A model generated the notes under the pieces. The model searched no databases. It saw only the letters and a list, made by a program, of their open reading frames with translations, and had not been told where the DNA came from. From Formosa sp. Hel1_33_131 (lineage in GTDB: Bacteria; Bacteroidota; Bacteroidia; Flavobacteriales; Flavobacteriaceae): DNA of 32,000 nucleotides. How positions within the stretch are numbered: position 1 is the first letter of the stretch; every line of letters begins with the position of its first letter. The stretch covers positions 2,490,001-2,522,000 of the forward strand of contig NZ_CP017260.1 in the NCBI RefSeq assembly GCF_001735745.1, written 5' to 3'. Positions 1-32,000 of the stretch are shown here, piece by piece. Both the position numbers and the translations under genes were made by a program.

Positions 1-360
1 ATGCTGAAAGACAACCATATTGATTTTGCAGGCGGAATTACCAAAGCAATTTCAACAACCAAAGAGTATTTAAAGAAACACCAATTGGACCTTCAAATTG
101 TGGTGGAAGCCCGTGATTTAGAAGAAATCGAAGAGATTTTAGAGAATAAAGGCGTTCATCGAATTTTAATTGACAACTTCAATTATACCGATACACAAAA
201 AGCAATCAAACTGATTGGAGACAAATGCCAGACGGAATCCTCAGGAGGCATTGATGAAGTCACCCTTCGGTTTTATGCAGAATGTGGCGTGAATTACATT
301 TCCTGTGGTTCTTTGACCCACTCTGTTTCAAATATGGATTTAAGCCTCAAAGCAATTTAA
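1..360 (+). CDS. nadC: Nicotinate-nucleotide pyrophosphorylase (quinolinate phosphoribosyltransferase), C-terminal part; the 5' end lies outside the window
   Basis: The translation ends ...ESSGGIDEVTLRFYAECGVNYISCGSLTHSVSNMDLSLKAI*, the typical NadC C-terminus (SGGI...IS.G.LTHS). Stop TAA at 358-360. Confidence 0.85.
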   Translation: MLKDNHIDFAGGITKAISTTKEYLKKHQLDLQIVVEARDLEEIEEILENKGVHRILIDNFNYTDTQKAIKLIGDKCQTESSGGIDEVTLRFYAECGVNYISCGSLTHSVSNMDLSLKAI

Positions 361-1298
361 TGAGTAAAACTACAGAAGATAAACTAGATAAAATTCCAAT
401 TCTAAATTGGATCGCAAAACTCCTAAAGCGAATTCAGCTTCCTGGATCTCAAGGTTTTTCTTTCTATGATTTGTTAGAAATGTATGTGATTGGTATTTTT
501 AAAGGAGCACTTACAACACGCGCGAGTGCCATTGCATTTAGTTTTTTTACAGCCATATTTCCTTTTTTGTTGTTCATTATTATTCTGATACCCTACATTC
601 CTTTTGATAATTTTAAAGTGGATTTTTTAGAGTTTTTAGATTCTATTTTACCGCCTCAAACATCCGATTTTTTCAATCAAAATATTTTTGAAAACATCAA
701 TGATAGGAGTACAGGAGGTTTGCTTTCAACCGTCTTTCTTGTCTCTATGTTTTTGATGGCTAACGGCGTAAATGCCGTGTTTTCAGGATTCGAAAATTCC
801 TACCACCAACAACTCAATCGCAATTTTATTAAACAATATTTTTATGCTTTTGGAGTTGCCATCATTCTTGTCATTCTTTTAATCCTGACGGTTATTGGAT
901 TTGGATATGCTCAAATTTATTTAATTCATCCCATAGTCGAAAGGTTCGGTTCTGGCGATGCGAGCAACGAGCTTTTTTGGATTACAAAAGCAAAGTATTT
1001 CTTTTTTGTAATTATGATTTATCTCAGTATGGCCAGCTTATATTACTTCGGAACTAAAGACGGAAAGTTGTCTAGTTTCTTATCTGTAGGAGCCCTGTTT
1101 ACCACCTTTTTAATACTTGTGAGCTCTTATTTATTTGGTCTTTATATTAATAATTTCTCTACCTATAATGAATTATATGGTTCCATTGGGGGTTTATTAA
1201 TTCTCCTATTCTACTTTTGGTTGAATGCAAACATTATCCTTCTAGGTCATGAATTGAATTCGTCTCTTCAACTTCTAAAGAAAAAATGCACGCCATAG
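360..1298 (+). CDS. YihY/BrkB family inner-membrane protein
   Basis: Multi-pass hydrophobic protein with family-typical motifs (RASAIAFSFFTAIFPFLL, YGSIGGLLILLFYFW). I prefer the ATG at 360 (MSKTTEDK), which overlaps the nadC stop as TAATG. The track start at 282 lies inside nadC. Confidence 0.8.
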   Translation: MSKTTEDKLDKIPILNWIAKLLKRIQLPGSQGFSFYDLLEMYVIGIFKGALTTRASAIAFSFFTAIFPFLLFIIILIPYIPFDNFKVDFLEFLDSILPPQTSDFFNQNIFENINDRSTGGLLSTVFLVSMFLMANGVNAVFSGFENSYHQQLNRNFIKQYFYAFGVAIILVILLILTVIGFGYAQIYLIHPIVERFGSGDASNELFWITKAKYFFFVIMIYLSMASLYYFGTKDGKLSSFLSVGALFTTFLILVSSYLFGLYINNFSTYNELYGSIGGLLILLFYFWLNANIILLGHELNSSLQLLKKKCTP

Positions 1299-3751
1299 AA
1301 GTCTTTTTTATCGATGTTATTTTACCGCTTTCCTTAGAGCGGAATTTCACCTACGCCATCACCAAAGCGGAAGCAGACTTTATTAAAAGAGGGGTCAGAG
1401 TTGCGGTCCCTTTTGGAAAAAACAAAGTCTATACAGGCATCGTCTATAACATACATCACATTGCGCCTACAGCTTATGAAGCGAAGTCGATTCACAGTAT
1501 ATTAGATGAAAGTCCTGTGGTCAACCAGTTTCAATTTAAATTGTGGGAGTGGATGTCAAGTTATTATTTGTGTAGCATGGGAGAAATCATGCGTGCCGCA
1601 ATGCCCAATGCTTTTTTGTTGGAAAGTGAAACGATTATCTCATTAAACCCATCCACAGAGTTTGAAGTAAACAGCTTAAAGGACGATGAGTATTTGGTGT
1701 GTGAAGCACTGCAACAACAATCCAGTTTAAAGGTCGATGAAATCAATGCGATTATTGACAGAAAAAATTCGTTCCCAGTTTTAAAACGTCTTCTCGATCA
1801 AAAAGTGATTGCTTTAGAACAGGAATTATCTGAAAAATACAAGCCTAAATTAATTCGTTGCGTACGTTTACATCCCAATTATCAGCATGAAAACGCCTTG
1901 CAAGAACTTGTGGAGACGCTGAAAAGTGCGTCCAAACAACGGGAGATTGTTTTAAGTTATTTTAATTTAGCGAACGCTACCAAACAAATCAAAGTAGCGG
2001 ATCTTAAGACCAAAAGCAAAGCGACTTCTACTCAAATTAAAACATTAATAGATAAAGGCGTTTTTGAAGAGTATCATTACCAAACCGATCGCATTCAGTT
2101 TCAAGATTCAGAGTATGGTGCTTCAACAGAACTAAATACCTATCAAGAAACCGCTTTAGAAGAAATTGATGGTCTTTTTGAAACACAAAATATTGTATTA
2201 CTTCATGGGGTAACGTCTTCGGGGAAAACCGAGATTTATGTCAAAATGATAGAATCGATTTTAGCCGAAGGAAAGCAGGCTCTCTATTTAGTGCCTGAAA
2301 TTGCGTTGACGTCGCAGTTGGTGCAGCGTTTGCAAAAATACTTTGGGAATCAAATTGCGGTTTATCACTCGCGCTATTCACAAAATGAACGTGTTGAAGT
2401 TTGGAATCATGTCTTAAATCAGTCCGAGAATGCACGTGTTGTCATTGGTGCACGCTCCTCTGTTTTTCTTCCCTTTAGTAATTTAGGACTCGTCATTGTC
2501 GATGAAGAACACGAGCAATCCTATAAGCAATTTGATCCTTCGCCACGTTACCATGCAAGAGACACAGCGATTGTGTTAGCGGCTCTATTTAAGGCAAAAA
2601 CACTTTTGGGATCCGCCACGCCGAGTCTTGAAAGTTTTTACAATGCCACCAAAGAACATAAATTTGGGTACGTAGCGATCACTAAACGTTTTAACAATGT
2701 CTTAATGCCAGAAATTGAACTGGTAGATTTGACAGATAAATACAAGCGAAAACGCATGAAAGGTCATTTTAGTGACCGATTGATTGCAGAGATAAAAGAG
2801 ACTTTAGAGGCGGAATCTCAAGTCATTTTGTTTCAAAACAGGCGTGGATATTCTCCCGTAGTATCCTGTAATACTTGCGGACACACCCCAGAATGTCCAA
2901 ATTGTGATGTGAGTTTGACCTTTCATCAATATAGAAATCAACTCCGATGCCATTATTGCAGCCATACCATGGCAATGCAACAATTTTGTGGCGCCTGTGG
3001 AGGGGTTGAAATTGACAGTAAAGGCTTTGGGACGGAACAAATTCAAGAAGAAATAGAGGTGTTATTTCCAGAGGCTAAAGTGGCTCGGATGGATTTGGAT
3101 ACCACCCGAGGAAAATACAGTTACGATCGCATTATAGCCAGCTTTGAAAATAAAGAGGTTGATATTTTAGTGGGAACGCAAATGGTTACCAAAGGGCTTG
3201 ATTTTAGACATGTAAAATTAGTAGGTGTTTTGAATGCCGATCAATTGATTAATTTTCCTGACTTTAGAGCGCATGAACGGAGTTTTCAGCTGTTGCAACA
3301 AGTTGCAGGGCGTGCAGGCAGAACCGATGAAAGGGGCAAAGTGATCATTCAAACCTACAATCCGCATCATACCATCTTGCAACAAGTATCTATAAACGAT
3401 TATGATTCCATGTTTGTAGAGCAGCTAGAAGACCGTCGTATTTATAAGTATCCTCCTTATTGCCGCATCATTAAATTGACTCTTAAACATAAGGACTATA
3501 ATAAAGTAAACGAGGGTGCTGAATGGTTGGCAATCAGTTTAAGGCATGTGTTTAAAGACAATGTCTTAGGACCTGAATTCCCTGTAGTTTCAAGAATACG
3601 GAATCAATATCATAAAAACATTTTACTTAAAATACCTCAAAATCAATCGCTGGTAAAAACGAAGTCAGTGCTTCAGAAAATTAAAATGAGTTTTTCTAGT
3701 ACGAGAGATTTCAGAGCGGTTCGCTTGCTTATTAATGTAGATAATTACTAA
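1286..3751 (+). CDS. priA: Primosomal protein N' (replication restart helicase PriA)
   Basis: 821 aa. Walker A GVTSSGKTE, DEEH box, the Cys-rich zinc region (CNTCGHTPECPNCDVSLTFHQYRNQLRCHYC) and helicase C motifs. Confidence 0.93.
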   Translation: MHAIEVFFIDVILPLSLERNFTYAITKAEADFIKRGVRVAVPFGKNKVYTGIVYNIHHIAPTAYEAKSIHSILDESPVVNQFQFKLWEWMSSYYLCSMGEIMRAAMPNAFLLESETIISLNPSTEFEVNSLKDDEYLVCEALQQQSSLKVDEINAIIDRKNSFPVLKRLLDQKVIALEQELSEKYKPKLIRCVRLHPNYQHENALQELVETLKSASKQREIVLSYFNLANATKQIKVADLKTKSKATSTQIKTLIDKGVFEEYHYQTDRIQFQDSEYGASTELNTYQETALEEIDGLFETQNIVLLHGVTSSGKTEIYVKMIESILAEGKQALYLVPEIALTSQLVQRLQKYFGNQIAVYHSRYSQNERVEVWNHVLNQSENARVVIGARSSVFLPFSNLGLVIVDEEHEQSYKQFDPSPRYHARDTAIVLAALFKAKTLLGSATPSLESFYNATKEHKFGYVAITKRFNNVLMPEIELVDLTDKYKRKRMKGHFSDRLIAEIKETLEAESQVILFQNRRGYSPVVSCNTCGHTPECPNCDVSLTFHQYRNQLRCHYCSHTMAMQQFCGACGGVEIDSKGFGTEQIQEEIEVLFPEAKVARMDLDTTRGKYSYDRIIASFENKEVDILVGTQMVTKGLDFRHVKLVGVLNADQLINFPDFRAHERSFQLLQQVAGRAGRTDERGKVIIQTYNPHHTILQQVSINDYDSMFVEQLEDRRIYKYPPYCRIIKLTLKHKDYNKVNEGAEWLAISLRHVFKDNVLGPEFPVVSRIRNQYHKNILLKIPQNQSLVKTKSVLQKIKMSFSSTRDFRAVRLLINVDNY

Positions 3752-4491
3752 TCCACAATCACATCCAAAGCTTGTGTCAATTGTGCCTTTCGAGTTCTGC
3801 TTAAGGGAAGTTTCATTTTTTCAATCTCTACATGTCTGCTATCGTAACGTTCCACTTTTTTCAAATTGACAATATAGGATTTATGGATTCTTAAGAACAG
3901 TCCTTTTGGGAGTTCGTTTTCAAAGGCTTTCATGGTCGAAAGAATAACGAAGCTTTTGTTATTAGTTATTAATTTCACGTAGTCACCGAGAGCTTCAATC
4001 CATTTGATCTCGTTGATGTATATTTTACGTTTTTTAAGATTGCTCTTTACAAAAATATGCTCTCCATCATAATCTTGGAAATTTTCTTTCATTTTTGCTT
4101 GCAATACAGTTTTAGCAATGGCTTCGTTAAAACGTTTTTTAGAGGCTGGTTTTGCTAAGTAATCGATTGCATTGTATTCGAATGCTTTAAAGGCATGAGA
4201 TGCATCTTCACTTATTATGATAACGTAAGGAGTCTTGAGTTCGGGAGTGTCGATGTAACTGTCTAAGAGATCAAATCCATCAGAAACAGAAAGGTTGACC
4301 TCCATTATAATAAGGTCTATAGGGGTTGTGAGAAGGAATTTTTTAGCTTCAACTACAGATGTGAATTTCCCCATCAAATTAAGAGAAGGGTGGTTGTTAA
4401 TTAGTCTTAATGTGGCTAATCGTTGTGTAGAATTATCGTCAACAATTATACAGTTTAAAGTCATCGGGGTTGTGTTATCAGTCGTTATCAA
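3748..4491 (-). CDS. LytTR-family two-component response regulator (receiver domain plus LytTR DNA-binding domain)
   Basis: N-terminal receiver (IIVDDN...DLIIMEVNL) and C-terminal LytTR signature (IKWIEALGDYVKL...FLRIHKSYIVNL). The start could instead be the internal Met at MTLNC. Confidence 0.85.
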   Translation of the reverse strand: MITTDNTTPMTLNCIIVDDNSTQRLATLRLINNHPSLNLMGKFTSVVEAKKFLLTTPIDLIIMEVNLSVSDGFDLLDSYIDTPELKTPYVIIISEDASHAFKAFEYNAIDYLAKPASKKRFNEAIAKTVLQAKMKENFQDYDGEHIFVKSNLKKRKIYINEIKWIEALGDYVKLITNNKSFVILSTMKAFENELPKGLFLRIHKSYIVNLKKVERYDSRHVEIEKMKLPLSRTRKAQLTQALDVIVD

Positions 4492-4643
4492 TTACAATTA
4501 TACAAAAAATAAATCGATTAAACTCTTAAAATACCGATTAACGAGTAAAATTAATTTCGTTTAAATAATGTTATATAATGTTGTTCAGACAACAATTAAT
4601 ACTTACTTTTGCAGCCATTAAAAATCAAATAATAATAAAATTT

Positions 4644-4982
4644 ATGAATCATTACGAAACTGTTTTCATCTTGAATCCCGTTTTATCTGACACACAGATA
4701 AAGGAAACAGTAAAGAAATACGAGGACTTACTCGTTTCTAAAGGAGCAAAGATGGTATCGAAAGAAGATTGGGGGCTAAAGAAATTAGCGTATCCAATCC
4801 AAAACAAAAAAAGTGGCTTTTACCACTTATTTGAATTTACAGCACCTGGAGAGGCTATTGGCCCTTTAGAAGTAGAATTTAGACGTGACGAGCGTTTTAT
4901 GCGTTATCTAACTGTTAGTTTAGATAAACATGCAATCTCATGGGCTGAAAGAAGAAGAGTTAAACTTAAAGAAAAAGCGTAA
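4644..4982 (+). CDS. rpsF: 30S ribosomal protein S6
   Basis: [16 protein letters not shown]... is the canonical S6 N-terminus. The track ORF start at 4578 adds 22 implausible residues. Confidence 0.93.
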
Positions 4983-4984
4983 TT

Positions 4985-5278
4985 ATGTCTATAGAACAAC
5001 AAGCCAAAGGAAAAAAAGATGGTGAAATCAGATATTTAACGCCTTTAAATATTGACACCAACAAAGCTAAAAAATACTGTCGTTTCAAAAAATCAGGTAT
5101 CAAGTATATCGATTATAAAGATCCAGATTTTTTAATAAAATTTGTAAACGAACAAGGTAAGTTATTACCAAGACGTTTAACTGGAACCTCTTTAAAGTTT
5201 CAAAGAAAAGTGTCTGTTGCTGTCAAAAGAGCAAGACATTTAGCCTTGATGCCTTATGTAGCCGATTTAATGAAATAA
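4985..5278 (+). CDS. rpsR: 30S ribosomal protein S18
   Basis: Contains [27 protein letters not shown] and [11 protein letters not shown]. Conserved S6-S18-L9 gene order. Confidence 0.93.
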
Positions 5279-5291
5279 AACTATTATAACT

Positions 5292-5741
5292 ATGGAACTT
5301 ATATTAAAACATGACGTAGAAGGATTGGGGTTTAAAGACGATGTTGTAACAGTGAAAAACGGTTATGGTAGAAATTCTTTAATTCCGGGTGGTAAAGCCA
5401 TTCTTGCTACGGTATCTGCTAGAAAAGTATTAGCAGAAAACTTAAAACAACGCGCATTCAAAGAAAAGAAAATAGTAGATGAAGCCGAAGCAATTGCTGA
5501 AGCTTTAAAAGCTTTAGAAATCAAAATAGCAGCGAAAGTTGGTAGTGGAGATAAATTATTTGGATCTGTTAACAATATTGATTTAGCAGCAGCTATTGAA
5601 AAAGCAGGCCATTCAATTGACAAAAAATTTATCAATGTTACCGGTGGTAATGTAAAACGTCTTGGTAAATACAATGCAATCATTCGTCTTCACAGAGATG
5701 TAGCAGTTGATTTTCCTTTTGAAATTATTGCAGCTAAATAA
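5292..5741 (+). CDS. rplI: 50S ribosomal protein L9
   Basis: MELILKHDVEGLGFKDDVVTVKNGYGRN is the canonical L9 N-terminal domain. Confidence 0.93.
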   Translation: MELILKHDVEGLGFKDDVVTVKNGYGRNSLIPGGKAILATVSARKVLAENLKQRAFKEKKIVDEAEAIAEALKALEIKIAAKVGSGDKLFGSVNNIDLAAAIEKAGHSIDKKFINVTGGNVKRLGKYNAIIRLHRDVAVDFPFEIIAAK

Positions 5742-5787
5742 CAATTATATATTGTTAATAAAAAGTTAATAAATTGAATTTTTATTT

Positions 5788-5817
5788 AAAGCCTACACGT
5801 AAGTGTAGGCTTTTTTT
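5788..5817 (+). terminator. Rho-independent terminator after rplI
   Basis: Stem gcctacac (5791-5798), loop gtaa, stem gtgtaggc (5803-5810), followed by a T7 run. Confidence 0.75.
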
Positions 5818-5858
5818 GTTGTAATTTAGCAGCTTAATCATAAACAAACTTTAATAAA

Positions 5859-8800
5859 ATGAAACAAATTTCTACACTTTTAATGTTCATTTTCACTTGT
5901 TCACTGTCCTTTTCTCAGGTGACAACTTCAAGTATTAAGGGAGCTATTTCCGATGAGACCAATACCGGTTTGCCAGGTGCAAACGTTGTTGCAGTGCACA
6001 CGCCAACAGGGACCACTTACGGAGCCGCCACCAACATTGACGGGCGATTTAACCTTGTCAACCTTAGAGTTGGCGGACCGTACACAATTACGGTTAGTTA
6101 TGTAGGTTACAAAGACCAATCGTTTACAGATGTATTCTTGACCTTAGGAAAAACAGAAAATTTAACATTAGCATTAACACTTGATGCTGGACAATTGGAT
6201 GCTGTGGTGATTACCGCAAACACTTCTAAAGGTGTTTTTGGAAGCGACCGTACAGGTGCTGAAACCAATGTAGGCCGTAGAGAATTGACAACACTTCCTA
6301 CAATTTCTAGATCTGCATCTGATTTTACACGTTTAGAGCCAACGGCAAGTAACGGTTCTTTTGGAGGACGTAACGATCAGTTTAATAACTTCTCTTTAGA
6401 TGGTGCAATTTTCAACAATCCTTTTGGATTGGATGCAGCAACTCCTGGAGGGCAAACAAATTCACAACCCGTATCTTTAGATGCCATCGATCAAATACAA
6501 GTATCAACTGCACCTTACGATGTAACGCAATCTGGATTTACTGGAGCTGCAGTAAATGCAGTGACGAAGAGTGGATCGAATGAATTTAAAGGAACTGTTT
6601 ATGGCTTCTATAGAAATGAAGACATGACGGGTTCTAAGATCAAAGGACAAGAAATTTTTGTTCCAAGTCTTACGCAACAGCAAACAGGCTTTAGTATTGG
6701 TGGACCGATCGTGAAAAACAAATTATTTTTCTTTGCCAATTACGAGCAAGATGAACGATCAGATTTAGGACAGGCATGGTTACCAAACACTGGATCTGGA
6801 GCGGTCAACGAATCTGTTGTTTTAGAATCTGACTTGATAGCTGTACAAAATGCGTTATCAACTTTAGGGTATGATACAGGCACTTACCAAGGCTTTACGC
6901 ACGAATCTGCATCTAGCAAAGGAATTTTTAAACTAGATTGGAATGTGAATGACAACAACCAATTAGCAATCATATACAACTGGTTAGATGCTTCACAAGA
7001 AAAACCTGCACATCCATCTGCACTTGGAGTAAGAGGGCCGAGCGCGACAACGCTTCAGTTTCAAAACTCAGGATACCAGATTAACAATAAATTGCAATCG
7101 GTTCAATTGGAATTGAATTCTAGATTATCGGATGAAGTGTCTAACAAACTTCAAGTTGGCTATACAAATTTTGATGATTTCAGAAACCCAATGTCTTCTG
7201 CAGCGCCTGCAATTACAATTCAAAATGGTGCTGGACAAAATTACATTATTGCTGGTCATGAGCCATTTTCAGTCAACAACGTATTGAATCAAAAAGTGTT
7301 TCAGTTTTCTAATAATATGACAATTTCTAAAGCAAACCATACCTATACAGTTGGGTTCTCTTTTGAGAAATTTGAATTTGACAACTCATTTAACCTAGGA
7401 GCTTATGGCTATGGAAATGATGATGGATATGTAGGTGCTTTTGGTGCTTTTGGATCTATGGGAGATTTCTTAGCAGCTTCTACAAACGGATTGTTATCTG
7501 AAGCTTTAGCAAATGCACAAACTGTTAAAAATGCTGATTCATGGGCTTTAGCTGAAACAAATGTTGGACAATTGGCATTTTACCTTCAAGATGAATGGGA
7601 TGTAAATGACAACTTCAAATTAACTTACGGCTTGCGTTTTGATAAGCCTTTGTTTTTTGATTCTGCTCAAAAAGCACAAGAAGTGATTGATGTCTCTTTT
7701 TACCAACCAGAAATTCCTTACGTAAATCCTAATACAGGAGAAGTTCAATTATTGGACAGCACACAAATGCCATCAAACGATTGGTTAGTCTCTCCACGTG
7801 TTGGATTTAACTATGATGTAAAAGGAGATAGTACGATCCAATTAAGAGGAGGGTCTGGTTTATTTACAGGACGTTTTCCTTTTGTATGGTTAGGAAACCA
7901 AATCGGAAACCCTAATTCATATTTCTACCAAATGGTAGATCCTGATTATAAGTTCCCACAAGTTTGGAGAACGAATTTAGGATTGGATCACAAATATGAC
8001 AATGGATTGATTCTTACGGCAGATGTATCTTACACGAAAGATATGAATGGTGCACAAGTACAAAACTGGGGACTTACAACGCCATCAGGGACTTTAGCAG
8101 GTGTGGATAACAGACCTTATTACACAGACGCTGACAAAATTAACAACGCTTATGTATTTACAAATTCTGATAAAGGACGTATTTGGAATGCATCATTCAA
8201 AGCACAAAAAACGTTTGACAATGGTTTATATACCATGTTAGCTTATAGCTATTTAGATTCAAAAGATGTCAACTCCATTGAAGCTGAAATTACAGGAGAT
8301 GCATTTGATTTCAACCCCGTTGTTGGAGATGTAAATTCAGATGAATTATCGTACTCTAGATATGGAGATACGCACCGTTTGATTGGTGTTGTTAGTAAAA
8401 AATGGAACTACGGTACCAACAAAAAATGGGGAACTACGCTTTCTACTTTCTTTGAATATTCTCGTGGAGGTCGTTTTAGCTATACCTATGCAGGAAACAT
8501 TAACGGCGATACATCGTTTCAAAATAATGACCTTTTATATGTGCCAACATCTGCAGAGATTCAGCAAATGCAGTTTGACCCTACGGGAGATCCTGGGCAA
8601 GCAGCAGCTTTTGACAATTACATCGCACAAGACGATTATTTAAGTGGTCGTAGAGGGCAATATGCAGAGCGTTACGGCGCACAAGCACCATGGAGAGGCC
8701 GTTGGGATGTGAAATTTTTACAAGATTATAAAATCAAAATTTCTGAAAACAAAACCAACACCATCCAGTTCAGTGTCGATGTTTTAAACTTTGGAAACTT

Positions 8801-8984
8801 AATTAGATCAGAATGGGGCTTAGTACAACAGCCAAACAACACGTCTCCAGTAGGAGTGAGTGTTGATCCAGCAACTTTGGTACCAACTTATACATTCAAT
8901 CCGAACCAAACCGAAACATTTGGATACGATTCTAGTTTAGCATCAAGATGGCAAATGCAATTTGGATTGCGCTATATCTTCTAG
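5859..8984 (+). CDS. TonB-dependent outer-membrane receptor with an N-terminal carboxypeptidase-regulatory-like domain
   Basis: 1041 aa. Signal peptide, then a CarboxypepD_reg-like segment (GAISDETNTGLPGANVVAVHTPTGTTYGAATNIDGRFNLVNLRVGGPYTITVSYVGY), a plug and beta-barrel, and a C-terminal beta-signal ...QFGLRYIF*. Confidence 0.88.
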   Translation: MKQISTLLMFIFTCSLSFSQVTTSSIKGAISDETNTGLPGANVVAVHTPTGTTYGAATNIDGRFNLVNLRVGGPYTITVSYVGYKDQSFTDVFLTLGKTENLTLALTLDAGQLDAVVITANTSKGVFGSDRTGAETNVGRRELTTLPTISRSASDFTRLEPTASNGSFGGRNDQFNNFSLDGAIFNNPFGLDAATPGGQTNSQPVSLDAIDQIQVSTAPYDVTQSGFTGAAVNAVTKSGSNEFKGTVYGFYRNEDMTGSKIKGQEIFVPSLTQQQTGFSIGGPIVKNKLFFFANYEQDERSDLGQAWLPNTGSGAVNESVVLESDLIAVQNALSTLGYDTGTYQGFTHESASSKGIFKLDWNVNDNNQLAIIYNWLDASQEKPAHPSALGVRGPSATTLQFQNSGYQINNKLQSVQLELNSRLSDEVSNKLQVGYTNFDDFRNPMSSAAPAITIQNGAGQNYIIAGHEPFSVNNVLNQKVFQFSNNMTISKANHTYTVGFSFEKFEFDNSFNLGAYGYGNDDGYVGAFGAFGSMGDFLAASTNGLLSEALANAQTVKNADSWALAETNVGQLAFYLQDEWDVNDNFKLTYGLRFDKPLFFDSAQKAQEVIDVSFYQPEIPYVNPNTGEVQLLDSTQMPSNDWLVSPRVGFNYDVKGDSTIQLRGGSGLFTGRFPFVWLGNQIGNPNSYFYQMVDPDYKFPQVWRTNLGLDHKYDNGLILTADVSYTKDMNGAQVQNWGLTTPSGTLAGVDNRPYYTDADKINNAYVFTNSDKGRIWNASFKAQKTFDNGLYTMLAYSYLDSKDVNSIEAEITGDAFDFNPVVGDVNSDELSYSRYGDTHRLIGVVSKKWNYGTNKKWGTTLSTFFEYSRGGRFSYTYAGNINGDTSFQNNDLLYVPTSAEIQQMQFDPTGDPGQAAAFDNYIAQDDYLSGRRGQYAERYGAQAPWRGRWDVKFLQDYKIKISENKTNTIQFSVDVLNFGNLIRSEWGLVQQPNNTSPVGVSVDPATLVPTYTFNPNQTETFGYDSSLASRWQMQFGLRYIF

Positions 8985-9007
8985 TATTAATTCAATCTTA
9001 TTTTATA
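8956..9007 (+). repeat. att-like 52-bp segment, copy 1. It is the authentic 3' end of the receptor CDS plus a 22-bp core, attaattcaatcttattttata.
   Basis: Direct copies at 11233-11284 and 16249-16300. Copy 1 differs from copies 2 and 3 at 4 positions, all left of the 22-bp core. The core is identical in all three. Confidence 0.8.
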
Positions 9008-9186
9008 TAAATGCGTCCTAATTAGGGCGCATTTTTTTTGCATAGTGTAGTGATTTGTTATGTTGTATAAGCAACTAATTTAGTAAATACAAACTAAGTT
9101 TTAAACTAAAACTAGTTTTGTAAAAGTGTCTTTTTTAGCTCAGTTCTTTGTTACCACCACACGAAAGGATTCGTGCGGTAGCGGGG
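9008..9186 (+). repeat. Repeat X, copy 1 (conserved element end; contains the terminator hairpin and ends ...cacgaaaggattcgtgcggtagcgggg)
   Basis: Aligns without gaps to 11285-11463 with 2 mismatches by eye. Confidence 0.85.
9011..9039 (+). terminator. Rho-independent terminator after the receptor gene. It lies inside repeat X and recurs at 11288-11317.
   Basis: Stem atgcgtcct, loop aatt, stem agggcgcat, followed by a T8 run. Confidence 0.7.
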
Positions 9187-9210
9187 GAAAGGATTCGTGC
9201 GGTAGCGGGG
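9164..9210 (+). repeat. Tandem duplication (24 + 23 bp) of the terminal X motif aaaggattcgtgcggtagcgggg, exactly at the X/Y junction
   Basis: Copies at 9164-9187 and 9188-9210. The same motif is single-copy in X copy 2 (11441-11463). Confidence 0.9.
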
Positions 9211-9370
9211 TAACTGATTTTAGTACAAGCATCTTGCTTGCCCCCGCATCTATAATTCAAATAAAACAATCGCTTACAACGGGTCAAGCCGCTTATGAAG
9301 ATTTAGGGTCTAAAATCTATCAGATTTATGAAATAGTTTATAAACTTTAAAAAAAAGCATCAATTAATTT
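9211..9370 (+). repeat. Repeat Y, copy a (5' 160 bp only; more diverged)
   Basis: Aligns to 10997-11163 with a 7-bp indel (gatttag) and a few mismatches. Similarity stops at about 9370, where the truncated DUF1016 ORF begins. Confidence 0.8.
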
Positions 9371-9493
9371 ACCAAGTTCGAAATTTTGTCCAATATGGTA
9401 TTTGTTGAGTGATTTATATGCATTATATTTTGCAGAATTGATTGTATCAATTACTGCTTTAAAAAAATTATTATATGCTGTTAATTCACTCAT
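9347..9493 (-). pseudogene. N-terminal remnant (48 codons) of a DUF1016/YhcG-type PDDEXK nuclease gene, cut off at the Y-repeat boundary
   Basis: My own translation: MSELTAYNNFFKAVIDTINSAKYNAYKSLNKYHIGQNFELGKLIDAFF*. The pattern A.Y.A.K..N......(Y)WE(I)GK.I is typical of the N-terminus of proteins of about 350 aa in this family. The ORF is below the track size cut-off. Confidence 0.45.
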
Positions 9494-9508
9494 TCAGTTT
9501 GTTTATTA

Positions 9509-9568
9509 TCTCTCGCACACTTGTGAGAGAAATCATAAATACAAATTCTCGCACAACTGTGCGAGAAT
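9509..9568. promoter_or_regulatory. Two related palindromes: TCTCTCGCACAC/TTGTGAGAGA (9509-9530) and ATTCTCGCACA-ac-TGTGCGAGAAT (9545-9568)
   Basis: The second has perfect 11-bp arms. The two share the core TCTCGCACA..TGTG(C)GAGA and are 14 bp apart. They lie between the 57-aa ORF and the DUF1016 remnant and could be an operator pair or a terminator pair. Confidence 0.4.
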
Positions 9569-9601
9569 TTAAACATCAGTTTTTCTTTCTTAAAAACGCG
9601 A

Positions 9602-9775
9602 TTATTTACAAATTGTAATATATGCTGTTGGCATCCACCATAGATTTACACCAAACGCAACAGTTATTATTTCATATCCGTCATTTGATTTTTTGTTAAT
9701 TAAAATTTCAACATTTCTCCTTAATGTATTTGTTGACCACATCTCACTAATTTTAATTATTTCATATTTTTTCAT
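9602..9775 (-). CDS. Small hypothetical protein (57 aa), possibly DUF4177-like; cassette-borne
   Basis: My own translation: MKKYEIIKISEMWSTNTLRRNVEILINKKSNDGYEIITVAFGVNLWWMPTAYITICK*. It starts 53 nt after the cassette boundary at 9829. Its 3' end contains ATGCCAAC (9634-9627), the complement of the cassette start GTTGGCAT. It is below the track cut-off. Confidence 0.5.
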   Translation of the reverse strand: MKKYEIIKISEMWSTNTLRRNVEILINKKSNDGYEIITVAFGVNLWWMPTAYITICK

Positions 9776-9822
9776 AAATATTTCTTTTAGTTCTTGAATT
9801 CAGGTTTCAGTTTTTTAATAAA

Positions 9823-9957
9823 TGCCAACGTGTTCGTGTATGGTTAGTTGCGTTGGCTAGCAACTAAATTAGTAAAAGAAAACGAACCAGAGGGAAATCC
9901 GCTAGGATTTTCCGAGTACACACAGAATCAGCAATTAATTATACACGTTGTTAGTGG
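9823..9957 (-). other. attC-like recombination site A (135 bp), downstream of the TIR gene
   Basis: Read on the minus strand: CCACTAAC-aa-CGTGTAT ... internal hairpins (ggaaaatcc/ggatttcc, ttagttgc/gcaactaa) ... ATACACG-aacac-GTTGGCA. This has the R''-L''...L'-R' architecture of integron attC sites. Confidence 0.5.
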
Positions 9958-10044
9958 TAGTATTAATTTCGGGTTGCTTCATTAAAACTTTCTTCAATTC
10001 GTATGTTCAATGTTAATAAATTCCTTAAAATTTTAATTATGTTT

Positions 10045-10896
10045 TTATTTTAAATTATCATCAACCAGGTCTGCAAGTTTAACGTATATTTCTTCTCGAT
10101 CATTTTCATTTAACTTGCTTAACGGGTTCTTTGGGTCATTTAGGGATTGAAATTTGCTTAAAGTTGGAGTAGAAGTAAATCTACAAGGTTTAACAATAAT
10201 TGGAATAATTCTTTTTCCTTTCTCCTCTGCTGCTTTTAATAAAGGAGGTAATTCATTGTCAACAATAAAGTCCGAAGCCAGAAAATCTGCGCTTATAAGC
10301 AGAATAGCTATAGATGCTTTATCTAAAGCCTTGTCTATCTCCATTTTCCATTGATCTCCAGCATTTATTTTGGTATCAATCCAAAGATCAATTTGACCAC
10401 TTTTAATAAAAGGTTTAAGATGTACGGTTAGTCTATCAATTGTGTTTGAGTCCTTATGACTGTAACTTATAAAAACACTTTTAGTTATATTCTTTTCTTT
10501 CTTAATGAATTTTTTTACAGCTGCTGAAGTTTTATTTTTCTTCAGATAATTATCTAATGGAATAATTAATGTTTCATCTAACCTAAGTCTATCGTAATAA
10601 ATGGAGAAATATTTTTCTAGAAATGAACTGCTTTCTGATGTTATAAGAATAATTGGTTTTTCAAAAGCTCTTGCAATTGCAAATTCGCTAGTTAAATTTC
10701 CTTCATTCTCAGACACATCAACTATCACTAAGTCTGAATTTTTTATTTCTTCTCTGACTAATTCTTCAGTTTCACCTGCGTTTAAAAGGTCTTCATGGGT
10801 GCTCAGTGTATGACCCGCTGCTACAACGACATTGTTTACTTTGCTTAAAACGTCTTGATAGCTTGAATTATACCTGAATGCTAAAAATATTTTCAT
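10045..10896 (-). CDS. TIR-domain protein with an N-terminal nucleoside 2-deoxyribosyltransferase-like/TIR-like Rossmannoid domain (candidate NADase-type defence effector)
   Basis: The C-terminal half (VFISYSHKDSNTIDRL...ILLISADFLASDFIVDNELPPLL...IIPIIV) is a bacterial TIR domain with the conserved Glu in context. The N-terminal half (MKIFLAF...DLVIVDVSENEGNLTSEFAIARAFEKPIILI) resembles the NDT motif D.GT..E.G.A...KP. Confidence 0.85.
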   Translation of the reverse strand: MKIFLAFRYNSSYQDVLSKVNNVVVAAGHTLSTHEDLLNAGETEELVREEIKNSDLVIVDVSENEGNLTSEFAIARAFEKPIILITSESSSFLEKYFSIYYDRLRLDETLIIPLDNYLKKNKTSAAVKKFIKKEKNITKSVFISYSHKDSNTIDRLTVHLKPFIKSGQIDLWIDTKINAGDQWKMEIDKALDKASIAILLISADFLASDFIVDNELPPLLKAAEEKGKRIIPIIVKPCRFTSTPTLSKFQSLNDPKNPLSKLNENDREEIYVKLADLVDDNLK

Positions 10897-10911
10897 AGTT
10901 TGTTTTTATTA

Positions 10912-10996
10912 CCACTAACTCGTTATATGTCAACAAAAGGGTGTGTTAACGGTTATATATTCCGGGATAACACAATGTTTTAGTTGTTATTATTCG
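10912..10996 (-). other. Site B: attI-like or half-attC junction site between repeat Y and the TIR cassette. It ends (minus strand) ...CATATAAcgaGTTAGTGG.
   Basis: About 70% identical by eye to site D (15932-16024). It shares the ...AAC-n2-GTTATATG end with sites A and C but lacks their other end. It contains a direct GTTATAT repeat (10922 and 10952). Confidence 0.4.
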
Positions 10997-11232
10997 TAAC
11001 TGATTTTAGTACAAGCATCTTGCTTGCCCCCGCATCTATAATTCAAATAAAACAATCGCTTACAACGGGTCAAGCTGCTTATGAAGATTTAGATTTGGGG
11101 TCTAAAATCTATCAAACTTATGAAATAGTTTATAAACTTTAAAAAAAAGTATCCATTAATTTATGTAAACAGCTGTAAATAAATCAATTTTATTAATTTA
11201 CAGTCGCATGGTTCACTTAAAACTTGAATTTT
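10997..11232 (+). repeat. Repeat Y, copy b (full length)
   Basis: 11009-11284 matches 16025-16300 at 275 of 276 positions by eye (single difference tcaagc/ttaagc). Contains hairpins caagca-tct-tgcttg and ctgtaaat...atttacag. Confidence 0.9.
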
Positions 11233-11284
11233 TGCAATTTGGATTACGGTCTATCTTCTAGCATTAATTCAATCTTATTTTATA
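11233..11284 (+). repeat. att-like 52-bp segment, copy 2 (decoy receptor 3' end ...QFGLRSIF* plus the 22-bp core)
   Basis: Identical to copy 3 (16249-16300). Flanked on the left by Y and on the right by X, the junction expected between tandem elements (equivalent to attP). Confidence 0.8.
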
Positions 11285-11463
11285 TAAATGCGTCCTAATT
11301 AGGGCGCATTTTTTTTGCATTGTGTAGTGATTTGTTATGTTGTATAAGCACCTAATTTAGTAAATACAAACTAAGTTTTAAACTAAAACTAGTTTTGTAA
11401 AAGTGTCTTTTTTAGCTCAGTTCTTTGTTACCACCACACGAAAGGATTCGTGCGGTAGCGGGG
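11285..11463 (+). repeat. Repeat X, copy 2
   Basis: See X copy 1. It ends at gcgggg (11463), directly abutting the truncated methyltransferase ORF. Confidence 0.85.
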
Positions 11464-11640
11464 ATCGCTTATTATTTCTTTACTTTTATCTTCAACCAAC
11501 ACTGGTAATTCTCTTTCGCATTGCTCAGCAATTTCTTCAGGTTTGTCTTCCCAAACTAAACCGTACCGTTTTTTCTCTAATTGCTGTAATTTGGCAATGA
11601 GTTGTTCTTTACTATAATTATCGTATTTATTCTTTGCCAT
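11428..11640 (-). pseudogene. N-terminal fragment of a DNA methyltransferase gene (type III Mod or type IIG-like), truncated at the end of repeat X
   Basis: MAKNKYDNYSKEQLIAKLQQLEKKRYGLVWEDKPEEIAEQCERELPVLVEDKSKEIISD resembles the N-termini of such methyltransferases (YGLVWEDK motif). After codon 59 the reading frame runs into repeat X (PRYRTNPFVWW*). The ATG directly follows the abiEii stop. Confidence 0.55.
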
Positions 11641-12708
11641 TTATGCTGTTTTTATTTCGTAAATCTTGAACCAATAAAAAAATGCTTCAGGATTAGATTT
11701 TTTAAGTTTGTTTAGTTTGTTGTTCATTGGTTCGTTTATTTGCCATTCTTTCATTTGTATTTGGGTGTCATACTTTTCAATTTCTGTTTTCTCATATTTT
11801 ATTAATGTGATGAGATAAGCTGTTTTAGATGCTTGAGTAATTGCTTTTTCAATATGATAACTTTCAGAAAAAATATAAGCTCGTATTCTTTGTATTCCCA
11901 ACTGTAATTCTTCGAAATTCCCTATTCCATCTATTCCTCTACTTGCAATACAAAGGGAAGTTTGGTAAATATCTTCAATTACATCTTGTTCATTACAATC
12001 ATTAATATTTCTGTATGACAATTCAGTTTTTGCAAATTGGTAAAATGTGTTTTTTATAATATTTAAGTCAATTACTTTATCAAATAAATTCCCTACATCA
12101 TATAATTGCTTTATGATTTCCATACTCATACTGTTTTCACTTTTAAAGTATGGTATTCCTGTGGTATTGGGAGCAAAGGCAGTGAGCTTGTCTCCCAAAA
12201 TATCTTCCAAACAGGGAAGGTTTACAAGTAATGGTTTGTTAATAATCGGTACAAAATTAGATTCTATAGGCAGTTGGATTATTTTTTTGTAATCCGCCTT
12301 TTCAAATAATATATCAAGTAAAATATAATCTTCTGTTTTGTTTGATTTATGAAATGGAGTGTAGTAGAATTTAAAATGTGCTTTTGTGATTTTTGAATTT
12401 GTGTTTCGGTGTTGTAATTCTTTTCGTAAAAAACCTTGCTCGGTTGCCAAAGAATCTAATATGTCGTTTAGCCCAATATCCTCTTTAGGCAAAATAATAT
12501 CAATGTCAATAGAAAGTCTTTTAGTAGAATTGAAATGTAACATTAAAGCAGTTCCTCCTTTGAATACAAAGTCCAATTTTTGTTTCACAAGACCTTCTAA
12601 TAGAATCAATGCTCGAATAACCTTTTCGACAAGAATTTTATCAGCATTTTTATTTGCTTTTGAAACCTGATTAATCCATTTTATTGATATTTCTTTTTGA
12701 TTTATCAT
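11641..12708 (-). CDS. abiEii: AbiEii/AbiGii-family nucleotidyltransferase toxin (type IV TA / abortive infection)
   Basis: 355 aa. Contains FVFKGGTALMLHFNSTKRLSIDIDIILP, the DUF1814/AbiEii NTase signature. Located immediately downstream of an AbiEi-like gene. Confidence 0.85.
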   Translation of the reverse strand: MINQKEISIKWINQVSKANKNADKILVEKVIRALILLEGLVKQKLDFVFKGGTALMLHFNSTKRLSIDIDIILPKEDIGLNDILDSLATEQGFLRKELQHRNTNSKITKAHFKFYYTPFHKSNKTEDYILLDILFEKADYKKIIQLPIESNFVPIINKPLLVNLPCLEDILGDKLTAFAPNTTGIPYFKSENSMSMEIIKQLYDVGNLFDKVIDLNIIKNTFYQFAKTELSYRNINDCNEQDVIEDIYQTSLCIASRGIDGIGNFEELQLGIQRIRAYIFSESYHIEKAITQASKTAYLITLIKYEKTEIEKYDTQIQMKEWQINEPMNNKLNKLKKSNPEAFFYWFKIYEIKTA

Positions 12709-12756
12709 AAACTATAAATTGGCAGTAAATTAATTTTGTTGCCGTAAATTAGAATT
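12709..12756. promoter_or_regulatory. Operator-like site 1: aaactataaat + core TGGCAGTAAATTAATTTTGTTGCCG + taa + attagaatt. It overlaps the abiEi stop and the abiEii start region.
   Basis: 26 nt (12719-12744) are the exact reverse complement of 13512-13537, yet the flanks aaactataaat and attagaatt are in direct orientation at both sites. Confidence 0.5.
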
Positions 12757-13434
12757 AATATATGTTTTAAGTTCTTCTTTTTTTCCTCTCCTGTTGGCAT
12801 AACGTAACAACTTACTTTTATTGATTGAGTATTTTGAAAAAGCTTCATTATAAATAGTTCTCATTTCATTACCTTGATATGCCGAAAAGATGATTTCATC
12901 ACAAAAAACATCTACTAATATTTTTTCTAAAGAAGAAGTGTTTATTCCATCTATGTTTTGTGTAGGAGCTTCAGTTATTAGTGTTTTAACAATTATTAAA
13001 TTATTGTTCTCTGTTATGTATTTTTCAAAAACATCTTTTGAAGGTTCTAAAAAGACTGAGTATTTGTTTTCTTTTAAATAAAGAAATATGGCTTGTGTTG
13101 CTTCTTTCTCAACTTCAATTAATAAATAGAATTGATTGGCTTGATGCAGGGTAAATTCATTAAGAATAGAAGAATTCCAGATGCAAGATTCTAAATATGG
13201 AAAATGTTTTTTTATTTTTTTACTTAGAATTTTTTCTTTTGAAGAAATCTCAGGAATAAAATAATTCATTGCTCCAAGAGTAAATATTCCTTTTCCAATT
13301 CGTTTAAGAACACCTTGTTTTATCAAAGTAAATACTCGCCAATTGATAGTCGTTTGACTAATATTGGGTTCAAACCCTTTAAAGAAATTAGCAATGTCAG
13401 TTGTTTCAAAGCTTTTTCGATTTTTGAAAAACAT
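12730..13434 (-). CDS. abiEi: AbiEi-family antitoxin/transcriptional regulator
   Basis: 234 aa. N-terminal winged-helix-like segment (FETTDIANFF...TINWRVFTLIKQGVLKRIGKGIFTLG) and operon partner of AbiEii. Confidence 0.8.
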   Translation of the reverse strand: MFFKNRKSFETTDIANFFKGFEPNISQTTINWRVFTLIKQGVLKRIGKGIFTLGAMNYFIPEISSKEKILSKKIKKHFPYLESCIWNSSILNEFTLHQANQFYLLIEVEKEATQAIFLYLKENKYSVFLEPSKDVFEKYITENNNLIIVKTLITEAPTQNIDGINTSSLEKILVDVFCDEIIFSAYQGNEMRTIYNEAFSKYSINKSKLLRYANRRGKKEELKTYINSNLRQQN

Positions 13435-13500
13435 TGTTAATTTTTCAATATGTAACTTGTCTTTAGCGATAGTATTTCTTTTTAACTCAGCAAATGTACA

Positions 13501-13548
13501 AAACTATAAATCGGCAACAAAATTAATTTACTGCCAATTATTAGAATT
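13501..13548. promoter_or_regulatory. Operator-like site 2 in the abiEi promoter region (same flanks, inverted core)
   Basis: See site 1. On the minus strand this site is followed by TAGTTTTG and TACATTTG, both matching the TAnnTTTG -7 consensus, upstream of the abiEi ATG. Confidence 0.5.
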
Positions 13549-13780
13549 CTGTTAGCGTGGGGAAGATTAAGCTCTTTTGGTTTTTATGTGTTGGCTTTTG
13601 TGTAGGCAAAAACCAAATGTGCTTAATGTGCGGCTGGCTTTTTTCGGTATGAAACACAACGTGTTTGTATATGGAAAGTTGCGTGTTTGCGTGCGAGGAT
13701 TTTCCGTAGGAAAATCAGACGTAGCAAACGTGCAACGACCTTTGTTTAAGCCAAAACCAGCAATTTTTTATATACAGTGT

Positions 13781-15499
13781 GCCTGTTGCACAACTATTTA
13801 TGATAAAACTACAAAATAAGTTTTAAATTTTCATAAAAATTCTTAAATTTATGGATGCAAGGAAAAAAGACCTACCAAGAAAAGCTGTTTGCTTGCTTTA
13901 GTTTGAGCGAACGGATACCAAAAGATAATTTTTATCGCCAGTTAGGAAACGTTTTAGAATTAGAATATTTGTATCGCTTGACGCGTTCTTATTATGGGAC
14001 AAGTGGACAAAAAAGCGTAGATCCCGTAGTTTTTTTCAAACTGTGTTTGGTCGGATATTTAGAAAACATCATTAGCGATCGCAAATTGATATCCCATTGC
14101 AGTATGCGTATGGATATTTTGTATTTCCTCGGCTATGACATCGATGATGAACTTCCATGGCATTCAACGATCAGTCGTACACGTCAGTTGTTTCCCGAAA
14201 GCCTGTTTGAAGAGGCCTTTACCAAAGTGTTAGAATTATGTATTTCCAAAGGCATGGTCAGCGGTCACACCCAAACCATCGACTCAGCCCCAGTAAAAGC
14301 CAATGCATCCATGGACAGTTTAGAGCTCAAAGTTCCCAAAGAAGACTTAGAAACACACTTGCATCAGCTCCGTCATATCAGCCGAATGGATAAGCCCCAT
14401 CGTCAAGCCAAAGACAATAAAGCCCCTAAAACCCAACAAACCCTTAGTGCCAATAAGCAAGAACTAGGCGCAATAAAGAGTCGCAACAAGAAATGGTCAA
14501 ACGACCAAGACCAGCGACCCGGTGCAGGGAACAAAGGCAGTAAATACACCAGTAATAAGACCCATTACAGTCCCACCGACCCCGATGCCCGAATCAGTGT
14601 AAAACCAGGCAAAGCCAGAAAGCTCAATTATATGAGTCAACTTAGTGTGGACACCGCCCATCATGTCATCACCGACATCCAAGCCTACCATGCCGATAAG
14701 AAAGACAATCAATACTTGCAAGATATCGTAAAACGATTAGACAAGCGTTTATGGAAACAAGGATTACTATGGCAAAACTGTGTCGCCGACACAGGATATA
14801 GCAGTGGCGAGAACTATGCCTTTTTAGAAGGCGTCAACAAACAAAGTTTCATTCCTCCGCATGGCACCTACAAAGGTGGTCCCGAGGGATTTGTTTACCA
14901 TAAAAAAGAGGATCATTACGTATGTCCACAAGGGGAAGTGATTCCCTTCAAAAAAGTATTTAACGATTATAGAACCCACACGAGAAAGAAAGAATACCGC
15001 GGTTCGACCAAACAATGCAAAGGCTGTCCAATAGCACTCCAATGCTTGGGGAAAACAGCCAAAGAAAAGAAGTTTTCAGTGACCTATTACCGAGAGGAAT
15101 ATGAGCGAAACAATGCCCGAGTGCACAGCAAACAAGGACGCTTTATGAAACGCAAACGTCAAAGCACCGTAGAACCTGTTTTTGGAACACTCACTCAGTT
15201 TATGGGCCTGAGAAAGATCAACACCCTTGGCATACAACAAGCCAACAAAGTCATGCACTTATCTGCGATGGCTTACAACCTGAAAAAGTATCTAAAATTC
15301 ACTCAGAAACTGGCAAGAAGTGAGGCGAAATCACTTGGGGTTGTTTTTTTAGAAATAACCCTCTTTATAAAGGTGTTTTGGTCTTGTGTAAGCCCCTCAA
15401 AAAAACAAAATAGCACACTCATTTTTTAATAATACATCCTGTAAATCGGCTTAAAAAGGAAGGTTTTTTACTTTTTTAGAGGGCTTGTGCAACGGTTAC
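13781..15499 (+). mobile_element. IS1182-family insertion sequence (about 1.72 kb)
   Basis: A single transposase ORF. Imperfect terminal inverted repeats centred on GTTGCACAA (13786-13794; reverse complement at 15486-15494). Flanking 6-bp direct repeat CAGTGT (13775-13780 and 15500-15505). Confidence 0.75.
13855..15429 (+). CDS. IS1182-family (IS5-like DDE) transposase
   Basis: 524 aa. N-terminal DUF772-type domain (SVDPVVFFKLCLVGYLENIISDRKLISHCSMRMDILYFLGYDIDDELPWHSTISRTR) and a C-terminal DDE region (CVADTGYSSGENY...VEPVFGTLTQFMGLRKINTLG). Confidence 0.88.
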   Translation: MQGKKTYQEKLFACFSLSERIPKDNFYRQLGNVLELEYLYRLTRSYYGTSGQKSVDPVVFFKLCLVGYLENIISDRKLISHCSMRMDILYFLGYDIDDELPWHSTISRTRQLFPESLFEEAFTKVLELCISKGMVSGHTQTIDSAPVKANASMDSLELKVPKEDLETHLHQLRHISRMDKPHRQAKDNKAPKTQQTLSANKQELGAIKSRNKKWSNDQDQRPGAGNKGSKYTSNKTHYSPTDPDARISVKPGKARKLNYMSQLSVDTAHHVITDIQAYHADKKDNQYLQDIVKRLDKRLWKQGLLWQNCVADTGYSSGENYAFLEGVNKQSFIPPHGTYKGGPEGFVYHKKEDHYVCPQGEVIPFKKVFNDYRTHTRKKEYRGSTKQCKGCPIALQCLGKTAKEKKFSVTYYREEYERNNARVHSKQGRFMKRKRQSTVEPVFGTLTQFMGLRKINTLGIQQANKVMHLSAMAYNLKKYLKFTQKLARSEAKSLGVVFLEITLFIKVFWSCVSPSKKQNSTLIF

Positions 15500-15520
15500 C
15501 AGTGTTGGCAATAGTATTTT

Positions 15521-15892
15521 TTATTCAGTTAGATTTTCCGTTATAGATTTCAGAGTTTCAATTTTCGGCATTTCTGTAATTTCAGATTCTCCATCTATTG
15601 AGTAAAATTCCAATTCAGTCGGCATTTGGTCAGTTCCGAATACAGATATTCCAATTAATTCTCCGTTTTTACCTTTTCCATCGTAATCTATTATTAAATT
15701 CCCTTTTTGAATTTCCGAGTCAAATGTTTTTCCAAATATTATAGTCGGACATTTTCCGCAACCACATCTCGCAATAACTTTCAGATTTCCGATTAAATTA
15801 GTCCACTCCGATTTTTCTTTTCCAAACAGATAAGTCAGAAATTCAATTTCGGATTTTGTCAATGCTCTTTTATCTGGAATGCTATATTTCAT
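15521..15892 (-). CDS. Hypothetical cassette protein (123 aa) with a CGCGKC motif
   Basis: An intact ORF that is the only coding sequence in a cassette of about 554 bp (excluding IS and TSD) bounded by sites D and C. I do not recognise the family. Confidence 0.6.
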   Translation of the reverse strand: MKYSIPDKRALTKSEIEFLTYLFGKEKSEWTNLIGNLKVIARCGCGKCPTIIFGKTFDSEIQKGNLIIDYDGKGKNGELIGISVFGTDQMPTELEFYSIDGESEITEMPKIETLKSITENLTE

Positions 15893-15931
15893 TAATCAAA
15901 TTGTTCATTTTTTTACGTTCCGTTGATATTA

Positions 15932-16024
15932 TTGCCAACTGGTTATATGGAGAACAAACCTCCTGTTTATACGTCTCTATTTCCGGATAATAGGAACTTT
16001 TGGTTTCTTTATCCAAAATCAAAT
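15932..16024 (-). other. Site D: attI-like or half-attC junction site between repeat Y and the 123-aa cassette. It ends (minus strand) ...CCATATAAccaGTTGGCAA.
   Basis: Homologous to site B. Contains GTTATATG (15942-15949) and GTTTATAC (15965-15972). Confidence 0.4.
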
Positions 16025-16248
16025 GTACAAGCATCTTGCTTGCCCCCGCATCTATAATTCAAATAAAACAATCGCTTACAACGGGTTAAGCTGCTTATGA
16101 AGATTTAGATTTGGGGTCTAAAATCTATCAAACTTATGAAATAGTTTATAAACTTTAAAAAAAAGTATCCATTAATTTATGTAAACAGCTGTAAATAAAT
16201 CAATTTTATTAATTTACAGTCGCATGGTTCACTTAAAACTTGAATTTT
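16025..16248 (+). repeat. Repeat Y, copy c
   Basis: Together with the att segment that follows, it matches copy b at 275 of 276 positions. It lacks the first 12 nt of Y (taactgatttta). Confidence 0.9.
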
Positions 16249-16300
16249 TGCAATTTGGATTACGGTCTATCTTCTAGCATTAATTCAATCTTATTTTATA
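16249..16300 (+). repeat. att-like 52-bp segment, copy 3 (attR-like); followed by unique chromosomal sequence aatttgcacactgcaaatagg
   Basis: Identical to copy 2. Homology to X is absent to its right. Confidence 0.8.
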
Positions 16301-16348
16301 AATTTGCACACTGCAAATAGGACACATTTTTTTTAACTATAATCAAGG

Positions 16349-16819
16349 ATGAAATACACAAGACTTACCAAAGAACAGTTGGAGGAATTAAACCAAGAGT
16401 TTATTAATTTTTTAGCAACGCAATCCATCACGGCAGATGAATGGAAAGAGATCAAGGAACAGAAGCCCGAAGTGGCAGAAGAGGAATTGGATATTTTTAG
16501 CGACTTGGTTTGGGAAGGCGTGTTGTCAAAAGTGGAGTATCTAGAAAATATAGCGCCGCAGCACATGTATCTGTTTAAAGTGGATGCATCGCAGTTGCGA
16601 TTGATTGGACTCAAAATAAAAAAAGAGGACATTGATTTGACCACCAAAGAAGGGTTTGGGTGGTTAAGAGAAAATTTGATGTCCGACGAGGTCGAATTGT
16701 TCAATGCCGATAAAACGCTTGAAGCCGATAAAAACACAAAAATATTTGAACTTATCGTGCAAGGGTCTAACATCACAAAAGGCGATCTTTATAAGTATTT
16801 AGAAGATCTAATTGGATAG
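16349..16819 (+). CDS. Conserved hypothetical protein (acidic, 156 aa; possibly the Bacteroidota DUF6495 family)
   Basis: Long intact ORF upstream of hisS on the same strand. The antisense ORF 16333-16776 is Ser-rich and of low complexity, so it is judged spurious. Confidence 0.65.
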   Translation: MKYTRLTKEQLEELNQEFINFLATQSITADEWKEIKEQKPEVAEEELDIFSDLVWEGVLSKVEYLENIAPQHMYLFKVDASQLRLIGLKIKKEDIDLTTKEGFGWLRENLMSDEVELFNADKTLEADKNTKIFELIVQGSNITKGDLYKYLEDLIG

Positions 16820-16859
16820 GTTCATAAAAAGAGAGATATTTGTTAATTAAAGCAAAACC

Positions 16860-18230
16860 ATGGTATCTAAACCACGCATATCTAAAGGAACGCGAGATTT
16901 TTCTCCAAAGCAGTTGGCAAATCGCGACTACATTTTTAGTACCATAAAATCAAATTTTAAAAAATTTGGATTCCAGCCCATTGAAACACCGAGTTTTGAA
17001 TTGGCGGAAACCTTATTGGGGAAATATGGAGAAGAAGGAGATCGCCTCATTTTTAAGATTTTAAACTCTGGCGATAAAGTCAAAAAAGCAGATTTGCAAG
17101 CCCTTGAAGATGGCAACTTAGCACGCTTTTCAAATTCACTCACAGAGAAAGCTTTGCGCTACGATCTGACTGTGCCTTTTGCACGTTATGTAGCACAATA
17201 CCAAAACGATATTGTATTCCCATTCAAACGCTATCAAATTCAACCCGTTTGGCGGGCCGATCGTCCTCAAAAAGGACGGTTTCAAGAATTTTATCAGTGT
17301 GATGCGGATGTGGTCGGCTCCAAATCCTTATGGCAAGAAATTGAATTCATTCAATTGTATGACGCCGTTTTTTCAGATTTAAACCTAAAGGGCGTTACCA
17401 TAAAAATAAACAACAGAAAAATATTAGCAGGCATCGCCGAATTGATTGGTGCTCAAGACAAGCTCATCGATTTTACGGTCGCTTTGGATAAGCTTGATAA
17501 AATAGGAGCGGAAAAAGTTAAAGAAGAAATGCTTAAAAAAGGCATCACTTCTGAAGGCATTTCTAAACTCGAACCTCTTTTTAATTTGACAGGTGATTTC
17601 TCAGATCAATTACAATCTTTAAAATCAATTTTAAGCACTTCTACGGAAGGCATAAAAGGCGTAGAAGAACTAGAGTTTATTGCGTCTTCTGTGGCTGCAT
17701 TAGGGCTTAAAACTGCCAAACTACAAATGGATGTCACCCTAGCACGGGGTCTTAATTACTACACAGGTGCTATTTTTGAAGTGGCTGCACCAGAATCTGT
17801 ACAAATGGGTTCCATTGGCGGCGGTGGTCGTTACGATGATTTGACCGGCATATTTGGACTCAAAGATGTGAGTGGGGTAGGGATTAGTTTTGGATTGGAC
17901 CGAATTTATTTGGTCTTGGAAGAATTAAACTTATTTCCAACAGATAAAACACTATCCACCAAAGTACTTTTTATCAATTTTGGAACTTCAGAAAGTTTGT
18001 ACAGCTTAAAAGCGATTACAGCCTTGAGATCAAAATCCATTGCCACTGAATTATATCCGGATGCTGCGAAGCTAAAAAAGCAAATGATGTACTGCAACAA
18101 GCGCGAAATACCTTATGTAGTTATGGTTGGAGAATCGGAAATAGAACAGAATAAATACTTGTTAAAAGACATGAATTCTGGGGAGCAGCAATTGGTTGCT
18201 TTAGAGGAACTTATGAAAATCGTTTCTTAA
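16860..18230 (+). CDS. hisS: Histidine--tRNA ligase
   Basis: 456 aa. Class II motifs (RYDLTVPFARY, FKRYQIQPVWRADRPQKGRFQEFYQCD, GGGGRYD, GISFGLDR). Confidence 0.95.
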   Translation: MVSKPRISKGTRDFSPKQLANRDYIFSTIKSNFKKFGFQPIETPSFELAETLLGKYGEEGDRLIFKILNSGDKVKKADLQALEDGNLARFSNSLTEKALRYDLTVPFARYVAQYQNDIVFPFKRYQIQPVWRADRPQKGRFQEFYQCDADVVGSKSLWQEIEFIQLYDAVFSDLNLKGVTIKINNRKILAGIAELIGAQDKLIDFTVALDKLDKIGAEKVKEEMLKKGITSEGISKLEPLFNLTGDFSDQLQSLKSILSTSTEGIKGVEELEFIASSVAALGLKTAKLQMDVTLARGLNYYTGAIFEVAAPESVQMGSIGGGGRYDDLTGIFGLKDVSGVGISFGLDRIYLVLEELNLFPTDKTLSTKVLFINFGTSESLYSLKAITALRSKSIATELYPDAAKLKKQMMYCNKREIPYVVMVGESEIEQNKYLLKDMNSGEQQLVALEELMKIVS

Positions 18231-18232
18231 TA

Positions 18233-18270
18233 TTTTTGCAAAAAACACCTCCTTTTCTTATATTTGGATT
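18233..18270 (+). promoter_or_regulatory. Bacteroidota-type promoter of TA-like module 1 (TTG at 18236-18238, TATATTTG at 18259-18266)
   Basis: Matches the -33 TTG / -7 TAnnTTTG consensus. The same block (tttgc..aaaa.c.tc.ttttc..tatattt) precedes modules 2 (18734-18766) and 3 (19222-19253). Confidence 0.5.
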
Positions 18271-18285
18271 ATAAACATTAAAAAA

Positions 18286-18477
18286 ATGACCACAATTACG
18301 ATTGAAAACGGCAAAGATCTTCCCCAAAAAACATTTAGCAATTGGGAAGAACTGCGAAATATATTGAATTTTATGGCGCTTCAGTTTAAGCAAACTAAAG
18401 AATCTTCTACCATACCCGAAAATCTAAAAGAGAAACCATTATCAGCTTTCAACTACCTGACTGATGAAAGTTTATGA
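18286..18477 (+). CDS. Putative antitoxin of TA-like module 1 (63 aa)
   Basis: Starts MTTITIENGKDLP. Upstream partner, overlapping the next ORF by 14 nt. Paralogous to 18786-18977 and 19274-19474. Confidence 0.55.
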   Translation: MTTITIENGKDLPQKTFSNWEELRNILNFMALQFKQTKESSTIPENLKEKPLSAFNYLTDESL

Positions 18478-18700
18478 AACTGACACAGCAGTTGCCTATT
18501 TAAAAAAGAGAGAACTCATTAAACCGTATCTCAAAGCCAAACAATACTTTGAGCAAGGACATACTCGAATGGTTAAGCTAAAACTATTACAACCTAAGAA
18601 AAATAAAGAATACCAATTTAGGATAAACGATAAATATCGTGCTCGTGGTTTTTACAAAGAAAACGGTTTTTTGGTCACTGAAATATCCGACCATCAGTAA
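18464..18700 (+). CDS. Putative RelE/ParE/HigB-superfamily-like toxin of module 1 (78 aa)
   Basis: ...YQFRINDKYRARGFYKENGFLVTEISDHQ* resembles the HigB/ParE-like C-terminal pattern (RIN..YR..F.......V.I.DH). The family assignment is tentative. Confidence 0.5.
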   Translation: MKVYETDTAVAYLKKRELIKPYLKAKQYFEQGHTRMVKLKLLQPKKNKEYQFRINDKYRARGFYKENGFLVTEISDHQ

Positions 18701-18785
18701 AACTTCAAGAGATATTCCCCCACCCAAACAAAAATTTGCACAAAAACCCTCTTTTCCATATATTTAACTGTTAATAATAAAAAAA

Positions 18786-18977
18786 ATGACGACAATTACT
18801 ATCAAAGACGGACAAAAATTACCAAAAACTGAGTTTGGAACAATCAAAGATTTTCTAGAATGGGCTGTTGATCATTTTCAAGAAGAAATACCTTTGTCAG
18901 AAAAAACTATCAAGAAAGCAGCAAAAGCCAAGAAAGAAATTTCATCGCCAAACTCAACTTTTAAACCGGCATTATAA
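18786..18977 (+). CDS. Putative antitoxin of TA-like module 2 (63 aa)
   Basis: Starts MTTITIKDGQKLP. Its stop overlaps the next start as TAATG. Confidence 0.55.
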   Translation: MTTITIKDGQKLPKTEFGTIKDFLEWAVDHFQEEIPLSEKTIKKAAKAKKEISSPNSTFKPAL

Positions 18978-19213
18978 TGCTCGTGTTTGATAATGAAAAT
19001 GCTCGAAAAGATTTACAAAAATTTCAATTAACCAAGCAATACAAAAAAGCTTGTGATTATATTCGTGATGACCAATATTATAAGGTTCAATTAAAACTGC
19101 GGAAACCGAAATCAAAAGGTATTTACCAGTTTAGAATTTATAAAAAATACCGTGCCTTTGCTATCAAAAAAGAACAAACTTTATTTGTTTTTGAAATCTT
19201 CGACCATCAGTAA
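18977..19213 (+). CDS. Putative RelE/ParE-like toxin of module 2 (78 aa)
   Basis: ...YQFRIYKKYRAFAIKKEQTLFVFEIFDHQ*, paralogous to 18464-18700. Confidence 0.5.
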   Translation: MLVFDNENARKDLQKFQLTKQYKKACDYIRDDQYYKVQLKLRKPKSKGIYQFRIYKKYRAFAIKKEQTLFVFEIFDHQ

Positions 19214-19273
19214 AACAAAAATTTGCCCAAAAAACCTCTTTTCCGTATATTTGGACTGTAAATAATAAAAAAA

Positions 19274-19474
19274 ATGACCACAATTACCATAAAAGAAGGC
19301 AACGCTTTATCCCGTTCTGTATTTTGAACATTTGAAGATCTCATTGAGGAGTACTACGCTTCCAAAGGAGTTGTGTTATTACATCAAATTGATCTAGAAG
19401 ACTTGCCAGCAGCCTCTCAAAAGTTGATTGAAGAATCCAAGAAAAAGGGAAAAAAAGATTTGCATGATTTTTAG
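19274..19474 (+). pseudogene. Antitoxin-like gene of module 3, interrupted by an in-frame TGA at 19325-19327
   Basis: MTTITIKEGNALSRSVF*TFEDLIEEYYASKG...HDF*. The frame is otherwise open to 19474. Missing from the ORF track because of the stop. Confidence 0.7.
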
Positions 19475-19476
19475 GG

Positions 19477-19713
19477 ATGAAAGTAAGAGAAAGACAGAAA
19501 GCCATTGATTATTTAAAGAAAAGACAACTCGAAACATCGTACTTTAAAGCAAAATCATATTTATCTAAAGACCAATTCAAAATGGTCGATTTTAAATTGA
19601 GACAACCAAAATCAGATGGAATTTATTATTTTCGAATCACCCGAAAATACTAGGCTATAGGTCACTTTATCGATGATGTTTTTGTTGTTACTGAAATCTC
19701 TGATCATCAGTGA
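19477..19713 (+). pseudogene. Toxin-like gene of module 3, interrupted by an in-frame TAG at 19651-19653
   Basis: MKVRERQKAIDYLKKRQLETSYFKAKSYLSKDQFKMVDFKLRQPKSDGIYYFRITRKY*AIGHFIDDVFVVTEISDHQ*. The TAG replaces the conserved Arg codon (KYRA) of modules 1 and 2. Confidence 0.7.
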
Positions 19714-19757
19714 AACTTCAGAATAAACAGCACAAAAGAAAACTTGTTTTTAGCCAT

Positions 19758-19787
19758 AAAAAAAAGACTCTCAATTTCTTGAAAGTC
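19758..19787 (-). terminator. Rho-independent terminator downstream of the tRNA
   Basis: Minus strand: gactttcaa-gaaa-ttgagagtc followed by T8. Confidence 0.65.
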
Positions 19788-19803
19788 CTTTGATTATCTA
19801 GTA

Positions 19804-19877
19804 GCGAGAGCGGGGCACGATCCCGCGACCTCCGGGTTATGAATCCGACGCTCTAACCAGCTGAGCTACCTCGCCAT
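19804..19877 (-). tRNA. tRNA with a CAT anticodon (Met, or Ile2 if lysidine-modified); 74 nt, no encoded CCA
   Basis: Minus strand: GGCGAGG-TA-GCTCAGCTGGTTAGAGC-G-TCGGA-TTCATAA-CCCGG-AGGTC-GCGGG-ATCGTGC-CCCGC-TCTCGCT-A. This folds as a cloverleaf. The acceptor stem has G1.U72 and G7.U66. Confidence 0.85.
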
Positions 19878-20011
19878 AATTTAGATGGCTGCAAATATAA
19901 AAACAATATATCGCCTCACAAATAAATACCCCTTTAAAAAAAAATTAAAATTCCTAACAGAACTAACCAATTATTGTATATATTGGATTTTTTTAAATTT
20001 CAAATCACCCA

Positions 20012-20398
20012 ATGAGTAATAAAATTAAATTCGAGTTAGAATACCCAATACAAGCGTCCCCTCAATTGTTGTATCAATACATCTCAACGCCTTCTGGATT
20101 GTCAGAATGGTTTGCAGACAATGTGAACTCAAGAGGTGAATTGTTTACCTTTATATGGGATGATTCAGAAGAAGAAGCCAAATTGTTAACGAAAAAAAAT
20201 GGCGAGCGTGCCAAATTCAAATGGCTCGACGGCAATGAAGATCAGTCTTATTTTGAAATCAGAATTCAAGTTGATGGAATCACAAAAGATGTGTCGTTAA
20301 TGGTCACCGATTTTGCCGAAGACGACGAAGTAGAAGAAACAAAGATGCTTTGGGACAACCAAATATCGGATTTGAAGCAAATCTTAGGTTCTTCCTAG
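20012..20398 (+). CDS. START-like/AHSA1-like (SRPBCC-fold) domain protein
   Basis: 128 aa. The pattern ...PQLLYQYISTPSGLSEWFADNV... is typical of small START-like proteins in Bacteroidota. Confidence 0.55.
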   Translation: MSNKIKFELEYPIQASPQLLYQYISTPSGLSEWFADNVNSRGELFTFIWDDSEEEAKLLTKKNGERAKFKWLDGNEDQSYFEIRIQVDGITKDVSLMVTDFAEDDEVEETKMLWDNQISDLKQILGSS

Positions 20399-20425
20399 AC
20401 ATTTTTTTATTTTTAAACTATATTT

Positions 20426-20451
20426 GTCCTGATTAAATCAGGACTTTTTTT
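20426..20451 (+). terminator. Rho-independent terminator
   Basis: gtcctgat-taa-atcaggac followed by T7, ending at the next gene's ATG. Confidence 0.65.
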
Positions 20452-21297
20452 ATGATAAATAGTAACGGCGAATTACTTTCGGAGCAGCAAGCAAAACTTT
20501 CGGTATTCAATCGAGGATTGGCATATGGAGATGCCCTTTTTGAAACGATTAAAACCTTAAATGGAAAAATCCTGTTTTGGGAAGATCATTACTTTCGATT
20601 GATGGCCTCCATGCGAATTCTTAGAATGGAAATTCCGATGGCATTTACCCCAGAATCTTTAGAATCTCAAATTCTAGAATTGTTAACGCATTACAATTCA
20701 AATTCAAATTCTTTTAGAGTTAAATTCACGGTTTTTAGAAACCAAGGTGGATTTTACACCCCTCATACCAACGACGTTTCCTATTTTATAACGGCAGAAT
20801 CGTTAGAGGCGGATTTATACTTGCTAAACACTTCGGATTATAGAGTAGAGTTGTTCAAGGATTTTTATGTCGCACCAGGGCTTTTATCTACCCTAAAAAC
20901 CAATAATAAGGTATTGAATGTTTTAGGGAGTGTGTATGCAAAAGAGAATCAATATGATAATTGCTTACTGCTGAACACCAATAAAAGTATTGTGGAAGCC
21001 CTCAATGGGAATCTATTTTTAGTAAAAGACAATGTTATTAAAACACCGCCTTTAGAAGATGGCTGTTTGAAAGGCATCATGCGAAAGCAAGTTTTAGAAA
21101 TTATCAAAAAAATTCCTGATTTTGAATGTGTTGAAGCCTCTATATCTCCATTTGAATTGCAAAAAGCAGACGAGTTGTTTGTGACCAATGTGATCCAAGG
21201 GATTCAGCCAATTACAGCGTTTAGAAAAAAGAATTTTACCACAGCAGTGAGTCAAAGTATTTTAGCGAAGCTAAACATGACCGTAAGACTGTCTTAG
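20452..21297 (+). CDS. pabC: Class IV aminotransferase-fold protein, probably aminodeoxychorismate lyase
   Basis: 281 aa. Contains RGLAYGDALFETIK, EALNGNLF and GCLKGIMR, typical of PabC/IlvE-fold enzymes. Confidence 0.75.
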   Translation: MINSNGELLSEQQAKLSVFNRGLAYGDALFETIKTLNGKILFWEDHYFRLMASMRILRMEIPMAFTPESLESQILELLTHYNSNSNSFRVKFTVFRNQGGFYTPHTNDVSYFITAESLEADLYLLNTSDYRVELFKDFYVAPGLLSTLKTNNKVLNVLGSVYAKENQYDNCLLLNTNKSIVEALNGNLFLVKDNVIKTPPLEDGCLKGIMRKQVLEIIKKIPDFECVEASISPFELQKADELFVTNVIQGIQPITAFRKKNFTTAVSQSILAKLNMTVRLS

Positions 21298-21854
21298 TTA
21301 TACGAGGGGTTTTCGGGTGCATTGGACCAGATGCTATAATCGCCACCGAGTTCCAGCATTTTCTCTTTCCAAAAACTCGTATTTACCTTTTCAATAATTG
21401 TTTTAGGGTGTTTGTTTTCAGATAGTATCCATGTGTGTGCTAATAATTCAGAGGTCAATTGATTGGTTTCCCATCCCGAATAGCCAAGAAAAAATCGAAT
21501 GTCATTAGAATCTAATTTGTTCTGTTGAATCAATTCGGTGACTTTTTCAAAATTTCCACCCCAGTACAATCCTTGTGAAATTTCAATACTGTCCGGAATA
21601 AGCGTTGGAATTTTATGGATGTAATAAAGATTGTCTTGTTCAACTGGGCCACCATTGTAAACTTTGAACGGAATTTCTATTTCAGGAATCAAGTCTTGAA
21701 GCGTGAAACTCAGCGGCTTATTTAGAATAAATCCAATAGAGCCTTCGGTATTATGGTCTGCGATAATAATAATAGACCTATTGAATGACAGATCACCAAT
21801 AATAGAGGGTTCTGCAATTAATAAATGACCTTTTTTCAAATGGATATTTGACAT
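21294..21854 (-). CDS. YqgE/AlgH family protein (UPF0301)
   Basis: 186 aa. Contains LLIAEP...F.RSIIII..H..EGS.GFILNKP and GGPV...RFFLGYSGW. Confidence 0.85.
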   Translation of the reverse strand: MSNIHLKKGHLLIAEPSIIGDLSFNRSIIIIADHNTEGSIGFILNKPLSFTLQDLIPEIEIPFKVYNGGPVEQDNLYYIHKIPTLIPDSIEISQGLYWGGNFEKVTELIQQNKLDSNDIRFFLGYSGWETNQLTSELLAHTWILSENKHPKTIIEKVNTSFWKEKMLELGGDYSIWSNAPENPSYN

Positions 21855-22004
21855 CTTTAGCTCTAATTAACAACTAAATATAGCAATTTTATTTTAAACG
21901 CAACAATTCAAATACAATCAATATATTAAAAAAACTTTATTTAATGTTTTTAGAGAAGAGGTCTATAATGATGAAACAAGGCTAAAAACAGATAGAAAGT
22001 TGTT

Positions 22005-22277
22005 TTAGTTTAAGGAATTTGTCAATTGAGAACTCGCCTTAAATTTTATTACATTTTTTGTAGGAATCGCTAAGGGTTCATTAGTTTTAGGATTTCGCCC
22101 CATGCGTGCCGAGCGTTCATAAACAGACCAAGTACCAAATCCCGCCAATGAAACTTTGTTGCCCTTTTGAAGCGATTCAGCGGTTGCCTCCATGAAAGCT
22201 TCTAAGGCTTTTTGAGCGGATGCTTTTGAAATTCCAGCACGTACTGCCATGTGTTCTATAAGATCGTTTTTTTTCAT
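22005..22277 (-). CDS. HU-family DNA-binding protein
   Basis: MKKNDLIEHMAVRAGISKASAQKALEAFMEA...GFGTWSVYERSARMGRNPKTNEPLAIP. I prefer the start at 22277; the track start at 22331 overlaps fmt. Confidence 0.9.
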   Translation of the reverse strand: MKKNDLIEHMAVRAGISKASAQKALEAFMEATAESLQKGNKVSLAGFGTWSVYERSARMGRNPKTNEPLAIPTKNVIKFKASSQLTNSLN

Positions 22278-22293
22278 TGTTTTGTGGTTGGTT

Positions 22294-23244
22294 TTATAGC
22301 ATTCGTGCATTTTCATGAAAGGTAAATCCATTTAAAAAGGATACCGCATCCATTTGTCGTTTTCCGGGGAATTTAAAATTGATGAGTTCAATAAACCCTC
22401 CTTTTACGGCGACTTTAATGTCTTTTTTTGAAATAATAAGCTGTCCAGCTTCAAACGCATGGGGTTCAGAATGTTTTAGAACCTCATACAATTTGATGTT
22501 TAAAAGTTCTTCGCCATTGGATAAAAGTCCCCAAGCCGCAGGATAGGGATGGAGTCCGCGCACCTGATTGTATATGCTGTCTAATGTCGAATTCCAATCA
22601 ACTTTACAATTGTCTTTATTCAGTTTATAAGCTGTTTTGGTTTCTTTAAGTGGTTGTATCGTTGTTTCTAGGCTGCCCTTTTCGATTGTTTGGATCGTTT
22701 CCAACACCACATCACTCCCTAAGTGCATTAGTTTGTCATGCAATTCTCCTGCATTTTCTGTGGGGTTTATATCAATTTTGGATTGTAAAATCACGGCCCC
22801 CGTATCAATTTTTTCATCAATAAAAAAAGTGGTCACACCCGTTTCTTTTTCACCGTTGATAATTGCCCAATTTATAGGGGCAGCACCTCGGTAATCAGGG
22901 AGTAGAGACGCATGTAAATTGAAGGTTCCTAAAGCCGGCATCTGCCACACAGCTTTGGGCAGCATTCTGAAAGCCACCACAATTTGAAGGTTGGCATTCA
23001 AAGCTTTTAAATCACTCAAAAATGAGTCGTCTTTTAAATTGGTGGGTTGTAAAACCGTCAAGCCTTTAGATTTAGAAAATACCTTTACGGCGGATTCATG
23101 AATTTTTTGACCGCGACCTGCTGGGCGATCGGGCGCAGTGATGACCCCTGCAATCGTGTAATGGTGTTGTAAAAGTCCGTCTAATATAGTCACCGCAAAT
23201 TCGGGTGTGCCCATAAATACAATACGAATATCTTCTTTTTTCAT
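22294..23244 (-). CDS. fmt: Methionyl-tRNA formyltransferase
   Basis: 316 aa. Contains IVFMGTPEFAV, PDRPAGRGQK and NLHASLLPDYRGAAPINWAIING. Confidence 0.93.
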   Translation of the reverse strand: MKKEDIRIVFMGTPEFAVTILDGLLQHHYTIAGVITAPDRPAGRGQKIHESAVKVFSKSKGLTVLQPTNLKDDSFLSDLKALNANLQIVVAFRMLPKAVWQMPALGTFNLHASLLPDYRGAAPINWAIINGEKETGVTTFFIDEKIDTGAVILQSKIDINPTENAGELHDKLMHLGSDVVLETIQTIEKGSLETTIQPLKETKTAYKLNKDNCKVDWNSTLDSIYNQVRGLHPYPAAWGLLSNGEELLNIKLYEVLKHSEPHAFEAGQLIISKKDIKVAVKGGFIELINFKFPGKRQMDAVSFLNGFTFHENARML

Positions 23245-25139
23245 GACGTTTTCAGTTTGTATGTGTTTCGTTCTGTTAGTTCAATCAACTCTTTTTCTAA
23301 GAGGTTGGTGAGTATAGTGGTTAATTTTTCGCTATTAAAAGTGCTTAGAGCTTCTAGTTTTCTAGAAGAGAGGGCGTCTGTTTTGAGTAAAGTTAAGATT
23401 GTTTTTGAATCACTTTCTGAAATTACACTTTTTTTTGAACGTTCTAAGCAACTCGAACAAATCCCACATTGTTTTGAGTCTATTTCTTCAAAGTAAGACA
23501 GCAATTTTTGACTTTTACAAATGCCATCATTTTTGATATAATCAAACACCGATTGCAGTTGTGCTTTTTTTAAATCCTGTTGTTGTGAGACGATCTTAGA
23601 AATTCTATGAATTGTTTTATCATCTTCTCGGGGTTCAATAAAGGTGATTTGTGCATCTGTTTTTGAGGATTCAAACTGCACAATTTCAGCCTTATTCAAA
23701 GCAGTTAAATGCGAGATTACTTCGTCCTCTGAGAGGTTTATTTTCTTCGCGATGGTCTGCGTGAAAATTTCTGTAGAATGGTCAAACACCCCTTCGTGAC
23801 TTCTTAAGACAACTTTTATGATCAGGGCTTGTTTTGGATGCTTTTCGATGTAGTTGAACAAAGCAGTATTTCCAATAATGATTTGTAGGAAGGCCGTGTT
23901 TTTAAACCGTTCTTCTAATGATATGATACTGGTTCGGTCTAAAATTTTAAGCGCATTATACGTCAGGATAGAAGGAAGGCTATAGGTGCTGCAAAATAAT
24001 TTAAAGTTAAAATTATGAACCGTGTCCACGCCTTCTCCATAAGAAATTTGAAAATAATTACAAAGTCGTTTATATACATTTTTTAAAAACGCAATATCAG
24101 GCAGGCCATTGATATATTGACTTTTAGAGTTTTTTTCATCGGATGTATTCCGAAGGATGACTGCATAGGCGTTTTCATTATTGCGCCCTGCACGTCCAGC
24201 TTCTTGATAATAGCTTTCCAAGCTTTCGGGTAAGTTATGATGAATCACAGTTTGTACGTTGGCTTTGTCAATGCCCATTCCAAAGGCATTGGTGGCAACC
24301 ATCACTTGATTCTCATTCGCCGTCCAACGCTCAAATTGAGTGTCTTTTTCCTTCGGACTTAATCCACCGTGATAGTATCCACTTGTAATTCCGATCTTAT
24401 TCAAATACCCTGAAATTTCAAGGGTTGCTTTTCTGTTGCGTACATATATGATGGAGGTACCCGCATATTTTTTTAAAATTTGTACCGTTTTGAAATATTT
24501 ATCTTCACAGTCCAAGGTCAAATACGCCAAATTCGGGCGTTGAAAGGAGGTCTTAAAAATTTGTGGTGCAATGCAGTCCAATTGTGTGCTAATGTCCTCT
24601 ACCACCTTGGCAGTTGCCGAGGCAGTTAATCCAATCACGTTTACAGAGGGATGAAGTGTTCTGAGCGTTTTGATATCTCGATAGGCCGGTCTAAAATCAT
24701 GTCCCCACTGACTGATGCAATGCGCCTCGTCCACCGCAATGACATTGACATTCATTTGCTTGATGCGTTCTTGCACTAAATCTTGTTGAAGACGTTCCGG
24801 AGAGAGGTAGAGAAATTTATAATTTCCATAAATGCAGTTATCCAACATCCGATCGATGTCGTCATAAGTATAACCGCTAGTGAGTGCCATTGCTTTGATG
24901 CCTTTTTCTTTTAGGTTATTTACTTGATCTTGCATCAATGCAATGAGTGGAGAAACCACAATACAAATGCCGTCTTTGATCAAGGCTGGAATTTGAAAAC
25001 AAATCGATTTCCCACCTCCTGTTGGCAAAAGTGCGATGCAATCTTCATTTGCTAAAACCGCTTCAATAATTGCTTCTTGTTGTGGTTTAAACTCAGAAAA
25101 TTTCCAATAGTGTTCCAATATTTCAATTGGATGCTTCAT
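23241..25139 (-). CDS. recQ: RecQ-family ATP-dependent DNA helicase
   Basis: 632 aa. Contains FKPQQEAII, PTGGGKS, DEAHCISQWGHDFRP and YYQEAGRAGRN. Confidence 0.9.
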   Translation of the reverse strand: MKHPIEILEHYWKFSEFKPQQEAIIEAVLANEDCIALLPTGGGKSICFQIPALIKDGICIVVSPLIALMQDQVNNLKEKGIKAMALTSGYTYDDIDRMLDNCIYGNYKFLYLSPERLQQDLVQERIKQMNVNVIAVDEAHCISQWGHDFRPAYRDIKTLRTLHPSVNVIGLTASATAKVVEDISTQLDCIAPQIFKTSFQRPNLAYLTLDCEDKYFKTVQILKKYAGTSIIYVRNRKATLEISGYLNKIGITSGYYHGGLSPKEKDTQFERWTANENQVMVATNAFGMGIDKANVQTVIHHNLPESLESYYQEAGRAGRNNENAYAVILRNTSDEKNSKSQYINGLPDIAFLKNVYKRLCNYFQISYGEGVDTVHNFNFKLFCSTYSLPSILTYNALKILDRTSIISLEERFKNTAFLQIIIGNTALFNYIEKHPKQALIIKVVLRSHEGVFDHSTEIFTQTIAKKINLSEDEVISHLTALNKAEIVQFESSKTDAQITFIEPREDDKTIHRISKIVSQQQDLKKAQLQSVFDYIKNDGICKSQKLLSYFEEIDSKQCGICSSCLERSKKSVISESDSKTILTLLKTDALSSRKLEALSTFNSEKLTTILTNLLEKELIELTERNTYKLKTS

Positions 25140-25681
25140 TCACTTTCGTTTAAATGATTTAATATAAAGTCAATGCGTTCCTCAACCGTTCCAAAAGGGG
25201 TGTCAATAATAGCATACCCATAGTCTGTATAGGTTTTAACCAGAAAATCATGCAGGATCAACGCTTGTTCAAACGTTTCGTAGCGTTCGTTGTCTTGTTG
25301 GTAAATCGCTTTCCAAGGTTTTAAAATGAACACTTTGTTGTAGTTGTGTTGACTGCAAATTGTTTTAAAAGAATCTGGATAGCTACTTTTCAAATAATCT
25401 AAATAGGCAACGACATCTGGAAGTCCACGATCAAAAAATACAATTTCTTTATTAAGAGTATCGGCTTTTAAAAATTGTTTTTGACGGCCTAATAAAAGAT
25501 GCTCACTAAACAATAAGGGATCTTCCAAAAACAACTGTTCAATGCCTTTTTCTTGCGCATCAAGGGTAATTTGTCTAGAAATTTCTTCCATACAATTATA
25601 GCCTTTCGTTTTAAGTGCGTTGATTAAGGTTGTTTTGCCAGTGCCAGGCCCTCCAATAAGAGCAATTTTTTGAGTATTCAA
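25136..25681 (-). CDS. P-loop ATPase (AAA_28/NadR-like small ATPase)
   Basis: 181 aa. Walker A IALIGGPGTGKTTL. A 4-nt overlap with recQ suggests an operon. Confidence 0.65.
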   Translation of the reverse strand: MNTQKIALIGGPGTGKTTLINALKTKGYNCMEEISRQITLDAQEKGIEQLFLEDPLLFSEHLLLGRQKQFLKADTLNKEIVFFDRGLPDVVAYLDYLKSSYPDSFKTICSQHNYNKVFILKPWKAIYQQDNERYETFEQALILHDFLVKTYTDYGYAIIDTPFGTVEERIDFILNHLNESE

Positions 25682-25771
25682 GTCGTTTTGTTTAATTCCT
25701 GTAAAATTCGTGATTTAAAAGGGAAATAAAAAATCAGATATAATGTATATTTGTACACTTAGCATTAAACA

Positions 25772-26065
25772 ATGGAAAAATCTGTAAACCCAGAAGAATT
25801 TTACAACAATTTAAAAGAAAAGCTGCAGGATACTTCTGGATGGCCCTCTGAGTATTTATATAAATTCATCATTAAAACAGATCCTGTCAAAATCAATACC
25901 GTTGAATGTATTTTTGATAATATGGGAGCGGTTATTAAAACCATTCCTTCTAAGAAAGGAAATTACACCAGTATTTCTATCAATGTGGTTATGAAGAACC
26001 CTGATAGCGTTATAGAAAAATATAAAGAAGTTGGAAGACAAGTAGAAGGGGTTATTTCGCTCTAA
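25772..26065 (+). CDS. DUF493 (YbeD-like) family protein
   Basis: 97 aa. The size and the WPSEYLYKFII...ISINV pattern fit YbeD-like proteins. Confidence 0.6.
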   Translation: MEKSVNPEEFYNNLKEKLQDTSGWPSEYLYKFIIKTDPVKINTVECIFDNMGAVIKTIPSKKGNYTSISINVVMKNPDSVIEKYKEVGRQVEGVISL

Positions 26066-26163
26066 AAATAGGACTTTTAAGCATCTTTTAAAATACCCTT
26101 AGACTCACATTATTTTTTTGTATTTTGCAAACACTTAAATTTTAAAAACCAAAGATCGCATAC

Positions 26164-26814
26164 ATGACAGCGTTAACAGATCAACTAGAATATAATACAG
26201 AACGAGAACACTTAATCATCCCTGAATATGGAAGACATTTACAGAAAATGATCAACCATGCCGTGGCTCAAGAATCTAAAGAAGAACGCAATCGCTTGGC
26301 GAAAGCGATTATTTCTGTGATGGGAAATATGCAGCCACATTTACGTGATGTGCCTGATTTTCAACACAAGCTTTGGGATCAATTATTTATCATGTCGGAT
26401 TTAAAATTGGACGCAGAATCTCCTTTTGATAAACCAACAGAGGAAATGTTAAGCCTTCGTCCTGAGCCATTAAAGTATCCACAGAACTTTCCGAAATATC
26501 GTTTTTATGGAAACAACATCAAAACAATGATTGATGTGGCCAATACATGGGAAGCTGGAGAAATGAAAGATGGATTGGAATATACCATTGCGAACCACAT
26601 GAAAAAATCATTTCTGAATTGGAATAAAGACACCGTTGAAGATGTCGTTATTTTCGGACATCTGTTCGAGTTATCTGGCGGAAAAATTGATTTACGTAAG
26701 AGTACCGAAGCTTTGAGTGAAGTCTCAAGTTTATTAAAAGTACAACGTAAATTTGCGGCTCCAAAAAAATCTTCCAAAAAGAACAACTACCAAAAAAATC
26801 GAAAACGTTACTAA
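26164..26814 (+). CDS. DUF4290 family protein
   Basis: 216 aa. Contains LEYNTEREHLIIPEYGRHLQKMI. The position immediately upstream of murA is conserved in Bacteroidota. Confidence 0.7.
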   Translation: MTALTDQLEYNTEREHLIIPEYGRHLQKMINHAVAQESKEERNRLAKAIISVMGNMQPHLRDVPDFQHKLWDQLFIMSDLKLDAESPFDKPTEEMLSLRPEPLKYPQNFPKYRFYGNNIKTMIDVANTWEAGEMKDGLEYTIANHMKKSFLNWNKDTVEDVVIFGHLFELSGGKIDLRKSTEALSEVSSLLKVQRKFAAPKKSSKKNNYQKNRKRY

Positions 26815-26869
26815 TATCCAGATAGATTAGGATTTCAGTAAACGCACTACTCATTTAAATTACTCAACA

Positions 26870-28183
26870 TTGAAAACTTTTAAAATTGAAGGCGGACACC
26901 AACTAAAAGGGGCGATTCAGCCACAAGGCGCAAAAAACGAAGCCCTTCAGATTTTGTGTGCTGTTATATTATCACCAGAAAAAATTACGATTCACAATAT
27001 TCCAGATATTATTGATGTCAACAAGCTTATTGATTTATTAGGAAAGTTGGGCGTTAAAGTCGAAAAATTAGCCAAAGGCAGTTATTCTTTTCAGGCGGAT
27101 GAGATCAATTTAGAGTATTTAGAAACTGAAGCTTTTAAGGAAGACGGTCGTGGACTTCGAGGATCGATTATGATTGTTGGGCCACTTTTAGCCCGATTTG
27201 GAAAAGGATACATTCCAAAGCCTGGAGGCGATAAAATTGGTCGCAGACGTTTAGATACGCACTTTGAGGGATTCATCAAATTAGGGGCTAATTTTAGATA
27301 CAACCGCGAAGACCATTTTTACGGAGTAGAAGCGAAAGAGTTGAAAGGAACCTATATGTTGTTGGATGAAGCGTCAGTGACAGGAACGGCAAATATTGTG
27401 ATGGCGGCTGTCTTGGCCACAGGAACAACAACAATCTATAATGCGGCTTGTGAGCCGTATTTACAGCAACTCTGTAAAATGCTCAATAGAATGGGCGCAA
27501 AGATTTCGGGCATTGGTTCAAATATGCTAACCATTGAAGGTGTAAAAACCTTAGGCGGTACAGAGCATACCATGTTGCCAGATATGATTGAAATTGGGAG
27601 TTGGATTGGATTGGCTGCGATGACCAAAAGCGAATTAACAATTAAGAATGTAAGTTGGGATGATTTGGGAGTGATTCCAAATGTGTTTCGAAAGTTGGGA
27701 ATTACCATCGAAAGAAAAGGGGATGATATCTTTATTCCTAAGCATATAGATGGCTATGAAATTCAAAATTATATTGATGGCTCTATACTCACCATTTCGG
27801 ATGCGCCATGGCCTGGGTTTACTCCAGATTTATTAAGTATTATTCTGGTGGTGGCTACACAAGCCAGAGGAAGCGTGCTGATTCATCAAAAGATGTTTGA
27901 AAGCCGTTTGTTCTTTGTCGATAAATTAATTGACATGGGTGCAAAAATCATTCTTTGTGATCCACACCGTGCGTCTGTGATTGGACATGATTTTAAATCA
28001 AGCCTAAAAGCTACGACCATGACCTCTCCAGATATTAGAGCGGGGGTTTCCTTATTAATTGCGGCACTTTCTGCTAAAGGGACTTCTACGATTCACAATA
28101 TTGAACAGATTGACCGAGGGTATGAAAATATAGACGATCGCTTACGTGCCATTGGCGCAAAGATTGAACGTGTCGAGTTATAA
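26870..28183 (+). CDS. murA: UDP-N-acetylglucosamine 1-carboxyvinyltransferase
   Basis: 437 aa. Contains GAKNEALQILCA and KPGGDKIGRRRLDTH. The apparent start codon is TTG at 26870. Confidence 0.93.
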   Translation: MKTFKIEGGHQLKGAIQPQGAKNEALQILCAVILSPEKITIHNIPDIIDVNKLIDLLGKLGVKVEKLAKGSYSFQADEINLEYLETEAFKEDGRGLRGSIMIVGPLLARFGKGYIPKPGGDKIGRRRLDTHFEGFIKLGANFRYNREDHFYGVEAKELKGTYMLLDEASVTGTANIVMAAVLATGTTTIYNAACEPYLQQLCKMLNRMGAKISGIGSNMLTIEGVKTLGGTEHTMLPDMIEIGSWIGLAAMTKSELTIKNVSWDDLGVIPNVFRKLGITIERKGDDIFIPKHIDGYEIQNYIDGSILTISDAPWPGFTPDLLSIILVVATQARGSVLIHQKMFESRLFFVDKLIDMGAKIILCDPHRASVIGHDFKSSLKATTMTSPDIRAGVSLLIAALSAKGTSTIHNIEQIDRGYENIDDRLRAIGAKIERVEL

Positions 28184-28233
28184 TTCGAGCAGACAAAATT
28201 AGTTTTACTAAAGCGAATGATTATTAAATAGAT

Positions 28234-28812
28234 ATGAACTTAGAAAAAGACCTTCAAGAACGCAGCAAACACAGTTGCGAACTTTGTAAAGCCACTGAAA
28301 ACCTAAACGTTTATACCGTTCAGCCTTCCAAAAAAGTAGATCTTACGGATAGTATCTACGCCTGTGAAACCTGTACCTCACAAATCGAAGATTCTGATTT
28401 AATGAATCCAAACCATTGGCGGTGTCTTAATGACAGTATGTGGAGTGAATTTCTTCCCGTTCAAGTTGTTGCCTGGCGTATGCTCAACCGTGTGCTTTCT
28501 TCGGGTTGGTCTCAGGATTTATTAGATATGATGTATTTGGATGAAGAACCGTTGGAGTGGGCAAAGGCACTCGGCGATGGCGTGGAAGAAGGTACTAAAC
28601 TTATTCATAGAGATGTGAATGGCGTCATCCTTGAAGCAGGCGATAGTGTCGTTCTTATAAAAGATTTAAAAGTCAAAGGGTCAAGTATGATTGCCAAACA
28701 AGGAACCGCCGTCAGACGGATCTCTTTGGACCACGAAAATGAAACCTATATTGAAGGAAAGGTCGATGGCAAGCATATTGTGATTATCACTCAATACGTA
28801 AAGAAACTTTAG
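28234..28812 (+). CDS. phnA: PhnA-domain protein
   Basis: 192 aa. N-terminal Cys pairs (CELC...CETC) and the C-terminal PhnA beta domain (LKVKGSSMIAKQGTAVRRISL). Confidence 0.8.
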   Translation: MNLEKDLQERSKHSCELCKATENLNVYTVQPSKKVDLTDSIYACETCTSQIEDSDLMNPNHWRCLNDSMWSEFLPVQVVAWRMLNRVLSSGWSQDLLDMMYLDEEPLEWAKALGDGVEEGTKLIHRDVNGVILEAGDSVVLIKDLKVKGSSMIAKQGTAVRRISLDHENETYIEGKVDGKHIVIITQYVKKL

Positions 28813-30116
28813 TTCTTACCCAAGGCTTCTTTATAGGTCGAAAGACAACGCTCTCTCGCAAATTTATGATCAACCATCGGCGTAGGATAGGTTAACTCTT
28901 GATATTCAGGCACCCATTTTTTAATGTATTTATGCTCTTTGTCAAAATTGGTAACTTGTGTCGTAGGATTGAAAATTCTAAAATACGGTGCCGCATCTAC
29001 GCCACAGCCAGCAACCCATTGCCAATTACTCACATTACTTGAAAGTTCAAAATCATGGAGCTTTTCCGCAAAATAAGCTTCTCCCAAGCGCCAATCGATC
29101 AAAAGATGTTTGCATAAAAAACTACCCACCAACATACGCACACGGTTGTGCATAAATCCTGTTTGATTCAGTTCACGCATCCCCGCATCTACAAGGGGAT
29201 AGCCGGTATTTCCATCACACCATTGTTTGTATTCTTCGGGGTCATTACGCCATTTAATCGCTTCGTATTGAGGCTTGAAACTTTGGGTGACGGTATGAGG
29301 AAAATGCCATAAAATCTGCATAAAAAATTCACGCCAAATCAATTCTTTTAAAAACGTATTGTTGGTATGCTGAATGGCTTTGGAAACAATCTCTCGAACA
29401 CTTACCGTTCCAAATCGTAAATGAGGGCCTAATTTGGACGTCCCATCCACCGCAGGAAAATTCCGTGTGGCTTCATAATTTTCAATGATGCCACTTTCCA
29501 CTTTGTAAGGCGCGACTTTAACAGGGTTTGGCTCAAAGCCCATAGACTTTAAATCCACCCATGGAAAAGAACTAGATTGGTAAGTATTGCTTAATAATTC
29601 TTCTGAGTGAAATGCGCTGCAACGATCGGTATTAAAAGCGGCCAGCCATTTTTTTGAGAAAGGGGTATAGACTTTATAAGGAAGTCCGTCGTCTTTTGTA
29701 ATTTCATTTTGTTCAAATATCACATGGTCTTTAAACGAATTAAATGCGATGGATTTTGATTCTAGTAAGTCAGAAATACTTTGATCCCTTGAAAGGGCAT
29801 ACGGCTCATAATCTCGATTGTAATATACGCTGCTTACGTCGTATTCAGTGGTCAGTTGTTCTATAACCGCTTCAGGAGTTCCGTGGTAAACAGACAACCC
29901 ACTTCCGTGTGCTTGCAGGTTTGTGTTGATTGCTTGAAGTTGTTCATGGATGAATTCAACTCTTGCATCATTTTTGGGTAATGAATCTAATATAGAGGTA
30001 TCAAAAATAAATATAGGCAATACAGCCTCGTTATGTTTTAAGGCTTCAAACAATCCATGGTTGTCGTGCAGTCTTAAATCTCTTCTAAACCAAAATAGTG
30101 ATACAGTTGTTTTCAT
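28809..30116 (-). CDS. phrB: Deoxyribodipyrimidine photolyase (cryptochrome/photolyase family)
   Basis: 435 aa. Contains LFWFRRDLRLHDN, TSKLGPHLRFG, REFF and GFMHNRVRM. Confidence 0.9.
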   Translation of the reverse strand: MKTTVSLFWFRRDLRLHDNHGLFEALKHNEAVLPIFIFDTSILDSLPKNDARVEFIHEQLQAINTNLQAHGSGLSVYHGTPEAVIEQLTTEYDVSSVYYNRDYEPYALSRDQSISDLLESKSIAFNSFKDHVIFEQNEITKDDGLPYKVYTPFSKKWLAAFNTDRCSAFHSEELLSNTYQSSSFPWVDLKSMGFEPNPVKVAPYKVESGIIENYEATRNFPAVDGTSKLGPHLRFGTVSVREIVSKAIQHTNNTFLKELIWREFFMQILWHFPHTVTQSFKPQYEAIKWRNDPEEYKQWCDGNTGYPLVDAGMRELNQTGFMHNRVRMLVGSFLCKHLLIDWRLGEAYFAEKLHDFELSSNVSNWQWVAGCGVDAAPYFRIFNPTTQVTNFDKEHKYIKKWVPEYQELTYPTPMVDHKFARERCLSTYKEALGKN

Positions 30117-30577
30117 TAATACGTTCCAAATAATTCGGTTAATTTCTTTTGTCTGTGGGCGAAAATTTCTTCCAATTTAGGTTTTACGATAAACGGATGC
30201 ACGAGTTGCCCTAGCCATCCCAATGGGACTTTATAGTCAATGATGTCTTCCATTTCTACGCCGCCATCAATCGCCTTAATAAAGTGTTTGTGATGCCAAA
30301 GTGCGTAAGGGCCGTAACGTTGTTCGTCCACAAAATAATGTTGGTCTTTCACTTGTGTGATTTCAGTCACCCATTTGGTTTTAATCCCCAAAAGAGGCGT
30401 CACACTGTATTGGATAATCTGCCCAGGATACATAGGACGGTCGGCACCCGATAAAATATCAAAACTCATATAGGCTGGAGTGATGGTTTTTAGGTTTGCT
30501 GGATTCGATAAAAATTCCCAAGCTTTTTCTACACTAATAGGTAGATTTTGCTTTTTGTGGACAGTGTAAATTTTCAT
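30116..30577 (-). CDS. SRPBCC-fold family protein
   Basis: 153 aa. Size and pattern are consistent with polyketide-cyclase/START-like proteins found next to photolyase genes. Confidence 0.6.
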   Translation of the reverse strand: MKIYTVHKKQNLPISVEKAWEFLSNPANLKTITPAYMSFDILSGADRPMYPGQIIQYSVTPLLGIKTKWVTEITQVKDQHYFVDEQRYGPYALWHHKHFIKAIDGGVEMEDIIDYKVPLGWLGQLVHPFIVKPKLEEIFAHRQKKLTELFGTY

Positions 30578-30579
30578 AC

Positions 30580-31041
30580 TTAATTATATAATGCGATGTA
30601 TAAGTTTAAAGAAGTTGCGAGTACCAACCAGATGCAATAGGGCAGTACATAAAAACGTTTATTCTTAAGGGAATTTTTAAATGCTATCAGGAAATAAAAC
30701 ATTAATACCGTTAAAAGTATGATGTTAAGTAAGCCTATATTGATAAGGTGTCGATTGAAAAATAGATAATTCCAAATTATGTTCAACACGAATTGAGCGC
30801 TAAATAGGAGTACAACTTTTTTGGATCGATTCACTTGAATTAAAAAAGTCATATACACTGAAAACAGAATCATAATACTGCTCCAAGCCACTCCAAAAAC
30901 CCAGCCGGGTGGAGACCATTGTGCTTGATTCAGATTGATGTACCATTCGGTTCGTGGGCCGTCATTCATGAGCCAAGTTCCGATTGCAAGTGCACTAAAA
31001 TTAATGAGAATAAAAAGGAGTAAGCCTTTATAAAATTTCAT
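30580..31041 (-). CDS. tspO: TspO/MBR family tryptophan-rich sensory protein
   Basis: 153 aa with five hydrophobic helices. Contains PPGWVFGVAWSSIM and NIIWNYLFF. Confidence 0.85.
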   Translation of the reverse strand: MKFYKGLLLFILINFSALAIGTWLMNDGPRTEWYINLNQAQWSPPGWVFGVAWSSIMILFSVYMTFLIQVNRSKKVVLLFSAQFVLNIIWNYLFFNRHLINIGLLNIILLTVLMFYFLIAFKNSLKNKRFYVLPYCIWLVLATSLNLYIALYN

Positions 31042-31209
31042 TTAGCTGTTTAGTTTGTCAATTTCATCTAATAACCCTTGCGCTTCAGAATACTTCGCGT
31101 CACTCGCGGAGCGATTCGTTGTTGAAAGTTCGTGCCATTCTGACATTAACTTTTTATAACGATCTTGAAGTTTCTCGACTGGGGTCTTTTTTTTGAAAAT
31201 TCCGAACAT
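31042..31209 (-). CDS. Small conserved protein (55 aa; resembles the Flavobacteriaceae Lacal_2735 family)
   Basis: My own translation: MFGIFKKKTPVEKLQDRYKKLMSEWHELSTTNRSASDAKYSEAQGLLDEIDKLNS*. It fits exactly between the tspO start and the gpx stop. It is below the track cut-off. Confidence 0.55.
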   Translation of the reverse strand: MFGIFKKKTPVEKLQDRYKKLMSEWHELSTTNRSASDAKYSEAQGLLDEIDKLNS

Positions 31210-31212
31210 AAC

Positions 31213-31767
31213 TTATTTTAATTGACGTGTTATTTTACTACTTAATGGTTTTGTAATCGAATAGAAATAATCTACAAAGGCTCCGTTACCATCGACTAAA
31301 TACTTTTGAAAATTCCATTTTACGGAAGTGCTTTTAACACTGTTTAAATCCTTGTTGGTTAACCACTTATATAGTGGGTGTTGATTATCTCCTTTAACGT
31401 CGATTTTTTCAGTCATTAAGAAAGTTACGCCGTAATTTTTTGAACAAAACGATTGTATTTGATCTGAAGTACCAGGCTCTTGACCGCCAAATTGGTTGCA
31501 AGGAACTCCGATGACCATCAGCTTATCTTGATAGGTGTCGTACAGTTTTTGAAGGTCTTCATACTGTCCCGTAAAACCACATTCAGAAGCAACGTTTACA
31601 AACAGGATGTGTTTTCCTTTGTAGTCGTTTAGATTGATGGGACTTCCATCAAGACTGTTAATTTCAATGTTATATAAAGACATAGTTTGGTTATTTATTA
31701 TTTGTGAATTAGTTTGAATTGAAACGAAAAACAAGATTGATAAAATCACTAATTTTAATGAATTCAT
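31213..31767 (-). CDS. Glutathione peroxidase (Cys-type) with a signal peptide
   Basis: 184 aa. Contains LFVNVASECGFTGQY, NQFGGQEPG and WNFQKYL. Confidence 0.9.
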   Translation of the reverse strand: MNSLKLVILSILFFVSIQTNSQIINNQTMSLYNIEINSLDGSPINLNDYKGKHILFVNVASECGFTGQYEDLQKLYDTYQDKLMVIGVPCNQFGGQEPGTSDQIQSFCSKNYGVTFLMTEKIDVKGDNQHPLYKWLTNKDLNSVKSTSVKWNFQKYLVDGNGAFVDYFYSITKPLSSKITRQLK

Positions 31768-31770
31768 AGC

Positions 31771-32000
31771 TTATAATTTTAAAGAGACGATACCGCAATC
31801 TAGGTTAAAAATTTGCCCAGAAATTGACTTAGAGACGTCTGAAAGAAGGTATTCTGCCATGGCAGCAACTTCTGAAGGCTCTAGGTATTTTTTCAAAGGA
31901 TGACGCTGAATGGTACTTTCAATCATGCGTTCATTTCTAAGAAATTTAGCGGCTAATTCTGTATCCGTAATCGTTGGCGCAATCGCATTGACTCTAATTT
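31771..32000 (-). CDS. Short-chain dehydrogenase/reductase, C-terminal part; the 5' end lies outside the window
   Basis: My own translation of the minus strand: IRVNAIAPTITDTELAAKFLRNERMIESTIQRHPLKKYLEPSEVAAMAEYLLSDVSKSISGQIFNLDCGIVSLKL*. Confidence 0.75.
   Translation of the reverse strand, partial: IRVNAIAPTITDTELAAKFLRNERMIESTIQRHPLKKYLEPSEVAAMAEYLLSDVSKSISGQIFNLDCGIVSLKL

What the first reader, a model, noticed from the sequence alone, without database searches (positions are those of the whole stretch)
8956..16300. Tandem integrase-less elements inserted in the 3' end of the TonB-dependent receptor gene, bounded by a triplicated att-like core
Seen in sequence: a 52-bp segment occurs three times in direct orientation (8956-9007, 11233-11284, 16249-16300). 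Its rightmost 22 bp (attaattcaatcttattttata) are identical in all copies. Copies 2 and 3 differ from copy 1 at 4 positions, all to the left of that block. To the right of copies 1 and 2 lies the same 179-bp sequence X; to the right of copy 3 lies unique chromosome. To the left of copies 2 and 3 lies the same sequence Y (about 224-236 bp); to the left of copy 1 lies the receptor CDS. This is the attL / element-element junction / attR pattern expected from repeated site-specific integration at one attB, with a crossover inside the 22-bp block. Each unit has the form X-cargo-Y. Inference: element 1 (9008-11232) looks like a fusion of an empty X-Y unit with a cargo-bearing unit, because Y copy a stops at 9370 inside a truncated gene. 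Apart from the IS transposase, no recombinase ORF exists between 9008 and 16248, so mobilisation would have to occur in trans. The cargo is defence-type (TIR, AbiE, methyltransferase and nuclease remnants).
Basis: partly seen in the sequence, partly recalled or inferred. Interest (0 to 1): 0.85.

Follow-up and report, generated by a model that had tools for sequence, protein, structure and literature searches.

The report
Integrase-less integron-like cassette arrays in Formosa
The repeats are real, but the "elements" are two tandem arrays of integron-type gene cassettes that have lost their recombinase gene; they belong to an apparently undescribed, widespread cassette system of marine Flavobacteriaceae run by a Xer-like enzyme rather than a classical integron integrase.

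Summary
The 52-bp segment occurs three times, X twice and Y three times. The repeat is really about 87 bp: the receptor's last 29 nt, its stop codon, the 22-bp block and a copy of the terminator. Sister Formosa species have the predicted empty site.

Each X-cargo-Y unit is an integron-like cassette array read on the minus strand.
- The inner 85 bp of Y is an attI-like site. Elsewhere (Polaribacter genomes, metagenomes) it overlaps the last ~20 codons of a 387-389-aa Xer/IntI-like tyrosine recombinase.
- Cargo consists of discrete cassettes. Each starts GTT-N6 and ends in a 107-441-nt hairpin site whose first box is the reverse complement of that cassette's own start. Compensatory changes support the pairing.
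- X is a decayed terminal site plus a conserved array-end motif.

In ten population variants, different cassettes sit at exactly the attI junction. The recombinase lacks the IntI-specific domain, and none is encoded in the window, so turnover must occur in trans (inferred). Whole arrays probably come and go by homologous recombination, because the repeat copies are mosaic outside the 22-bp block. No published description was found.

The parts
8956..9039 (+). Repeat copy 1, attached to the intact receptor gene: last 29 nt plus stop codon, the 22-bp block (8986-9007) and a terminator copy (9008-9039).
9040..9186 (-). X copy 1, the end of array 1 on the minus strand. It holds a degenerate attC 3' half (TTTACTAAATTAGTTGCTTATACAACATAAC), the conserved array-end motif at 9126-9149, an R'' box (GGTGGTAAC, 9150-9160) and the last 37 nt of a lost cassette.
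9187..9371 (-). A 24-bp tandem duplicate of the X end (9187-9210), then a partial Y (9210-9371, alt type) that lacks its attI and its core-proximal ~70 nt. I read this as the remnant of a third array.
9372..9829 (-). Cassette 1.2. It starts GTTGGCATTT at 9829, carries a 57-aa ORF (9602-9775) and an R''-like box (GGATGCCAAC, about 9630-9639). Its attC is truncated or rearranged and holds two hairpins.
9830..10919 (-). Cassette 1.1. It starts GTTAGTGGTAAT at 10919 and carries a TIR/ThsB-like ORF (10045-10896). Its complete attC is 9830-9961: R'' ACTACCACTAAC, L'' GTGTATAA, L' CCATACAC, spacer GAACAC.
10920..10995 (-). Diverged attI-like site with a remnant of the recombinase 3' end (...LSRNI*), junction ...TTTGTTGACATATAACGA|GTT.
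10996..11232 (-). Y224 copy b. This is a conserved platform sequence of unknown function. About 110 nt of it is also conserved next to attI in other lineages.
11233..11316 (+). Repeat copy 2: a pseudo 3' end of the receptor, the 22-bp block and a terminator copy.
11317..11463 (-). X copy 2, the end of array 2. The array-end motif is at 11403-11426 and the R'' box at 11427-11437.
11464..13660 (-). Cassette 2.2. It starts GTTGTGTTTC at 13660 and carries AbiEi (12730-13434), AbiEii (11641-12708) and a 70-aa methyltransferase N-terminal fragment (11428-11640). It is truncated at its 3' end and has no attC of its own.
13661..15939 (-). Cassette 2.1. It starts GTTGGCAATAAT at 15939 and carries a 123-aa ORF (15521-15892). 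Its R'' box is at 15504-15515 and the attC 3' part at 13661-13778.
13779..15500 (+). Insertion sequence (524-aa DDE transposase, 13855-15429) inserted in the spacer of the attC of cassette 2.1. A 3-bp duplication (AGT on the plus strand) flanks it at 13776-13778 and 15501-15503.
15940..16024 (-). attI-like site overlapping a remnant of the last ~20 codons of the recombinase gene (KFLLSGNRDV*, with a frameshift). The junction is ...TTTGTTCTCCATATAACCA|GTT.
16025..16248 (-). Y224 copy c.
16249..16334 (+). Repeat copy 3: a pseudo 3' end of the receptor, the 22-bp block and a decayed terminator (16301-16334). DUF6495 follows (16349-16819).

Best explanation
The interval 9008-16248 holds two tandem integron-like gene-cassette arrays, plus a rearranged stub of a third. 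None has a recombinase gene. All are read on the minus strand and sit in the receptor-DUF6495 spacer of a marine Formosa.

Anatomy of each array:
- It begins, at the inner end of Y, with an attI-like site. In intact platforms of related bacteria this site overlaps the 3' end of a Xer/IntI-like tyrosine recombinase gene.
- It continues with promoterless or self-promoted cassettes.
- It ends, in X, with a decayed terminal site and a conserved array-end motif.
- Each cassette starts GTT-N6 and ends in a long imperfect hairpin site (R''-L''...L'-R') whose R'' box pairs with the cassette's own start. This is the signature of excision as a circle and re-insertion.

Inferred mechanism: a family recombinase encoded elsewhere in the genome excises cassettes and inserts them at the attI junction (...CATATAAC-NA|GTT...). 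That produces the cassette-level polymorphism seen in the population.

Whole arrays are duplicated or lost by homologous recombination between the ~87-bp target repeats or the ~500-bp Y-repeat-X junctions.

Shown here: the anatomy, the pairing and its covariation, precise junctions, population polymorphism, and the link of attI to the recombinase. Inferred: catalysis in trans, the strand and exact cleavage point, and how the first array reached this site.
For: 1. Sharp junctions. In L001-L010 and L012 every variable segment abuts Y at ...YAAC|T-N-GTTATATGG on the plus strand. The same AbiE cassette start (GTTGTGTTTC) is preceded by attI in L001, L004, L006, L007 and L008, and by the 3' end of an inserted cassette's own site in the window, L005, L009 and L010.

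2. The attI region is a family. The pattern scan returned 120 metagenome loci. About 90 carry an 80-97% identical ~80-nt element followed by unrelated DNA, usually with an ATG 11-35 nt later.

3. Link to a recombinase. In L099, L187 and L122 the element is the 3' end of a 387-389-aa tyrosine recombinase, with the stop codon inside the element. The same holds in Polaribacter sp. Hel1_33_78 and P. gangjinensis.

4. Cassette sites.
- R'' versus own start scores 5.85/6, against 2.33/6 for the next cassette's start. 64 of 67 minimum-energy folds pair the two.
- With unbiased motif pairing the mean is 4.05, against 1.89 +/- 0.10 when pairings are permuted.
- 96% of cells are paired and 15 of 23 pairs carry compensatory changes. 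The covariation score is 0.607 against 0.150 in shuffles; slid controls give 22-41% paired.
- The window's own sites fold with z-scores of -3.8 to -5.2.

5. Activity in nature. Identical recombinase proteins sit beside entirely different arrays (L211 vs L212; L215-L219). The same MerT cassette occupies different positions in different arrays.

6. Array level. Empty sites exist in sister species, the population carries 1 or 2 arrays, and the repeat copies are mosaic.
Against: - No recombinase of this family was found in the 32-kb window, and I could not search the rest of the Formosa genome. Supply in trans is therefore inferred.
- Several parts of the window's arrays are damaged: an IS inside one attC, an AbiE cassette without its own site, a degenerate terminal site and a rearranged cassette 1.2. 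This copy may be partly inert.
- The family recombinase lacks the IntI-specific domain thought necessary to recognise folded attC sites. The hairpin could instead be used as double-stranded or cruciform DNA, or by a different enzyme.
- The sequences used for the pair count were pre-selected for R-box complementarity and fold geometry, which inflates helix 1.
- Some junctions are irregular: L003 has a shifted AbiE start and L216 has no GTT after attI.
Confidence: 0.8

Rival explanations
1. X-cargo-Y units are integrase-less integrative elements (CIME-like). They entered one after another by site-specific recombination at a 22-bp attB core, catalysed in trans by an unidentified integrase that recognises the receptor's 3' end.
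For: - The units are flanked by direct repeats of the target.
- The middle copy in the window is a clean hybrid of the left side of copy 3 and the right side of copy 1.
- Empty sites exist in sister species.
- Whole units are present or absent in the population.
- The Y-side copies keep ancestral-like bases, as an attP brought from another host would.
Against: - Crossover points vary and lie outside the 22-bp block in L001, L009 and L002.
- The 22-bp block has no GTT/AAC box of the kind used by the cassette recombinase.
- No integrase associated with Y, the repeat or X was found in about 120 related loci.
- Other arrays carrying the Y-like leader sit after other genes' terminators, with no detectable target duplication.
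- Unequal homologous exchange between the repeats explains tandem units equally well.
- This model does not explain the cassette-level structure at all.
Confidence: 0.2
2. A relic with no current site-specific activity. The arrays were assembled when a recombinase gene was still attached. Present-day variation among Formosa strains then comes only from homologous recombination with other strains' arrays, using the conserved Y, AbiE and X segments as flanks.
For: - All Formosa variants and the sister species L012 share the same recombinase remnant.
- The variable cassette always lies between two conserved segments long enough for homologous exchange.
- The window copy shows decay.
Against: - At least five different first cassettes are joined to an identical attI at exactly the same nucleotide, each bringing its own complete site. 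They must have been inserted at an attI of this remnant type at some point.
- Remnant-type attI sites stay 80-97% conserved across many lineages while their flanks do not. That argues for continued selection on the site.
Confidence: 0.25
3. The ~80-nt element and the hairpins are regulatory or structural RNA/DNA motifs (a leader, terminators, REP-like repeats) shared by unrelated genes, not recombination sites. On this view the interval is an ordinary flexible genomic island.
For: - The hairpins lie at 3' ends of genes, where terminators are expected.
- The element lies just upstream of start codons.
Against: - No Rfam family matches.
- The 10-12-nt box after each ORF is complementary to that cassette's own first nucleotides 0.2-6.8 kb upstream, and not to the neighbouring cassette's start. 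No terminator or leader model predicts this.
- In intact loci the element is the coding 3' end of a recombinase gene.
- Homology breaks fall at single-nucleotide precision.
Confidence: 0.03

Closest known systems
[quoted passage not shown]
   Same: - Co-oriented, mostly promoterless cassettes.
- Each cassette ends in an imperfect palindromic site with AAC...GTT outer boxes, inner L boxes, an unpaired spacer and a variable terminal structure.
- The outer box is complementary to the cassette's own 5' end.
- New cassettes appear at the recombinase-proximal junction.
- Arrays differ between near-identical strains.
- Integrase-less arrays outnumber complete ones.
- Cargo includes defence and toxin-antitoxin genes (compare 10.1101/2024.07.02.601686).
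   Different: - The recombinase lacks the IntI-specific additional domain and scores below the integron-integrase cut-off (208.7 against 265 bits).
- It has an extra ~95-aa N-terminal region.
- The gene is collinear with the cassettes, and attI overlaps its last codons.
- R-box pairing is 10-12 bp with six free positions.
- The sites are long (median 143 nt).
- A conserved array-end motif follows a cassette-specific R'' box.
- The hosts are Flavobacteriaceae, a phylum reported as almost devoid of integrons.
Integrons with the integrase in the same orientation as the cassettes (Treponema and relatives; PMC3607928 came up in the literature search, and the description here rests on my own knowledge)
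   Same: The recombinase gene and the cassettes are transcribed in the same direction, and the array is chromosomal and sedentary.
   Different: Those integrases are canonical IntI proteins with the additional domain, and their attC sites fit the standard model.
CIMEs and tandem accretion of integrative elements; tycheposon arrays in marine cyanobacteria (10.1101/2020.12.28.424599)
   Same: Tandem, recombinase-less units are separated by repeats of the 3' end of the target gene, in a hypervariable island of an abundant marine bacterium. Mobilisation in trans is proposed.
   Different: - The target here is a protein-coding gene's 3' end plus its terminator, not a tRNA.
- The units are internally cassette arrays with their own attI and attC sites.
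- The repeat copies are mosaic, which points to homologous rather than site-specific exchange at the unit level.
pdif modules and Xer-exploiting elements (own knowledge)
   Same: A Xer-type tyrosine recombinase and discrete gene modules, including toxin-antitoxin genes.
   Different: pdif modules are bounded by 28-bp XerC/XerD sites in inverted orientation and use the host's XerCD. Here the sites are 107-441-nt hairpins with cassette-specific boxes, placed next to a dedicated recombinase and an attI.

Membership tests
Integron (complete) | An integron integrase (IntI) with the IntI-specific additional domain, encoded next to the array. | tested here: not met
   The window has no tyrosine recombinase. 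The family's recombinase has about 15 residues where IntI4 has 58 (residues 185-243). It aligns without a gap to XerA. It scores 208.7 bits on TIGR02249, below the 265-bit cut-off, and in two stretches.
Integron (complete) | attC sites: imperfect palindromes R''(..AAC)-L''...L'-R'(GTT..), with R'' complementary to the cassette's own 5' end. | tested here: met
   The window's sites are 9830-9961, and 13661-13778 plus 15501-15515. They were not scored with the standard attC covariance model, which was not available.
Integron (complete) | An attI site beside the recombinase gene, where cassettes are inserted. | tested here: met
   The conserved element sits at the 3' end of the recombinase gene. 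Different first cassettes meet it at the same nucleotide. Recombination itself was not tested.
Integron (complete) | Cassettes expressed from a common promoter (Pc). | not tested
   Cassette 5' leaders of 11-35 nt suggest that most cassettes are promoterless. No promoter was mapped. The available scanner covers sigma-70-type promoters only.
[quoted passage not shown] | Two or more attC sites close together with no integrase nearby. | tested here: met
   The window has one complete site, one site split by an IS, two degenerate terminal sites and one partial site within 7.3 kb, and no recombinase. The sites belong to the non-canonical family described here.
CIME / tandemly accreted integrative elements | Units bounded by att sites, with site-specific crossover confined to a short core. 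| tested here: not met
   The flanking repeats are present, but crossover positions differ among L001, L002 and L009 and lie outside the 22-bp block.
CIME / tandemly accreted integrative elements | A cognate integrase of a related autonomous element acts on the att sites. | not testable with these tools
   No autonomous element carrying Y, the repeat and X was found in the viral, metagenome or genome loci examined.
Tycheposon | A tycheposon-type tyrosine recombinase and integration into a tRNA gene's 3' end. | tested here: not met
   The target is the receptor's 3' end. The only tRNA in the window is tRNA-Met at 19801-19875, outside the island.
pdif module | A module flanked by 28-bp XerC/XerD binding sites in inverted orientation. 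| tested here: not met
   The junctions are long hairpin sites in direct orientation.

The most novel reading that the evidence does not exclude
Marine Flavobacteriaceae (Polaribacter, Formosa and relatives) carry a previously unrecognised integron lineage. A Xer-type recombinase without the IntI-specific domain captures and shuffles cassettes through long folded hairpin sites. Recombinase-less attI platforms such as the two in this window act as satellite arrays served in trans. The system is abundant in bloom populations and stocks defence genes. In at least one Polaribacter it lies directly downstream of a lexA-like/imuB/dnaE2 cluster.
Probability: 0.6. Interest if true: 0.9.

Novelty: new variant of a known kind. 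Interest (0 to 1): 0.8.

Why it matters
Integrons are regarded as nearly absent from Bacteroidota, and the IntI-specific domain is regarded as the feature that lets an integrase read folded attC sites.

This finding points to a cassette system with integron logic but a Xer-like enzyme, abundant in the flavobacteria that dominate algal-bloom degradation. If it holds, three things follow:
- The known range of integron-type gene capture is extended.
- There is a natural experiment on how hairpin sites can be recognised without the IntI domain.
- Part of the strain-level variability (defence genes, surface proteins, metal resistance) of these populations is explained.

It also shows that standard integron finders probably miss a whole family. 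For this window specifically, an apparent pair of orphan integrative elements becomes an interpretable structure with nucleotide-level parts.

Tried and rejected
- Viral origin of Y: an exact 22-mer from Y has no hit in the viral contigs.
- Known RNA families: none at the gathering threshold in the window, and none at E<=1 in 8900-16400 beyond two chance-level hits.
- A tRNA target: the only tRNA lies outside the island.
- A dif/pdif-like 28-bp site or IS200/IS605-type ends at the junctions: considered from the sequence and dropped once the own-start complementarity and the hairpin geometry were seen.
- Y224 as a remnant of the recombinase gene body: no tblastn or blastn similarity.
- Flanking direct repeats around intact Polaribacter or other arrays: none found within the DNA held.
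- A recombinase in the window: best tblastn E-value 0.15.
- Plasmid-borne close relatives of the recombinase: only proteins at or below 40% identity.
- My first two automatic cassette parsers were too rigid and missed many sites. I replaced them with motif pairing plus complementarity.
- Eight literature searches found no description of this system.
Full report
**Observation.** The repeat is longer than reported. The first 32 bp of X, and 16301-16334, are copies of the receptor gene's terminator hairpin. Each array is therefore flanked by about 87 bp: the last 29 nt of the gene, the stop codon, the 22-bp block and the terminator. The homology called Y extends about 88 bp further inward in most copies.

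**Host and empty sites.** The receptor protein is 96% identical to that of an uncultured Formosa and 90% to Formosa sp. Hel1_33_131. Across about 80 Flavobacteriaceae species the receptor gene is followed by DUF6495 and hisS after a gap of 55-157 bp in most. In the closest empty species the site reads: stop codon, ATTAATTCAATCTTATTTTATA, an intact terminator, then DUF6495. A sister species (L012) carries a single unit.

**Population variation.**
- A look-up of the exact DUF6495 protein returned ten contigs of the same species from one set of metagenomes.
- All ten have receptor-repeat-X ... Y-repeat-DUF6495, with one or two units.
- Inside the units the genes, all on the minus strand, differ in a modular way.
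- Unit 2 is always X, a methyltransferase fragment and AbiE. Between AbiE and Y there is either nothing or one of several inserts: a 123-aa ORF, a short-chain dehydrogenase, a Pnkp/Hen1 set, or a WG-repeat protein.
- Unit 1 is X, a 400-aa protein, a variable segment, then Y.

**Sharp junctions.**
- The variable DNA meets Y at one nucleotide position. On the minus strand it reads ...TTTGTTCTCCATATAAC-N-A|GTT-N6....
- The AbiE cassette start (GTTGTGTTTC) is preceded by this Y end in five variants. In four others it is preceded by the 3' end of the inserted cassette (...CATA[CT]AC-N4-6|GTT).

**The inner end of Y belongs to a widespread family.**
- About 90 of them carry an ~80-nt element that is 80-97% identical to window 15936-16024. 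Almost none carries the rest of Y, the 52-bp repeat, X or the receptor gene.
- Downstream of the GTT the sequences are unrelated. A start codon usually follows within 11-35 nt.

**Link to a recombinase.**
- In L099, L187 and L122 the element is the 3' end of a 387-389-aa tyrosine recombinase gene in the same orientation as the cassettes. The last ~20 codons and the stop codon lie inside it.
- The window's copies keep recognisable remnants of that C-terminus: KFLLSGNRDV* after a frameshift, and LSRNI* in the diverged copy.
- The protein has the SAM_4 and Phage_integrase domains.
- It scores just below the cut-offs for both XerA and integron integrase.
- It aligns without a gap to XerA. It has only about 15 residues where IntI4 has its 58-residue IntI-specific region.
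- Close homologues occur in cultured Polaribacter. In Polaribacter sp. Hel1_33_78 and P. gangjinensis the gene is followed by same-strand arrays that include restriction and other defence genes.

**The cassettes are integron-type.**
- Right after each ORF lies the reverse complement of that cassette's first 10-12 nt. Examples are GTTAGGCACA / TGTGCCTAAC in L099 and GTTAGTGGTA / TACCACTAAC for the window's TIR cassette.
- This box is followed by about 3 nt, an L'' box (GT[A/G]TATA), variable hairpins, an L' box ([C/T]CATA[C/T]AC), about 6 nt, and then the GTT of the next cassette.
- With motif-only pairing, the six free positions match 4.05 times on average, against 1.89 +/- 0.10 for permuted pairings. 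The distribution is bimodal, with 58 of 132 cassettes at 6/6.
- In 67 complete cassettes the own start matches 5.85/6 and the neighbouring cassette's start 2.33/6. 64 of the 67 minimum-energy folds pair the two ends. Sites are 107-441 nt (median 143) and cassettes 196-6767 nt.
- On 23 trimmed sites, 96% of cells pair and 15 of 23 pairs show compensatory changes. Shuffled and slid controls fall far below. Caveat: those 23 were pre-selected for complementarity and geometry.
- The window's two best sites fold with z-scores of -3.8 to -5.2.

**Activity in nature.**
- Identical recombinase proteins in identical chromosomal contexts are followed by entirely different arrays (L211 vs L212; L215-L219).
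- A MerT cassette is first in L217, second in L219 and further down the array in L216.

**Reading of the window on the minus strand.**
- Array 2: Y224 (16248-16025); attI and recombinase remnant (16024-15940); cassette 2.1 (15939-13661, 123-aa ORF), whose site is split by an IS at 13779-15500 with a 3-bp duplication; cassette 2.2 (13660-11464, AbiEi/AbiEii plus a methyltransferase fragment, truncated); X (11463-11317).
- Array 1: Y224 (11232-10996); diverged attI (10995-10920); the TIR cassette (10919-9830) with a complete site; a 57-aa cassette with a damaged site (9829-9372); a partial Y fused to a duplicated X end (9371-9187); X (9186-9040).
- X contains an R'' box (GGTGGTAAC) that matches the start of the L002 cassette. 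It also holds a motif (AAAGAACTGAGCTAAAAAA...) that follows cassette-specific R'' boxes at array ends in at least eight other loci, and a degenerate 3' half-site.

**Whole arrays.** The window's middle repeat copy is a clean hybrid of the outer copies. Both site-specific integration and unequal homologous exchange would produce that. In the population, however, the middle copies of L001 and L009 and the left copy of L002 are mosaics, with switch points inside the 30 bp to the left of the 22-bp block. I therefore favour homologous recombination or gene conversion between the ~87-bp repeats, or between the ~500-bp Y-repeat-X junctions, for gain and loss of whole arrays. How the first array entered the spacer with an 87-bp duplication is unexplained.

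**Literature.** IntegronFinder 2.0 reports only one complete integron (Salinibacter ruber) and In0 elements in Bacteroidetes. Eight full-text searches found no description of this system. Subscription-only papers could not be searched, so prior description cannot be excluded.

**Verdict.** The structure is a pair of recombinase-less, integron-like cassette arrays of a non-canonical family. I class it as a new variant of a known kind, with interest 0.8.

Noticed in passing
L211 4907-11164 and L212 452-6709 (Polaribacter sp. Hel1_33_78 and a related contig): The recombinase gene lies directly downstream of, and collinear with, a lexA-like repressor (HTH plus Peptidase_S24), imuB and dnaE2. This suggests SOS-coupled expression, as is known for integron integrases.
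   Followed up: no
window 9126-9149 and 11403-11426; L099 8640, L103 5423, L109 1485, L154 1037, L174 1689, L192 4875: A conserved motif (AAAGAACTGAGCTAAAAAAC...) directly follows cassette-specific R'' boxes at the distal ends of arrays. This implies a second kind of precise junction, at the AAC of R'', which the simple integron model does not predict.
   Followed up: partly
window 16025-16248 (and 10996-11232); L143 10668-10840, L095 11750-11840, L130, L159, L192: About 110 nt of Y224 (…GACCCCAAATCTAAATCTTCATAAGCAGCTTAACCCGTTGTAAGCGATTG…GCAAGCAAGATGCTTGTA) is conserved next to recombinase-less attI sites in other lineages and other chromosomal contexts. Its function is unknown, and it has no Rfam or recombinase similarity.
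   Followed up: partly
window 13779-15500: An IS (DDE_Tnp_1_6 / DUF772 transposase) is inserted exactly in the unpaired spacer of a cassette recombination site, with a 3-bp duplication. L009 has a related IS (81% identical) at the same place.
   Followed up: partly
L216 about 11170-11200; L003 island position 4791: Two irregular junctions. In L216 attI is followed by ATTAAC... rather than NA|GTT. In L003 the AbiE cassette starts GTTACATACC instead of GTTGTGTTTCATACC. Both look like off-register or secondary-site events.
   Followed up: no
window 18286-19213: Two tandem pairs of small ORFs (63 aa plus 78 aa, twice) lie downstream of hisS and upstream of tRNA-Met (19801-19875). They are conserved in all population contigs.
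   Followed up: no
window 13570-13650; L098, L101, L132, L142, L203, L210 and others: Many unrelated cassettes share a leader of the form ...AAGCCAGCCGCACA...CACATTTGGTTTTTGCC just after the GTT start. It may be a cassette-borne promoter or operator typical of AbiE-like modules.
   Followed up: no
L093 4350-4979: A small serine recombinase (Resolvase domain) lies about 0.8 kb upstream of one attI-like element. This is a different recombinase next to an array.
   Followed up: no

What the first reader, a model, noticed from the sequence alone, without database searches (positions are those of the whole stretch)
9627..15939. Integron-like gene cassettes: structured attC-like sites whose inner box is the exact complement of each cassette's first bases, with no intI in view
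Seen in sequence, reading the minus strand: three consecutive units each start with GTT... and end in a site that begins with the matching ...AAC box. The TIR cassette starts GTTAGTGGTA (10919-10910) and its site starts TACCACTAAC (9959-9950), a 10/10 match. The 123-aa cassette starts GTTGGCAATA (15939-15930) and its site starts TATTGCCAAC (15513-15504), also 10/10. The 57-aa cassette starts GTTGGCAT (9829-9822) and ATGCCAAC lies at 9634-9627, overlapping the 3' end of the ORF, an 8/8 match. Sites A and C share one architecture: ..AAC - 2 nt - 7-bp box (CGTGTAT / TGTATAT) - variable palindromic centre - complementary 7-bp box (ATACACG / ATATACA) - AACAC - GTT... Established knowledge: integron attC sites have the form R''(RYYYAAC)-L''...L'-R'(G|TTRRRY) with crossover at G|TT. 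A cassette's first bases therefore complement the R'' box of its own attC, and ORFs precede and often overlap their attC. Cassette sizes here (1090 bp, and about 554 bp without the IS) are typical. Departures from the canon are box sequences that are not strict RYYYAAC and asymmetric spacers of 2 and 5 nt. Inference: this is a CALIN-like cassette array, or an attC-like system served by an unrecognised recombinase, nested inside the X...Y elements of a Bacteroidota-like genome.
Basis: partly seen in the sequence, partly recalled or inferred. Interest (0 to 1): 0.85.

Follow-up and report, generated by a model that had tools for sequence, protein, structure and literature searches.

The report
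Integron-like gene cassettes in Flavobacteriaceae
This stretch of the marine bacterium Formosa sp. Hel1_33_131 holds gene cassettes that are swapped in and out like integron cassettes, but they belong to a widespread Flavobacteriaceae system whose sites and enzyme differ from classical integrons, and I found no published description of it.

Summary
On the minus strand, the TIR and 123-aa cassettes each start with a 10-mer that is the exact complement of the first box of their own ~131-nt site. The third, 8/8 pair is only a truncated site.

The sites belong to a large family. More than 120 genomic stretches matched one pattern, all from Flavobacteriales. In arrays, each cassette start complements its own site's box. 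A 17-bp stem covaries and is continuous only on the bottom strand.

In 12 loci from other genera, a 345-404 aa Xer/IntI-like tyrosine recombinase sits directly upstream, followed by an attI-like site ending ...ATATAAC..|GTT. It lacks the IntI-specific insertion and has an extra ~100-aa N-terminal domain.

In the window this gene is reduced to a few 3' codons fused to a repeat, so any recombinase must act in trans.

Ten near-identical Formosa strains, together with the window, carry 11 different first cassettes at this same attI, all joined exactly at GTT. The window's 123-aa cassette occurs at 88-97% identity in other genera, behind different sites.

Verdict: an active integron-like system that fails two defining integron features. 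I found no description in the literature available to me. It is a new variant of a known kind and of high interest.

The parts
16249..16307 (-). core59 copy. It holds the last 29 nt of the TonB-receptor gene plus its terminator, and forms a module boundary next to DUF6495.
   Evidence: Repeat families. The same order is seen in 10 strains.
16025..16248 (-). Repeat B, copy 3. It lies upstream of the attI-like site, where intact platforms carry the recombinase gene.
15940..16024 (-). Remnant of the recombinase gene's 3' end plus attI-like site type 1, ending ...CTCCATATAACCA|GTT.
   Evidence: Aligns with the int 3' end plus attI of L092 and L121. In the window and 10 strains, 11 different cassettes are joined here at GTT.
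13660..15938 (-). Cassette 1, with a 123-aa ORF at 15521-15892. It is about 554 nt without the IS.
   Evidence: The same cassette is 96.7% identical in Winogradskyella ludwigii L097, 93.5% in Olleya L087 and 87.6% in L136, behind other attC sites in all three.
15500..15513 (-). attC-like site C, 5' part (TATTGCCAAC AC TG).
13780..15499 (+). IS inserted in site C. The transposase is at 13855-15429 and has DDE_Tnp_1_6 and DUF772 domains. CACTG is the probable target duplication.
   Evidence: The same IS sits at the same place in strain L151.
13660..13774 (-). attC-like site C, 3' part, ending ...CCATATACAAACAC|GTT.
   Evidence: CM R1 gives 96.7 bits, E 4.9e-24.
11464..13659 (-). Cassette 2. It carries DUF6577 (12730-13434), the AbiEii toxin (11641-12708) and a 70-aa gene fragment (11428-11640). 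It is cut off by A_rest, so its own attC is lost.
   Evidence: Pfam. Its start GTTGTGTTTCATACC follows the attI site in 4 strains and attC 3' ends of differing sequence in the window and 5 strains.
11292..11463 (-). A_rest. It is the decayed 3' half of a terminal attC site and has no GTT.
   Evidence: Compared with the family consensus.
11233..11291 (-). core59 copy, the boundary between modules.
11009..11232 (-). Repeat B, copy 2.
10920..11008 (-). Remnant of the recombinase gene's 3' end (...IVLSRNI*) plus attI-like site type 2, ending ...ACATATAACGA|GTT.
   Evidence: Metagenome contig L156 keeps 34 codons of the recombinase C-terminus before the same attI (tblastn E 1.6e-4).
9829..10918 (-). 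Cassette 3, 1090 nt, with a TIR-domain protein at 10045-10896.
   Evidence: Pfam TIR_2, E 9.5e-21. Metagenome contigs of 1.05-1.13 kb cover just this unit.
9829..9959 (-). attC-like site A, complete and 131 nt long.
   Evidence: CM R1 gives 123.9 bits, E 2.5e-31.
9588..9828 (-). Cassette 4 (57-aa ORF at 9602-9775), with only the 5' half of its site (ATGCCAAC AG CATATAT at 9634-9618).
   Evidence: CM R1 gives 14.8 bits, E 0.048. No 3' half is present.
8956..9371 (-). Scrambled distal end. It holds a truncated B (9210-9371), a 23-nt duplication (9187-9209), A_rest (9015-9186) and core59 (8956-9014), which overlaps the real end of the TonB-receptor gene.

Best explanation
The 7.4-kb island (8985-16348) of Formosa sp. 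Hel1_33_131 is two tandem, recombinase-less platforms of an integron-like gene-capture system that is common in Flavobacteriaceae.

Each cassette is one compact gene, or a few, followed by a ~131-nt site. The bottom strand of the site folds into:
- an R stem (xxxxAAC/GTTxxxx)
- an asymmetric internal loop (5 nt against 2 nt)
- a 17-bp L stem
- a variable tip

A Xer/IntI-related tyrosine recombinase is encoded directly upstream of the array in intact platforms. It is inferred to recombine the folded site with a double-stranded attI-like site (...ATATAAC..|GTT), or with another cassette site. The crossover lies within GTT, so cassettes are inserted first in line and can be excised as circles.

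In this genome the recombinase gene has decayed to its last codons. Turnover therefore needs an enzyme supplied in trans.

Shown:
- site structure and covariation
- cassette logic
- exact GTT junctions
- cassette polymorphism among strains and sharing among genera
- the recombinase-attI-cassette order

Inferred:
- that this recombinase catalyses the reaction
- single-strand (bottom-strand) chemistry
- circular intermediates
- supply of the enzyme in trans
For: **Family and cassette logic**
- One 25-nt degenerate pattern found more than 120 stretches, all Flavobacteriales. Arrays hold up to 8 sites in 6.8 kb (L095).
- 43 of 66 consecutive sites obey the own-cassette complement rule, against 3 of 160 controls.
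- In 43 cassettes the median length is 777 nt. In 40, the main ORF has the same sense. It starts 10-45 nt after GTT and stops about 12 nt before the AAC box.

**Structure**
- On the bottom strand 99.2% of cells are paired, and 6 pairs show compensatory changes. The covariation score is 0.274, against 0.111 in shuffles (0 of 500 reach it).
- Three or four stem positions are G.T on the bottom strand, which is A.C on the top strand. This holds in 87-127 of 127 sites.
- The alifold energy is -20.4 for the bottom strand and -7.5 for the top.

**Recombinase**
- Twelve loci carry a homologous 345-404 aa tyrosine recombinase on the same strand. Its stop codon lies 27-136 nt before the first GTT.
- In the 11 loci, the first cassette's own box is found downstream at 9-10 of 10 matches.
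- A remnant of its 3' end sits before both window attI sites.

**Mobility**
- In the window and 10 strains whose right flank is 98.1-99.8% identical (9 of 10 at least 99.5%), 11 different first cassettes sit at the same attI.
- The AbiE cassette is preceded by attI in 4 strains and by attC 3' ends of differing sequence in the window and 5 strains. The junction is always at GTT.
- The 123-aa cassette is 88-97% identical in three other genomes. Homology starts exactly at GTT.
Against: - No recombinase gene lies in the window or in any of the 10 strain loci. Activity in this species rests on an unseen trans-acting enzyme.
- Catalysis by this recombinase family is inferred from adjacency alone.
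- Some variation between strains could come from homologous recombination between the conserved B and A_rest/core59 repeats rather than from site-specific events.
- The phage-borne copy (L021) was not inserted by a clean site x GTT event.
- The sites have no bulged bases in the stem. Their extra nucleotides sit on the R'-L' arm, the opposite of canonical attC, so mechanistic details may differ from integrons.
Confidence: 0.85

Rival explanations
1. It is an ordinary integron remnant (CALIN). The sites are canonical attC sites, recombined by a genuine IntI with the IntI-specific domain that is encoded elsewhere in the genome.
For: - The AAC...GTT boxes, the own-cassette complement rule, bottom-strand folding and cassette organisation are all as in integrons.
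- The bottom-strand base after AAC is G, as in most attC sites (PMC2727003).
Against: - Every recombinase found next to these arrays (12 loci) lacks the IntI insertion. TIGR02249 matches in two blocks that skip profile positions ~180-240 and scores 192-205 bits against a cutoff of 265. VchIntIA residues ~199-248 have no counterpart.
- The sites lack extrahelical bases on the R''-L'' arm.
- IntegronFinder surveys of complete genomes reported only In0 and one Salinibacter integron in Bacteroidetes (PMC9024848).
Confidence: 0.05
2. The sites are repeated extragenic palindromes or terminators, or the ends of a MITE or transposon family. The complementary 8-10-mers would be terminal inverted repeats, and variation would arise by transposition or homologous recombination rather than by a dedicated site-specific recombinase.
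For: - The sites are highly conserved ~131-nt intergenic repeats just after stop codons.
- IS elements are associated with them.
- The modules in this genome are flanked by long direct repeats that could support homologous exchange.
Against: - The complementary 7-10-mer differs for each cassette. It pairs the cassette start with a box ~130 nt before the cassette end, not end to end.
- There are no target duplications at cassette borders.
- Neighbouring units share one GTT.
- Single cassettes are present or absent at one attI, with the rest of the module unchanged.
- A conserved recombinase-attI unit heads the arrays.
Confidence: 0.04
3. It is a Xer-type module system, like the pdif modules of Acinetobacter plasmids or IMEX elements. 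The host's chromosome-dimer resolvases XerC/XerD, or a paralogue, would act on the sites, and the adjacent recombinase would not be a dedicated cassette integrase.
For: The adjacent recombinase scores almost as well against XerD, XerC and archaeal XerA as against IntI. Xer enzymes are known to use folded single-stranded attP of CTX phage (my own knowledge).
Against: - The recombinase sits at the head of the array with its own attI and carries an extra N-terminal domain.
- The sites are ~131-nt structured elements, not 28-bp dif-like sites.
- The arrays are unidirectional, whereas pdif sites alternate in orientation (my own knowledge).
Confidence: 0.06

Closest known systems
Integrons (IntI integrase, attI, attC gene cassettes), especially sedentary chromosomal integrons and CALINs
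   Same: - Arrays hold compact, mostly single-ORF cassettes in the same orientation.
- Each cassette ends in an imperfect palindrome bounded by ...AAC and GTT..., and the cassette start complements the inner box of its own site.
- The bottom strand is the folding strand.
- New cassettes appear at an attI-like site beside the recombinase gene.
- Cargo is mostly unknown proteins, toxin-antitoxin genes and anti-phage genes: TIR, AbiE, AbiH, ParE, SLATT and a restriction-modification pair.
- Sites within a genus are homogeneous, as with Vibrio VCRs.
   Different: - The recombinase lacks the IntI-specific insertion (I2 helix region) and has an extra, folded ~100-aa N-terminal domain.
- It is co-oriented with the cassettes and ends 27-136 nt before the crossover.
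- The sites have no bulged extrahelical bases. Their asymmetry is a 5-against-2-nt loop with the extra nucleotides on the R'-L' arm, plus conserved G.T wobbles.
- The boxes are GTTR..., not strictly GTTRRRY.
- The host range is Flavobacteriaceae, where integron surveys report essentially nothing.
XerA/XerC/XerD tyrosine recombinases and Xer-exploiting elements (CTX phage single-stranded attP, pdif modules)
   Same: The catalytic and core-binding domains are closest to archaeal XerA (4a8e, 5hxy) and comparable to IntI4 and XerD. NCBI's model NF040815 names the family 'site-specific tyrosine recombinase/integron integrase'. A folded single strand as substrate has a precedent in CTX phage (my own knowledge).
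   Different: The enzyme is dedicated, array-linked and has its own attI. The sites are long and structured and are arranged as unidirectional cassette arrays. There is no link to a dif site or to FtsK.

Membership tests
Integron (sensu IntegronFinder / Messier & Roy) | A tyrosine recombinase with the IntI-specific additional domain near patch III | tested here: not met
   No recombinase lies in the window. The recombinases linked to arrays in 12 related loci match TIGR02249 in two blocks that skip profile positions ~180-240. They score 192-205 bits against a cutoff of 265. VchIntIA residues ~199-248 have no counterpart.
Integron | attC sites: R''(..AAC)-L''...L'-R'(GTT..) imperfect palindromes in which a cassette's first bases complement its own R'' | tested here: met
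   AAC and GTT are invariant in 127 sites. The own-cassette rule holds in 43 of 66 pairs against 3 of 160 controls. L''/L' covary. The flanking box positions fit GTTR... only loosely.
Integron | The bottom strand folds and is the recombined strand | tested here: inconclusive
   Folding preference is supported. Conserved G.T wobbles occur only on the bottom strand, and alifold gives -20.4 against -7.5. Which strand is cleaved cannot be tested here.
Integron | Two or three extrahelical bases on the R''-L'' arm, plus an unpaired central spacer (PMC2727003, PMC7439510) | tested here: not met
   The 17-bp L stem has no bulges. The only asymmetry is the spacer: 2 nt on the R''-L'' arm against 5 nt on the R'-L' arm. 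An unpaired spacer is present, but the extrahelical bases are not.
Integron | An attI site beside the integrase gene, where new cassettes are inserted | tested here: met
   In 12 loci a conserved ...ATATAAC..|GTT site lies 27-136 nt after the recombinase stop codon. The window and 10 strains show 11 different first cassettes at the window's type-1 attI.
Integron | Detection of the sites by IntegronFinder's attC covariance model | not testable with these tools
   The model cannot be loaded here. Rfam holds no attC family, and its scan of the window gave only a tRNA. Indirectly, IntegronFinder 2.0 reported no CALIN or complete integron in Flavobacteriia (PMC9024848).
MITE / transposon with terminal inverted repeats | Family-wide conserved terminal inverted repeats at both extreme ends, with target-site duplications | tested here: not met
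   The complementary 7-10-mers differ for each cassette. One copy lies ~130 nt inside the unit end. Adjacent units share GTT, with no duplication.

The most novel reading that the evidence does not exclude
Flavobacteriaceae carry a separate class of integron. A Xer/IntI-like integrase has no IntI additional domain. It would recognise bulge-free, wobble-marked hairpin sites through an asymmetric loop and a new N-terminal domain. The system would be active today in algal-bloom populations and would shuttle anti-phage and toxin genes between genera. Attached pieces (attI plus a cassette) would even travel in phage genomes. This would be either an early branch or an independent invention of cassette capture. 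It would also mean that integron surveys have missed a whole phylum-level reservoir.
Probability: 0.6. Interest if true: 0.9.

Novelty: new variant of a known kind. Interest (0 to 1): 0.85.

Why it matters
Integrons are the textbook gene-capture device, but they are regarded as nearly absent from Bacteroidota.

This finding has several consequences:
- A second solution to the same problem would show which features of integron recombination are essential and which are dispensable. It shares the AAC/GTT crossover, the bottom-strand hairpin and the unpaired spacer. It lacks the IntI domain and the extrahelical bases.
- It would give a new, possibly orthogonal, structure-specific recombination tool.
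- It would explain rapid strain-level variation of defence genes in ecologically dominant marine Flavobacteriaceae.
- Detection tools that require the IntI_Cterm profile and the current attC model would need to be extended.

Tried and rejected
- **Rfam scan of the window** at E up to 1. It gave only a tRNA and a chance GcvB hit. Rfam has no attC model.
- **Viral scan with a 17-nt 3'-end pattern.** Ten of 11 hits were chance and one was real.
- **Exact empty-site pattern for the phage.** It gave no hit. A protein-based search then found the 99% identical phage L142 without the insert. This showed that the insert is attI-like plus cassette plus 45 nt, flanked by AATCCTAA, and not a clean site x GTT event.
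- **Metagenome scan for other contexts of the TIR cassette start.** It gave no hits, although JGI contigs with it exist. The collection is therefore incomplete for this purpose.
- **A loose attI pattern on the held loci.** It gave no hits because it was too strict.
- **tblastn of a full recombinase against the window.** Nothing was significant. Only the short 3' remnant is visible, through DNA alignment.
- **Sigma-70 promoter scan of the island.** The count was no higher than in shuffles. Bacteroidota promoters are not covered by that scan.
- **Literature.** Eight searches on integron, attC, Bacteroidota, Flavobacteri*, integron-like, attC-like and Hel1_33_131 found no description of this system.
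- **Alternative fold for site A.** The minimum-energy fold pairs AACGTGT with ACACGTT. I rejected it in favour of the 17-bp L stem, which covariation supports.

Full report
**Observation**

The two 10-mers are unique in the window. The 8-mer occurs three times on that strand, so it is weak alone. Sites A (9959-9829) and C share one layout: xxxxAAC, 2 nt, a 7-nt box, a centre, the complementary box, AACAC, GTT. Site C runs 15513-15500 and 13774-13660 and is split by an IS at 13780-15499 with a probable CACTG duplication. The two sites are clearly homologous.

**Context**

The window comes from Formosa sp. Hel1_33_131 (HisS AOR29452.1, TIR protein AOR29444.1). Everything outside 8985-16348 is housekeeping. 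The 32 kb contain no recombinase gene. The island lies between a TonB-dependent receptor gene and DUF6495/hisS.

**A large family**

A 17-nt pattern from the sites' 3' ends found one real relative, in a phage contig. All hits are Flavobacteriales: Psychroserpens, Winogradskyella, Polaribacter, Lacinutrix, Algibacter, Confluentibacter, Maribacter, Zobellia, Cellulophaga, Tenacibaculum and others. True arrays exist, for example 8 sites in 6.8 kb of Confluentibacter citreus (L095).

In arrays, the bases after each ...AACAC|GTT are the reverse complement of the box that opens the next site. 43 of 66 consecutive pairs match at 6 or more of 7 positions, against 3 of 160 for the same-site control. 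Most exceptions span long gaps, where a site of another subtype was probably missed.

The 43 delimited cassettes have a median length of 777 nt (range 482-2030). In 40, the main ORF has the same sense. It starts 10-45 nt after GTT and stops about 12 nt before the AAC box.

**Structure of the site**

In an alignment of 127 sites, AAC and GTT are invariant. A 17-bp stem joins the two arms. Five or six pairs show compensatory changes, for example CGTGTAT/ATACACG, CGTATAT/ATATACA and CATATAT/ATATATA.

Three to four stem positions are A opposite C on the top strand in 87-127 of 127 sites. That is G.T on the bottom strand. Top-strand G.T is almost absent. On the bottom-strand alignment:
- 99.2% of cells pair, against 26-52% when partners are slid.
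- The covariation score is 0.274, against 0.111 in shuffles (0 of 500 reach it).
- The consensus folding energy is -20.4 for the bottom strand and -7.5 for the top.

So the bottom strand is the one built to fold, as in attC sites (PMC7439510). The base after AAC on that strand is G, as in most attC sites (PMC2727003).

Canonical attC sites carry extrahelical bases on the R''-L'' arm by definition. This stem has no bulges. Its only asymmetry is the spacer: 2 nt on the R''-L'' arm and 5 nt on the R'-L' arm.

A covariance model built from 30 sites of other genomes scores as follows in the window:
- site A: 123.9 bits (E 2.5e-31)
- the 3' part of site C: 96.7 bits (E 4.9e-24)
- the third site: 14.8 bits (E 0.048)

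The third site has the R'' box and an L''-like box at the right spacing, but no 3' half. It is truncated.

**The recombinase**

Clustering all ORFs of the fetched loci gave one recurrent family. It is a 345-404 aa tyrosine recombinase, found in 11 loci, always on the cassette strand and directly upstream of the first cassette. A twelfth case, L154, runs pnp, recombinase, attI, then at least 6 chained cassettes.

Between 27 and 136 nt after its stop codon lies a conserved ...ATATAAC..|GTT junction. In the 11 loci, the first cassette's own box is found downstream at 9-10 of 10 matches.

The protein's affinities are as follows:
- It has Phage_int_SAM_4 and Phage_integrase domains.
- It scores best against NF040815, 'site-specific tyrosine recombinase/integron integrase' (225 bits, cutoff 220).
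- It matches the integron-integrase model TIGR02249 only in two blocks that skip profile positions ~180-240 (192-205 bits, cutoff 265).
- Against VchIntIA (2a3v), residues ~199-248, the IntI-specific insertion, have no counterpart.
- An AlphaFold model (pLDDT 83) shows a folded alpha/beta N-terminal domain of about 90 residues that IntI and Xer lack. Foldseek places the rest nearest XerA and IntI4.
- The family has thousands of homologues, and the named ones are all Flavobacteriaceae.

IntegronFinder requires the IntI_Cterm profile. Its authors regard tyrosine recombinases without it as not IntI (PMC4889954). Their 2022 survey reports only In0 and one Salinibacter integron in Bacteroidetes (PMC9024848).

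**What the window's repeats are**

Each of the two attI-like sites (ending at 15940 and 10920) is preceded by about 50 nt that align with the recombinase 3' end plus attI of intact platforms (...LSRNI* against ...LSGNI*). A metagenome contig (L156) keeps 34 codons of the C-terminus before the same attI. Upstream of this remnant sits the 224-nt repeat B, where the gene should be.

A_rest is the decayed 3' half of a terminal attC. core59 is a copy of the TonB gene's last 29 nt plus its terminator.

Ten strains show the same plan, with one or two modules.

**Mobility**

Ten metagenome contigs carry the same locus, with 98.1-99.8% identity (9 of 10 at least 99.5%) over 5.65 kb of the right flank. 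In the window and these strains, 11 different cassettes follow the type-1 attI directly at GTT.

The AbiE cassette start, GTTGTGTTTCATACC, is preceded by attI in four strains. In the window and five other strains it is preceded by attC 3' ends of differing sequence. This is the pattern expected if new cassettes are inserted at attI.

The window's 123-aa cassette is 96.7%, 93.5% and 87.6% identical to cassettes in Winogradskyella, Olleya and a third genome. There it lies behind other attC sites, and homology begins exactly at GTT. Other cassettes are likewise shared between genera. No recombinase gene occurs in any of the strain loci, so the enzyme must be supplied from elsewhere. I could not check this.

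**Cargo**

The window carries a TIR protein, an AbiEii/DUF6577 pair and two small unknown proteins. Of 45 cassette proteins, most have no Pfam match. The rest include ParE, AbiH, SLATT, SUKH/SMI1, TPM and RDD. L154 holds a HinfI restriction-modification pair and a Macro-domain protein. This profile resembles that of sedentary chromosomal integrons.

**Comparison and verdict**

Functionally the system behaves like an integron. As a member of that family it fails two tested defining features, the IntI additional domain and the extrahelical bases. It meets the others that could be tested.

Eight literature searches found no description of it. The library is incomplete, so prior description elsewhere cannot be excluded.

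I rate it a new variant of a known kind and of high interest. The main open points are catalysis by the linked recombinase, strand chemistry, and the source of the enzyme in Formosa.

Noticed in passing
window 18230-19716 (+), next to the tRNA at 19802-19875 (-): Three tandem ~500-nt units, each with a 63-aa and a 78-aa ORF and no Pfam match. They look like a triplicated toxin-antitoxin-like pair. The third copy has in-frame stops. Unit ends are conserved (...GACCATCAGTAAAAC).
   Followed up: partly
window 13780-15499; also strain locus L151: An IS (DDE_Tnp_1_6 and DUF772 transposase) sits inside the 5' stem of attC-like site C. The same IS is at the same place in one other strain, where its gene is split in two.
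   Followed up: partly
L046 4545-5600; L052, L065, L091, L113, L116 near their site 5' ends: In several genomes the 5' box of a site is replaced by foreign DNA. In L046 an IS110-family ORF lies about 200 nt from the truncated site. Five other loci share the junction ...AACTTAAG|(A/C)CGTGTAT. This suggests IS elements that target these sites, as IS1111-attC elements target integron attC sites.
   Followed up: no
L021 (IMGVR_UViG_3300031965_001060) 1467-2657, against L142: A phage contig carries a 1.15-kb insert between the portal and scaffold genes. The insert holds a 60-nt attI-like piece, one cassette (92-aa and 135-aa ORFs) with a complete site, and 45 nt more, flanked by AATCCTAA repeats. 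A 99% identical phage lacks it.
   Followed up: yes
window 11428-11640 (-) and about 9372-9490 (-): Two 5' gene fragments are cut off at repeat borders. The first is a 70-aa N-terminal fragment fused to A_rest. The second is a ~48-aa fragment fused to the truncated B. From memory they resemble the starts of a DNA methyltransferase and a DUF1016/YhcG nuclease. Pfam found nothing for the first, and I did not test the second.
   Followed up: partly
window 9571-9542 and about 9530-9509 (-): Two similar GC-rich hairpins (TCTCGCACAgtTGTGCGAGA and TCTCTCACAagTGTGCGAGAGA) lie between the truncated third site and the gene fragment. Their role is unknown.
   Followed up: no
L097 about 1930-1960; L087; L152-L154: Further site subtypes have AGACC, AAACC or GAGACC before GTT instead of AACAC. 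My search pattern missed them, so the family is larger than the 120+ hits suggest.
   Followed up: partly
L007-L010 (window 10971-9839): Four metagenome contigs of 1.05-1.13 kb cover only the TIR cassette. This fits assembly graphs that branch at the cassette borders.
   Followed up: partly

What the first reader, a model, noticed from the sequence alone, without database searches (positions are those of the whole stretch)
10045..10896. Single-gene cassette encoding a nucleoside-2-deoxyribosyltransferase-like/TIR fusion
Seen in sequence: this 283-aa ORF is the only coding sequence in its cassette. The C-terminal half is a bacterial TIR domain that retains the glutamate context typical of NAD-cleaving TIRs (ADFLASDFIVDNEL). 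The N-terminal half has a second Rossmannoid module whose motif (EGNLTSEFAIARAFEKPIILI) resembles the NDT-family D.GT..E.G.A..KP signature. Established knowledge: TIR NADases act as effectors or signal generators in Thoeris, CBASS, Pycsar and prokaryotic Argonaute systems. NDT/SLOG-fold domains are nucleotide-binding or nucleotide-processing modules in conflict systems. Inference: this is a self-contained sensor-effector, or an NAD/nucleotide-modifying abortive-infection protein. There is no adjacent ThsA-like or cyclase partner, so it does not fit the canonical multi-gene TIR systems.
Basis: partly seen in the sequence, partly recalled or inferred. Interest (0 to 1): 0.7.

Follow-up and report, generated by a model that had tools for sequence, protein, structure and literature searches.

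The report
Stand-alone NDT-like plus TIR gene
A marine Formosa bacterium carries, in a small strain-specific island, one gene that joins a nucleoside-deoxyribosyltransferase-like domain to a TIR domain with an intact NAD-cleaving site. It belongs to a widespread, uncharacterised family of lone genes that most likely acts like other one-protein TIR defences by destroying NAD in infected cells, though nobody has tested this.

Summary
The ORF is real: window 10045-10896, minus strand, 283 aa, and both quoted motifs are present. It is FORMB_24260 / WP_069677608.1 of Formosa sp. Hel1_33_131.

**Domains.** The C-terminal half is a TIR_2 domain (75 bits). Its catalytic Glu215 is invariant in 78 of 78 family members. 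The N-terminal 135 aa have an NDT/DNPH1-type fold, supported by Pfam PF05014 hits in 28 of 35 relatives, by PDB profile hits to Rcl/DNPH1, and by Foldseek top hits to NDTs. This domain keeps the nucleophile Glu71 in 68 of 78 members but lacks the NDT general-acid Asp.

**Partners.** No partner gene is conserved in 35 loci from about ten phyla. There is no ThsA, cyclase, Argonaute or retron reverse transcriptase.

**Setting.** The gene lies in a low-GC, 6.8-kb strain-specific island with AbiE, an IS and gene fragments. In 92%-identical relatives this island is replaced by other cargo. The "single-gene cassette" claim holds only roughly: the repeat-bounded segment also holds a 57-aa ORF and a truncated DUF1016 gene.

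**Best reading.** An autonomous TIR NADase effector of the SpbK type, with the NDT-like domain as regulator, oligomeriser or second glycosidase. Function is inferred, not shown. I rate it a new variant of a known kind, of moderate interest.

The parts
10045..10896 (-). Gene for the 283-aa NDT-like/TIR protein (FORMB_24260, AOR29444.1 / WP_069677608.1), stop codon included
   Evidence: ORF list. An exact-sequence look-up names Formosa sp. Hel1_33_131. At least 120 full-length homologue clusters were found.
10492..10896 (-). Residues 1-135: NDT/DrHyd-fold Rossmannoid domain (about residues 1-100) plus two linker helices (103-135)
   Evidence: AF2 model of the N-domain has pLDDT 87 and pTM 0.83. 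Foldseek PDB top hits are NDTs, DNPH1 and BcmB, with TM up to 0.69. The best BFVD hit is a CMP/hydroxymethyl-CMP hydrolase at 4.5e-6. 28 of 35 relatives hit PF05014. The domain profile hits Rcl/DNPH1 in the PDB at 1.5e-5.
10684..10686 (-). Codon of Glu71, which aligns with the nucleophile Glu of Rcl/DNPH1 (YELG)
   Evidence: HMMER alignment to Rcl. Glu is present in 68 of 78 family members.
10048..10485 (-). Residues 138-283: TIR domain with a conserved C-terminal extension
   Evidence: Pfam TIR_2 at 75 bits, plus TIR and ThsB_TIR. PADLOC ThsB model at 3e-24. The nearest solved relatives are AbTir and PdTIR. About 30 residues are invariant in 78 sequences.
10252..10254 (-). Codon of Glu215, the predicted catalytic Glu of the TIR domain (DNEL)
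   Evidence: Invariant in 78 of 78 members. It aligns with the Glu of AbTir 'NYEL'.
9210..9371 (+). Direct repeat B1, the lower boundary of the segment that holds the gene
   Evidence: 93% identical to 10996-11163. It cuts off the DUF1016 gene at 9361-9371 relative to contig L001.
10996..11163 (+). Direct repeat B2, the upper boundary of the segment. It continues as B-linker-A up to 11463.
   Evidence: Positions 11009-11284 are 99.6% identical to 16025-16300.
9602..9775 (-). 57-aa ORF downstream of the gene on the same strand. It is not a conserved partner.
   Evidence: Also called as a gene on L001. tblastn finds it near no other family member. It has only a weak DUF4177 hit, E 0.03. A terminator-like hairpin follows at 9542-9571.
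9361..9493 (-). 5' remnant (44 codons) of a DUF1016/YhcG gene
   Evidence: L001 carries the intact 350-aa gene (PF17761 and PF06250) at this position. Homology with the window stops at 9361.
9096..15926 (.). Strain-specific low-GC island that holds the gene. It lies between the TonB-dependent receptor gene and the DUF6495/HisRS genes.
   Evidence: The TARA contigs L093 and L094 are 92% identical in both flanks but carry a different 1.5-kb insert. GC is 0.27-0.31 inside the island against 0.36-0.40 in the flanks. Contents: AbiEii, AbiEi, a type III MTase fragment and an IS transposase.

Best explanation
The gene encodes an autonomous, single-polypeptide NAD-consuming effector of the TIR class.

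Residues 138-283 form a catalytically competent TIR domain with Glu215. Residues 1-135 form an NDT/DrHyd-fold domain plus a helical linker. That N-terminal part controls the TIR domain by dimerising or oligomerising it and/or by binding a nucleotide or phage-derived cue.

In the resting state the TIR domain is inactive. On infection the N-domain drives TIR self-association, which builds the composite TIR active site. NAD+ is then hydrolysed or converted, and the cell arrests or dies before phage is released. This is the scheme shown for SpbK (N-domain, linker, TIR; 267 aa).

Shown here: the domain identities, the catalytic-residue conservation, the absence of any partner gene, and the location in a strain-specific island next to AbiE.

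Inferred: NADase activity, the trigger, and the defence phenotype.
For: - **TIR domain.** TIR_2 scores 75 bits. Glu215 and about 30 other TIR residues are invariant in 78 non-redundant family members. The fold matches AbTir, PdTIR, SARM1 and SPARTA TIRs, and sequence matches AbTir.
- **N-domain.** It has the NDT/DNPH1 fold.
- **N-domain Glu is dispensable.** It is lost in 10 of 78 members while the TIR Glu is never lost. The NDT general-acid Asp is absent. This fits a mainly regulatory or scaffolding role.
- **NDT-fold proteins dimerise.** NDT-fold enzymes are obligate dimers, and the retron Ec86 NDT-like domain serves as a dimerisation scaffold.
- **No conserved neighbour.** None was found in 35 loci, large or small ORFs.
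- **Modular TIR.** The same TIR subtype is fused elsewhere to HTH, HARE-HTH, cyclase, FGE-sulfatase and STAND modules, as expected of a modular effector.
- **Island context.** AbiEi/AbiEii, an IS and an MTase remnant lie alongside, GC is low, and the island is absent from 92%-identical relatives.
- **Precedents.** Lone-gene TIR NADase defences exist: SpbK (PMC11984713), Swarozyc, and 37.5% of tested E. coli TIR proteins (PMC11350192).
Against: - There is no experimental datum for any family member.
- Many homologues lie between housekeeping genes, and only a minority of the 114 immediate neighbours hit defence models.
- The TIR domain is unusually conserved, 55-60% identity across phyla, which is not typical of fast-evolving immune proteins.
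- The N-domain keeps its Glu in 87% of members. Its closest relatives occupy output-domain positions after GAF, PAS or REC domains. That argues for an enzyme rather than a sensor.
- No homologue was found on phages, and no full-length homologue on plasmids, so mobility is only indirectly supported.
Confidence: 0.45

Rival explanations
1. Dual N-glycosidase. Both domains are enzymes. The TIR domain cleaves NAD+, and the NDT-like domain cleaves or base-exchanges a second nucleotide (NAD+, a dNMP/NMP or an ADPR derivative). The protein would then be a two-headed nucleotide-pool depleter or a two-step synthase of a nucleotide product.
For: - Glu71 aligns with the Rcl/DNPH1 nucleophile and is kept in 68 of 78 members. 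D60, S/T62, Y101 and R103 are also conserved.
- The N-domain clade is very large, with 13,436 representatives at E<=1e-10. It sits C-terminal to GAF arrays, REC and PP2C domains or next to PAS, which is the position of output enzymes. It often occurs as tandem pairs, 62 of the top 148.
- NDT-like retron effectors are active glycosidases.
- The literature treats DrHyd and TIR domains as interchangeable effectors or signal generators (PMC9503650, PMC7159879).
Against: - The general-acid Asp of NDT/DNPH1 aligns to Val47 in this protein and to Leu in a relative.
- 13% of members have lost the Glu.
- The window protein's N-domain does not reach PF05014 at all.
Confidence: 0.25
2. Orphan ThsB-like signal generator. 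The TIR domain makes a cADPR-type or ADPR-conjugate signal that is read by an effector encoded elsewhere in the genome.
For: The best PADLOC match is a ThsB model (3e-24), and Pfam ThsB_TIR is above threshold. The nearest solved relative, AbTir, makes a cyclic ADPR isomer (my own knowledge, not tested here).
Against: - No SIR2, SLOG, Macro or other ThsA-like gene is adjacent in the window or recurrent in 35 loci. One locus has a cpYpsA SLOG neighbour, 1 of 114 proteins.
- TIR-first relatives (L032, L043, L052) also lack ThsA.
- Defence signalling pairs are normally linked.
Confidence: 0.1
3. Not a phage-defence gene. It is instead an NAD/nucleotide-signalling or stress-response enzyme, or a Tcp-like TIR protein used against other cells. 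It would sit in the island by chance.
For: - Neighbourhoods are often housekeeping.
- The TIR sequence is very strongly conserved across phyla.
- The N-domain clade is mostly attached to signal-transduction domains: GAF, PAS, REC, PP2C.
- No hit was found in phage genomes.
Against: - The distribution is patchy: 280 of 185,579 species representatives carry the TIR subtype.
- The gene is absent from the same locus in 92%-identical relatives.
- AbiE and an IS are co-located.
- The product begins directly with the first strand of the N-domain fold (residues 2-6 in the model), so it has no apparent N-terminal signal sequence. No signal-peptide predictor was run.
Confidence: 0.15

Closest known systems
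SpbK of Bacillus subtilis ICEBs1, a single-protein TIR abortive-infection NADase (PMC11984713)
   Same: Both are one gene with no partner. Both are about 270-280 aa, built as N-terminal domain, helical linker and C-terminal TIR, with an essential catalytic Glu. Both are carried in accessory DNA.
   Different: The SpbK N-domain (94 aa) is a portal-protein binder with no reported NDT fold. Here the N-domain is an NDT/DrHyd-fold Rossmannoid module that mostly keeps a catalytic-type Glu. No sequence relationship was tested, and the trigger is unknown.
Thoeris ThsB (TIR signal generator)
   Same: The TIR domain gives the best PADLOC hit (ThsB model, 3e-24) and passes Pfam ThsB_TIR.
   Different: No ThsA effector is adjacent in the window or in 35 homologous loci. 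The hit covers only the TIR half.
AbTir / PdTIR-type bacterial TIR proteins (PDB 7uwg, 8g83, 3h16)
   Same: They are the closest solved TIR structures by sequence (E 3.5e-4) and by fold, and the motif around the catalytic Glu is shared.
   Different: Those proteins have coiled-coil N-termini. At the position of the AbTir Trp just before the Glu, this family has an invariant Phe210. The identity of that Trp is from the alignment; its functional meaning is my recollection and was not tested.
NDT / DNPH1 (Rcl) / MilB-BcmB N-glycosidases (Pfam PF05014)
   Same: The fold is the same (Foldseek TM 0.55-0.69). The motif D-x(10)-YELG-x-A-x(4)-KP is shared, with the nucleophile Glu in register.
   Different: The general-acid Asp is missing. 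The window protein does not reach the Pfam model. The Glu is lost in 13% of family members. The domain is fused to a TIR domain.
Retron Ec86/Eco1 NDT-like effector
   Same: It is an NDT-like domain used in anti-phage defence as both a glycosidase and a dimerisation scaffold.
   Different: The retron effector needs a reverse transcriptase and msDNA. Neither is present here, and no PADLOC retron model matched.
Swarozyc (DUF4062 TIR-like single-gene NADase defence, bioRxiv 10.64898/2026.05.01.722283)
   Same: It is a lone gene that pairs a TIR/NDT-class NADase domain with an auxiliary domain and acts by abortive infection through NAD+ depletion.
   Different: It belongs to a different family: there is no DUF4062 hit here. 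The catalytic domain is N-terminal there, and this protein carries two TIR/NDT-class domains.

Membership tests
TIR domain (Pfam TIR_2 PF13676 / TIR PF01582) | Profile match above the curated cut-off | tested here: met
   TIR_2 scores 75 bits against a cut-off of 28. TIR scores 43.3 against 21.3.
TIR domain (Pfam TIR_2 PF13676 / TIR PF01582) | Catalytic glutamate of NADase-type TIRs | tested here: met
   Glu215 aligns with the Glu of AbTir 'NYEL'. It is invariant in 78 of 78 family members.
TIR domain (Pfam TIR_2 PF13676 / TIR PF01582) | NAD+ cleavage activity | not testable with these tools
   This needs an enzyme assay.
Nucleoside 2-deoxyribosyltransferase / DNPH1 family (PF05014) | Profile match of this protein above the curated cut-off | tested here: not met
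   The window protein has no PF05014 hit at E<=1. 28 of 35 relatives' N-domains do hit it, best 3e-9. A profile of the family hits Rcl/DNPH1 in the PDB at 1.5e-5.
Nucleoside 2-deoxyribosyltransferase / DNPH1 family (PF05014) | NDT-type Rossmannoid fold | tested here: met
   Foldseek against the PDB gives CtNDT at 2.4e-5, BpNDT at TM 0.68, DNPH1 at TM 0.69 and BcmB at TM 0.65. The BFVD top hits are CMP/hmCMP hydrolase and NDTs. TIR folds score only slightly lower.
Nucleoside 2-deoxyribosyltransferase / DNPH1 family (PF05014) | Nucleophile Glu (LlNDT E98, Rcl E93) | tested here: met
   Glu71 is in register with Rcl 'GYELG'. It is present in 68 of 78 family members.
Nucleoside 2-deoxyribosyltransferase / DNPH1 family (PF05014) | General-acid Asp (Rcl D69, human DNPH1 D80) | tested here: not met
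   In the HMMER alignments, the Rcl residue that differs between wild-type and mutant chains (D, A or N in 'IHEQxLNW') aligns to a non-conserved hydrophobic position. That position is Val47 in the window protein and Leu in P0189.
Nucleoside 2-deoxyribosyltransferase / DNPH1 family (PF05014) | Tyr after strand 1 that hydrogen-bonds the Glu and enforces 2'-deoxy specificity | tested here: inconclusive
   No alignment reached the N-terminus. By motif (Y-x-A-x-P against F-L-x-x-P) the position would be Phe4, which is F in 60 of 78 members and Y in 7 of 78. This register rests on my memory of the NDT motif.
Thoeris | ThsB-type TIR protein | tested here: met
   PADLOC ThsB model PDLC00420 scores 3e-24 over residues 140-279. 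Pfam ThsB_TIR scores 25.4 bits against a cut-off of 21.2.
Thoeris | Adjacent ThsA effector (SIR2-SLOG, Macro-TM or similar) | tested here: not met
   None is in the window. No recurrent neighbour was found in 35 loci.
CBASS / Pycsar TIR effectors | Adjacent cyclase, and a cyclic-nucleotide sensor domain (SAVED, STING, cNMP-binding) fused to the TIR | tested here: not met
   There is no cyclase gene in the window. PADLOC SAVED-TIR and effector models match only the TIR part. The N-domain is NDT-like, not SAVED or STING.
SPARTA (short pAgo / TIR-APAZ) | APAZ domain and adjacent short Argonaute | tested here: not met
   PADLOC Aga_TIR models match only weakly (E about 2e-3) and over the TIR region only. 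No Argonaute ORF is in the window.
Retron with NDT-like effector | Adjacent reverse transcriptase and ncRNA | tested here: not met
   No reverse transcriptase ORF is in the window. Rfam finds only a tRNA. The NCBIfam retron-TIR model matches only the TIR region, 23.7 bits against a cut-off of 600.
Single-protein TIR abortive-infection systems (SpbK type) | One gene; N-terminal non-TIR domain, linker and C-terminal NADase TIR | tested here: met
   The architecture comes from the AF2 model: strands and helices 2-100, linker helices 103-135, TIR 139-282. The SpbK layout is from PMC11984713.
Single-protein TIR abortive-infection systems (SpbK type) | Activation by a phage component and protection against phage | not testable with these tools
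   This needs phage challenge and co-expression experiments.
PADLOC candidate PDC-S66 | Full-length match to the 282-position model | tested here: inconclusive
   The hit scores 8.7e-11 but covers only residues 127-233 against model positions 137-240. Total length and TIR position are similar, but the N-terminal half does not align.

The most novel reading that the evidence does not exclude
The NDT/DNPH1-like domain is a built-in small-molecule sensor. Its solved relatives specifically recognise hydroxymethylated pyrimidine nucleotides: DNPH1 acts on 5-hm-dUMP and MilB/BcmB act on hm-CMP. By analogy it could bind a phage-specific or infection-specific (deoxy)nucleotide, such as a hypermodified dNMP or a DNA-degradation product, and switch on the fused TIR NADase. 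That would be a one-protein metabolite-sensing immune receptor. It would also hint at a function for the thousands of uncharacterised tandem NDT-like modules found in bacterial signalling proteins.
Probability: 0.1. Interest if true: 0.8.

Novelty: new variant of a known kind. Interest (0 to 1): 0.45.

Why it matters
TIR NADases are central to immunity in bacteria, plants and animals, and single-gene versions are attractive because sensing and killing sit in one chain. This family is widespread: at least 120 clusters at 90% identity, in about ten phyla. It has no entry of its own among the PADLOC-DB models, whose matches cover only its TIR half, and I found no paper that describes it.

It pairs the TIR domain with a second domain of the same TIR-DrHyd-SLOG class. 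That raises a testable question: does an NDT-fold domain act as a nucleotide sensor, as a dimerisation scaffold, or as a second glycosidase?

The N-domain belongs to a very large and mostly unstudied clade. More than 13,000 representative proteins match at E<=1e-10, they often carry tandem copies, and many are wired to GAF, PAS, REC, Roc-COR or CHAT modules. A result here would therefore carry over to many other proteins.

If the protein is simply another TIR NADase, the gain is one more defence family for marine Flavobacteriia, whose phage defences are poorly charted.

Tried and rejected
- **Conserved partner gene.** All-against-all BLASTP of ORFs of at least 70 aa in 36 loci found no shared neighbour family. 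Clustering ORFs of 35-130 aa within 1.2 kb of the gene found none either. The 57-aa ORF next to the window gene occurs only in the near-identical contig L001, so it is rejected as a partner.
- **Defence-island enrichment.** 114 immediate neighbours were scanned as a pooled set against PADLOC and Pfam. The result was scattered single hits (mad3, PDC-S35, AriA/GajA-like ATPase, AbiLi, a DRT reverse transcriptase, Schlafen AlbA_2, cpYpsA SLOG, a CAP12-type TIR) among many housekeeping families. The tool returns pooled counts only, so no per-locus statistic was possible.
- **ThsA next to TIR-first relatives** (L032, L043, L052): none found.
- **Phage or plasmid carriage.** There was no phage match. 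On plasmids there were only TIR-domain-only matches.
- **Rfam on the whole window**, to explain the repeats: only a tRNA was found.
- **Literature.** Searches for NDT-TIR or DrHyd-TIR fusions and for PDC-S66 found no description of this architecture. The 2015 Burroughs et al. paper, which may mention such fusions, is not held.
- **Promoter scan.** The sigma-70 type scan is not informative for Bacteroidota: 8 sites were found against 11.3 expected.
- **Model coordinates.** They are not exposed, so I could not check whether the conserved N-domain residues cluster in a pocket or how the two domains pack.
Full report
**What is there.** The window is part of the chromosome of Formosa sp. Hel1_33_131, a North Sea flavobacterium. 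Exact-sequence look-ups of four of its proteins return that organism, and the ORF in question is AOR29444.1 / WP_069677608.1 (FORMB_24260). It is annotated only as 'hypothetical' or 'TIR domain-containing'. The ORF runs 10045..10896 on the minus strand and encodes 283 aa.

**The C-terminal domain.**
- Pfam gives TIR_2 at 9.5e-21 (75 bits, cut-off 28) over residues 141-251, with TIR and ThsB_TIR also above threshold.
- PADLOC's best hit is a ThsB model (3e-24). This and every other PADLOC hit cover the TIR half only.
- The nearest solved relatives by sequence are AbTir and PdTIR (E 3.5e-4 to 2.4e-3). Glu215 of the DNEL motif aligns with the Glu of AbTir's NYEL.
- The full-length AF2 model (pLDDT 79, pTM 0.68) matches TIR structures of AbTir, PdTIR, TLR1, SARM1 and SPARTA.
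- In an alignment of 78 non-redundant family members, Glu215 and about 30 other TIR residues are invariant. They include S144, Y145, D149, R155, H159, W172, D174, W183, D204, F205, S208, F210 and E268.

**The N-terminal domain.**
- On its own, the window protein's N-half gives only marginal hits: SLOG cluster 4 at E 0.03-0.1 and TIR_2 at 0.027.
- The family as a whole resolves it. Of 35 relatives' N-domains, 28 hit Pfam Nuc_deoxyrib_tr PF05014 (best 3e-9). Fewer hit TIR_2 (8), CAP12-PCTIR_TIR (3) or SLOG (2).
- A profile of the domain finds Rcl/DNPH1 in the PDB at 1.5e-5, then T. brucei NDT and the CMP/hmCMP N-glycosidases BcmB and MilB.
- An AF2 model of residues 1-136 is confident (pLDDT 87, pTM 0.83).
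- Its best Foldseek PDB hits are NDTs (2.4e-5; BpNDT TM 0.68), DNPH1 (TM 0.69) and BcmB. SARM1-type TIRs follow close behind (TM about 0.66).
- Against viral structures, the top hit is a CMP/hydroxymethyl-CMP hydrolase (4.5e-6, TM 0.71), followed by NDTs.

**The N-domain catalytic apparatus is only partly NDT-like.** Glu71 is in register with the Rcl nucleophile in 'GYELG'. The Rcl general-acid Asp can be located because wild-type and mutant PDB chains differ there (D, A or N). It aligns to a non-conserved hydrophobic position, Val47 in this protein. Glu71 is present in 68 of 78 family members and is replaced by D, Q, I, L, N, R, A or M in the other ten. Those ten all keep the TIR Glu.

**The gene stands alone.**
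- The window has no SIR2, SLOG, Macro, cyclase, Argonaute or reverse transcriptase gene.
- The protein has at least 120 full-length homologue clusters of 273-306 aa at 43-99% identity.
- In the GTDB species set, 280 genomes carry the TIR subtype. About 30 of the best 80 carry the full NDT-TIR architecture. They come from Bacteroidota, Cloacimonadota, Desulfobacterota, Proteobacteria, Verrucomicrobiota, Armatimonadota, Acidobacteriota, Chlorobiota and Actinomycetota.
- In 36 loci with up to 8 kb of flank, all-against-all comparison finds no shared neighbour family. This holds for ORFs of 70 aa or more and for small ORFs within 1.2 kb.
- The 114 immediate neighbours are a mix of housekeeping genes and scattered defence-type genes. 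The latter include an AriA/GajA-like ATPase, AbiLi, mad3, PDC-S35, a DRT reverse transcriptase, Schlafen AlbA_2, one cpYpsA SLOG and one CAP12-type TIR (examples).
- No homologue is on a phage genome. Plasmids carry only TIR-only relatives.

**Both domains are modular.**
- The same highly conserved TIR subtype (55-60% identity across phyla) is fused in other genomes to other modules. These are HTH_31/HTH_3, two HARE-HTH domains, an adenylate/guanylate cyclase domain, an FGE-sulfatase domain, a second TIR plus a STAND NTPase, and several unassigned domains. The TIR sits at either end. TIR-first members also lack ThsA neighbours.
- The N-domain belongs to a very large clade: 31,662 representative proteins at E<=1e-3 and 13,436 at E<=1e-10.
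- Of the top 148, 62 carry two tandem copies, 9 carry this TIR, and the rest carry one copy.
- Fusion partners include PP2C/SpoIIE, GAF arrays, REC plus CHAT, Roc-COR, TPR, PAS and a PMT_2 membrane domain.
- This matches the published view that DrHyd (NDT-like) and TIR domains are interchangeable nucleotide-processing effector or signal-generator modules in conflict systems (PMC9503650, PMC7159879).

**Genomic setting.**
- The flanks are core genes: PriA, S6/S18/L9 and a TonB-dependent receptor on one side; DUF6495, HisRS and further housekeeping genes on the other.
- Between them, window 9096-15926 is a low-GC stretch, 0.27-0.31 against 0.36-0.40.
- Two TARA Oceans contigs, 92% identical in both flanks, carry a different 1.5-kb insert there. 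It holds a 327-aa and a 174-aa ORF of unassigned function.
- The island contains the NDT-TIR gene, a 57-aa ORF, a 44-codon remnant of a DUF1016/YhcG gene, a 70-aa N-terminal fragment of a type III methyltransferase, an AbiEi/AbiEii pair and an IS transposase.
- It is punctuated by three copies of a composite repeat that includes the last 29 nt of the receptor gene: 8956-9371, 10996-11463 and 16025-16300.
- The NDT-TIR segment is bounded by two 93%-identical copies of the 'B' part. The DUF1016 gene is cut exactly at one of them, whereas contig L001 (99.75% identical over 1,610 nt) has it intact.
- 'Cassette' is therefore a fair description of the layout, but 'single-gene' is not exact. No integrase is present.

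**How it most likely works.**
- The strict invariance of the TIR active site marks the TIR as the indispensable catalytic effector. So do the tolerated loss of the N-domain Glu, the missing general-acid Asp, and the fact that this TIR subtype is combined with many alternative partner domains.
- The N-domain is then the accessory module.
- NDT-fold proteins are obligate dimers, and the retron Ec86 NDT-like domain doubles as an assembly scaffold. TIR NADases need self-association to build their active site, as stated in PMC11984713.
- The simplest mechanism is that the N-domain dimerises or oligomerises the protein, constitutively or on binding a cue, and thereby licenses NAD+ cleavage by the TIR. 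The outcome is growth arrest or abortive infection.
- SpbK is a direct experimental precedent for this layout: 267 aa, N-domain, linker and TIR, with NADase activity switched on by a phage portal protein. Swarozyc and many E. coli TIR proteins are further lone-gene precedents.
- I give this reading 0.45.
- The main rival, at 0.25, is that the N-domain is itself a working glycosidase. It keeps Glu71 in 87% of members along with other polar residues, and its relatives sit in output-domain positions after sensory domains.
- An orphan ThsB-like signal generator (0.10) and a non-defence role (0.15) are not excluded.

**Novelty and value.** Both domains are known, and lone-gene TIR defences are known. 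New here is the specific pairing of an NDT-fold domain with a TIR in a partner-less, widespread family. The PADLOC-DB models match only its TIR half, so the family has no entry of its own there, and no paper I could search describes it. The link to a huge uncharacterised clade of NDT-like modules is also new. I rate it a new variant of a known kind, with interest 0.45.

Noticed in passing
window 8956-9371, 10996-11463, 16025-16300: There are three copies of a composite repeat. Part A (231 nt) starts with the last 29 nt of the TonB-dependent receptor gene plus its terminator hairpin. Part B (about 165 nt) and a 69-nt linker precede A in copies 2 and 3 but follow A in copy 1. Copies 2 and 3 are 99.6% identical over 276 nt. 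The layout resembles tandem insertions at the 3' end of the receptor gene, but no integrase is present.
   Followed up: partly
window 9096-15926; L093 and L094 (TARA contigs): The region between the receptor gene and DUF6495/HisRS is a variable hotspot. Relatives that are 92% identical in both flanks carry a different 1.5-kb insert (327-aa and 174-aa ORFs) in place of the 6.8-kb TIR/AbiE/IS island.
   Followed up: yes
window 9361-9493 (-); L001 1478-2530: A DUF1016/YhcG (PDDEXK-type) gene is truncated to its first 44 codons exactly at repeat B. It is intact (350 aa) on a 99.75%-identical metagenome contig.
   Followed up: yes
window 11428-11640 (-): A 70-aa ORF matches the N-terminal part (positions 37-76 of 528) of a PADLOC type III methyltransferase model. 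It runs into repeat A and looks like a remnant of a restriction-modification gene.
   Followed up: partly
window 11641-13434 (-), with arms at 12712-12744 and 13512-13544: There is an intact AbiEi (DUF6577) / AbiEii toxin-antitoxin pair. A 33-nt inverted repeat, 94% complementary, brackets the abiEi gene: one arm lies upstream of it and one lies between the two genes. These may be operator sites.
   Followed up: no
window 9163-9210 and 11440-11463: The 24-nt unit GAAAGGATTCGTGCGGTAGCGGGG occurs twice in tandem at the A/B junction of copy 1 and once at the end of A in copy 2. Its GCGGGG end can pair with CCCCGC in repeat B across an internal hairpin (CAAGCA-TCT-TGCTTG). Rfam finds nothing there.
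   Followed up: no
window 13855-15429 (+): An IS transposase (DUF772 plus DDE_Tnp_1_6) with GC of about 0.43, clearly higher than the rest of the island. A 123-aa ORF downstream (15521-15892, minus strand) has no family hit.
   Followed up: no
loci L039, L057, L070, L076, L091 and others: The same TIR subtype (core motif SADFLASDF...ELPPLL) is 55-60% identical across phyla. It is fused to HTH, HARE-HTH, cyclase, FGE-sulfatase, TIR plus STAND NTPase and unassigned domains, N- or C-terminally. 280 GTDB species genomes carry it.
   Followed up: partly
proteins P0121-P0268: The N-domain type is extremely common, with 13,436 representative proteins at E<=1e-10. It frequently occurs as tandem pairs, attached to GAF arrays, REC plus CHAT, PP2C, Roc-COR, TPR, PAS or a PMT_2 membrane domain. 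This clade of NDT-like modules appears largely uncharacterised.
   Followed up: partly
L011 and L012, 8957-10830: In one lineage the NDT-TIR gene is immediately followed by a 502-aa AAA_15/AAA_21 ATPase and a 120-aa ORF. This probably accounts for the AriA/GajA-like PADLOC hits in the pooled scan, which does not report hits per protein. It suggests a small defence islet there too.
   Followed up: no
window 19802-19875 (-): A tRNA gene is the only Rfam match in the window. It lies well outside the island and shows no sign of being an integration site.
   Followed up: no

Follow-up and report, generated by a model that had tools for sequence, protein, structure and literature searches.

The YoeB toxin of the YefM-YoeB system has a catalytic set composed of Glu46, Arg65, His83 and Tyr84 (E. 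coli numbering). ParE toxins are longer proteins, of about 90-105 amino acids with a C-terminal extension, and, to our knowledge, lack YoeB-type Arg/His catalytic residues. In the sedentary chromosomal integrons of Vibrio, small, promoter-bearing toxin-antitoxin (TA) cassettes form tandem arrays that vary between strains, and the sigma-A promoters of Bacteroidetes follow the consensus TTTG-N19-21-TAnnTTTG. In Photorhabdus, chromosomal TA 'islets' occupy small, variable stretches flanked by core genes, and mobile-element genes are often absent from them; TA loss is frequent, and pseudogenization usually affects the toxin first and the antitoxin afterwards (Belot et al. 2026, PMC13617665). Here, we describe an array found in a 32,000-nt stretch of DNA (referred to as the window) from a marine member of the Flavobacteriaceae, which very probably consists of three autonomous chromosomal type II TA cassettes, each with a RelE/YoeB-like toxin and a novel antitoxin, situated in a hypervariable spot and undergoing toxin-first erosion. 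The array is no new kind of system, being made up of selfish modules of an ordinary type from an unannotated family; what it adds is a compact, 78-aa lineage of YoeB/RelE-like toxins, together with an antitoxin family that lacks any annotation.

The window modules resemble YefM-YoeB in the toxin fold, in a similar toxin size, in the equivalents of Arg65 and His83 and in an upstream, overlapping antitoxin gene. They differ from it in that the toxin is about 17% identical, ends in DHQ where YoeB ends in YHY and has no conserved equivalent of Glu46, and in that the antitoxin is not a Phd/YefM protein, having another predicted secondary structure and no Pfam or PDB match. With RelBE, DinJ-YafQ and HigBA, the modules share the superfamily fold (TM 0.66-0.73), HigB-like Pfam matches within the family and, in the case of RelE, basic residues at the catalytic Lys/Arg positions; however, there is no significant sequence match, the window antitoxin is neither RHH nor HTH in the searches made, and the gene order of HigBA is opposite. 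As for ParDE and the Pfam family ParE_like (PF24732), the latter is the most frequent Pfam match and ParE2 is among the fold matches, but the window proteins do not reach the gathering cut-off of ParE_like, are shorter than ParE and belong to a family in which YoeB-type catalytic residues are conserved.

Organization of the array and its promoters

The gap between hisS and a tRNA(CAT) gene is filled by three units of ~500 bp, each composed of a promoter, a 63-68-codon gene starting with MTTITI and an overlapping 78-codon gene ending in DHQ (Table 1). The units can be aligned end to end with a mean column identity of 72%, far above chance, and they have the layout of type II TA systems: small, adjacent, co-directional genes with the antitoxin first, overlaps of 14, 1 and 4 nt and a promoter of their own. 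The initial annotation, made from the sequence, had described three tandem units with a promoter block and a coupled ORF pair, the first two of them intact and well diverged. All these features were found where it had placed them; both ORF pairs are open, and the toxins of the three modules are 44-53% identical. It had also put the array about 90 bp from the 3' end of the tRNA(CAT) gene, which holds for the adjacency, the measured gap being 87 nt. Both flanks are conserved: hisS is 94.8% identical at the nucleotide level to the syntenic gene of the related contig L048 (Pfam tRNA-synt_His and HGTP_anticodon were found on the identical hisS in L043), and the right flank with the tRNA, 187 nt in all, is 100% identical to L048; this right-flank sequence also served as the query with which further array variants were recovered. 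The Rfam search of the region returned no non-coding RNA other than the tRNA.

Table 1. Features of the hisS-tRNA(CAT) array (window coordinates).
Feature	Position	Strand	Remarks
hisS, histidyl-tRNA synthetase	16860..18230	+	conserved left flank of the variable spot; 456-aa ORF
hisS-proximal promoter block	18231..18285	+	-33 TTTG 18235-18238; -7 TAtaTTTG 18259-18266; A-rich leader
m1A, module 1 antitoxin, 63 aa, MTTITI...	18286..18477	+	intact ORF
m1T, module 1 toxin, 78 aa, RelE/YoeB-like (predicted)	18464..18700	+	intact ORF; 14-nt overlap with m1A
Inter-cassette spacer 1 with promoter	18701..18785	+	TTTG 18735-18738; TAtaTTTA 18759-18766
m2A, module 2 antitoxin, 63 aa	18786..18977	+	intact ORF
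m2T, module 2 toxin, 78 aa	18977..19213	+	intact ORF; 1-nt overlap with m2A, TAATG shared
Inter-cassette spacer 2 with promoter	19214..19273	+	TTTG 19222-19225; TAtaTTTG 19246-19253
Module 3 antitoxin pseudogene, originally 68 codons	19274..19480	+	stops TGA 19325-19327, TAG 19472-19474
Module 3 toxin pseudogene	19477..19713	+	TAG 19651-19653 in place of Arg59; 4-nt overlap with antitoxin frame
Array right junction	19714..19800		spacer-like start (AAACTTCAGA); tRNA terminator-like hairpin 19762-19791, minus strand
tRNA(CAT) gene	19801..19875	-	conserved right flank; ARAGORN; Rfam RF00005 55.9 bits

A -33/-7 promoter block is located upstream of every module (n = 3). The three blocks are 74-90% identical, that next to hisS fits the Bacteroidetes sigma-A consensus, and the one ahead of the dead module 3 is still intact. 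The 58 nt preceding the start of module 3 are 90% identical to those preceding module 2, whereas the proteins are merely 31-46% identical. The hisS-proximal block is 94.5% identical to that of L048, which precedes an m3-type cassette, and L057 and L059 have the same block ahead of their first cassette; this promoter stays with the locus regardless of the cassette that follows it. Likewise, spacer 1 is homologous to spacers of other arrays, independent of the flanking cassette types; it has no hairpin or terminator. A search of the promoter blocks for an operator palindrome gave no more than a faint symmetry of the TTTGCAAA type in module 1, which the other modules do not share. The conserved blocks, together with the invariant N-terminal strand of the antitoxin, hint at a predicted operator-binding role, which is suggestive only.

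The toxin and its partner protein

The likeness of the downstream protein to RelE/ParE toxins, seen in the initial annotation, is borne out by structure prediction and family profiles, and on these grounds the 78-aa protein is assigned to the RelE/ParE toxin superfamily. Its AlphaFold model (listed under m2T; pLDDT 94.7, pTM 0.81) has a beta-alpha-alpha-beta-beta-beta topology with elements E2-5, H7-16, H19-30, E49-55, E58-65 and E68-76, as in the compact RelE/ParE fold, in which an N-terminal strand and two helices are followed by a three-stranded antiparallel sheet. When the model was compared with the PDB using Foldseek, the best match was YoeB 7v6w (TM 0.76, probability 1.00), followed by HP0894, YafQ, RelE, RelK and ParE2, and the top 50 matches are all RelE/ParE-superfamily toxins or RelE domains, for example Cami1. 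The toxin family profile has a sole significant match among PDB sequences, the Staphylococcus aureus YoeB (Sa2YoeB, E = 8e-6). Among 86 family members, Pfam ParE_like (PF24732) is matched by 13 (best E = 3e-7), the HigB-like family by 11 (best E = 4.5e-6) and YoeB_toxin (PF06769) by one (E = 0.005); PF05016 (ParE) is also matched by one, which, with the catalytic-type Arg and His conserved, does not place the family in ParE. The superfamily placement rests on these profiles and the structure model, as single-sequence library scans stayed below threshold: the window toxins reach 17.6 bits against a Pfam cut-off of 24.4 for ParE_like, and scans of the six window proteins against NCBIfam, PADLOC and PHROGs returned nothing significant. 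m1T itself is picked up by the toxin HMM (E = 3.3e-29).

In an hhalign alignment, toxin residues R53, R59 and H77 correspond to YoeB R59, R65 and H83. R59 is the sole invariant column among the 86 toxin sequences and H77 is conserved in at least 90%, but the stretch at the position of YoeB Glu46 reads K/Q/N-P-K, with no conserved equivalent, and that of Tyr84 is not conserved either. As the Glu46 and Tyr84 equivalents are unconserved and one of the 86 members matches PF06769, we take the family to be a sister group of YoeB and not a member of it, and, for want of a conserved Glu46, its chemistry may be nearer that of RelE, or different altogether. This missing Glu, the best Pfam score going to ParE_like and the presence of ParE2 structures among the fold matches would fit a ParE-type gyrase poison in place of a ribosome-dependent mRNA endonuclease. 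We consider this unlikely: YoeB, YafQ and RelE are the best matches by structure and sequence, with ParE2 ranking lower (E about 0.1), and the Arg aligned with the catalytic Arg65 of YoeB is the residue that has been struck by two natural knock-outs, the TAG of window module 3 and an R59Q replacement in the m4 toxin (m4T) of L048. A toxin of 78 aa, shorter than the 90-105 aa or so of ParE, with YoeB-type catalytic residues is thus unlikely to target gyrase. As an mRNA endonuclease, the toxin would most likely cleave mRNA on the ribosome, as YoeB, RelE or YafQ do, and would use Arg59 and His77 for this purpose.

The MTTITI protein, for which the initial annotation could offer no family, indeed matches nothing in Pfam, NCBIfam or the PDB, including searches with its profile against PDB sequences and with 24 members against Pfam. 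Its AlphaFold monomer model is of moderate quality (pLDDT 77, pTM 0.34), and a Foldseek search with it gave neither a match nor a recognizable DNA-binding fold. The N-terminal MTTITI is invariant, and the C-terminal half is variable and helical. m1A is recognized by the antitoxin HMM (E = 2.5e-18), and m2A is present in at least 119 contigs. The pairing itself is widely conserved: an MTTITI gene lies directly 5' of the toxin gene, overlapping it or at most 5 nt away, in Bacteroidota, Chlorobiota, Saccharibacteria and a Clostridia-labelled MAG, and at least 25 loci, spread over several phyla, keep the arrangement. Among 1.8 billion representative proteins, the toxin accounts for about 174 clusters at 50% identity; the family is distributed over Bacteroidota, Chlorobiota and candidate-phyla-radiation bacteria, and the source name seen for its proteins is 'hypothetical protein' in every case. 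No description of this TA family was found in a literature search. With a promoter, an overlapping gene pair and a partnership conserved across phyla, the modules are TA-like, as had been proposed from the sequence. The antitoxin most likely binds the toxin directly to neutralize it and represses the promoter, and the toxin would be translationally coupled to the antitoxin within each cassette.

Scores below threshold against curated TA families, an antitoxin without known fold and the lack of relatives in plasmid and phage collections (PLSDB and INPHARED, searched by tblastn, and IMG/VR, which was scanned) might instead point to a non-toxic RelE-fold protein which, with its small partner, serves a housekeeping or regulatory role. 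This is distinctly unlikely in our view, considering the canonical type II architecture, the patchy, cassette-like distribution over unrelated intergenic sites with 0 to 5 copies among close relatives, and the repeated loss of the downstream gene with the upstream gene kept but never the reverse; such presence/absence variation and toxin-first decay would not be expected of a housekeeping pair. The TA reading is also supported by the selection acting on the intact cassettes, modules 1 and 2, which are under strong purifying selection (dN/dS of 0.12 for m1A against its L055 ortholog, 0.15-0.19 for m2A, 0.06 for m1T and 0.04 for m2T).

Cassette content of the locus and its relatives

The same spot holds other sets of cassettes in near-identical genomes: m3-m4, m1-m5-m3, an m3/m4 fusion or m3 alone, the content differing among strains with about 95% identity in hisS. 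In L058, it contains non-TA cargo, namely YceI and HxlR genes. In sister populations, one to five cassettes lie in the rimO-bshC gap, which has no tRNA gene and where [m1a-m2]n arrays represent recent local amplification of cassette pairs, and further family members are located at unrelated intergenic sites (PGI, uridine kinase, secD/secF, rimO/bshC and hisS/tRNA). Several of the variant arrays are single short metagenome contigs, in which repeated cassettes can be mis-assembled, the least secure being the frameshifts seen in L050-L052. In a family tree of about 100 members, the three modules fall into three deep subclades; each has closer relatives in other genomes, for example in another Flavobacteriaceae MAG for module 2 (92%) and in Polaribacter and Draconibacterium for module 3 (69%).

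The initial annotation had explained the array by paralogous expansion, that is, an ancestral module duplicated twice in place, with the copies diverging and the last one decaying. The units are indeed tandem, collinear and similar in length, with closely related promoter blocks, and local amplification is known from rimO-bshC. Yet m1, m2 and m3 are not each other's closest relatives, each being closer to genes of other genomes, including genomes of other orders, than to its neighbours; m3-m4, m1-m5-m3 or m3 alone occupy the same locus next to a hisS about 95% identical; and the hisS-proximal promoter and the spacers are conserved irrespective of cassette type. We therefore regard duplication in place as very unlikely. 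The three deep subclades and the differing content of close strains argue for an array that was assembled and shuffled: cassettes of at least five types are gained, lost and recombined in the hisS-tRNA(CAT) gap between closely related strains, probably by homologous recombination in which the flanking core genes, the conserved 60-85-nt spacers and the conserved gene ends take part.

Site-specific assembly, either by a tRNA-targeting integrative element or by integron-like cassette capture, would agree with the adjoining tRNA gene, which the initial annotation had raised as an integration site, with the cassette-array look and its conserved inter-cassette sequences, and with the acceptance of unrelated cargo in L058. 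It is nevertheless highly improbable. No integrase is present among the Pfam-annotated genes flanking the array in this population, all of which are housekeeping genes, and no integrase or recombinase was found in the immediate neighbours of the array or in the related loci examined; no att-like direct repeat of the tRNA 3' end occurs in 18100-20050; and equivalent arrays occupy the tRNA-free rimO-bshC site, so that a tRNA-integrated genomic island was rejected. An integron cassette array was rejected as well, as there is no IntI among the flanking genes and no attC hairpin between the cassettes, neither strand of the spacers having an attC-like secondary structure (z-scores -0.2 to +1.8). In contrast to the Vibrio integrons, each spacer here is a promoter and does not fold. 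The locus follows the pattern of the Photorhabdus islets, with which it shares a small variable spot between core genes and toxin-first loss (PMC13617665); it differs from them in having one family per spot, and thus a homogeneous array as opposed to a mixed cluster, in its marine Flavobacteriaceae host, and in having homologous promoter spacers of its own, of 60-85 nt, and near-identical gene ends.

A more far-reaching model, which we put forward as a rather improbable one, is an integrase-free cassette system with portable homology, a shared operator and orphan antitoxins serving as immunity. The portable homology could consist of the 60-85-nt promoter spacer, the MTTITI codons (ATGACNACNATTAC) and the EISDHQ-stop-AAAC end, and would allow cassettes of the family to be inserted, swapped, amplified or deleted at existing arrays. 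Through its invariant N-terminus, each antitoxin would recognize the common promoter/operator and so repress all promoters of the array, and the variable C-terminal halves would confer toxin specificity. Orphan antitoxins would be kept as 'anti-addiction' immunity against incoming cassettes of the same type.

Decay of module 3 and the order of gene loss

Module 3 had been read as silenced by one nonsense codon in each gene, with the antitoxin ending naturally at the TAG at 19472. This count needs correcting, there being two nonsense codons in the antitoxin and two substitutions in the affected codon of the toxin. The TGA at 19325 replaces a GGA (Gly) of relatives. The TAG at 19472 is the third nonsense codon of the module and is polymorphic: three co-occurring assemblies and all relatives have CAG (Gln) there. 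The original antitoxin was 68 codons long, and its end overlapped the start of the toxin gene in ATGA. The TAG at 19651 replaces the Arg of the KYRA motif (Arg59), which is invariant in 86 family members, and differs at two positions from the AGG of the three nearest relatives (L048, L057 and L059), so that it did not arise by a single mutation.

Could the stops be sequencing errors or be read through, leaving module 3 functional? Both frames are otherwise open, the TGA sits at a codon that is GGA in relatives, and some candidate-phyla-radiation homologues of the family use TGA as a sense codon. We give this next to no credence: six metagenome assemblies, independent of one another, have the same stops at 19325 and 19651 (L043-L047 and L056; the ungapped L044 comparison, confounded by a hisS indel, was used within the array only), one of them removes an invariant catalytic-type Arg, and relatives carry unrelated lesions, including a 103-nt deletion. 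The genome uses the standard code, and an alternative code or recoding in the window was ruled out, since TAA, TAG and TGA all end ordinary genes (17, 7 and 2, respectively, of the 26 long ORFs). The initial annotation had itself named sequencing errors as what would overturn the decay, and the six assemblies dispose of that. Module 3 is thus a genuine pseudogene pair.

The decay is also recent, as had been suggested, because the dN/dS of module 3 against its nearest relative L048 is still 0.18: there are 8 synonymous differences and 6 nonsynonymous ones, against a neutral expectation of about 1:4 (binomial p about 0.002). L048 retains an intact m3 antitoxin (P0211, 93% identical). The m3 toxin has been broken by four kinds of lesion, TAG at R59, TAA at K57, TGA at G48 and the 103-nt deletion, in four near-identical backgrounds, which is in line with the earlier proposal that its inactivation may have been selected. 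Counted by cassette lineage, lesions affect the toxin only in nine cases, both genes in one (the window) and the antitoxin only in none, these being few events that are not fully independent. The pattern is that of toxin-first erosion, with toxins inactivated repeatedly by different lesions while antitoxins persist, and provides indirect, in silico evidence of toxicity and neutralization for the family. For module 3, the toxin would have lost its catalytic Arg codon first, after which the useless antitoxin gained its nonsense codons. In this way, metagenomes alone lend support in a distant phylum to the toxin-first erosion model from Photorhabdus, and the population data amount to a natural experiment on TA erosion in uncultured marine bacteria. 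Variation extends to the intact toxins, with K45N segregating in the population in m1T, and with two derived replacements, S55Y and S75F, in the window haplotype of m2T (polymorphic sites 19140 and 19200).

A three-unit array between hisS and tRNA(CAT)

Three units, of 500, 488 and about 500 bp, lie head to tail in the gap between hisS and the tRNA(CAT) gene, each with a promoter-like block, an A-rich leader, an open reading frame (ORF) starting MTTITI, the putative antitoxin gene, and a 78-codon ORF ending DHQ, the predicted toxin gene; the two genes overlap by 14, 1 and 4 nt in modules 1, 2 and 3, respectively. The block opening every unit fits TTTG-N20-TAnnTTTG, the Bacteroidetes promoter consensus. 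The array of gene pairs and the nonsense codons of module 3, as described in the initial annotation, are real, with one correction: the TAG at 19472-19474 is not the natural end of the first gene of module 3, as relatives and three co-occurring assemblies read CAG at this position, and the original gene was two codons longer, ending in an ATGA overlap. The TGA at 19325-19327 and the TAG at 19651-19653, located in the first and second gene, respectively, are the same in six independent metagenome assemblies of the window population, and all three stop codons are in normal use in the window, which confirms that module 3 is interrupted. The count of one nonsense codon in each gene stands only in part: both are present, but the antitoxin gene holds a second stop (19472) and the toxin TAG took two substitutions.

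Features of the array, of module 3 toxin lesions and of related loci (L-numbers are contigs of related or homologue-bearing genomes and metagenome assemblies; other positions refer to the window)
Feature	Position	Strand	Description
hisS	16860-18230	+	left flank of array
Module 1 gene pair	18286-18477 and 18464-18700		
Module 2 gene pair	18786-18977 and 18977-19213		
Module 3 gene pair	19274-19480 and 19477-19713		
tRNA(CAT) gene	19801-19875	-	right flank of array
Module 1 toxin K45N	18598		codon 45, segregating in population
Module 2 toxin S55Y	19140		codon 55, derived in window haplotype, segregating
Module 2 toxin S75F	19200		codon 75, derived in window haplotype, segregating
Module 3 toxin lesion, window	Arg59		AGG to TAG in predicted catalytic Arg codon
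Module 3 toxin lesion, L048	Lys57		TAA
Module 3 toxin lesion, L057	Gly48		TGA, plus fusion deletion
Module 3 toxin lesion, L059			103-nt deletion
Array, L056			arrangement as in window
Array, L057			module 3 toxin fused to tail of fourth-type toxin
Array, L059			module 1, fifth cassette type, module 3
Array, L058			YceI and HxlR genes, plus toxin 3' remnant
Toxins with in-frame TGA	near 4000 in most		L027, L033, L035, L037, L038, L025, L030, L042

A YoeB-like predicted toxin and its partner

The downstream protein had been likened to the RelE/ParE superfamily, and both fold and profile comparisons bear this out. Single window toxins are sub-threshold in Pfam (ParE_like 17.6 bits, cut-off 24.4; HigB-like E=0.07), and among 86 family members 13 match ParE_like and 11 HigB-like. 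The AlphaFold model, built from the family alignment (pLDDT 94.7, pTM 0.81), has RelE topology, and its Foldseek matches in the PDB are all RelE/ParE-superfamily proteins, with YoeB first (7v6w, TM 0.76), followed by HP0894, YafQ, RelE and RelK, and ParE2 lower. S. aureus YoeB is also matched by sequence with the broader 86-sequence profile (E=8e-6). Across these 86 sequences Arg59 is the sole invariant column, and conservation is 90% or more at Pro44, Phe52, Arg53, Ile74 and His77. In an hhalign alignment with a YoeB sequence matching PDB 2a6q over its full length, Arg59 is aligned to YoeB Arg65 and His77 meets His83 by ungapped extension, whereas YoeB Glu46 is without a conserved counterpart. 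Based on these fold and profile matches and on the two residues shared with YoeB, the toxin is predicted to cut mRNA endonucleolytically on the ribosome, like YoeB and RelE, and not to poison gyrase as ParE does. Its nearest relative is YoeB, yet it lies outside the curated YoeB, ParE and HigB families. The family is small, since a close-homologue profile retrieved just 174 clusters (E<=1e-3) from 1.84 billion representative proteins.

The upstream protein, which the initial annotation could not place, is without a match in Pfam, NCBIfam, PADLOC, PHROGs and the PDB, none of its 70 detectable homologues has a Pfam domain, and all source names listed for them are 'hypothetical protein'. Sequence conservation is nearly complete in the first six residues, and the remainder is variable. 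In a monomer model of moderate confidence (pLDDT 77), helices at 20-30 and 39-53 follow an unstructured N-terminus, with no fold match. The protein represents a new, unplaced family and is the constant partner of the toxin, its gene being located directly upstream, overlapping or at most 5 nt away, in Bacteroidota, Chlorobiota, Saccharibacteria and a Clostridia-labelled MAG. The two-gene system fits a type II toxin-antitoxin (TA) architecture.

Cassette shuffling at the array

The three modules had been interpreted as a paralogous expansion, but the array was shuffled, not duplicated. Their toxins are 44-53% and their antitoxins 31-34% identical, and in a tree of about 100 toxin-family members the window toxins are spread over three distinct subclades: that of module 2 sits among other Flavobacteriaceae (92%), that of module 3 with Polaribacter and Draconibacterium (69%), and that of module 1 elsewhere. 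Decisive is what the syntenic locus contains in close relatives with 94.8% nucleotide identity to the window in hisS. In L048 (GCA_028115125.1), hisS and the same promoter block are followed by a module 3-type cassette, a fourth cassette type, and the same right flank and tRNA. Scanning metagenomes for the right flank recovered further variants. Several variant arrays are known from single short metagenome contigs, in which repeats can mis-assemble. In a sister population, the rimO-bshC gap is occupied by arrays of 1, 3 or 5 cassettes of the module 1 and module 2 types.

Spacers between cassettes are homologous irrespective of the flanking cassette types: the spacer between the module 3 and fourth types in L048 is nearly identical to that between the fifth type and module 3 in L059, and the window promoters of modules 2 and 3 are 90% identical, whereas their proteins are just 31-46% identical. 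No integrase was found among the annotated neighbours, no att-like repeat or attC-like hairpin at the array, and no relative of the family in the plasmid and phage collections searched; distant members adjoin core genes such as PGI, uridine kinase and secD/secF. Cassette turnover would be likeliest by homologous recombination, with the core genes on either side, the conserved spacers and the conserved gene ends providing the homology.

In addition, a 187-nt stretch that runs from the right flank through the tRNA into the following intergenic region (window 19714-19900, L048 3199-3385) is 100% identical, compared with 94.8% for hisS and 95.5% for module 3, which points to either recent recombination over this tract or very strong constraint. 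In place of TA cassettes, the gap in L058 (1427-2760) contains genes for a YceI-like protein and an HxlR-type regulator, with a 66-nt toxin 3' remnant adjoining the right flank, so the spot accepts unrelated cargo. A GC-rich palindromic repeat (…GTCATTGCGAGGAGGTACGACGTGGCAATC…) follows both module 1-type cassettes of a rimO-bshC array (L002 3655-3735 and 4700-4790) and is similar to the short interspersed palindromic repeats that many Bacteroidetes genomes carry. In a Saccharibacteria MAG (L028), a cassette at 3749-4201 lies between secD and secF with gaps of just 17 and 7 nt, and a second toxin copy (6734-6979) is found 2.5 kb downstream.

Constraint and toxin-first decay

Intact cassettes are strongly constrained: dN/dS is 0.04-0.06 in toxins 1 and 2, and their antitoxins have values of 0.12-0.19. 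Module 3 differs from its L048 ortholog by 8 synonymous and 6 nonsynonymous changes (dN/dS 0.18), against a neutral expectation of about 1:4 (binomial p ~0.002); the pair therefore stayed functional through most of the divergence from L048 and died recently. The module 3 toxin lesion differs in each of four backgrounds, and other toxins have lost the start codon (ATG to ATA) or carry frameshifts, a TAA at codon 5 together with R59Q, or a TAA at Glu73. Among damaged cassette lineages, nine are damaged in the toxin only, one (the window) in both genes and none in the antitoxin only, the order that would be expected if the toxin were harmful without its partner. This matches toxin-first erosion in Photorhabdus, with 185 toxin-only, 186 both-gene and 8 antitoxin-only cases (PMC13617665). 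Clustering of TA systems in small variable spots and toxin-first pseudogenisation have been described before; what is somewhat unusual is how homogeneous the array is, with a single family, promoter spacers in common and conserved gene ends, and how intensely cassettes turn over and toxins are independently knocked out among near-identical uncultured genomes.

All three polymorphisms in the intact TA genes of the window population (K45N, S55Y and S75F) are nonsynonymous and located in toxins, with no synonymous ones seen, and hisS polymorphisms in the same population are mostly synonymous. The nonsynonymous excess relative to fixed differences (p ~0.02) is based on small numbers, and the three changes may be attenuating toxin alleles.

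Truncated or in-frame-stop toxins also lie beside intact antitoxins in the distant lineages of a Melioribacteraceae MAG and an unclassified MAG (L041 3992-4204, L011 3108-3377 and L040 1536-1802), which suggests that toxin-first decay is family-wide, while some cases could be code differences. Other toxin homologues, from MAGs with labels such as Peribacteria and Gracilibacteria, have in-frame TGA at conserved Gly/Trp positions (e.g. KYRAF*YF versus KYRAFGYF), which indicates that TGA is a sense codon in these lineages (code 25 or 4), MAGs labelled Peribacteria among them. The replacement of a GGA (Gly) codon by TGA in the module 3 antitoxin resembles the TGA=Gly code of some of these hosts, which looks like coincidence because the window itself reads TGA as stop.
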